From Oculatellaceae cyanobacterium bins.114 (GTDB lineage: Bacteria; Cyanobacteriota; Cyanobacteriia; Elainellales; Elainellaceae), in NCBI GenBank assembly GCA_033764315.1, contig JANRJA010000008.1, positions 1 through 26,980 of the forward strand: a stretch of DNA of 26,980 bases, given 5' to 3'. This document shows positions 1-26,980 of this stretch, piece by piece. A model generated the notes under the pieces. It ran no database searches. It was not told where the DNA came from and worked only from the letters and a program-made list of their open reading frames with translations. Within the stretch, counting starts at the first letter, position 1; each line of letters opens with the position of its first letter. The position numbers and the translations under genes were made by a program.

Positions 1-139
1 ACAGTTCATGGCTCCTTATGCTGAAATCGTTACCCAATTACTTCAACTCTCACCCCACAAGTGGCAGTATTATCGCAAGGGTATGAGGGCGATGAAGCTT
101 GTCCAGTCTGCTTTGTAGCTACTCTTGTCACCCCGTCAG
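1..139 (+). mobile_element. Right end of an IS4-family-like insertion sequence: partial transposase C-terminus (2..118) plus terminal sequence
   Basis: Frame 2..118 reads QFMAPYAEIVTQLLQLSPHKWQYYRKGMRAMKLVQSAL*. This resembles the C-terminus of cyanobacterial IS4-family transposases as I recall them. It is followed by a typical end, TTGTCACCCCGTCAG (125-139), where the neighbouring gene breaks. Confidence 0.75.
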
Positions 140-1902
140 CAAGTCAGGTCAAAAACGCCTGCGTAAATGCGGTTTGCCAGTTTGAGTTGACCCGCTTGAT
201 TCTCCACTAACCCCAGCTTGAGTAAAAACCGCAGTTCGGCACTGTCATCGGCAATCACGTCCTCTTGTTGCAAAATTTGTCGGTAAAGTTGCAAGATGCT
301 GATACATCTCTCATCCTCTAAAATTGCCTCCCGAATGGTTTTGAAGTGGTCTGTCGCAACGTGATGCTCCCAATCTTGAATCAGATGGGTTTGCACCAAC
401 TGTTCGACTTGAGTTGCCTCTTCTGCCGTTGGGATGGGTGCTCCTGCAACCAGCAACCGACAGAGATGCTCAGTTAAGGTGGGCTGTGAGCCAGTCCAGG
501 CTTGCACTTCCTGAATTAACACTGAGGGGTCGCTAGAGATGCGCTCTAACTCTGGCATAAAGCGTTTTAGAATGGTAGCCGCTTCTGTTTTGGCCAATTT
601 TGCCAGTTGCTCTGAAATTTCGCGGGTAATGCGATCGGCAACATCTTGACTACTGTGCAAAAAGCTCTGATCTTGCTTGGTTAGATGCTTTCCCTCTGCC
701 CATGCCAGTGCATCTAACAGAGCACGCCCCCGCAACAACCGCGATTCATCATGACACTCTGAGGCAAACCAGGCATCCATTGCCTCTTTATAGGGACGCA
801 GTTCTGCCAGGGCTTCCTGCACCCATTGCTCGTTAAACACCTCCCGATAGATCGTGTTGTAGACGGTTAACACTCCATTGCGCTTGACGACCAACCCCGA
901 TAGCCGCAGTTCTACTTGTTCTGGGCTGTCATCTGCAGGAATCTCGCCACGTTGCAAAATTTGTTGGTAGATGCCCAATAATCGTCCCGTGTTTTCTGGC
1001 TTACGAAAGAGGCGATCGCGGATAGTGCGTAAATGTTCTGGTTCATCCTGACTTTCCCAATTGGTGATACAGCGCGATCGCACAAATTGTTCAATGGCTA
1101 CTGCTTCAGTCCCAGTGGCAATCTGCATTTCCTGCTTGAGAATCCAGCGGCACAATTTTTGTGTTAAAAACGGTTGCCCCCCAGTCCATTGCAATAGTTC
1201 TGCTAACACAGCTTGTGGATTCTCGACCTGGTCTTCTAATCCCTTGGCGAGTGGTTGCACTTCAGCAAGCTGAAACCCATGTAGCTCAATTGCTCGCCCC
1301 AGGTTAAATGGGGTGCGTTCTTTATCAGCAATCAGGGCTGAGGGAGTCGCCACCCCAATTAACACAAAGGTCAGCCGTTGATAAGCGGGTTTGTCGTTGC
1401 GCTGGTTATAGCAGGCGCGAATAAAGGCAAAAAAATCATCTGTAGGAAATTCTAGACTGAGAACGCTATCAATTTCATCGATAACGATAACGATATTTTG
1501 ATCAATTTGGGTGAGTAAAACGGACTCAATGAATTCTCCAAATCGAGCCAGGGGTGTGAGAAGACGGCGATCGTGCCACCATGACAATAGGTCAAAGTGC
1601 AGGTTGAGGCTATCGGCTAGACTGTTAATCAAGGTGGCATACCACTCGTCAGCAGTGACTTGTTGAATGCCGACTTTAGTCAAGTCAATTAGCGCACAAG
1701 CGAATCCTTCAGCTTCTAGTCGTTTGCGTGCCCTCACTTCTAGACTCGATTTGCCCATTTGACGAGAGTTCAAAATGTAGCAAAACTCTTTTGCCTGGAG
1801 TCCTTCGTACAGGTCTTTATCAGCTTGTCGCACGACGTAACTGGGTGCTTCAGGGGGTAGGGTGGCTCCGACCCGATATTCATAAGGTTGTTCATGATTC
1901 AT
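136..1902 (-). pseudogene. AAA-like (AAA_35/STAND-related) ATPase, 3'-truncated by the IS
   Basis: Walker A NSRQMGKSSL, Walker B IVIDEIDSVL, motifs WTGGQPFLTQKLC and DESRLLRG. Likely start is ATG 1902 (MNHEQPYEYRVGATL), 19 nt after the upstream stop. The stop codon at 136-138 lies inside the IS end. Confidence 0.8.
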
Positions 1903-1921
1903 GGTTAGTTGCGGTTCCCCT

Positions 1922-3265
1922 TCAGTTGCCAAAAACTTGTTGAAAATATTTGCGATACAGTAAACACCGAGGTTGGGCAAGGTTCCCTTCTAGTTTGATC
2001 AATCCCATGCTCTGAAGTTTAAATGCCTGTATCGATTTGAGTTCCAGGGCTTGCTCTGTGAGCACAAGTGTTTTGAAGAGTGTCATCATCTCAGGAGATT
2101 GCGCTAAGTCGGTTAAGAGTTGGCGCAGTGAACTGCTATAGATTCCGGCTTCAGTATGAGCCGTTTTCAATAATTCCTCTAATGGCACTTGTTGTCGTTT
2201 GGCGGCATTTATTGCCAACTGAATCAAATGAGGATGCCCTTCTACCCAACTCATCAGGCGATCGACCTCAGTGTGGCTCCAGGTTAAGTCGTATCGCTGT
2301 GCCAGATGCAAGACCTGATCGGCATTGAGGTCGGGTAGCTCAACAATCATTCCCACACCTGCCAAAGGGGATGTGTTGAGTTCAAGTGAGCTGTAAACCT
2401 CGGTGGAATGGGCAATAACCAACCGCAGATTTTGCCAAACTCGGCTGTGGCGTGCCCCTCGCATGGCCTGATCGTGCCAGTTGCGCAGGAGGTTGCAAAA
2501 ATCACTGGCGATTTCAGCATGTTCAAATACCCGATCGGTGTTGTCTAACACCAGCACGAGAGGATGATTGAGGGTTGGCAATAGGTAATTTTGTAGATAA
2601 GCAGTAGTGTTGTAATTGCACGATAAAAGATCTTTCCAAACACTATCAACTTGATTGGACAGTCCCAATTCTTCGCTTAACACAGCACAAAACCATTTGA
2701 GAAATCGATCGAGATCTGCAAAAACGGCGCGATCAGCGAGTTGAAAACTTAAGTGTATGCTGTCGTATTGAAGCTGGGTCGCCTGGTGCAAGATTTTAGC
2801 GATGAGAGAAGTTTTACCCATTTGACGAGGGGCTTTGATGCGAATCAGCATTCCCGGTTGAGCGATCGCCTTATAACAGTCAGCTTCGATGGGAGGGCGA
2901 TCGACATACAACGCTCCTTCTACATCCTTCCATGTCTCTCGTGGTACACGTGACAGCAATGGGGTGTGCAACTGATTCAGAGGTTCTACCAGTCGAGTAG
3001 GTTCTAAAACGGTGATTTCTGAAACTGACCCAGAATGAATGGATGCTTCTAAATCAGCGATTTCTTGCCAATTCAGATGTAATTCTGAGCAAATTTCCTC
3101 AAACACCCAAAAATCCACTGGTTTACCATTCAAAAACTTATCAACCGTTGCTTTGGCGCGTCTTAAGTGGATTGCGAAGGAAGTTTGACTCGGAAAGCCA
3201 TTTCGCTTGACGGCCAACTTCACCTGCTCAATGCATCCATTCCGAATTTTTAATGATCGTGCCAT
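1922..3265 (-). CDS. AAA-like (AAA_35) domain protein with an N-terminal HTH-like domain
   Basis: Motifs YVDRPPIEADCY, Walker A APRQMGKTSL, Walker B-like LVLDNTDRVF, and GHPHLIQLA. The N-terminus MARSLKI...GFPSQ...TVDKFLNGKPVD...FEEIC is a common cyanobacterial XRE-like module. Confidence 0.85.
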   Translation of the reverse strand: MARSLKIRNGCIEQVKLAVKRNGFPSQTSFAIHLRRAKATVDKFLNGKPVDFWVFEEICSELHLNWQEIADLEASIHSGSVSEITVLEPTRLVEPLNQLHTPLLSRVPRETWKDVEGALYVDRPPIEADCYKAIAQPGMLIRIKAPRQMGKTSLIAKILHQATQLQYDSIHLSFQLADRAVFADLDRFLKWFCAVLSEELGLSNQVDSVWKDLLSCNYNTTAYLQNYLLPTLNHPLVLVLDNTDRVFEHAEIASDFCNLLRNWHDQAMRGARHSRVWQNLRLVIAHSTEVYSSLELNTSPLAGVGMIVELPDLNADQVLHLAQRYDLTWSHTEVDRLMSWVEGHPHLIQLAINAAKRQQVPLEELLKTAHTEAGIYSSSLRQLLTDLAQSPEMMTLFKTLVLTEQALELKSIQAFKLQSMGLIKLEGNLAQPRCLLYRKYFQQVFGN

Positions 3266-4004
3266 ATCTTTCCCTGCTTTGGTTCACAGTATCCAGGTGA
3301 TCTATGAAACCCAAATACATTTCGTATCAGGGTAATTGTTTGGGGTGCATCTGACGCTCATGCCAATTTAAAAATTCTTGCAACATATCATTTTCTGTAA
3401 GGGTTTGGATTGCCAACTCCTTGTTAAAAATTTGTAGCTACTATTTTTTAAATGGGTATTAGCAGTGTTACATATAAACTAAAATTTCTGCTTTTTGATT
3501 GAGTTCAGAGTAACCAGAATTAAGCGAGTCTTCACAAACTAAAAAGAGGATTCCGGAGGAATTAATCTTCGACTTTAACCTCTGTCTAGCGTCTATTTAG
3601 ACCCCACCTTGATATATCTCTGAAGTGCAGACACCGATGCAGTAACTTAGGGCAGGCGATGAAAGACAGTCTCATGTCAGGCATAATGCAGGCTTTCTTA
3701 GTTTGAATCACAGGCAACGAGAGGTTTTGATAAAGCTATCGAAGTTCTAACAGGATTTGCTCACCCATCGATTGCCAAAAAAATCTCAGTTAACCTTATG
3801 TGCGACTATTCCAGATCCCTGGTTTCTAAGGATATAACGAGGCACCTTTGAGTTAACTCTAACGAGAAACCGAGCATCTAAACCCCTAAATTGCACATCG
3901 CGTTAGTTATTGACATTAAAACGTGGCATTGTTTCCCGGTTAAACGGTTAGAGCTTACTGACGACCTGATTTGTGCGTACTTATCTTTTAGAAAGGAAGA
4001 CACT

Positions 4005-4580
4005 ATGGCTCAAATTAATCCATTGACCGATCATTCAGACGACAATTACATTCCTCCACTCCACCAGAGTCACGAGTTACAGACTCGACCTCAGGTTACA
4101 GAGTCTGTCAGCCAAGTCACATTGCAAGACTATTTTCGTCAACATCAGCATGAACTCGATCAAGTTGAGTTGTCTTGCATTGCAGTCAGGAATACAACCT
4201 TGGCTCAGCAATTGTATGAGCAGATGCAACAGGGAGCTTCCTTTGATGATCTGGCTCATCTGTATGCTTGTCCTCACTCATGGACTGCTACACAGCTCGA
4301 TGGGCCGCTTGCACAGCACGAAACGCAACGGCTCAATTGGTGGGCATTACGAGATGAATTGAAAGAAGCGATCGCCTCTACGCCACCGGGCACTGTTATG
4401 CAGCCGATCGCGATTAATCAACGCTGGTATTTGATTCGAGTAGAGGCATTTTTACCCGCCATTCTGGAGGGAGAACTAGAACAACAACTGCGACTAGAAC
4501 TGTTTGAACAGTGGCTCGTTGAAACAACTGAAACCCTCCCGGCTCAAGCGACCGACAAAAATTTCACGGCCTGGACGTAA
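4005..4580 (+). CDS. PpiC/parvulin-type peptidyl-prolyl isomerase-like protein
   Basis: LDQVELSCIAV...AQQLYEQMQQGASFDDLAHLY...TPPGTVMQPI...WYLIRVEAFLPAILE...LFEQWL matches the cyanobacterial PpiC rotamase pattern. ATG 4005 follows AAAGGA. The 3891 TTG start is unlikely. Confidence 0.8.
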   Translation: MAQINPLTDHSDDNYIPPLHQSHELQTRPQVTESVSQVTLQDYFRQHQHELDQVELSCIAVRNTTLAQQLYEQMQQGASFDDLAHLYACPHSWTATQLDGPLAQHETQRLNWWALRDELKEAIASTPPGTVMQPIAINQRWYLIRVEAFLPAILEGELEQQLRLELFEQWLVETTETLPAQATDKNFTAWT

Positions 4581-4691
4581 CCTTTAGCAGCGGTTCTCTC
4601 AGCTATAGCAACTGTATGGAACCAAATGTTATTTCCGTACCTCACGCATTAACCCCATTAGACATTTTTTATTCTGGAGGCGATCGCCATC

Positions 4692-5591
4692 ATGACAGAT
4701 TTAGCAACCGTTCAAGAACTGATTGAGCAAAACGAAGCTGCGGCTCAAACCCTGACAGGTGAAGTCGAGCGAGCGATTGAGCACATCGGTCAAATCGAAC
4801 AAGTGACCACTACACTGAATACGACTTTCACAGCCTCGCATCAGGAGTTTCAAACCCAGTTTGAACAATTCAAACATTTTTTAGAAACCCTGGAACAAAG
4901 CCTGACCGAAGAACTAGAACAGTCACAAACGAGTCTCGACCATCTGCAACAACAAGCGAGTGAAATCGAAAGCCAAGTACAAACTCTGGCAGAAGAAATC
5001 ACCAACCAACTGAGTCAGGTGAAAACTCAAGCTGAGGAAACGCTGACTCAGCTCGAAGCCGAAGCCGAATCAATCAAAACAAACCTAAATGAGTTAGCTC
5101 AAACGGCTCAAGAGGGTGAAACCGAGATGGGCGATCGCGGTGAAGAGAGTCAACAAAACCTCGACGATTATCGTCACCAGGTGGAGCAGGCAAAGGCTGA
5201 AATCCAGACCCAAAAGGATTCTCTGCTTGAAGAATTGAACTCTTTAGAGTCATCCATTAAAGCCAAATTACAGGAACTGACAGAGGAGTTTGATGCTTTA
5301 AACGAAGCAGGCACCACCCAACAAACGGAATTAGAAACGGCTGCCGATGATGTGCTAGAGCAAGCTAACGAAGCCCTGGTGGATCGACTGGGAGACTCGT
5401 TTATTGCTGACATGATGCAAACCGTGGATGCGATCAACGATGGCTTATCTGAATTGGGTGATGTTACAGACTCCATTGAGGAACTCATGGAGGGTCCAAT
5501 TGGCGACATTTTGGATACTGCCGGAGATATCACTGAGGCGATCGAACCCATTCTCAATGTCATTGAAATCGCTGAAGATGCACTGACCTGA
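4692..5591 (+). CDS. Acidic alpha-helical/coiled-coil protein 1 (299 aa), function unknown
   Basis: E/Q/T/L-rich with 3-4 hydrophobic spacing. Pro occurs only near the C-terminus. GGAGG RBS upstream. Confidence 0.85.
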   Translation: MTDLATVQELIEQNEAAAQTLTGEVERAIEHIGQIEQVTTTLNTTFTASHQEFQTQFEQFKHFLETLEQSLTEELEQSQTSLDHLQQQASEIESQVQTLAEEITNQLSQVKTQAEETLTQLEAEAESIKTNLNELAQTAQEGETEMGDRGEESQQNLDDYRHQVEQAKAEIQTQKDSLLEELNSLESSIKAKLQELTEEFDALNEAGTTQQTELETAADDVLEQANEALVDRLGDSFIADMMQTVDAINDGLSELGDVTDSIEELMEGPIGDILDTAGDITEAIEPILNVIEIAEDALT

Positions 5592-5600
5592 AAACTATTT

Positions 5601-5643
5601 TGACTCAGAAATCTGTGACTCAAAAATCTGTGACTCAAAAATC
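5601..5643 (+). repeat. Three tandem copies of the 15-mer TGACTCARAAATCTG (last copy partial)
   Basis: tgactcagaaatctg tgactcaaaaatctg tgactcaaaaatc, read directly. Confidence 0.9.
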
Positions 5644-5678
5644 ATTATCGACCGACTTACTTTACAGGAGAGCACATC

Positions 5679-6650
5679 ATGTCTATTGCCCAAGAATTTG
5701 GTCAGTCGCTTCAAGAAGCAGCAGAACACTTGAATCAACTTCTTCAGGTGTTGGAACAAACCCATGAACAGCTAGAAACAACAGATGCAGAGATTGCATC
5801 AAGCAGTGAAGCCTTTCAGCAATCTACAGATGCCCTGGATACAGCACTTCAAGCCCTGGGAGATACCCTGCAATCGAGCGAAGATTCTTTGCAAGGAGGA
5901 GAGGAAATCTCGACTGCCTTGGATCAGTGGCAACAATCTACAGATCAAGCAGGACAACACTTACAGGAGTTAACCCAGTCGATCGACTCGTTGCACCACC
6001 AATTTGAGACGCACCTTGCCGAAAACCTGGCGGAGTTTGAACAACCCCTCACCGAAGTGATTGAGGCTGTGGGAGCGATCGCCGATGAGATTGAGAGTTT
6101 AGAAGCGACGCTGAGCCAAAACCGTGAAGCAACTCAGCAAGAATTTGAAACCTTCTTGCAATCTCTAGGAGAACTGCAACAGCAACTCGAAACCCTGGAA
6201 TCTGAAGTTGGAACTGACCTGAAGGAATTCAACACAGAGTTACGAGAAACAATCACTGAAGTCGAGAGTATGTTTGAGCAGTTCAGCCAGCAATTGAGTC
6301 AACAGCAAAGTGATATGGTTGCTGAATGTGATGATCTCGAAACAGCTTTGAGAGATTTGTACGACCAACTCAAGCAGGAAATCGAAACTGTCGCAGATGA
6401 GTTAGAACACAAGATCTCTGAGATTTCTGAAAAGACAATTCAAGAGCTGTATGAGAAATGTACTGATCCATTGAGAGCCAGAATCCTTGCATTTAGCACT
6501 GAGATTTTGGTGATGGTTGTGGATGAACTGACGGAACGAGGTGTGCGGATTGGCGTTGGTGTAACAGTGACAGGTATTCTCGGTGGTCTTATCCCCTGGT
6601 TAGTCGCTGCCAAATTAACCACATTTGCCCTGGAAAAAATATTTAACTGA
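5679..6650 (+). CDS. Acidic alpha-helical/coiled-coil protein 2 (323 aa) with a C-terminal hydrophobic segment
   Basis: E/Q/L-rich helical body. C-terminus IGVGVTVTGILGGLIPWLVAA. AGGAGAG RBS. Confidence 0.85.
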   Translation: MSIAQEFGQSLQEAAEHLNQLLQVLEQTHEQLETTDAEIASSSEAFQQSTDALDTALQALGDTLQSSEDSLQGGEEISTALDQWQQSTDQAGQHLQELTQSIDSLHHQFETHLAENLAEFEQPLTEVIEAVGAIADEIESLEATLSQNREATQQEFETFLQSLGELQQQLETLESEVGTDLKEFNTELRETITEVESMFEQFSQQLSQQQSDMVAECDDLETALRDLYDQLKQEIETVADELEHKISEISEKTIQELYEKCTDPLRARILAFSTEILVMVVDELTERGVRIGVGVTVTGILGGLIPWLVAAKLTTFALEKIFN

Positions 6651-6759
6651 TGTCAACGTGCACCGTGTTTTACGGATGTGCATCCAGATATTAACTGAGA
6701 TCCAGAAAACTAACCGTTTTCTAAATTGTGCCCATAGACTTACGTAAGGACATTGAGTC

Positions 6760-7677
6760 ATGAATGATGTGTTTAATTCGCTCGCCCAAATCGCAACGAC
6801 AGCCCCTCAACAGTTAGCGGCGATCGCTCAAGAAGTTGTAGCAGTACAGGAAATCGCCACCCAGCTAGAAACCAGTTTGGAGGAAAAACAAACTGAGATT
6901 GAGGCGTTGATTCAACAATTGGAAACCGCGTTTCAAACCTTTCAACAAGAAATCACAGAACAGCAGAGTGAGACGGAAGACCTCGTATCAGAGCTACAAG
7001 CAGGAGTAGAGTCATTAGAGGGCACGATGACTGAGGCTCAAGACCAGTTGAGCCGTGAATTGCAAACCACTCAAGAGGCGATCGCCACTCTTAAAAATCA
7101 GTTAGAAGAACAAAAAACGACGTTGAATACTGCCAGTGAAGAAACAGAAACAGCATTAACTGAGATCCAAGAAACCCTGCAAACCAGCCAGGAGCAACTG
7201 ACAACAGCCCAAGATGCGTTGAGCCAAAGTGCCGATGAACTCCAGGAAAAGATTGCTAATTCCAAAGCAACTGTAAGCGATGGAACTGAGCAACTCAATC
7301 AAGCATTCCAGGATGCAGAGCAAGACTTAACGACCTTAATGGAAGATCTGGCAAATCGCTTTATGGAACTGCAACAAACCGTTGAAATGGATCACAAAGA
7401 GATTAAAGAACTCATGCAAGAGCAGGCACAGGAACTGGAAGAATCAGCGGAGCAGGTGAGCAAAGACATCATAGAAATCGCAGAAGCTGTTGTTCAACTG
7501 CTGATGATGGCACTTGACCACTGGATTGACACATTTTTGGAGAAAAATGATGAATCAAAATCACTCGGTGTAGAAATTACTCCGCTGATTGAAGGGTTGC
7601 AGGAACTGGTCAGAGCACTCCCCGAACAGTTAGAGAAGGTTGAAGAGGTTGCTCAAGAAGTGGGAGTTTTGGCGTAA
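6760..7677 (+). CDS. Acidic alpha-helical/coiled-coil protein 3 (305 aa)
   Basis: E/Q/T/A/L-rich helical body with an amphipathic C-terminus (ITPLIEGLQELVRALPEQL). AAGGA upstream. Confidence 0.85.
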   Translation: MNDVFNSLAQIATTAPQQLAAIAQEVVAVQEIATQLETSLEEKQTEIEALIQQLETAFQTFQQEITEQQSETEDLVSELQAGVESLEGTMTEAQDQLSRELQTTQEAIATLKNQLEEQKTTLNTASEETETALTEIQETLQTSQEQLTTAQDALSQSADELQEKIANSKATVSDGTEQLNQAFQDAEQDLTTLMEDLANRFMELQQTVEMDHKEIKELMQEQAQELEESAEQVSKDIIEIAEAVVQLLMMALDHWIDTFLEKNDESKSLGVEITPLIEGLQELVRALPEQLEKVEEVAQEVGVLA

Positions 7678-7806
7678 GTAAAAGGCTGGAGGATGAGCAA
7701 TGAAGGATTTAGGATTCATGTCACTCTCTAGCCTTCATCCTTGGTTCAATCCCTTCACAAGAGCAATCACCATTCTATTGATTCACCCCCTTACAGGAGA
7801 TTTATC

Positions 7807-8706
7807 ATGGCTGATTTTGTCAACGTTGCCAACGAAACACTAACTCAACTCACCGCATTACTGGAACATGCTGAACATACTCAAACCGCTTTAAGCGAAT
7901 CACACAACCATCTATCTCAGACCACAGACCAAATTGAATCTGACTGGGATTCAGTGACAAGCCATGCACAGAGCCTATTAGACCACATCACCAGTAGCCA
8001 GGAAACCCTTAGCAGTAAGCACCAAACCACCACCGATGTCTTAACGCAACTCAAGAGTCAACTGGAGGAACTGCAAACACAGATCGATCAGGAAGTGGCA
8101 GACACTCAGGCTGCGATCGCCCACCTCAACGAGCGTACCGAAGCCCTCGGCTCTGAATTAGACCAAACGTTTCAAGAGGCAGAAGATGCCTACACTGCAT
8201 TCAAAGACAAAACTGAAGAAACACGCTCAACGCTGGAGGAGAGTGTTTCCCAAACCGAATCAGACATTCAAGATAATGTCATACCTGAGTTGCAATCTTA
8301 TAGTGCTGAGATTGAGCAACACACTGAGCAGGTAGAGAGCACGTTAGAGGAAAGTCGTACTGATATCGCCACTCATGTTCAAGAATCTGAGCAGCACTTT
8401 CAGGAGGTAGAAGAGGCGATCGTCACCAAAGTAACTGAGGTTGGTGAGTTGTTTAAAACGTCTCTAACTGAAGCTCTGGCTGAACTAACTCAGGAGATGA
8501 ACGAAAGCTTTGATATCACTATCAAGAATGTCATGGATATTCATCAAATGTTCGAGAGATATAAGGAAGTGATGGATGAAGGAACACAAAATACGGAGCA
8601 AATCTTTGGTCTAGTCGGCATTGGTGAACGGCGTGCCATCTTTGGACTCACTCTGGTCATTGGCATTATTACCGATGTGCTCAAAATTTTGAGCGGTGAA
8701 GAGTGA
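7807..8706 (+). CDS. Acidic alpha-helical/coiled-coil protein 4 (299 aa) with a C-terminal hydrophobic segment
   Basis: ATG 7807 (MADFVNVA) follows AGGAGA. Helical E/T/Q-rich body. C-terminus AIFGLTLVIGIITDVLKIL. Confidence 0.85.
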   Translation: MADFVNVANETLTQLTALLEHAEHTQTALSESHNHLSQTTDQIESDWDSVTSHAQSLLDHITSSQETLSSKHQTTTDVLTQLKSQLEELQTQIDQEVADTQAAIAHLNERTEALGSELDQTFQEAEDAYTAFKDKTEETRSTLEESVSQTESDIQDNVIPELQSYSAEIEQHTEQVESTLEESRTDIATHVQESEQHFQEVEEAIVTKVTEVGELFKTSLTEALAELTQEMNESFDITIKNVMDIHQMFERYKEVMDEGTQNTEQIFGLVGIGERRAIFGLTLVIGIITDVLKILSGEE

Positions 8707-8736
8707 GGTTAGAGCTTGTGGGTAAATGGTAGCTCA

Positions 8737-8812
8737 TTGTAAAGGTTTGGCAATGACAAACCCCTAACCACAAACGGCTTTACAACTGGGATCTGTTTTG
8801 TTTGCAGATCCC
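8737..8812. repeat. Intergenic stem-loops, including a REP/SDR-like GGTTTGGCAATGACAAACC and a GGGATCTG-N9-CAGATCCC hairpin
   Basis: Inverted repeats ttgtaaag (8737-8744) / ctttacaa (8778-8785) and gggatctg (8788-8795) / cagatccc (8805-8812). Confidence 0.6.
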
Positions 8813-8917
8813 TTACTACCCTTAATCGCCTTTCAAGAGATGAAGCAGAATCTCTCTCATTCAAAGAGATCTTGAGACAAACCTATCCATTCCTTTAATT
8901 GTTCAGGGAATCCCATC

Positions 8918-11116
8918 ATGGTACTTGTACAACCATCCAATCCTGCCACCACAATTTCACCCCAATCGCTATCACCCGATCACCTTTGGCAGGAACGATA
9001 TCAAATCATCAAGCCCTTGGGTCAAGGAGGATTTGGTGCAACTTATCTGGCAATTGATACGCACCATGCCGACCAAGCTCAGTGTGTGATTAAACAGCTC
9101 AAACCCTTCACTGAGAGTGGGTTTAGCAGCGCAGACGAGACTCAACGACGATTTCAGCGGGAAGTGAATGCTCTGAAACAACTTGGACACCACGACCAGA
9201 TTCCGCAATTGCTTGATCATGTGGAAGTCAACGGTGAACTGTATTTGGTGCAGGAGTTTATTGCAGGGCGATCGCTGGAGCAAGAACTGACCTTAAACAC
9301 CGACAACACTGACCCGTCTTGTTGGAGTGAACCGCAGGTCATTCAACTGCTGCAAGACGTGTCGCAGGTCTTGGCATTTGTTCACAGCCAGGGCATGATT
9401 CACCGCGATATCAAGCCCAGCAATTTGATGCGTCGCCAACTCGACCATCGGTTTGTTCTGATTGATTTTGGGGCGATCGCGCCCATTCACCCTAGTGCAG
9501 ATCTGGCACCCGACCAACCCAGTGTGACTCTGGCAATTCACACGGAGGGCTATACCCCCATCGAGCAGTTGCGCGGCAAACCCTGCCCCGCCAGTGACTT
9601 CTACGCGTTGGGAATGGTAGCCATTCAAGCGTTGACCGGGTTGCATCCTAGAGAGTTTGAAGAAACTCTGTCACTCAAAGACATCACCTGGTTTCAAACC
9701 GCACAAGTCAGTGCTGGACTGATTGCCGTTCTGGTGACGATGACTCGCCGCTGTTGGAGCGATCGCTATCAAACAGCTGAAAAGGTTTTGCAAGACCTTC
9801 AGGATTTAGTCGGTTGTTCCCTCGCTGGAGTCCCTGATTCGCTATCTCTGCTAACTCAGCAGGCTACACCGACAACACATGCAGGAGCAGCGATTGAATA
9901 TACCCCCACCCAAGTCACGACTCCTACCCCTGCCGAAACTCCCCCCTCTGCCTCTCCACTGCCCTCTCCGCTGCCCCCCACTGACTTCCATTTGACTGGC
10001 ACTCACAGTCGAAGCCCCGTACCCCCTGCCGACTCCCCTCCTTCCCCACTTCTTCTCGCTAAAAACCGTTGGAAGCGGTTATTTACTCCTCGGCTGTGTT
10101 CTCTGTTAATGGGCGTTGGACTGATCTCAATGGGTGCCTGCATCTTGGTTGGGTTAATTGCAGGATGGCAGGTAGGAGAAGGGCGATCGCCGCAAGAATC
10201 TGTAGAAGCCAGCCCCCTGCCGATCAAGTTTTTACTCACCACCCTGACGGCAAAGGCGGCTGTTCGATCGATCGCTTTTGATGCGGCTGATCAGACACTG
10301 GTAGGTGGATTAGCAGACCATACAACCGTTCGCTGGGACATCGCTCTGGCACAACCGATTCAGACTTTTACCAGTCACTTTAGTCCAGTCACAGTGGTAG
10401 TAGTTAGCCCAGAGGGGCAACTGCTGGCGACGGGAGGTGAAGACACCAACATTACGTTGTGGAATCTTCAGACGGGTGAACTGTTGCACACCTTAAGGGG
10501 ACATTGCTGGTCGATCTTATCTCTGGCCTTGAGTCCGGATGCGCACACGTTAGTCAGCAGTAGCGACGACCATACAGTGCGGTTTTGGGATGTCACGACC
10601 GGAAAGTTACTACACACCCTGACAGACTTTCAGGAACCGTTTCTGTCGATGGATATCAGTCTGGATGGCTCAATGTTGGTGGGAGGTAGTGCCAACAATA
10701 CGATTACGGTTTGGAATGCTCATACCCAAGCGGTATTACGAACGTTGAGAGGGCATTCTGACCAGGTGAACTCGGTTGCCATTAGTGCTAATGGGGCGGT
10801 GTTGGTAAGCGGTAGTGCAGACCATACTGTGAAAGTTTGGAACCTCTACACCGGGGAGATGCTACACAGCCTGACCGGGCATCGCGATACCGTTAACGCG
10901 GTTGCTATTAGCCCGAATGGTCGTTTTTTGGTCAGTGGGAGTGCCGATCAAACGATCAAAATTTGGGATCTCTACAGCGGAGAGTTGATCGACACATTAC
11001 GCGATCGCACCACTGAAATTTCTGCGATCGCCATCAGTCCTGACGGCAAAACGCTGGCCAGCGCAGGGTTAGATGGCACTGTCAAAATTTGGCAAATGCC
11101 CAACTCAGAGGTATAA
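8918..11116 (+). CDS. Hanks-type Ser/Thr protein kinase with a Pro-rich linker, one TM helix and a WD40 beta-propeller
   Basis: Kinase motifs GQGGFG, VIK, HRDIKPSN, DFG, GYTPIEQ and SDFYALG. Pro/Ser/Thr-rich linker. TM segment LLMGVGLISMGACILVGLIAGW. About seven GH...WD/WN repeats. Confidence 0.95.
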   Translation: MVLVQPSNPATTISPQSLSPDHLWQERYQIIKPLGQGGFGATYLAIDTHHADQAQCVIKQLKPFTESGFSSADETQRRFQREVNALKQLGHHDQIPQLLDHVEVNGELYLVQEFIAGRSLEQELTLNTDNTDPSCWSEPQVIQLLQDVSQVLAFVHSQGMIHRDIKPSNLMRRQLDHRFVLIDFGAIAPIHPSADLAPDQPSVTLAIHTEGYTPIEQLRGKPCPASDFYALGMVAIQALTGLHPREFEETLSLKDITWFQTAQVSAGLIAVLVTMTRRCWSDRYQTAEKVLQDLQDLVGCSLAGVPDSLSLLTQQATPTTHAGAAIEYTPTQVTTPTPAETPPSASPLPSPLPPTDFHLTGTHSRSPVPPADSPPSPLLLAKNRWKRLFTPRLCSLLMGVGLISMGACILVGLIAGWQVGEGRSPQESVEASPLPIKFLLTTLTAKAAVRSIAFDAADQTLVGGLADHTTVRWDIALAQPIQTFTSHFSPVTVVVVSPEGQLLATGGEDTNITLWNLQTGELLHTLRGHCWSILSLALSPDAHTLVSSSDDHTVRFWDVTTGKLLHTLTDFQEPFLSMDISLDGSMLVGGSANNTITVWNAHTQAVLRTLRGHSDQVNSVAISANGAVLVSGSADHTVKVWNLYTGEMLHSLTGHRDTVNAVAISPNGRFLVSGSADQTIKIWDLYSGELIDTLRDRTTEISAIAISPDGKTLASAGLDGTVKIWQMPNSEV

Positions 11117-11119
11117 ATC

Positions 11120-13342
11120 ATGGTTGTCAAAGCCGATAAACTAGCACAAACGATCGCTGAACTCCAGTCCACTATTACCGCTCATTCCCAAACTGACGCT
11201 CGATTTCAACCCATTGGGCGATCGCTTGAAACGACTGCAACCATTCTCAAAACAGGAAAGTTATCGCTTCACATCATCAGCCACTATGCTGAGGCCGCCC
11301 AGATCTTGTTGCGGTTTCTGCGAGCGTCTCAAACCCTCACTGAGAAGTACTACATCACGGTGGCAGCAGTTCCCCAGGAATGGTCTGTCCCCGTTGAATC
11401 AGACCTTACTAACATCTTGCTGCTTCCCATCTCAGCCGATCAGCAACATGAGTTTCACCTGACCGCCACTCAGCCTTTGGCGATCGGGCGGCATCCTAAA
11501 TGTCAGGTCTTTATTCCTGACCCCTACCTGCTGGTGTCTGGTCATCATGCCGATCTGCAACCGACCTCTGACGCAGTCACTCCAGGCTGGCAAATCTGCG
11601 ATCGCAGTCGCAATGGCACCTTTGTCAATGGACACCGAATCGAAGATTGGCAGACCTTAGAAGATGGCGATCAGATTACATTGGGGAGTCCGTTTCCGAC
11701 AGAGACATGCCCAACTTTGATCTTTGAATCCCACCGCATGGAAGCAGAATATCCTTCCTCTCATGCAGTGCTGGACTGTGATGTTGTGTGTTTTGTCTTT
11801 GATGCAGAGCGATCGCTTTCCAACGATGAAAAAAACCTCTTAGAACAAGCCAGTCAGGTTCCTCTAATTAAATGGATGGCGATCGCAATGAACGGCGATG
11901 CTCCTATCTCCAATGAAGCGGATTGGGTTATCCCAATCGGTGTCACTGATCTGCGATCGCGCCTGCATCCGTCAACGCACCCCCTCTCGGTAGAGGAATG
12001 GTCGCTGTCTTTACAGACCGATCCAGTGGCGGCACACAGCAAGCCAGACCAAAGTAAATTAGAGGTTGCAAAGCGACATCCAGACAAGCAATTAGAGAAG
12101 TTAATTAAATCACTCGAATCACTTGTCAGACGCAAGCCCGAAGATCTATTAGCCAAACGCTTGGCTCTTCAAGTGGCACACCAGTCAGAGGCGATCGAGG
12201 CTCTCCTCAAGGGTCAGGCAAAACGACTGCACATTGAGCAAACTTGGGATCAATTGAGGCTTAACTCGTCTCACGCCGATGCACCTCAAACTATTCTAGA
12301 GACTCGCTTAAAACCCATTGAGGATGATTTGCTATCGCTCTTTAAACAGATGAGAGAGCGGTTGCCCCAGGCCAAAAGTCGATTGCTCGATGATTATTTA
12401 GAATCCAGCATTCTTAACCGGATTCAACAGTTTGTGCACCGCCTTCAAGCCTGTGTGGTACAGCAGCACGGCAAGAAACTGCTGCAACTCAAACCACCCG
12501 CATCTACAGCAATGTCTGCCATGCCTAAACGAGCCAAAATTAGGCGCAGAAAATCTCGGCTGGTTGTCTTTCAAACTAGGTCTCAAGTTCAAAGAGAGAT
12601 GGCTGCCCCCCCGCCTGACAACGATGCCAATACGGCATTAATCTGCTTTTGTCGGAACGAGTTAACTCAGTGGGCAGATCAGGAGTGGAGAGAGTTTCTG
12701 ATGGGCAATGACATAAAGAACACAAAGGGAGCCGTAGACCTGCTAGAAGATCTCCGAGCCGTCTTAACTTCTCACGGAGAATCTCTGGACGATCTCTCGT
12801 TGCAAATTACCTCACCTGACTACACTCCTGTCTTTGACGAAATATTCACCAAACCACTCGATAGTACGCGCTATCAAGAACCTCATCCATTTTTTCACAT
12901 CCTTAAAAAAGTCAGAAACCAGTGGATGCAATTTCTCTTTATGTTCAGTTTTCTCAGCGTTTTGGGTATTGCAGGACGTAAGCAAATCATGCAACATTTG
13001 ACTGCCCCAATCGCAGTAGCCTTTCATGCTGCTCCCTGGATAGCTAGTGTAGTCACAGGTGGGGTACTGTTGTTTGTGATCAAGCTGTTGATGCAGTGGT
13101 ATCGCGACGATCGCGACACCGAACGTGAGGAGGAAGCGAAAAAGCTACGACAGGGACTAACCACGCATTACCAAGCTTTGGTTAAAAACCGCCTGACAGA
13201 CAAAATTGTTCAGCGGCTGATCGTTGCTTTAGACACCGAAGAACAAAAGCTAAGGGAACTGCTTCAGTCTCTCAAACCCACCCCAAAAGGTTCTGTGGCA
13301 AAAATAGGTCAAGGGCAAGGTGGGAAAATCTTTAACTCTTAG
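11120..13342 (+). CDS. FHA-domain protein with a helical C-terminal region and two hydrophobic segments; possible degenerate dynamin-like fold
   Basis: FHA motifs IGRH, VSGHHA, SRNGTFVNG and LEDGDQITLG are intact. Hydrophobic segments FLFMFSFLSVLGIAG and WIASVVTGGVLLFVIKLLM. Starts 3 nt after the kinase stop. Confidence 0.85.
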   Translation: MVVKADKLAQTIAELQSTITAHSQTDARFQPIGRSLETTATILKTGKLSLHIISHYAEAAQILLRFLRASQTLTEKYYITVAAVPQEWSVPVESDLTNILLLPISADQQHEFHLTATQPLAIGRHPKCQVFIPDPYLLVSGHHADLQPTSDAVTPGWQICDRSRNGTFVNGHRIEDWQTLEDGDQITLGSPFPTETCPTLIFESHRMEAEYPSSHAVLDCDVVCFVFDAERSLSNDEKNLLEQASQVPLIKWMAIAMNGDAPISNEADWVIPIGVTDLRSRLHPSTHPLSVEEWSLSLQTDPVAAHSKPDQSKLEVAKRHPDKQLEKLIKSLESLVRRKPEDLLAKRLALQVAHQSEAIEALLKGQAKRLHIEQTWDQLRLNSSHADAPQTILETRLKPIEDDLLSLFKQMRERLPQAKSRLLDDYLESSILNRIQQFVHRLQACVVQQHGKKLLQLKPPASTAMSAMPKRAKIRRRKSRLVVFQTRSQVQREMAAPPPDNDANTALICFCRNELTQWADQEWREFLMGNDIKNTKGAVDLLEDLRAVLTSHGESLDDLSLQITSPDYTPVFDEIFTKPLDSTRYQEPHPFFHILKKVRNQWMQFLFMFSFLSVLGIAGRKQIMQHLTAPIAVAFHAAPWIASVVTGGVLLFVIKLLMQWYRDDRDTEREEEAKKLRQGLTTHYQALVKNRLTDKIVQRLIVALDTEEQKLRELLQSLKPTPKGSVAKIGQGQGGKIFNS

Positions 13343-13601
13343 ATCTGGCTTTTCTCTGTCTATGCCATGTCCGTTTAAATGGCAGCAGTCCTCATAGCAG
13401 AGCAATGTACTCAATCAAGTTAGCTACCAAAGGTAGAGGGGTTTCCTGCCTAAAGGTAGACCCATGTTTAGCAGATAAGGATTATGTTAAAAGCATTGAT
13501 TTAAACAGCACCGCAAAAACTCAACAAATAGTGGTCTGTTGGTCAAAACATTAAGCCTTGAGTTAGATTAACTCAGGGCTTTAGGTATCTCAGGGGCGAT
13601 C

Positions 13602-14012
13602 GTGTTGCGGCAATCCGGTGTTATTCCCTATCGATTTCATAACGAACAAATAGAGGTTCTGTTGGTGACATCGTCACGCAGTCAGCAATGGACAATTCCC
13701 AAAGGGTGGATTGAGGTGGGCATGTCTGCGGATCAGTCTGCGGCTAAAGAAGCTTGGGAAGAGGCTGGAGTAGTTGGAAGAGTGACGGTTCCAGCGATCG
13801 GCTCTTACAAAGTTCGCAAGTTAGGCGTTACCTGTGTAGTCCAGGTTTTTTTGATGCTGGTTCAGACTGAGCAAGTCGATTACCCTGAGGCAAAGCAACG
13901 GCAACGGCAATGGGTGAGTGTTGCGGAGGCAATTCATCAGGTACATCGAGGCAAGCTAAAGCAATTGCTGAAACAGGTGCAACGGCAAGAACAGGACTTA
14001 GGCATTTTCTAA
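13602..14012 (+). CDS. NUDIX hydrolase (Ap6A/diphosphoinositol polyphosphate hydrolase-like)
   Basis: QSGVIPYR...VLLVTS...WTIPKG and Nudix box GWIEVGMSADQSAAKEAWEEAGV. Confidence 0.92.
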   Translation: MLRQSGVIPYRFHNEQIEVLLVTSSRSQQWTIPKGWIEVGMSADQSAAKEAWEEAGVVGRVTVPAIGSYKVRKLGVTCVVQVFLMLVQTEQVDYPEAKQRQRQWVSVAEAIHQVHRGKLKQLLKQVQRQEQDLGIF

Positions 14013-14062
14013 TAACAAAATCGCCCGCTGGCTTCGACTTCGCTCAGCTAGCTTGTACCTTA

Positions 14063-14173
14063 GTACAACTCGTCGTAAATAGGGGTGGGAATTTGGGGTG
14101 CAGGGGTGAAACCCCTGGCTGGGGCCACACCCCCTTGGTTTTATTTCCGAACCCTATCTGTGAAAAGCAGTAC
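14063..14173. mobile_element. MITE-like dispersed element (111 bp) with imperfect terminal inverted repeats and a TTA direct repeat on both flanks
   Basis: Left end GTACAACTCGTCGTAAATAGGG; right end (reverse complement) GTACTGCTTTTCACAGATAGGG. TTA at 14060-14062 and 14174-14176. Internal hairpin CAGGGGTGAAACCCCTG. Confidence 0.6.
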
Positions 14174-15283
14174 TTAGGACAGGGATAACGTGATTTGGTT
14201 GTCAATGAGATGCGGGTTGCCTGCCGTATCAATGGCACTAAAGGCTCTTAAATAACGGCGAACAGGGTCTGGAAAGTGTGAAAAATCAAATAAAGCATCG
14301 CCACCGGCAATATCTGCCCAAAAATATCGCAAATCGGGAGCAAGACTCTCAGCCTCTATGAGGGGCAGGTTTAATGGCGGTTGGCTCAAGAGCTTAAACA
14401 TGAAGTGAAAAGAGCGATCGCCCATCCATTCTCGTGAGAGGTGTTGCAAGTCTGGAAAGTCGGGCAGTGTCAAGACGCGATCAGACTCGACTTGAAGCCA
14501 CCGTTTGCCGTCATCATCCTGGTAAAAGTGCAAGATGCGGTAGGGATGCGGATAGCTCACCAGAGAACCTGTTGTAATCTCATAAATGCCCTGAGCATAG
14601 GCAATATCTTGCACATGCAAGTGCCCCGTAAAAATCAGAGGAACGTGGGCTGACCGCAATATATGCAGGAGTTTGTCAGCATTGCTGAGCATATACCGTT
14701 GCCCCATGCTGTGGCTTGACTGCCCCGGCAAATGCTCTAACACGTTGTGATGAATCATCACCACAATCAATTCTTCTTGAGCAGTGGCTAGGGTCTGCTC
14801 TAGCCAGATCAACTGTTCAATATCGAGATAGCCTGTCCCCAGTTGTTTGCCATCGGCATCAAAGGCGTTGGAGTTCAACCCAATCAACCGCACTCCTGGC
14901 ACAAGCTCATGGCTGTAATAGATCTGACGGGGATTGTCATAGCCCATTTTGGTGTAATAACTTGTAAAGTCACCTACCCCAATAGAGCGATCGCTAGGAT
15001 GCTGCGCGACCACATCATGATTACCGGGCACCACATAAACCGGGTAAGGCAGTTGAGCTAACCGATGGGCTAGCCACGCATGGTTATCAGGTTCACCGTG
15101 CTGAGTTAGATCTCCTGGCAACAGCAAAAAATCTAGATCTAGCGACTCCAGTTGGGCTAAGACTTGCTCCAATGCAGGAATGCTGACCTCGACCAGATGA
15201 AACCGCGTGGGATGATCCCAGATGGTATGAGGCAGAGCGATGTGAGGATCACTAATGATGGCGAAACGGAAGTCCAAGCGCAT
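14174..15283 (-). CDS. Calcineurin-like metallophosphoesterase
   Basis: Motifs SDPH, PGDLT, PGNHD, HHN and TGHLH. Confidence 0.93.
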   Translation of the reverse strand: MRLDFRFAIISDPHIALPHTIWDHPTRFHLVEVSIPALEQVLAQLESLDLDFLLLPGDLTQHGEPDNHAWLAHRLAQLPYPVYVVPGNHDVVAQHPSDRSIGVGDFTSYYTKMGYDNPRQIYYSHELVPGVRLIGLNSNAFDADGKQLGTGYLDIEQLIWLEQTLATAQEELIVVMIHHNVLEHLPGQSSHSMGQRYMLSNADKLLHILRSAHVPLIFTGHLHVQDIAYAQGIYEITTGSLVSYPHPYRILHFYQDDDGKRWLQVESDRVLTLPDFPDLQHLSREWMGDRSFHFMFKLLSQPPLNLPLIEAESLAPDLRYFWADIAGGDALFDFSHFPDPVRRYLRAFSAIDTAGNPHLIDNQITLSLS

Positions 15284-15368
15284 AGGCTGCGTTGAGTGAG
15301 TATACCTTCTATATTGTTTTCTATATTGTTATAGTTACAGGTTCGTTGTTTGATTGGGGAAAGTAGTT

Positions 15369-16010
15369 TTGGCGATCGTTCGTGTCCGTCAGCATGTCAA
15401 TCCACTCAGCCGGAAATATCAGCAACCAGCGGATCCCCCGGACTGGCAGAAGGTCTATGCTAACTCAAACCAGCCGTTACATCTCGATATTGGCTGCGGG
15501 CGAGGCATATTTTTGTTGGAAATGGCGCAGCAACAGCCCCAATGGAATTTTTTGGGCCTAGAAATTAGAGAACCATTGGTCGATCAAGCAAATCTTTGGC
15601 GCAACGAGTCAGGGCTAACCAACCTGCACTACATTTTTTGCAATGTCAACAACTCCTTGCCCTCGCTCTTAGGATCACTCAAACCAGGGCAGTTGCGGTA
15701 TGTCTCAATTCAGTTTCCAGACCCCTGGTTTAAAAAGCGACAACACAAGCGACGAGTGGTGCAGCCAGAAATGGTGGATTGTTTAGCACAATATTTAGCC
15801 CCAGGTGGGACGGTGCTCTTGCAGTCAGATGTCAAAGAGGTAGCTGTCGAAATGCGCGATCGCTTCCTGGCTCACTCAGCGTTTATCAAACAAGGTACAG
15901 AGGAATGGTTAGACGTCAATCCCTTGCCTGTTGCCACTGAACGAGAACAATCAACGCTCTCACGAGGAGAACCGGTCTATCGAGTCATGTTTGTAAGATA
16001 TGTGTCTTAA
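15369..16010 (+). CDS. trmB: tRNA (guanine-N7)-methyltransferase
   Basis: RVRQHVNPL, LDIGCGRG, GLEIREPLV, FPDPWFKKRQHKRRVVQ, QSDV and TERE. Probable start TTG 15369; the track start is 15354. Confidence 0.96.
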   Translation: MAIVRVRQHVNPLSRKYQQPADPPDWQKVYANSNQPLHLDIGCGRGIFLLEMAQQQPQWNFLGLEIREPLVDQANLWRNESGLTNLHYIFCNVNNSLPSLLGSLKPGQLRYVSIQFPDPWFKKRQHKRRVVQPEMVDCLAQYLAPGGTVLLQSDVKEVAVEMRDRFLAHSAFIKQGTEEWLDVNPLPVATEREQSTLSRGEPVYRVMFVRYVS

Positions 16011-17581
16011 ACCCAGGTAGGAAACCACATTCGCAACTGAAACTGAGTCGGAGATAATGGCAGCCCCAAATAAATAGGTAGCCAAAACAAAAATGCTGCC
16101 ACAACTAAAAAAATTAAAGTAATGCTGGTGCCCTGTTTCCATCGTTGCGGTTGATGTAACCACCGATCGCACAAAAACGCGATCGCTAACAATGCAAACA
16201 TCGATGATGCCATGTAGTGATAAATAAAGGTGCAACGACTAATCTTGATCCACGGCAAGAGATTAGCTGCCCAACTAAGCACCCAATAGAACATCAGCCA
16301 AGTAGTTGCATCTGGGGTAAAAAGAGGGCGATGATCGTGTGGAGAAGCCGACTGCACATTGCTCTTAGCAGCTCGATTTGCCACGATTACTCTGCCCCAA
16401 CTCCAAACTTGCTGAATGGTGACTCCAACCATCAACAATATAGCGGTGCTCGAAAACCACCACAAAAATGGGTTGCCCATAGCATGCACGTCATATATGA
16501 CAGCGACTTGAGCCTGAGGCAAGGTAGTCGCGGTTAGGGGAACTGGGTCATAGATGCTGCGAGCCGTTTGATAAAAGTAGGCAACTGGACGCACCATATA
16601 TAGCCAGCTATACCAGGGAGAGCAATAGGGATGGGCATCCATGCCTCCCACTCGCGAGTGATAGTCAATGATCTGAAGCTGCCATTGCCAAAAACTGGTG
16701 CTGGGGTCGATTTGAATGTAGGGAATCCAACTGACGTAGTAAGTGACAGCCGGAACTAGAGCCAACCCAAACAAAATGTGCCCAATGTGCAGTTGGGTCA
16801 AGTTCTCTAAGGGGTTAGAGGAGTTGCGTAGCACATCCCCACGGGAGGATCGCCCTTGGGGGCTTGCCCGTTGTACCCCCCGCAACAACCACGCCAAACC
16901 CCAGATCAAATAAAACCCTAATAAGAAGCCCAAACCATTCCACTTAATGCCAACCGATGCCCCAAACCCAACCCCTGCTAACGTCAGGTAGATCATCACC
17001 CAGAGGGAATCTGAACGACTTCTGGCGAGTGTTTGCTGAAGGGGCGATCGCGCTTTGTGGTTAACGGCCATCAACACAAACAAATGCCCCAATAGCCCGA
17101 ACAGCAACAAATAAACATTGTTGAGAGCATAGCGAGATTCTACTAGGATCATGCCTTCTAACGTGGCAAAGAGTCCAGCAATGAGGGTAAAACTGCGACG
17201 ATGGGTAAGTTGATAGGCGATCGCCGCTATCACCAGAGGAATGAAGGCTCCAACAAAGGCATTCATCCAGCGATAACTAAACGTTGTCAGCATCATGCCT
17301 GCCAGGTCATTGCTGTCGGCAGGGTTGCCCCAGCCAAAGCGTTGAGCGATCGCGATGCTAGCAGCAATGATGTAATCACTGAGGGGTGGATGTCCGCCAA
17401 ACTCTTGTCGATGTTGCAAAAAAGCGGTTGCAAATTTGGCGTAATACACCTCATCAAACACCAGGGTATTAAAACGACTTAACCCCCAAAACCGCAGGGC
17501 GATCGCCACCAAAAACAGGACTGCTATGCTGACCCAAAACCAAGGAGTCAGGCGACTATCGTGCTTGGGATAAAGGCTCAT
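16007..17581 (-). CDS. PMT/GT39-like phospholipid-carrier-dependent glycosyltransferase (protein O-mannosyltransferase-like)
   Basis: LVFDEVYYA, HPPL, VESRYALNN, IKWNG, HPYCSPWYSW, AMGNP and FIYHYM, with multiple TM helices. Confidence 0.9.
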   Translation of the reverse strand: MSLYPKHDSRLTPWFWVSIAVLFLVAIALRFWGLSRFNTLVFDEVYYAKFATAFLQHRQEFGGHPPLSDYIIAASIAIAQRFGWGNPADSNDLAGMMLTTFSYRWMNAFVGAFIPLVIAAIAYQLTHRRSFTLIAGLFATLEGMILVESRYALNNVYLLLFGLLGHLFVLMAVNHKARSPLQQTLARSRSDSLWVMIYLTLAGVGFGASVGIKWNGLGFLLGFYLIWGLAWLLRGVQRASPQGRSSRGDVLRNSSNPLENLTQLHIGHILFGLALVPAVTYYVSWIPYIQIDPSTSFWQWQLQIIDYHSRVGGMDAHPYCSPWYSWLYMVRPVAYFYQTARSIYDPVPLTATTLPQAQVAVIYDVHAMGNPFLWWFSSTAILLMVGVTIQQVWSWGRVIVANRAAKSNVQSASPHDHRPLFTPDATTWLMFYWVLSWAANLLPWIKISRCTFIYHYMASSMFALLAIAFLCDRWLHQPQRWKQGTSITLIFLVVAAFLFWLPIYLGLPLSPTQFQLRMWFPTWV

Positions 17582-17964
17582 GAAGCAGAAGACACAAACT
17601 GAATCCTTTCTACCCTAGTGCATCTCGTCCCAAAATCTGCACCTGTTTTGGGGACAAATTGTTGGTCAGCCGCCACACCGCTTAGAGCACTCGGCTTGAA
17701 GGGATGTGAACATAGCAGCCACCCCTCTATCATTTCCATTTCCTAATCTGGCTGATCTCTACGGAGACATAGATCTGTGGGAGGGGCGATCGCCCAACCG
17801 GGAGAGGAACCCTGCTGCTCAGGGAGGGTGAGTCTCAACTTGCGATAGAGGGTGAGGAGCCGGATTGTACGCTAACTTTGCGTATAAGTAAATGATGTGT
17901 TGCGAAAATACATAATTTATTTTGCTCCTATATCTTTACACTCATCAACCCCTCTGGATGGTCC

Positions 17965-18927
17965 ATGTTCATTGATCTGCTAGAAAGAAAAAATACAGAC
18001 AGAAAAAATAATCAACTTTTAGAAGCAACTGTCGTTGTCAATAAGCTGAGAAATAGCATTTGGTTTTTTGGGATTCCATCTTGGGTATATGGCATTACTG
18101 ACCGAGGCTTTGCCGCACTCGCCGATGGTTATTTATCCGTGGTTGAGTTAATTCACCTGTTAATAGTCTCCCTCTTCTTCATGGGATGGCTATTGCTAAA
18201 ACCGGACTACGACTCAGAAAACGAACCATTACTACCAACTTATGATCCACAGTCTGTTTCTCATCAAGGCTATTTAGAGGCAACTCGTGCTCGAATTGAC
18301 GAAATGGAGCGACATCATATGATTCGGCAGGAGTACGTTTTGCCATTTCCCTATCTATGTCAGATCTACCATCTCCTGAACCTAAAGCATTTAGAAGAAG
18401 TTCATAGCTTTAGCCTTAACAATCTAAGAATAGTAAAAGTGAGTGAGTTTCAACCTACATCTGTAGGTGGGGTCATAAAATTTCAAACGGTTTTGGACTC
18501 TCCAATCAATGCCTTGAGGATTTGGAGGCAACCCATTGTTGAAGTAGAGTTAATTTTGCATACTCCTTACACCGTAGAGTTGAGCATTCCAGTCTATCAA
18601 AACAGGCGTATTATTGTGCTGTTTAATGCTGTGCCTTTAGACAATACAAATGAACACAAGCTTTTCATTGATATTTACAGTGATTTAGGTTGGTTTAAAC
18701 CCCTTTTGCAAGCTCTATTACACGCTGCTTCTTGTCTCACTCTGTTTGAAGATTTGCCTTACCTGCACACCCTGGCAAACCGAAACGTCCAGCGTTTGGT
18801 TAATTTAGGTCGCGTCTCAAACCACGAGACGATGCAATTGTTTAAGCGATTTGTTGATCTTTACGGTGCAAGCTTAGACGTCTCTAAGCCTACTAACTTA
18901 TTAGCTGAGGCAGGTGCAGAAGCTTAA
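17965..18927 (+). CDS. Hypothetical protein with N-terminal hydrophobic segments
   Basis: Uninterrupted 320-aa ORF with protein-like composition and two N-terminal hydrophobic stretches. No family confidently recognised. Confidence 0.75.
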   Translation: MFIDLLERKNTDRKNNQLLEATVVVNKLRNSIWFFGIPSWVYGITDRGFAALADGYLSVVELIHLLIVSLFFMGWLLLKPDYDSENEPLLPTYDPQSVSHQGYLEATRARIDEMERHHMIRQEYVLPFPYLCQIYHLLNLKHLEEVHSFSLNNLRIVKVSEFQPTSVGGVIKFQTVLDSPINALRIWRQPIVEVELILHTPYTVELSIPVYQNRRIIVLFNAVPLDNTNEHKLFIDIYSDLGWFKPLLQALLHAASCLTLFEDLPYLHTLANRNVQRLVNLGRVSNHETMQLFKRFVDLYGASLDVSKPTNLLAEAGAEA

Positions 18928-19659
18928 AGAACGAGTTCAGATTCCACTTTTTTGACTCCCTAAGGCACAAGCCCCATTGGGCAAGGGCAGACAAAACTGT
19001 GAACAGCGAAAGGAACCGATTGATTTTATAGGGGTAGATGCAGAACTACAACGCAAAGGCGTAACGTTTGTGTTTGCTAAATTTATAGGGTGTTAACGTT
19101 TCTAACAACATCATACAACCACGATGTGTACCAGAGCTTCATCATAGCCAAGCGATACAGCAGAACGCTTCCACTATACTTGCCCATTAGGGAATATGAA
19201 GCGATCGCCGCTTGGGATGACACTCCTCAGATTATTTCAGTAGACTGACTACATGTTTCCCTTGTCGTCGCCACGCAAAGGCTAGAAGTGCATGTCTAGG
19301 CAGAGAGCCTTGAAGCGTCTATTAGCAGGCTAGCGGAGGCAAGTCTTGAGCATCCTGAATGGGAATTCTCGTTCAAACCCTTTCCAAGTTGTATCGGACG
19401 CAGAGTTTTTAGAAACTTGTAGCAACCATACCCGTCAACGCGAGACAGCCCAACTTCAGCAAACATCATCAGCTCAGGAAGCCCGACAAAATTATGGGGA
19501 GTTGCTCAATCTCCTGCATGGCTATTTGGCAGAGGTTGAGATTTATATGTTGAGTTTCTAAGTACCGGACAAAAGCTTGCAAAGTGTGAGTAGGAGAGAG
19601 TTTCATGAGAATTACTACATTCGTTCAAGAAACCCTCATGAATCAGGTTACTCTTACAG

Positions 19660-19995
19660 GTGCCTCGTGAAAATCATCCCGCTCTGGTATCTGACTTGAT
19701 CGAAGAATTTCGGGCATTTGTAGTCGATTCACTGGTACTCTATTTGACAAATTCTGCAATTTTGAATCTAGAGGATTTCACACCACCAGATGAACGGGGA
19801 GGAGTTTATCTGCACCCGGATGCCTTGAAGCGATTTTTAAAGCATTGGGAGGATAAGCTTCAAACTGAGATTGTTCATCCTCACTCAGGGCATAAAGTGA
19901 ACTATCGACGCTGTATGGAGCTACAGGTTTGGGAATATATCGCTTGTTTGATTGGCGATCGCGAGATTTATCGCCCCATGAGATGGGAAATTTAG
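19660..19995 (+). pseudogene. cas1: 3' remnant of a CRISPR-associated endonuclease Cas1 gene
   Basis: HPALVSDLIEEFRAFVVDSLV...EDFTPPDERGGVYL...YRRCMELQV...YRPM is the Cas1 C-terminal region. An in-frame TGA lies a few codons upstream, and the preceding catalytic His motif is missing. Confidence 0.9.
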
Positions 19996-20051
19996 ACGTC
20001 TGGAAGGAGAATCAATGTTCTTCAACCACCAGAATTGTGTAGAGTAGATAG

Positions 20052-20096
20052 TAAAAGACTGGATGGTTGGACAGATCTTAATCATCCAGTCTTTTA
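20052..20096 (+). terminator. Intrinsic-terminator-like hairpin after the cas1 remnant
   Basis: Perfect 14-bp inverted repeat TAAAAGACTGGATG ... CATCCAGTCTTTTA. Confidence 0.65.
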
Positions 20097-20099
20097 TAA

Positions 20100-20381
20100 A
20101 TAGGTAGTTTCATCTCTATTCTATTTCTTTGTCTTCTGAAATAGAAAATAAATGTAAAGTTTCTTGTGAACCATAGAGAAGATGCTAACCTATAGGGGTA
20201 TCAGTGAACCTTGAAAACTGCATAACTTCGTTGACCTGTATAGGTCATAGATATATCAAAGGTTTCAGCCATTTTTGCGAAGCCTTTATTGAGAATCAAG
20301 CTGGCTTATTGACGATAGTTTTGACCCCTATGGATTGAGGGGGTTGAGAACCTTATTCCGTAAGGGTTTCAAAATGCCAGG
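20100..20381 (+). promoter_or_regulatory. CRISPR leader
   Basis: AT-rich non-coding region between cas1 and the first repeat. It contains GAACCTTGAAAACTGCATA and the imperfect palindrome GAACCTTATTCCGTAAGGGTTTC, both similar to motifs I recall from cyanobacterial leaders. Confidence 0.7.
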
Positions 20382-20921
20382 GTTCATCAACCCATTACCC
20401 CGCAAGGGAACGGAAACAAGCAGAGCAACAGAGCCTAGACTGGACGCGGCAAAAGTTCATCAATCCATTACCCCGCAAGGGGACGGAAACTCTCTTAGCG
20501 TAGCAAGCCGATCAGGATCATAACCGTTCATCAATCCATTACCCCGCAAGGGGACGGAAACTGAGGTTGGGGTGTTGGCTCTGGTTGCAGGTTATCTGGT
20601 TCATCAATCCATTACCCCGCAAGGGGACGGAAACACCAAATTGAGAAAAAGGGAAAACAGGATAACCACAGACAGTTCATCAATCCATTACCCCGCAAGG
20701 GGACGGAAACCTTCTGTCCAGGCGTATGTCTTCTTGCCTGAACTTTGAGGTTCATCAATCCATTACCCCGCAAGGGGACGGAAACTCTCTTGGCGATCCA
20801 CCGTAAAGGTTTGTGCGCCGTTGAGTTCATCAATCCATTACCCCGCAAGGGGACGGAAACAAAATTCCGTCCCGATGTTGCCCACGCCGAGGTTCATCAA
20901 TCCATTACCCCGCAAGGGAAC
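20382..20921 (+). CRISPR. CRISPR array: 8 repeats (36-nt consensus GTTCATCAATCCATTACCCCGCAAGGGGACGGAAAC) and 7 spacers
   Basis: Repeats start at 20382, 20455, 20526, 20599, 20675, 20750, 20825 and 20892 (last one truncated). Spacers are 37, 35, 37, 40, 39, 39 and 31 nt. The CCCC-GCAA-GGGG hairpin and GAAAC end resemble cyanobacterial type III repeats. Confidence 0.98.
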
Positions 20922-21045
20922 CTACTGTGTACACAGATCTCGGGTTGAGAGTTCAAGACCTGGCTCGATCCCCCTCAATCCCCCTTGAAAAGGACTTTGA
21001 CTTCGATCCCCTCCTTTTTAAGGAGGGTTAGGGAGGATCAAACCC
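20922..21045. repeat. Cyanobacterial small dispersed palindromic repeat / MITE-like element abutting the last CRISPR repeat
   Basis: CTACTGTGTACACAG followed by GATCCCCCTCAATCCCCCTTGAAAAGGACTTTGA...CCCTCCTTTTTAAGGAGGGTTAGGGAGGATC, with nested inverted repeats of a type common in cyanobacteria. Confidence 0.7.
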
Positions 21046-21138
21046 AGCCCAGGCTAGCTCATGACAAAAACTGTTTGGATTGGTCAGACGCCCTCTCCTC
21101 TTATTCGTTGCCTATCCACCACACTACCAATCCCCCAT

Positions 21139-21181
21139 CTGTTGCTAACCGACCTCTTACTGGTGAATCAGTTAGCAACAG
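21139..21181. other. Stem-loop
   Basis: Perfect 11-bp inverted repeat CTGTTGCTAAC ... GTTAGCAACAG. Confidence 0.55.
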
Positions 21182-21397
21182 GTAGGCGATCGCTCTCATC
21201 ACTTCATGTTTTGCGATCGACAAACTGACCTAATGGGAATTAACGGATTTTGTGAAGAGAAGTTAAAATCTCCGTAGTTTCCGCATGAGCGACGTTATCT
21301 CAGGGACAATTGCTTGGACTATGAAAAAAAACAATAAGCTGTTGTATTTCCAAATTTATAGCTTGCTGAGCGTCTTACTAACACTTCGCTTAACTTC

Positions 21398-21541
21398 ATG
21401 GTTCAAGATCAATTAAATCCACTAGATCTTCAAAAATACACGCTGATTGCGATCGCTTGGTGCCTTGCTTGGGGAGATCAGCAAGAGCCTAAATTTGGTC
21501 TGTCTGTATTAAAAACAATGCGACTAGCAATGCTGTATTGA
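21398..21541 (+). pseudogene. Probable 5' remnant of a type III-B Cas10/Cmr2 gene (47 codons)
   Basis: Not in the ORF track. It reads MVQDQLNPLDLQKYTLIAIAWCLAWGDQQEPKFGLSVLKTMRLAMLY*. IAIAWCLAWG matches, from memory, the N-terminus of one cyanobacterial Cas10/Cmr2 clade, and it sits next to a type III-like array. Confidence 0.65.
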
Positions 21542-21842
21542 CTCCTGACCCCACAATTGCGGTCAGTATCCATCGAGCCGATGTAGCGGATCTAGTGTGT
21601 CGGTGTTTATTTTCTAGTCAGGCAGATTACAAAGTTTTATCGGCAGTCGATCGACAGATAACCTATGGGCAAACCGATTTTGAAGTGTTGCCTCTGCCAA
21701 GTTGCCCAATTAAAGGGATGCAACCTCAGGGTTAGTGTAAAGCTTTGCTCTTGTTGGCGCGATCGCCCCAGAGATCGCGATACCCGTTATTCTCAAAAGA
21801 GACCTATGATGAAACGCTCGTGTTTCTCTGTCTGTTTAACGG

Positions 21843-22613
21843 ATGACACAATCTGATTCTGAACATCTTCAAAACCGTTGGTTTCAGCGGTTTGTCTTGG
21901 CAGTGTTCCTGGGTGGGCAAGTTTTGGTGCGCTTAGTACGAGGCAAGCTATATTCCCAAAACCTGATGGAACATTTGATTGCGGTTGGTCCAGACTCTCT
22001 TAACTCAGTGCTGTTGACCAACTTTTTTGCAGGCATGATCTTCACAATTCAAACGGCTCGTTCCCTTGAGGATTACGGAGCTGTTAATGCGGTTGGTGGA
22101 GCCTTTGGCATCGCCTTTTGTCGAGAACTAGCCCCAATTCTGACGGCTTGCGTCATCACTGGGCAAGTTGGCTCTGCTTTTGCGGCTGAACTTGGCAGCA
22201 TGCGAGTCACTGAACAGATTGATGCGCTGCAAATGCTGCGAACTGACCCCATCGACTATTTAGTGTTACCCCGTGTTATTGCCTGTTGCTTGATGTTGCC
22301 TGTAATGACAGTTTTGGGTTTGGTGATAGGGCTAGGTGGAGGAGTCTTAGTCGCCTATCAGTTTTATCAACTGCCACCCACAGAATTTTTAAACTCGTTA
22401 CAGACTGTTCTCAATTTGACCGATTTGTTGAATGTGGTGCTCAAAAGTTTTATCTTTGGCGCACTGCTCGCAATTATTGGTTGTAGTTGGGGCCTAACTA
22501 CCACAGGCGGTGTCAAAGGAGTCGGACGCTCTGCCACAGCCGCAGTAGTTACAGGGTGGGTGTCAATTTTTGTTGTCAACTTTTGTCTCTCTGTGGCAAT
22601 GCTTTTGTATTAA
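21843..22613 (+). CDS. mlaE: MlaE-family lipid ABC transporter permease (Ycf63/TGD1-like)
   Basis: RELAPILTA, GSAFAAELGSMRVTEQIDALQMLRTDPIDYLVLPRV, and GVGRSATAAVV. Confidence 0.93.
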   Translation: MTQSDSEHLQNRWFQRFVLAVFLGGQVLVRLVRGKLYSQNLMEHLIAVGPDSLNSVLLTNFFAGMIFTIQTARSLEDYGAVNAVGGAFGIAFCRELAPILTACVITGQVGSAFAAELGSMRVTEQIDALQMLRTDPIDYLVLPRVIACCLMLPVMTVLGLVIGLGGGVLVAYQFYQLPPTEFLNSLQTVLNLTDLLNVVLKSFIFGALLAIIGCSWGLTTTGGVKGVGRSATAAVVTGWVSIFVVNFCLSVAMLLY

Positions 22614-22739
22614 AGGAGCAATTCGCCTAAACCGATGCTGTACACGCTGGGCACTGCCAAAGCTTTTTCTAAATTTTGGTGTTCCCAGAAATCGGTATCA
22701 TATTCAAACCGTCTGCCTCATCCGTTTCAGGAACAATGC

Positions 22740-23315
22740 ATGGCTGTTCTAATTTGTCCTGGAGTTCATCTGCCAGAGTTAACCGATTGTTTTTTAGCCC
22801 ACTTAAATGTGGATCTATACGATTACAGAGTGTTTCCTATTGATCGCTTCCCAGCTTATTCAGGGCTGCATATTTTGAAGTTTATTTGGCATGAATTTGT
22901 CTCAACTCCAAATGATGCAACTCCACCCCGTTTAGAGGTTCCTTTGCTGTTTGTTAGCTTTAGTGCTGGCGTAGTGGGGGCGATCGCGGCAGCTAAGGTA
23001 TGGCAAACACTGGGGGGCACTATCAAAGCCTTTATTGCGGTAGATGGCTGGGGAGTGCCGTTATATGGCGATTTTCCTATTTATCGGGTGAGCCACGATC
23101 ACTTCACTCATTGGAGTTCAGCTTTACTGGGTGGCGGACAAACCAGCTTTTATACCGATCCGCCAGTGGAACATTTGGAGTTGTGGCGATCGCCCCACAC
23201 GGCAATGGGTTACATCGTAAATGTTGCACAACCTCCATCTGCAACAAAAACAATTGCGGCTAACTTCATCGCATCATTGTTGGTGGACTATGGGGAGGGG
23301 AGGGGACGCGATTAA
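22740..23315 (+). CDS. Conserved cyanobacterial protein, alpha/beta-hydrolase-like
   Basis: Nucleophile-elbow-like SFSAGVVGA, plus IAVDGWGVPL, SHDHFTHWSS and VEHLELWRSP. Likely start ATG 22740 (MAVLICPG); the track start is 22635. Confidence 0.7.
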   Translation: MAVLICPGVHLPELTDCFLAHLNVDLYDYRVFPIDRFPAYSGLHILKFIWHEFVSTPNDATPPRLEVPLLFVSFSAGVVGAIAAAKVWQTLGGTIKAFIAVDGWGVPLYGDFPIYRVSHDHFTHWSSALLGGGQTSFYTDPPVEHLELWRSPHTAMGYIVNVAQPPSATKTIAANFIASLLVDYGEGRGRD

Positions 23316-23352
23316 TCGCGTCCCCTCCCTTGCATTGATTAATCGCGTCCCC
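23298..23352. repeat. REP/SDR-like perfect 32-bp palindrome plus a half copy
   Basis: GGGAGGGGACGCGATTAATCGCGTCCCCTCCC (23298-23329), then GATTAATCGCGTCCCC (23337-23352), between convergent genes. Confidence 0.85.
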
Positions 23353-23364
23353 CCTTTCATTACC

Positions 23365-23574
23365 TTACCGTGTCAGCAAGCCCCACAGATAATTCCAGAA
23401 GCGGCTGAGATAGCTCCACAATTCACCCGGCCCGATGCCAAAAGCAAGCTGAAACAGCAGCAATAGAATGGCGATCGCCAAAGCAGCTCTAACCGTGACA
23501 CGCATGACGCGAACGAGTACTGTGAAAACGGCGATCGTGATTACAATAGCCGCTATCAGAATCAATAACTCCAT
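23365..23574 (-). CDS. Small two-TM membrane protein (69 aa)
   Basis: Two hydrophobic helices. Its ATG overlaps the putA stop (TAATG), which implies translational coupling. Confidence 0.8.
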   Translation of the reverse strand: MELLILIAAIVITIAVFTVLVRVMRVTVRAALAIAILLLLFQLAFGIGPGELWSYLSRFWNYLWGLLTR

Positions 23575-26546
23575 TACTCCACCCCTTCAATTGGTGCAAA
23601 GCCCTGACGCTGCACGTTTTCACTAATATGGCGAGGCTCCAAGAATTGCAGCAGATAGTCGGGGCCACCCGCCTTAGAACCTACCCCCGACAGCTTAAAG
23701 CCACCAAACGGTTGACGTGCCACAACTGCCCCTGTAATGCCGCGATTGATATAGAGGTTGCCTACCTCAAACTCTGCCTGAGCGCGTTCAATGTGGGACG
23801 GAGTGCGAGAATATAAGCCACCCGTGAGGGCAAAGGGCGTGCCATTGGCGATCGCCAATGCCTCATCAAAATCCGTTGCTCGCATCACCGCTAACACAGG
23901 CCCAAAGATTTCTTCCTGGGCAATCTTAGCCGTGGGGGCAACGTCAGTAAAGATCGTAGGACCGACGAAGTAGCCTGTATCAGGGGCTTCCATCTCCAGG
24001 GCAACGGTGGATTCCTCTTTGCCCTTCTCAATGTAGGCTTTGATGCGGTTTTGTGCGGCTGCGTCGATCACAGGTCCCACTTGCGTACTGGGAATTTCCG
24101 CTGCACCGATATTGAGCGATCGCGTAGCTTCTACCAGACGATTCAAGAATGTCTCGTAGATCGGTTCCAACACCACCACTCGTGAACAGGCAGAGCACTT
24201 TTGACCGCTGTAGCCAAAGGCAGAATAAACTATACCCTGCACCGCTTGATCCAGATCTGCACTCTCATCCACAATAATCGCGTTTTTGCCGCCCATCTCC
24301 GCAATCACCCGCTTCAAATGCTTTTGCCCCGGTTGTAAAACGGCAGCTTCAGCATAGATGCGGCAACCGACTTCTTGCGATCCAGTAAAGGTAATCATGT
24401 GCACGTCAGGATGCTTGACCATGTGAGCCCCCACCGTCGAACCTCGGCACGGCACATATTGAAACACCCCTTTGGGAATGCCCGCTTCAATCAAAATCTC
24501 TGCCAGTTTCGCCGCAATCACGGAGGACACCTCAGCCGGTTTTAACAACGTGCAGTTCCCAGCTACGAGAGAGGCAACCGTCATCCCCGTGGGAATCGCC
24601 AGAGGAAAGTTCCAGGGGGAGATGATTAGGGAAATGCCACGCGGTTGATAGTGATAGCGGTTGGTCTCCCCGGGCACATCGTAGTGAGTCCCCTGCTCTA
24701 GCCGCTCCATTTCGTCGGCATAAAAGCGGCAGAAGTCGATCGCCTCTGAAACTTCGGGATCTGCCTGTCCCAGGGCTTTCCCCGTTTCCAGAACCATCCA
24801 GGCACACAACTCATCGCGACGAGCTTCCATCAGATCAGCGGCTCTCCGCAAAATTGCAGCCCGTTCCTTTGCGGGAGTGTTGCGCCATTGAGGAAATGCG
24901 GCTTTGGCAGCGGCGATCGCCTGGTCTGCCTGTTCTAGGCTGAGCAAGCCGATTTGCCCCACTACTTCAGCGGGATTCGAGGGATTAACGGAATCCACTT
25001 GTTCTAAGGTATTCATCCGGTCGCCATTTACCAGTGGCAGATAAGATCTGCCCAACTGTTGCCGCACCGTTTGCAGCATCGCCAAGGCGCGATCGCGCTT
25101 TTCGACCACCGCATAATCCGTATCCGCTGAGTTGTGAAATCCAGGAGTGGATTTGACCACAGGCACCTCCGGTTCGTTGATCTGAGGAATCGCCAGCAAC
25201 TCCTCACTGGGGCGATCTTCCAGGTTTTGCCGCAAAAAGGAAGAGTTTGCTGTGTTTTCCAACAACCGACGAATCAGGTAAGACATCCCCGGAATCAGTT
25301 CGCCAAAGGGACAGTAAACCCGCACCCGATACCCCTGATCGACCAAGGCTTTTGCCAGTTTATCTGCCATGCCATAGAGCACCTGCACCTCAAACCGTCG
25401 TCGAGGAACCTTCAGTTCTTGAGCGATCGCGATCGCCAGGGCTTGAGAGCGGACGTTGTGACTACCGATCGCCGCATACAAAAACTCGTGATTCTCTAAC
25501 AACAGACGGGTCAACTGCTCAAAGTTAGCATCGGTGGATGCTTTGTTTTGAAAGACAGGAATCTCCCAATCTTTTTGAGCCGCTTTGATGGTTTCCTGAT
25601 CCCAATAGGCTCCTTTGACTAGGCGAATCGTGATCGGATAGCCACGTTGTTTTGCCCACTCAATCAGCCCCTTCAAGTCGCGTTCCGTATCTTTAAGATA
25701 GGCTTGCAGTGTCACCCCAATGTCAGTGCGGGTGCGAAACTCGTCTTCCATCAAGATTTGCTTGAGAATGGCGATCGTCAGGTCTTTATAGGCGTATTGC
25801 TCCATGTCAAAGTGAATTGCTGCGCCTAACTCCTGTGCTCGTCGCAGCAACAACCGGACGCGATCGCTCACCCGTTCCTGACTGCCCTCAGCATCTAGGG
25901 GGTCAAACTGCGAGTAAAATGCCGTCAGCTTCACCGACACCTGCACCTTGGGCAAGGGTTCGCCATCCGCTTCATCAATTTGCGATACTTTTGACCAGTT
26001 TTTGGATGCTGTGGTGAGTTGCTCAATCAGGTCAAGACAACGATTTAGATAAGACTGTGCCTCACTTTCGGTAATCACGGCTTCACCCAACAGATCCACA
26101 GTAAAAGCCATTTTGTCACGTCGAAGTTGCTCCAGGGTTTTGACGATTTGCTTAATCGTTTCTCCAGCAATGTATTTGTGCGCTAATGTCTCCACCGCCG
26201 TAGAGACGGTCGTTGCCGCCACCTGACCCGGCAAAGAGTCAGCATTAGCAAAGTTGAGCATTCCCTTGAGGGCAGCGGGCAACTCCACCGAGGCATCGCC
26301 CAAATATTCCTGTAAGTGGCGAGCAATCTCGGCTTTGCTCCGCAGGGCAGGCAAACAATCAATAAACCGAAACAACTGCACCCGCAGACCGGGGTTGCTC
26401 ATTGCCCACCCCAATAACTTGTCATCCCACCGCATCTGGTCGCGCATCTGGGCAAGAAAGGAGCGGTTTTCCTTTGTCGCAGCTAAGAGTTGACGGGCGA
26501 TCGCTTGGGTCTTGATTTCATAGGGACTTGCAACTTGGGTAACCAC
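23574..26546 (-). CDS. putA: Bifunctional proline dehydrogenase / L-glutamate gamma-semialdehyde (P5C) dehydrogenase
   Basis: PRODH motifs VDLLGE, DMEQY, RLVKGAYWDQE and YLIRRLLENTANSSF. ALDH motifs PWNFPLAI, FTGS, EMGGKN, GQKCSA and EEIFGP. Probable start GTG 26546 after GGAG; the track start is 26606. Confidence 0.96.
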   Translation of the reverse strand: MVTQVASPYEIKTQAIARQLLAATKENRSFLAQMRDQMRWDDKLLGWAMSNPGLRVQLFRFIDCLPALRSKAEIARHLQEYLGDASVELPAALKGMLNFANADSLPGQVAATTVSTAVETLAHKYIAGETIKQIVKTLEQLRRDKMAFTVDLLGEAVITESEAQSYLNRCLDLIEQLTTASKNWSKVSQIDEADGEPLPKVQVSVKLTAFYSQFDPLDAEGSQERVSDRVRLLLRRAQELGAAIHFDMEQYAYKDLTIAILKQILMEDEFRTRTDIGVTLQAYLKDTERDLKGLIEWAKQRGYPITIRLVKGAYWDQETIKAAQKDWEIPVFQNKASTDANFEQLTRLLLENHEFLYAAIGSHNVRSQALAIAIAQELKVPRRRFEVQVLYGMADKLAKALVDQGYRVRVYCPFGELIPGMSYLIRRLLENTANSSFLRQNLEDRPSEELLAIPQINEPEVPVVKSTPGFHNSADTDYAVVEKRDRALAMLQTVRQQLGRSYLPLVNGDRMNTLEQVDSVNPSNPAEVVGQIGLLSLEQADQAIAAAKAAFPQWRNTPAKERAAILRRAADLMEARRDELCAWMVLETGKALGQADPEVSEAIDFCRFYADEMERLEQGTHYDVPGETNRYHYQPRGISLIISPWNFPLAIPTGMTVASLVAGNCTLLKPAEVSSVIAAKLAEILIEAGIPKGVFQYVPCRGSTVGAHMVKHPDVHMITFTGSQEVGCRIYAEAAVLQPGQKHLKRVIAEMGGKNAIIVDESADLDQAVQGIVYSAFGYSGQKCSACSRVVVLEPIYETFLNRLVEATRSLNIGAAEIPSTQVGPVIDAAAQNRIKAYIEKGKEESTVALEMEAPDTGYFVGPTIFTDVAPTAKIAQEEIFGPVLAVMRATDFDEALAIANGTPFALTGGLYSRTPSHIERAQAEFEVGNLYINRGITGAVVARQPFGGFKLSGVGSKAGGPDYLLQFLEPRHISENVQRQGFAPIEGVE

Positions 26547-26662
26547 AGGTTTCCACTCCAATTCAAACAACAGTGAGGATAGATCATGCAACCCTCTATT
26601 CTCCATTGTTTCGATTTAGAACTCAAATGGGGTTTAAGCTTTGTTATCAGTGAACGTTTTGG

Positions 26663-26697
26663 GAAGAGAGAAACGAGAAGAGAGAAGAGAGAAAAAG
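26663..26697 (+). repeat. STRR-like heptamer tandem repeat (GAAGAGA, five degenerate copies)
   Basis: gaagaga gaaacga gaagaga gaagaga gaaaaag. Confidence 0.6.
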
Positions 26698-26840
26698 TAA
26701 TTTCCTGGTTCTTAGCCTCCGGCTGGGAATCTGGATTTGGAGGCTCTGCCTCCTATCTCCCTAGCTTTGGCTACGGTATATACACAAATCTCTTGACTGA
26801 CGTTTAAGCTTTCTTAGCCCCCTTGAGTCCTCCAATTCTG

Positions 26841-26980
26841 CAGGGTGGTTTCATTTATGGGGATAAAAATCAAAATGGATTGAGGTGCATTGGCTTCAAC
26901 CATGACTCAACCTCAAACCCTCAATCTCATCGAACACCTCAAACAAATTCCAGACTACCGCAAAGGCAAAGGCAAACGAC
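26841..26980 (+). mobile_element. Left end of an ISAs1-family-like insertion sequence with the transposase start (26902 to beyond 26980)
   Basis: Terminal CAGGGTGGTTTCATT, then MTQPQTLNLIEHLKQIPDYRKGKGKR. This matches the 'L..l..ipD.R...GkRH' N-terminus of ISAs1 (H-repeat) transposases. Confidence 0.8.

Follow-up and report, generated by a model that had tools for sequence, protein, structure and literature searches.

A rare six-gene module of cyanobacteria with four coiled-coil paralogues, a receptor kinase and an FHA membrane protein, tentatively read as a toxin-deploying apparatus

What might a run of genes for a rotamase-like protein, four helical proteins, a receptor kinase and an FHA-bearing membrane protein do together? 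The question is raised by positions 4005-13342 of a 26,980-nt stretch of Oculatellaceae cyanobacterium bins.114 (GCA_033764315.1, JANRJA010000008.1:1-26980), the whole of which is referred to as the window. The sequence-only reading had described seven co-directional genes with short spacers, and this is what was found: seven ORFs on the + strand, with successive spacers of 111, 87, 109, 129, 211 and 3 nt. They encode a PpiC-type rotamase-like protein (4005..4580, +), the acidic coiled-coil proteins h1 (4692..5591, +, 299 aa, the first of four paralogues), h2 (5679..6650, +, 323 aa), h3 (6760..7677, +, 305 aa) and h4 (7807..8706, +, 299 aa), a receptor Ser/Thr kinase with Pkinase, transmembrane (TM) and WD40 parts (8918..11116, +), and FHA-large (11120..13342, +, 740 aa) with an FHA domain, a stalk and a membrane hairpin. 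The kinase stop at 11116 and the FHA-large start at 11120 agree with the 3 nt given earlier. Ribosome-binding sites were likewise recovered for the first five genes: AAGGAAG upstream of the ATG at 4005 (in a PpiC-like ORF that is open from 3891), GGAGG, AGGAG and AAGGA upstream of h1, h2 and h3, and AGGAG 7 nt upstream of the ATG of h4. The HIP1 site (GCGATCGC), said to occur throughout the cluster, is indeed present 18 times inside 4005-13342 and 45 times in the whole window.

The genes had also been expected to co-occur in other genomes, which is the case for h1-h4, the kinase and FHA-large, but not for the PpiC-like gene. The PpiC-like protein matches Pfam Rotamase_2 (33.1 bits, cut-off 27) and its family is represented in 154 of the 401 sampled cyanobacterial genomes, whether or not they carry the module. 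It is multi-copy, with six matches in the window's own genome, and no such gene lies beside the h genes in any of the 18 other contigs that have at least three h gene types. Its place in the system was not borne out, and the proposed link to type I secretion falls away because the family is multi-copy and stands beside no other h cluster. By this comparison, h1-h4, the kinase and FHA-large form a conserved six-gene module from which the PpiC-like gene is excluded.

Co-occurrence was followed in the 401 cyanobacterial genomes, where a strong h1 match was defined as E<1e-30 and FHA-large was counted by full-length matches. The two were found in the identical eight genomes, across five families; the single sampled genome of the same family as the window lacks the module. 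Among the contigs fetched, 19 have at least three h gene types, and their order is h1-h2-h3-h4 without exception. Both the kinase and FHA-large are encoded on 12 of the 19, and the two genes abut or overlap in the related loci. Because h1-h4, kinase and FHA-large recur jointly in other genomes, the clustering is far beyond chance. The host records that are named belong to the filamentous cyanobacteria Leptolyngbyaceae and Elainellaceae. The module is a rare accessory unit of some filamentous cyanobacteria, with its six genes inherited together, and its patchy distribution is as expected for a conflict system. No ATPase, active GTPase, channel or outer-membrane part is encoded in the module.

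The h operons of relatives also contain variable genes that have an N-terminal helix of ~30 aa in common, here called the leader. Twelve leader-bearing ORFs were found in nine loci, every one inside an h cluster. The leader is followed by DUF6973, Ntox5, Ntox44, a C39-like peptidase, a glycine zipper or unknown C-terminal parts. Matches over the Pfam cut-off were obtained for DUF6973 (84.3 and 91.8 bits), Ntox44 (50.2 bits), Peptidase_C39 (48.7 bits) and, barely, Ntox5 (25.7 bits, cut-off 25); those to HNH, SLT and glycine-zipper families are below their cut-offs. A SUKH/SMI1_KNR4 immunity-type gene (41.1 bits, cut-off 25.4) lies directly after one leader toxin, small ORFs without a family follow four others, and the glycine-zipper genes have no obvious partner. 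In one putative immunity protein, a membrane or signal segment at the N-terminus suggests that the corresponding toxin acts outside the cytoplasm.

The leader profile gives three matches in 2 of the 401 genomes, all within h clusters, and none in the 393 sampled genomes without a strong h1 match. In two loci with 88-91% identical h1-h4, the same h2/h3 junction holds unrelated genes. Homology of the leader to h1-h4 was undetectable (hhalign probabilities of 1-5%), and no h-toxin fusion occurs among 10 long h1-profile matches. Other unrelated genes are found within some h clusters as well (a PemK TA pair, Wza/Wzc-like genes, an IS110 transposase), and given these insertions the leader cassettes, too, might be carried along at a site that tolerates foreign genes. 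Neither the window nor its genome (90.7% complete) was found to have a leader-bearing gene. Of the 19 contigs in which three or more h gene types occur, 11 are without one, among them all four of family f13. The window copy would thus be the core of the apparatus, with no gene that can be recognised as cargo. The conflict role suggested earlier gains support from the toxin and immunity cassettes of the relatives.

Our preferred explanation, to which we assign a probability of roughly 0.45, is that the module is a phosphorylation-gated apparatus deploying leader-tagged polymorphic toxins. An envelope or neighbour cue would act on the extracytoplasmic WD40 propeller, after which the kinase would place pThr marks on its own chain, on the Thr-rich h proteins or on both. 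In the pseudo-dynamin, anchored in the membrane, the FHA domain would read these marks and nucleate a coiled-coil assembly of h1-h4 at the membrane. To this assembly the leader-tagged toxins may then dock, followed by their release or transfer to competitors. Counting in favour of this explanation are the joint inheritance and shared gene order, the leader's confinement to h clusters, the swapped cassettes, the patchy distribution and the parallels with T6SS and T7SSb. Counting against it are the leader-free window and contigs, the lack of an ATPase, active GTPase, channel or outer-membrane part, the undetectable homology of the leader to h1-h4, the missing h-toxin fusions, the unrelated insertions and the low scores of some toxin-domain matches.

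The kinase was rightly recognised as a receptor kinase-WD40 protein; its catalytic motifs are intact, and its propeller is preceded by a TM segment. Its Hanks kinase domain (aa 28-293, nt 8999-9796, +) reaches 103.7 bits with Pkinase (cut-off 31.7) and the catalytic motif set is complete (GQGGFG at 35, VIK at 57, HRDIKPSN at 162 and DFG at 183). The single TM segment (aa 396-414, nt 10103-10159, +) is kept in seven of eight orthologues. The WD40 propeller (aa 440-732, nt 10235-11113, +, Pfam WD40 213 bits), found in 14 of the 19 kinases adjoining h clusters, is predicted to be extracytoplasmic from the basic residues ahead of the TM segment.

A kinase of this kind may instead sense infection or envelope damage, in which case FHA-large and the h proteins would form the signalling scaffold of an intracellular defence or programmed-death system. 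The leader toxins would then be suicide effectors, restrained by the adjacent immunity or antitoxin genes. The kinase domain reaches 282.8 bits on the PADLOC PD-T4-6 kinase model PDLC04045; however, this match spans only aa 19-298 of 732, which is the generic kinase domain, and a match to it is common to more than 20 PADLOC kinase models. For h1-h4 and FHA-large, PADLOC gave low-scoring coiled-coil matches and nothing further. The patchy accessory distribution (8/401 genomes), the PemK TA pair inserted in one h cluster and the lack of an export component are consistent with such a system, as is the work of the dynamin-like DynA in phage defence (PMC12998192). On the other hand, variable C-terminal toxin domains with SUKH-type immunity mark secreted polymorphic toxins, according to Zhang et al. 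2012 (PMC3482391), and the membrane or signal segment of one putative immunity protein suggests that its toxin acts outside the cytoplasm. A defence or death system is considered unlikely.

FHA-large had been called an FHA/dynamin-like membrane protein. The FHA and membrane parts of this description stand, as the pThr-binding residues are kept and a membrane hairpin is present. An N-terminal helix and strand without P-loop are followed by the FHA domain (aa 122-189, nt 11483-11686, +, PF00498 55.7 bits, cut-off 20.7), in which the pThr-pocket residues G123, R124, S140, H143 and N170 are invariant in a 16-sequence alignment. Weak profile similarity marks aa ~196-270 (nt 11705-11929, +) as the probable remnant of a G domain of the dynamin/mitofusin type. 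Next come a long helical stalk, the membrane hairpin (aa ~600-657, nt 12917-13090, +) and a C-terminal helix. In the hairpin region a hydrophobic segment is over threshold in 6/6 tested orthologues, one of which has two segments.

For the dynamin-like part there is weak sequence similarity, but the motifs for GTP binding are missing. Searches against the PDB gave Mfn1 with FHA-large profiles A1 (E 0.0021) and A11 (E 0.012-0.041), as well as Mfn2 (0.03) and Fzo1 (0.08-0.13); with a more divergent C-terminal profile the mitofusin matches were lost, and Pfam Dynamin_N showed no match at E<=0.01. The hhalign comparison with BDLPs of the own genome yielded a local 47% (E 1.9e-4), and in the global alignment the BDLP hairpin (542-580 of 684 aa) was aligned with that of FHA-large. 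A canonical tandem BDLP pair sits elsewhere in the window's genome. IniA, dynamin and mitofusin clusters figure among the Atlas feature neighbours (0.85-0.90), which serve as leads only, and a word search of 5.8 billion proteins returned only nine relatives. The region appears to be dynamin/mitofusin-like but degenerate, with a similarity that is weak but consistent. The Walker A/P-loop motif [AG]xxxxGK[ST] is found nowhere in the 740 aa, and in 12 aligned orthologues the strand before the expected P-loop site runs on into non-conserved polar residues. At G3 (DxxG), the DSPG site of BDLP lies opposite LIFES in the hhalign alignment, and no G4 motif of the NKxD type is conserved in the 16-sequence alignment. 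Because P-loop, DxxG and NKxD are all absent, FHA-large cannot be a GTP-driven dynamin.

The proteins h1-h4 are distantly related paralogues of ~300 aa, very acidic and, judged from their sequences, coiled-coil. Their D+E content is 20-23% and their K+R content 4-6%; h1 has a pI of 4.05 and no Cys. The hhalign values are 95.8% for h1 and h2, 96.9% (E 1.3e-10) for h2 and h3, and 97.8% (E 1.1e-12) for h4 and h3. With the h1 profile, 106 proteins at E<=1e-10 were retrieved from 1.84 billion representatives, mostly of 292-300 aa and aligned end to end. The Atlas feature neighbours of h3 are three cyanobacterial clusters of ~300-aa hypothetical proteins (scores 0.90-0.92). Anchoring of the helical subunits in the membrane was not confirmed: conservation is lacking for the C-terminal hydrophobic tails of h2 and h4, so that membrane-anchored helical subunits would be specific to this window. 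The h2 tail (aa 291-309) is over the hydrophobicity threshold in 2/7 tested orthologues, and that of h4 in the window copy only (0/7). Across the orthologues no conserved hydrophobic head or tail emerged, and no signal peptide is visible in the sequences of h1-h4. Pfam gave sub-threshold matches alone, of coiled-coil or apolipoprotein type; PspA/IM30 is absent among the matches listed at E<=0.01 (for h2, the best 25 of 32), and on these matches h1-h4 were not placed with the PspA/Vipp1/ESCRT-III membrane coats. A CdvB/Vps2-like chain (E 0.73) was matched to the C-terminus of FHA-large rather than to the h proteins.

The repeated sub-threshold matches of h1-h4 to apolipoprotein, ApoLp-III and BAR-like families, together with the BDLP/mitofusin-like architecture of FHA-large, would suit a module for membrane remodelling or repair, as the sequence-only reading had proposed, or a cytoskeletal one. 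A phospho-regulated pseudo-dynamin scaffold would recruit a four-subunit coiled-coil coat to the plasma or thylakoid membrane, with the toxin cassettes as unrelated passengers. The window and 10 other contigs without a leader gene are in line with this, as are the unrelated insertions in some h clusters, but the confinement of the leader to h clusters is hard to explain for passenger cassettes. Moreover, occurrence in 8/401 genomes is unlike a housekeeping membrane function, every GTP-binding motif is missing from FHA-large, the genome already has its canonical BDLP pair, and the net charge of the h proteins is, in our judgement, unusual for self-assembling filaments. A remodelling role is regarded as doubtful.

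Four very acidic, all-helical paralogues, presumably co-expressed, might also be secreted substrates or together make up an alpha-helical pore-forming toxin of several components; the kinase and FHA-large would then be regulators only. The match of h1 to the MakE cytotoxin subunit model is weak, at 16.3 bits where the cut-off is 360, and h1 was rejected as a ClyA/Hbl/Mak alpha-pore-forming toxin; h2-h4 have no match to a family model of this type. The WXG100 match of h2 (PF06013) is also below its cut-off (21.2 vs 27.3 bits). With no conserved hydrophobic head or tail, no visible signal peptide, and an FtsK/EssC-type ATPase over cut-off in 1/5 and WXG100 in 0/5 module-bearing genomes, this is a very improbable explanation. 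The idea of a mis-called cluster, or of genes that are neighbours by chance, is effectively refuted by the identical phyletic patterns of h1 and FHA-large and by the gene order recurring in 19 contigs.

No Pfam, NCBIfam, PADLOC or PHROGs family describes the gene set, and no paper describing it was found in the literature searches, in agreement with the sequence-only reading, which had recognised no named system. Several known systems resemble it in part. The membrane parts of the type VII secretion system T7SSb include EssB, a (pseudo)kinase-TM protein, and EssC, an FHA-bearing TM protein. T7SSb LXG toxins require helical targeting partners, the Lap targeting factors (PMC9600955, PMC10801868). 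The likeness lies in small all-helical proteins co-encoded with polymorphic toxins, a constant N-terminal helical targeting part on the toxins, and adjacent immunity genes. In contrast, the leader has ~30 aa and is no LXG domain, and each h protein is ~300 aa long. The kinase, catalytically intact by its motifs, has a WD40 propeller, and the host is a diderm cyanobacterium. Type VII secretion (T7SSa/b) was rejected: in five module-bearing genomes the FtsK/SpoIIIE ATPase of the EssC/EccC type (PF01580) is over cut-off in one (G198), sub-threshold in G000 and G294 and without a match in G158 and G302, and WXG100 (PF06013) is over cut-off in none.

In the T6SS PpkA/Fha1 pathway, too, an FHA scaffold is paired with a Hanks kinase of the membrane whose sensor domain is extracytoplasmic, and the pathway turns on toxin delivery, in one case upon membrane damage (PMC5995506, PMC13713981). 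Threonine phosphorylation acts through Fha as a positive regulator of T6SS firing (PMC5995506). In the module, however, FHA-large is itself a 740-aa membrane protein. This pathway was rejected, with no TssC/VipB sheath (PF05943) in the five module-bearing genomes and 39.1 bits on the TagH-type FHA model (cut-off 120.25). PD-T4-6 of PADLOC is a single-gene Ser/Thr kinase anti-phage system that is alike in the kinase domain score, whereas the module's kinase continues into a TM segment and WD40 and belongs together with five further genes; this assignment was rejected on the partial match and the six-gene context.

FHA-large shares its order of parts (G-type domain, long helical stalk, membrane hairpin, C-terminal helix) with BDLPs and mitofusins (PMC4159319, PMC6162298), and profile similarity, though weak, extends around switch II, helix and G4 strand. 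It differs in that the FHA domain occupies the position from switch I to G3 and in lacking a tandem DLP partner. Among dynamin-like proteins, LeoA (LeoABC) enhances toxin release, possibly via vesicles (PMC4159319, PMC6162298, PMC12998192).

Finally, the loci of the relatives resemble polymorphic toxin systems in their constant N-terminal tag with variable toxin domains, the SUKH gene and the swapping of cassettes between near-identical loci (PMC3482391). The leader is not among the trafficking domains in the table of that source as consulted (signal peptide, TPSASD, PAAR/VgrG, WXG/LXG, MuF, PVC), and the leader toxins differ in being short, stand-alone and embedded in an operon of coiled-coil genes. 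If the preferred explanation, a phosphorylation-gated apparatus for leader-tagged toxins, is true, the gene set points to an undescribed toxin-deploying machine.

A conserved, unannotated six-gene module (h1-h4, kinase and FHA-large) is almost certainly present in the window. In total, seven plus-strand open reading frames (ORFs) are found at the positions that the sequence-only reading had named. A PpiC-like gene (4005-4580; Pfam Rotamase_2 above cut-off) precedes the ORFs of four paralogous coiled-coil proteins, h1 (4692-5591), h2 (5679-6650), h3 (6760-7677) and h4 (7807-8706). These are followed by the gene for a Hanks-type receptor kinase (8918-11116; Pfam Pkinase and WD40 above their cut-offs) and, only 3 nt further as had been noted, by the gene for the 740-aa membrane protein FHA-large (11120-13342; Pfam FHA above cut-off). 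The ribosome-binding sites claimed for the first five genes are found upstream of the ATGs at 4005 (PpiC-like) and 7807 (h4) and of the starts of h1, h2 and h3. The HIP1 site (GCGATCGC) occurs 45 times in the window, which is called cyanobacterial on the basis of this count; 18 sites fall within 4005-13342. Promoter-like sites (13 versus 11.2 expected) and terminator-like sites (4 versus 9.9 expected) are uninformative, and the Rfam and tRNA scans of the window were both empty. Overall, the initial observation is confirmed, while its interpretation is partly supported.

The four h proteins (299-323 aa) are strongly acidic, with a pI of 4.05-4.38, 20-23% Asp plus Glu and 4-6% Lys plus Arg. They are rich in Gln and Thr, nearly free of proline across about 250 residues, and display a hydrophobic periodicity of 3.55-3.6. 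They are distant paralogues (phmmer E-values of 1e-7 to 1e-2 among them; hhalign 95.8-97.8%, values that the coiled-coil composition may inflate). The C-terminal hydrophobic tails of the window's h2 and h4 are not conserved, passing the threshold in two and none of seven orthologues, respectively. No family in Pfam, NCBIfam, PADLOC or PHROGs scores above threshold for h1-h4, the matches being of a sub-threshold coiled-coil type. A phage origin of the module was considered and rejected, as PHROGs gave only tape-measure coiled-coil matches of 28-34 bits. An exhaustive search of 1.84 billion representatives with the h1 profile returned 614 proteins at E<=1e-3, of which 106 reach E<=1e-10 and 15 reach E<=1e-30; most are 292-300 aa long and align end to end. 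A word-index search with h2 gave zero matches at E<=0.001, not even h2 itself; in view of the 614 proteins, this blank is read as composition filtering and not as absence.

The FHA-large family is rare: a word-index search found nine proteins including the query, all unnamed or "hypothetical". Across 401 genomes sampled over the phylum, 136 match its FHA domain and eight match beyond it, namely the window's own genome (G000), G158, G294, G302, G198, G178, G238 and G296. The h1 profile was run on a sample matching that one in size and handles, giving 14 genomes at E<=1e-5 and eight at E<1e-30, the latter being exactly the eight with FHA-large. In the remaining six, the matches are partial (1e-6 to 1e-8) and lie in frames of different size. 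The eight module genomes represent five families, and kin among them are not independent. Further loci were obtained by scanning genome contigs (eight confirmed of 112 pattern matches) and metagenome contigs (11 of 309); those that could be named belong to Leptolyngbyaceae, Elainellaceae and unclassified filamentous cyanobacteria.

One uniform HMM pass covered 24 fetched stretches. At least three h gene types are present on 19 of them, invariably in the order h1-h2-h3-h4, and 12 of these 19 also carry both kinase and FHA-large. All six module genes run co-directionally, as in the window, on half of the 12 stretches (6/12); elsewhere the h operon is divergent from the kinase-FHA pair or lies downstream of it. 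In relatives, the kinase gene directly adjoins or overlaps that of FHA-large. A different layout is seen in the four genomes of family f13, where another h-like set, more divergent than the first, comes after the h operon, and this operon faces the genes for a shorter transmembrane (TM) kinase and a GluR0-like channel. Their FHA-large gene lies 6 kb off in G296, G198, G178 and G238 carry it at another place in the genome, and a separate FHA-WD40 gene accompanies the kinase in two of the four. At these loci (L067-L070; G296, G198, G178, G238), one member of the second set, 525-553 aa long, has a TM segment at its N-terminus, and the ligand-gated channel gene (SBP_bac_3 plus Lig_chan) sits between the kinase and h1.

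The PpiC-like gene behaves differently. Its relatives occur in 154 of the 401 genomes, with six matches in the window's own genome, and it adjoins no other h cluster examined. The proposal that the gene set recurs across genomes is thus upheld for h1-h4, the kinase and FHA-large, and the PPIase is dropped from the system.

Other features of the window were also inspected. A tandem pair of AAA_35 (PF14516) genes on the minus strand (136-1980 and 1922-3265; 133 and 412 bits; 59-nt overlap) is divergent from the cluster; neither gene has an NCBIfam or PADLOC family, and neither turned up next to any other h cluster that was inspected. The NUDIX gene was rejected as a conserved neighbor, the window and G158 copies not being orthologous (E 0.007 over 45 aa). 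A 320-aa ORF (17965-18927) has no Pfam or NCBIfam match. At 19660-19995, a 111-aa ORF matches the C-terminal end of Cas1 alone (PF01867 positions 222-282 of 283; 59.8 bits) and is followed at 20382-20937 by eight direct repeats with a common core of about 36 nt, spaced 67-76 nt from start to start. Together these are a CRISPR remnant; the window shows no intact cas genes.

The kinase possesses all catalytic motifs (GQGGFG at 35, VIK at 57, HRD at 162 and DFG at 183). A single TM segment (aa 396-414, kept in seven of eight orthologues) is followed by the WD40 propeller, which is predicted to be extracytoplasmic from the basic residues before the TM segment. The WD40 fusion recurs in 14 of 19 cluster-adjacent kinases. 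The strong PADLOC score for PD-T4-6 reflects a generic kinase-domain match, and this identity was discarded.

The pocket residues of the FHA domain do not vary in a 16-sequence alignment of FHA-large, and a hydrophobic hairpin spans approximately aa 600-657. The profile of these 16 sequences matches human mitofusin-1 (Mfn1) with E 0.0021. With the profile of aa 196-335 alone, E-values are 0.012-0.041 for Mfn1, 0.03 for Mfn2, 0.064 for TrmE and 0.08-0.13 for Fzo1. The conserved DCDV-type strand and the next helix align with Mfn1 203-253. An alignment of BDLPs was built, for which the window's own genome and two relatives supplied the tandem dynamin-like genes; the local hhalign match to it (47%, E 1.9e-4) falls on the site of the Mfn1 match, and the global alignment is collinear, with both membrane hairpins coinciding. 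Atlas feature neighbors include IniA, dynamin and mitofusin clusters (0.85-0.90), which serve as leads only. On the other side, Pfam Dynamin_N does not match FHA-large, the mitofusin matches are lost with a more divergent C-terminal profile, no Walker A motif was found, and the G1, G3 and G4 motifs are all absent. For the earlier description as a dynamin-like FHA membrane protein, the profile similarity is weak though consistent, the hairpin is in place, and the Dynamin_N match and the G motifs are wanting. Judged from these comparisons, FHA-large is probably a BDLP/mitofusin-type protein with a dead GTPase, in which the FHA domain would replace the region from switch I to G3.

The window copy of FHA-large ends (13220-13342) about 40 aa before its closest relative P0002, to which it is 65% identical in full-length alignment, and has no counterpart of the final C-terminal helix of P0002. 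No remnant of the missing part was found in other frames downstream, and PLSDB holds no plasmid copies of the C-terminal part of FHA-large. In L031 (380-1159, the same as L044 11285-12064), a 259-aa ORF directly after the full FHA-large gene duplicates its C-terminal third alone, i.e. hairpin and tail (E 1e-58). The canonical tandem dynamin-like pair of G000 lies apart from the module, on contig C172 (69563-72111; Dynamin_N 118.8 and 83.1 bits).

In relatives of the cluster, additional genes are found within the h operon, most commonly at the h2/h3 junction. A shared N-terminal helix of about 30 aa (the leader) is present on 12 ORFs in nine loci (alignments A10 and A12), with two weaker candidates besides. 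The parts C-terminal to the leader differ: Pfam assigns DUF6973 (84.3 and 91.8 bits), Ntox44 (50.2 bits), Peptidase_C39-like (48.7 bits) and Ntox5 (25.1 or 25.7 bits depending on the start used; cut-off 25), a second Ntox5 copy being sub-threshold. Glycine-zipper segments and HNH (19.7 bits versus a cut-off of 21.4) stay below threshold, and some parts have no family. For DUF6973, the literature searched holds no paper. One contig breaks off after h4 in an additional Ntox44 fragment (35.8 bits). One toxin-like gene is followed by a SUKH/SMI1_KNR4 protein (41.1 bits), and others by small family-less ORFs, one with an N-terminal membrane or signal segment. Two loci with h1-h4 88-91% identical hold unrelated genes at the same junction, which is the behavior of polymorphic toxin cassettes. 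Among five module-bearing genomes, the leader profile has three matches, every one inside h clusters; the 401 genomes yield the same three in two genomes, and none of the 393 genomes without strong h1 matches has any. The leader is private to the module.

Several further ideas on these genes were abandoned. The leader shows no detectable relation to h1-h4 (hhalign probabilities 1-5%), on which a derivation from their N-termini was rejected, and none of ten long h1-profile matches is an h-toxin fusion. The Gly/Ala-rich segment of two toxins, first taken for a PT-TG pre-toxin domain, has no such Pfam match even at E<=1; a solved-structure search for two toxins gave nothing below E 0.1. In L042, two unrelated-looking proteins between h1 and h2 (531-1316 and 1343-2170) share a C-terminal helix of about 18 residues; its resemblance to an inverted leader is by eye only and is not detected by the leader HMM. 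Two small conserved membrane proteins occur in relatives and are absent from the window. The first (95-98 aa, two hydrophobic stretches by eye) is encoded upstream of h1 (L039 6502-6792, L040 3544-3840, L041 6454-6741). The second (72-86 aa, hydrophobic N-terminal stretch) is encoded between h2 and h3 (L092 3670-3930, L093 7079-7297, L094 6780-7040), and one of its type lies directly upstream of h3 in L071 (14636-14896).

The best reading, at a probability of roughly 0.45, is that the module may be a coiled-coil apparatus, anchored in the membrane and gated by phosphothreonine, for deploying polymorphic toxins that bear the leader; the window would then hold a cargo-less copy. Counted against toxin delivery are the lack of any leader match in the window's genome (90.7% complete), the absence of a leader-bearing gene from 11 of the 19 contigs on which three or more h gene types occur, and insertions plainly unrelated to the module. 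The latter comprise a PemK/MazF toxin-antitoxin pair between h3 and h4 (L095 5294-5916), and Wzc-like (AAA_31) and Wza-like (Poly_export/SLBB) genes between kinase and h4, with an IS110 transposase beside FHA-large (L038 7244-10559 and 904-1983). Next to such insertions stands a scaffold reading, membrane-remodelling or cytoskeletal, in which the cassettes are passengers; it seems rather improbable beside a leader confined to h clusters. The missing kinship of leader and h1-h4, the lack of h-toxin fusions among the ten long h1-profile matches and the unconfirmed PT-TG assignment also weigh against delivery. Also counted against it, the module encodes no ATPase, live GTPase, channel or outer-membrane component. 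An intracellular defence or death system, in line with this gap, appears rather improbable too. That the h1-h4 proteins are themselves toxins or substrates is very unlikely.

The toxin-deploying apparatus might go further and, with its WD40 receptor kinase and FHA-bearing pseudo-dynamin, represent a bacterial protein-delivery system unlike the known ones, a doubtful proposal. A phosphothreonine switch would drive assembly of the coiled-coil carrier, with its four components, on a membrane scaffold that resembles dynamin/mitofusin but is dead. Toxins with the helix tag would dock to this carrier and be passed to competitors or to neighboring cells of filamentous cyanobacteria, perhaps by membrane vesicles or membrane contact and without known secretion ATPases.

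Six unannotated genes strictly co-inherited across distant cyanobacterial families point to a real, unstudied cellular machine, even if the export reading is wrong. To our knowledge, little has been mapped of how cyanobacteria deliver toxins to other bacteria. If true, a module monopolizing a private toxin leader would add a new route to those by which polymorphic toxins travel. A family of coiled-coil proteins of about 300 aa, counting about 100 representative clusters, would thereby have its first function, and a dynamin/mitofusin-type protein would have been reused as a GTP-independent, phosphopeptide-reading scaffold.

The earlier statement that no named system has this gene set remains valid: no published description was found in the literature covered, which excludes subscription-only papers, and the accessible portions of Zhang et al. 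2012, Kaur et al. 2020, the lipocone paper and a 2026 ParA preprint contain nothing on it. In contrast to T7SS, an FtsK/SpoIIIE ATPase above cut-off is present in one of five module-bearing genomes (absent from four) and WXG100 in none; unlike in T6SS, the TssC sheath gene is missing from all five. Identities as a T7SS or as a T6SS accessory pathway were rejected on these counts, which also bear on the significance of the module. As far as the available parts of the sources go, the module nevertheless has a common logic with three known systems: the threonine phosphorylation pathway of T6SS, the LXG toxins of T7SSb with their helical targeting partners, and the dynamin-like proteins tied to toxin release or phage defence.

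Follow-up and report, generated by a model that had tools for sequence, protein, structure and literature searches.

We read P0001, a protein of 740 amino acids encoded from an ATG start in the window (the whole 26,980-nt stretch of DNA analysed here), with a probability of roughly 60% as a P-loop-less dynamin derivative that bears an FHA domain, belongs to a conserved kinase/coiled-coil module and is switched by phosphorylation. Judged from its sequence, P0001 appears to keep the layout of BDLP, i.e. an N-terminal helix, a reduced α/β 'G' domain, a stalk, a hydrophobic hairpin and a return helix (Table 1). Its gene is tightly coupled to, and lies downstream of, that of a Ser/Thr kinase of the membrane whose WD40 propeller is located beyond the TM helix. 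Public annotations of the family proteins read only 'FHA domain-containing' or 'hypothetical'. All strings quoted in the initial annotation of this DNA were found in the translated ORF, among them LKTGKLSLHIISHYAEAAQILLRFL (aa 43–67), DCDVVCFVFDAERSLSNDEKNLLEQASQVPLIKWMAIAMN (aa 219–258) and PKRAKIRRRKSR (aa 469–480).

Table 1. Positions in the window of P0001, its predicted parts and the other genes of the module. A1 is the alignment of the 12 closest relatives, A2 the alignment of 97 family members.
Feature	Residues (aa)	Position (nt)	Strand	Basis or remark
Four tandem coiled-coil (CC) paralogs, CC1-4		4692..8706	+	acidic, Thr-rich, apolipoprotein-like helical
CC1		4692-5591	+	acidic Thr-rich helical paralog
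CC2		5679-6650	+	ends in hydrophobic segment
CC3		6760-7677	+	acidic Thr-rich helical paralog
CC4		7741-8706 (likely start 7807)	+	ends in hydrophobic segment
Ser/Thr kinase-TM-WD40 gene		8918..11116	+	directly upstream of P0001
Whole P0001 gene, FHA-bearing P-loop-less dynamin-like protein	1-740	11120..13342	+	ORF, Pfam, profile-profile, HMMER
N-terminal helices	1-43	11120..11248	+	conserved in A1/A2; helix propensity
Pseudo-G domain, first half	44-95	11249..11404	+	alignment, propensity; no P-loop
FHA module	96-212	11405..11755	+	Pfam core aa 122-189 = nt 11483-11686
Pseudo-G domain, second half	213-300	11756..12019	+	aligns to BDLP beta4-alpha3-beta5; NKxD lost
Helical stalk	301-600	12020..12919	+	alignment to BDLP
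Polybasic loop	469-480	12524..12559	+	subclade-specific insertion
Hydrophobic hairpin	602-619 and 640-660	12920..13099	+	aligned to BDLP paddle
C-terminal return helix	661-725	13100..13294	+	aligned to BDLP C-terminal helix

The FHA domain proposed in the initial annotation is genuine and matches PF00498 with an E-value of 6.7e-15 and 55.7 bits, the curated cut-off being 20.7. The residues of an FHA domain that contact phosphothreonine (pThr) are the Arg after Gly, a Ser, a His and the Asn of NG[TS]. P0001 contains G123-R124, S140, H143 and N165-G166-T167, which are 90–99% conserved among FHA-bearing members (R124 in 83/85, S140 in 79/85, H143 in 84/85 and N165 in 78/87), and by its sequence the domain looks functional as a phosphothreonine-binding domain. 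This part of the protein matches FHA domains in the PDB, and its nearest PDB and NCBIfam matches are FHA adaptors or proteins of Hanks-kinase pathways; the FHA of the ABC transporter Rv1747 (PDB 6CAH), FhaB/FipA and TagH share with it a canonical FHA in which the pThr-binding residues are conserved. In contrast to proteins of this type, in which the FHA is terminal, the FHA of P0001 is internal to a dynamin-derived domain, and the effector body is related neither to ABC transporters nor to T6SS/T7SS parts.

The proposal that the FHA domain is inserted into the scaffold holds insofar as a discrete module occupies a defined site. A profile of the FHA-less family members matches P0001 in two pieces, aa 1–95 and aa 213–727, and the FHA lies after the second core strand and before the strand that follows switch II of true dynamins; in the alignment, the switch I region is absent in FHA-less forms and occupied by FHA in the other members. 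The insertion is not a late one, because the ancestor of the family already had the FHA and the members without it arose by secondary deletion, with FHA lost in at least three lineages. The sequences flanking the FHA are conserved (mean column identity 23% in A2 and 62% in A1), and they are more than linker, since they are conserved across 97 members and kept in natural FHA-less relatives. The first half of the pseudo-G domain runs from the strand GKLSLHIIS through the helix AEAAQILLRFL to the strand YYITVAAV. One strong match of the family HMM, C110_15451_16830, was rejected as a family member; it is an FHA-PrsW protease with an FHA-only match.

A gap of 3 nt separates the stop codon of the kinase gene from the ATG of P0001. 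The kinase comprises a kinase domain (aa 28–293), a TM helix (aa 396–414) and a WD40 propeller (aa ~441–730), and its Pro/Thr/Ser-rich linker contains a conserved YTPTQV (aa 328–333, nt 9899–9916). Of the 12 FHA-bearing loci with upstream DNA, 8 carry a full-length STK-TM-WD40 ortholog directly upstream in the same orientation; locus G296 has split kinase and FHA-WD40 genes nearby, and at G178, G198 and G238 no kinase gene is adjacent. Of the 8 kinase orthologs, 7 have the linker island YTPTQ(V/M/L) and all 8 have T329, and YTPTQ is unique to this kinase among the genome's 965 long ORFs.

Tight coupling to a kinase, conserved FHA residues, adaptor-type nearest matches and the loss of every GTPase motif would also fit a passive adaptor, in which the dynamin-derived body and the hairpin only anchor the FHA at the membrane as a docking platform or kinase substrate, similar to FhaA/FipA, without shaping membranes. 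This is unlikely, because all of the family conserves the ~500 aa long body outside the FHA and keeps it where FHA was lost, one FHA-less paralog retains both the kinase and the CC neighbours, and the strict co-occurrence with four amphipathic helical proteins detailed below suggests a structural assembly. As at least three lineages do without FHA and this paralog keeps its kinase and CC partners, pThr docking cannot be the sole coupling. The same paralog weakens the suggestion of the initial annotation that 'pThr binding replaces nucleotide control'.

The dynamin ancestry of P0001 is seen in profile comparisons. By hhalign, the 97-member profile matched 22 diverse cyanobacterial Dynamin_N proteins at 96.4% (E 1.3e-9, score 88.9) and 28 cyanobacterial dynamin-like proteins (DLPs) at 96.8% (score 96.1); long helical proteins can inflate such scores, and the controls with reversed profiles reached 19.3–19.5 and 30 random long ORFs 11.5–30, the top one being itself a P-loop GTPase. 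The alignment is co-linear (family aa 184–733 with BDLP 158–647) and the similarity reaches from the strand after G3 as far as the C-terminus. The natural FHA-less set matched dynamins at 85.3% (score 57.2; reversed 25–27). Among all 965 ORFs of 450–1000 aa in this genome, the top non-self match of an FHA-free family HMM was the genome's BDLP (E 2.2e-6, the next at 0.01), with co-linear matched segments. This protein is a full-length ortholog of the structurally solved Nostoc BDLP (E 1e-297). BDLP and pseudo-dynamin come from the same phylum and are both present in this genome. In the reverse search, a DLP HMM placed P0001 6th among the long ORFs; four of the five ranked above it were checked and have Walker A, and the fifth is BDLP itself. 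Three separate DLP subgroups aligned their own post-G3-to-stalk region with family aa ~217–400 at 35–66%, and for a Tandem-A-like set the aligned span was aa 164–393; no single cBDLP subgroup stands out as the parent clade. An earlier, shallow BDLP profile (Neff about 2), which gave just 27% and 84%, was superseded by the more diverse profiles.

Both flanks had been described as dynamin-like. This stands for the strand-helix-strand after the FHA (strand DCDVVCFVF, helix SNDEKNLLEQ, strand KWMAIAMN), the stalk, the hairpin and the return helix. The stalk, whose first helix opens with an invariant RKPEDxL (aa 338–344), and the C-terminal helix are homologous to and co-linear with BDLP, and the hydrophobic pair, which is followed by a charged helix, aligns to the BDLP paddle (512–577), is longer than it and may be either a true TM hairpin or monotopic. 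The co-linear layout is shared with Nostoc punctiforme BDLP (2J68/2J69/2W6D) and with the cBDLP clades of PMC5827413, including a hydrophobic membrane element about 100 aa before the C-terminus and a return helix after it. The claim did not stand for the G1 register at the N-terminus. The N-terminal flank alone scored at null level against the BDLP G domain (1.3%) and at default stringency the hhalign alignment begins only at aa 184; the G1 assignment thus rests on co-linearity, and the register for aa 43–67, which appeared in the greedy alignment only, was dropped as an established feature. The N-terminal helices align to BDLP 17–65 likewise in the greedy alignment only, and by position aa 1–43 may correspond to the N-terminal neck helix of BDLP. 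In these comparisons only the post-FHA region is significantly dynamin-like. The polybasic stretch that had also been pointed out is real and is confined to a subclade (19/97 family members).

It is unlikely that P0001 does not derive from dynamins and is instead a helical membrane protein that combines a small α/β domain with an FHA and whose likeness to BDLP results from helical composition and the layout of a hydrophobic hairpin near the C-terminus. The fall of the score from 89 to 19 with reversed profiles, the low random baseline and the rank of BDLP among the 965 ORFs argue against such an origin, and locally the similarity peaks in a non-helical strand-helix motif (DCDVVCFVFDAERSLSNDEKNLLE versus NCHAILFVLRASQPCTMAERRYLE). 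Language-model features provide an independent result: for the FHA-less relative P0060, all 10 of the family-bearing best matches (0.90–0.95) were Dynamin_N/MMR_HSR1 clusters. A crude propensity pattern gave strand-helix-strand, FHA, strand-helix-strand-helix, like the BDLP control. The alternative draws on the null N-flank, on Pfam searches and profile searches of PDB sequences that matched no dynamin, and on the near-null scores of the DLP subgroups GGTGAGKS and GAFSAGKS and of the second BDLP of this genome, compared as one sequence. The atlas model of P0001 is poor (pTM 0.35), and a structure search with it gave FHA-type matches only.

The dynamin derivative and its kinase are accompanied by the CC proteins. 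Of the 401 cyanobacterial genomes sampled, eight have tandem CC sets (E<=1e-34), and each of the eight also contains the pseudo-dynamin family, itself present in 9/401. The co-occurrence spans 5 GTDB families and the genes are unlinked in 3 genomes. With a kinase and coiled-coil proteins as partners, the family differs from the cBDLPs, which occur with a second BDLP in tandem or next to KGK/chaperone genes. The apolipoprotein matches of the CC proteins are low in specificity (788 PDB sequences at E<=1), and together with matches to ZorA, SMC and LeoBC they were treated as helical-repeat likeness and rejected as homology. An ORF of 525/553 aa downstream of unlinked CC sets had null scores when considered as a hidden family member and was rejected. 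The window also contains a CRISPR array and two AAA_35 genes; Rfam and tRNA searches returned nothing relevant.

By analogy with DynA/LeoA-type dynamins and kinase-based defenses, the kinase, pseudo-dynamin and coiled-coil genes could form an anti-phage or conflict system. LeoA/LeoBC and DynA-type dynamins, which are linked to defense or membrane surveillance, share with the P0001 family the bacterial dynamin superfamily and a patchy distribution, PD-T4-6 and mad6 are among the PADLOC kinase models that match the kinase domain, and the CRISPR array and AAA_35 genes are nearby. Nonetheless, we regard a defense function as improbable: neither P0001 nor the FHA-less P0060 matched a PADLOC model, LeoA and LeoBC included, at E<=0.01, the kinase matches cover the generic kinase domain only, tblastn found no match for the other window neighbours (NUDIX, phosphoesterase, TrmB, PMT, AAA_35) in the other family loci searched, and tblastn against plasmids found no plasmid copy.

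The loss of the GTP-binding motifs G1 and G4, as claimed initially, was confirmed for the whole family. [GA]xxxxGK[ST] occurs anywhere in 0/97 members, P0001 included, and the G1-aligned position reads S/G-x-N/D-P-x-L-A-Q; the G4-equivalent columns read (I/V)(I/V)(V/A)(D/E)x instead of NKxD. At G3, the FHA-less alignment places VTALP opposite VDSPG, so that DxxG and its Asp are absent from the aligned position. Pfam Dynamin_N (PF00350) matched neither P0001 at E<=1 nor 22 relatives at E<=0.01. In this respect the family is unlike the cBDLPs, nearly all of which retain an extended P-loop according to PMC5827413, and it further differs from them by the FHA that fills the switch region and by two hydrophobic segments of TM length. 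Because these motifs are lost, the P0001 family is predicted to neither bind nor hydrolyse GTP. Non-canonical residues of the degenerate G domain might still bind a nucleotide, or a different phosphate ligand, and leave the protein a nucleotide-regulated dynamin. This is very unlikely: the G1-equivalent loop has kept its length, position 54 is Gly in 21/97 members, the strand after the FHA has a conserved DCD...C motif, and the idea gains plausibility because pseudoenzymes sometimes relocate key residues, but GK[ST] is found in no member, G3 Asp and NKxD are missing and switch I is absent or occupied by FHA.

For a dynamin derivative switched by phosphorylation, the following mechanism can be proposed. 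In Hanks-kinase pathways, a Ser/Thr kinase in the membrane has pThr sites to which a membrane protein with an FHA is recruited. Here, the kinase would phosphorylate a Thr of its own juxtamembrane linker, for which the conserved YTPT[QE] island is the candidate site, and/or the Thr-rich CC proteins. Docking of the P0001 FHA on pThr could then recruit or reorganise the membrane-anchored dynamin-like scaffold, and the phosphorylation signal would take the role that the GTP cycle has in true dynamins. A more far-reaching version, which is possible but doubtful, is a GTP-independent dynamin machine: a signal-sensing kinase with a trans-membrane WD40 sensor would replace the nucleotide cycle, and pThr-FHA docking, possibly at YTPT[QE], would bring the scaffold and the four CC proteins together as a coat for the remodelling, repair or stabilisation of thylakoid or cytoplasmic membranes in cyanobacteria.

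Little is understood about bacterial dynamins and, to our knowledge, every characterised one is an active GTPase; LeoA/LeoBC and DynA-type dynamins are active GTPases as well. No description of an FHA-dynamin fusion or of a P-loop-less bacterial dynamin was found in the literature searched, including the main texts of PMC5827413, PMC9950537 and PMC2176072; a preprint on ParA and a permuted FHA proved irrelevant. The fungal Mmc1 is described in its preprint (bioRxiv 10.1101/2023.10.03.560745) as a DRP-like pseudoenzyme with BDLPs as closest matches, no GTP-binding motifs and a C-terminal pair of TM segments; its proposed role is that of a membrane scaffold that assembles itself, and not of a motor. 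By this description, Mmc1 and P0001 are both dynamin-superfamily relatives that match BDLPs best, lack GTP-binding motifs and have two TM-length segments towards the C-terminus, whereas Mmc1 is eukaryotic, resides in the mitochondrial inner membrane, has MICOS as partner and is described without FHA or kinase pairing.

If our reading is true, the P0001 family has given up the nucleotide site, taken a phosphopeptide reader into what used to be the switch region and become a fixed part of a module that also comprises a receptor-type kinase and the four amphipathic helical proteins. It would then be a bacterial counterpart to Mmc1, and a dynamin scaffold could be driven by a switch different from a nucleotide. 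The six-gene module with its predicted phospho-site, natural FHA-less controls and co-occurrence signature would make membrane dynamics of filamentous cyanobacteria accessible to tests. In the language-model comparison with P0060, 13 unnamed atlas clusters of similar size also score >=0.9, which hints at further P-loop-less bacterial dynamin-like families.

P0001, the window protein, is best read as a pseudo-GTPase that derives from a dynamin-like bacterial protein (BDLP) and carries an embedded, functional-looking FHA domain. By Pfam, FHA is the sole domain and no dynamin or GTPase family is matched; the domain, already described as intact in the initial annotation, matches PF00498 at aa 122-189 (E 6.7e-15, 55.7 bits versus a cut-off of 20.7). 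NCBIfam gave sub-threshold FHA-type matches only, and a PDB sequence search retrieved only FHA domains, with the Rv1747 FHA (6CAH) as best match. Among FHA-bearing members, four residues are near-invariant, R124 (83/85), S140 (79/85), H143 (84/85) and N165 (78/87), the positions with which FHA domains bind pThr. The strings quoted in the initial annotation are all present, at aa 43-67, aa 219-258 and, for the polybasic stretch, aa 469-480. This polybasic loop is subclade-specific: at least four K/R per 12 residues occur in 19 of the 97 members of the family alignment A2, and eight K/R only in P0001 and P0002. A charged helix comes after two hydrophobic segments, at aa 602-619 and 640-660. The post-FHA strand DCDVxC holds cysteines at aa 220 and 224 (window 11777-11791), each kept in 68/97 members; its equivalent in the true BDLP, NCH, has one Cys.

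Features of the window
Feature	Coordinates	Strand	Description
AAA_35 genes	136-3265	-	two adjacent genes (AAA-like domain), 614 and 447 aa
CC1-4	4692-8706	+	four tandem apolipoprotein-like helical paralogs
Kinase	8918-11116	+	kinase domain aa 28-293; Pro/Thr/Ser-rich linker; one TM helix aa 396-414; WD40 propeller
P0001 gene	11120-13342	+	single ORF, ATG start, 740 aa
Truncated cas1	19660-19995	+	111-aa ORF before array; matches only the Cas1 C-terminal end (Pfam positions 222-282 of 283)
Orphan CRISPR array	20382-20937	+	eight ~36-nt repeats (GTTCATCAATCCATTACCCCGCAAGGGGACGGAAAC), 67-76 nt spacing, last repeat degenerate

When the whole protein was the query, a word-indexed search returned one full-length relative (64% identity); with aa 205-740 it returned eleven proteins, 737-768 aa long and 34-60% identical. 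Each of these has a precomputed FHA, and their sources call them just 'FHA domain-containing protein' or 'hypothetical protein'; they come from Leptolyngbyaceae, Trichocoleus and other Cyanophyceae. Exhaustive phmmer listed 942 proteins at E<=0.001, of which 139 reach <=1e-10 and 79 reach <=1e-30; Pfam on 22 of these matches found FHA in 8, its absence in 14 and Dynamin_N in none. Twelve FHA-less relatives (553-651 aa) retain the N-terminal helix, the 'GKLxxQIVS..P..AQ.L' element and 'DCDVLCLV...', with a short linker between. Their profile, A3, matches P0001 as two separate stretches (profile positions 1-95 to aa 1-95 and 92-553 to aa 213-727), and thus aa ~96-212 constitute a discrete FHA module. 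Genome G158 encodes a second, partial copy directly downstream of its full-length gene (L013/L065, C2 ~395-1129), a 260-aa frame that matches aa 518-737 only (44% identity) and corresponds to a duplicated fragment of hairpin and C-terminal helix.

The loss of GxxxxGKS and NKxD claimed for P0001 extends to the aligned family members. [GA]xxxxGK[ST] is found anywhere in 0/97 members, the G1-equivalent loop has the consensus IV-S(68)/G(21)-x-N/D-P-x-L-A-Q-A-L-Q-N-L-L, and the G4-equivalent columns read (I/V)(I/V)(V/A)(D/E)x. In contrast, an extended P-loop persists in nearly all cyanobacterial BDLPs, according to the accessible part of a survey which sorts them into six clades and there never mentions FHA (PMC5827413). 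P0001 presumably does not bind nucleotides. The second, tandem BDLP of the same genome (550 aa, L002 460-2112 (-), G000:C172; also L055) reads APFNYGKS, with A replacing the first P-loop Gly, and represents a natural partial P-loop variant inside a genuine Dynamin_N protein.

Neither P0001 nor the relatives examined matched dynamins in Pfam or PDB-sequence searches; homology to BDLPs is seen in profile comparisons. The window's genome has genuine dynamins; one, of 684 aa, is orthologous over its full length to the Nostoc punctiforme BDLP of solved structure, 2J68/2J69/2W6D (E 1e-297). Its close homologs made up a first, shallow profile (A4), to which hhalign aligned A3 at 27% and A2 at 84%, both alignments placing DCDVVCFVFDAERSLSNDEKNLLE opposite NCHAILFVLRASQPCTMAERRYLE and continuing into the first stalk helix. 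Against a diverse profile of 22 cyanobacterial Dynamin_N proteins drawn from 41 genomes, A2 reached 96.4% (E 1.3e-9, score 88.9) and A3 85.3% (score 57.2); with 28 proteins, A2 rose to 96.8% (score 96.1). With either profile reversed, A2 fell to 19.3-19.5 and A3 to 25-27. The A2 alignment is co-linear over ~455 columns (aa 184-733 to BDLP 158-647). In it, WMAIAMNGD faces FFLINAWD (G4), the two hydrophobic segments face the paddle of the BDLP, and the final helix faces its C-terminal helix. Among 32 single-sequence templates from the window's genome the BDLP scored highest (42.6); 30 random long ORFs scored 11.5-30.0, the best of them being a P-loop GTPase, and the second BDLP only 16.8.

HMMER was run with filters off on the full set of 965 ORFs of 450-1000 aa from the window's genome. 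The FHA-free family HMM had the BDLP as top non-self match (E 2.2e-6; next 0.01), with co-linear segments covering the post-G3 strand-helix, the first stalk helix, and the second paddle helix plus C-terminal helix. In reverse, the DLP HMM ranked P0001 sixth (E 0.003); of the five ORFs above it, one is the BDLP itself and the four others, which were checked, have a Walker A. The dynamin-like pattern proposed for both flanks is supported from the post-FHA region to the C-terminus (96.4-96.8%), but not for the N-terminal flank, which alone is at null level (1.3%); the proposed G1 register, GKLSLHIISHYAEAAQILLRFL opposite GVFRLLVLGDMKRGKSTFLNAL, appeared in the greedy alignment only. Three DLP subgroups align their own post-G3-to-stalk region to family aa ~217-400 (Tandem-A-like 164-393) at 35-66% and two score near null, and no parent clade could be named from this comparison. 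A crude propensity profile, averaged over the alignment, gave the same element order in the family and the BDLP control. In a language-model atlas search, P0001 scored 0.81-0.82, which is a lead only, and FHA-less P0060 scored 0.90-0.95, with all ten family-bearing best matches being Dynamin_N/MMR_HSR1 clusters. A BDLP-like fold of P0001 is presumed. The P0060 search also placed thirteen clusters without a name, ~530-545 aa in size and from Cyanobacteriota, Actinomycetota and others, at >=0.9 alongside the dynamin clusters, and these may be further P-loop-less dynamin-like families outside the P0001 family.

The initial annotation regarded the FHA domain as inserted into the scaffold, which is right in that it is a discrete module; a recent insertion is at odds with its history. 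In trees built on non-FHA columns, whose root was not inferred, the 12 FHA-less members formed three nested groups (FastTree), and FHA presence/absence required at least four state changes (IQ-TREE). Their monophyly was rejected by the AU test (delta lnL 317, p 9.7e-6), and FHA-less P0105 keeps a relic, 'LQISKLNSTNDTSANS', aligned to 'WQICDLNSTNGTYVNG' of its sister. Thus, the FHA domain appears ancestral to the family and repeatedly deleted, i.e., embedded and not recently inserted. The strand that precedes the FHA site, YQFHVTALP, is paired in the FHA-less alignment with BDLP VEIVDSPG (G3), and the domain would therefore sit at the switch II position, which this alignment supports moderately. 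A 35% identical FHA occurs in an FHA-PrsW intramembrane protease of the same genome (L072 3452-4828 (+), G000:C110), and this cyanobacterial subtype (WQICDL.S.NGT..NG...) is found on membrane proteins of several kinds.

The kinase stop codon (TAA, 11114-11116) lies 3 nt before the P0001 ATG, with GAGG ~9 nt upstream and no terminator-like site in the gap. A full-length kinase ortholog (31-48% identity) is located directly upstream on the same strand in 8/12 FHA-bearing loci with upstream DNA (window, L009-L014, G294). In G296 the kinase is separate, and it and an FHA-WD40 protein are encoded within ~5 kb; neither gene adjoins the family gene in G178, G198 and G238, and the G302 C42 locus begins at a contig end. 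Apart from the island YTPTQ(V/M/L), found in 7/8 orthologs, with T329 in 8/8, the kinase linker varies in sequence; it contains 14 Thr in 100 aa. YTPTQ occurs in 1/965 long ORFs of the window's genome. In split kinases, the kinase domain is closely followed by YTPTE(I/L)I or HPTEII. The island is a candidate docking site, and the FHA domain would dock on the kinase there. The FHA-less paralog of G302, its gene split over C238 and C120 with overlapping ends, is preceded by a 980-aa kinase-WD40 gene and followed by three CC genes; in this single kinase, no motif of these kinds was detected in the stretch that follows the kinase domain. STK-WD40 kinases are common in filamentous cyanobacteria, according to the available text of PMC2176072.

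Full-text literature searches found no description of an FHA-dynamin fusion or a P-loop-less bacterial dynamin, and FHA, kinase and pseudo do not occur in review PMC9950537. The nearest concept is fungal Mmc1, described in the preprint's accessible sections as a pseudoenzyme that resembles BDLPs and has two TM segments at its C-terminus, and proposed as a scaffold (bioRxiv 10.1101/2023.10.03.560745). PADLOC had no match for P0001 and a plasmid search found no copy of it. Elsewhere in the window, the orphan array and truncated cas1 are accompanied by no further cas genes among ORFs >=120 aa scanned with Pfam, and the AAA_35 genes had no tblastn match at other family loci.

P0001 is best read as anchored by its paddle-derived hairpin and acting within a conserved kinase/WD40/CC1-4 module, where it may remodel membranes. 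CC1-4 are acidic paralogs of 299-323 aa with 9-11.5% Thr and a hydrophobic C-terminal segment in CC2 and CC4. Their profile is similar to exchangeable apolipoproteins (ApoA-IV, E 1.5e-16); at E<=1, however, it matches 788 PDB sequences, and the resemblance is one of amphipathic helical repeats, not shown homology. Orthologous sets lie beside the family gene in L009-L011, L014, G158, G294, G296 and G302. The family is present in 9/401 evenly sampled cyanobacterial genomes (8/156 genera), and strong tandem CC sets (E<=1e-34) in 8/401, all 8 family-bearing; these cover 5 GTDB families and 7 genera. Relatives among the genomes do not count as independent samples. G101, the ninth genome with the family, lacks a CC set, and its copy is divergent and FHA-less. 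In three of the 8 the set is unlinked from the family gene, and in the two of these three whose CC locus was inspected, G198 and G238, it lies beside a kinase and a GluR-type channel, joined in G238 by an FHA-WD40 gene. In split-architecture genomes, a glutamate-receptor-type ligand-gated channel (SBP_bac_3 and Lig_chan by Pfam) lies between kinase and CC1-4 set (L060 15220-16332, L069 6434-7600) and may be a further conserved module member; L070 has an ORF of comparable size at this position (6653-7747, 365 aa).
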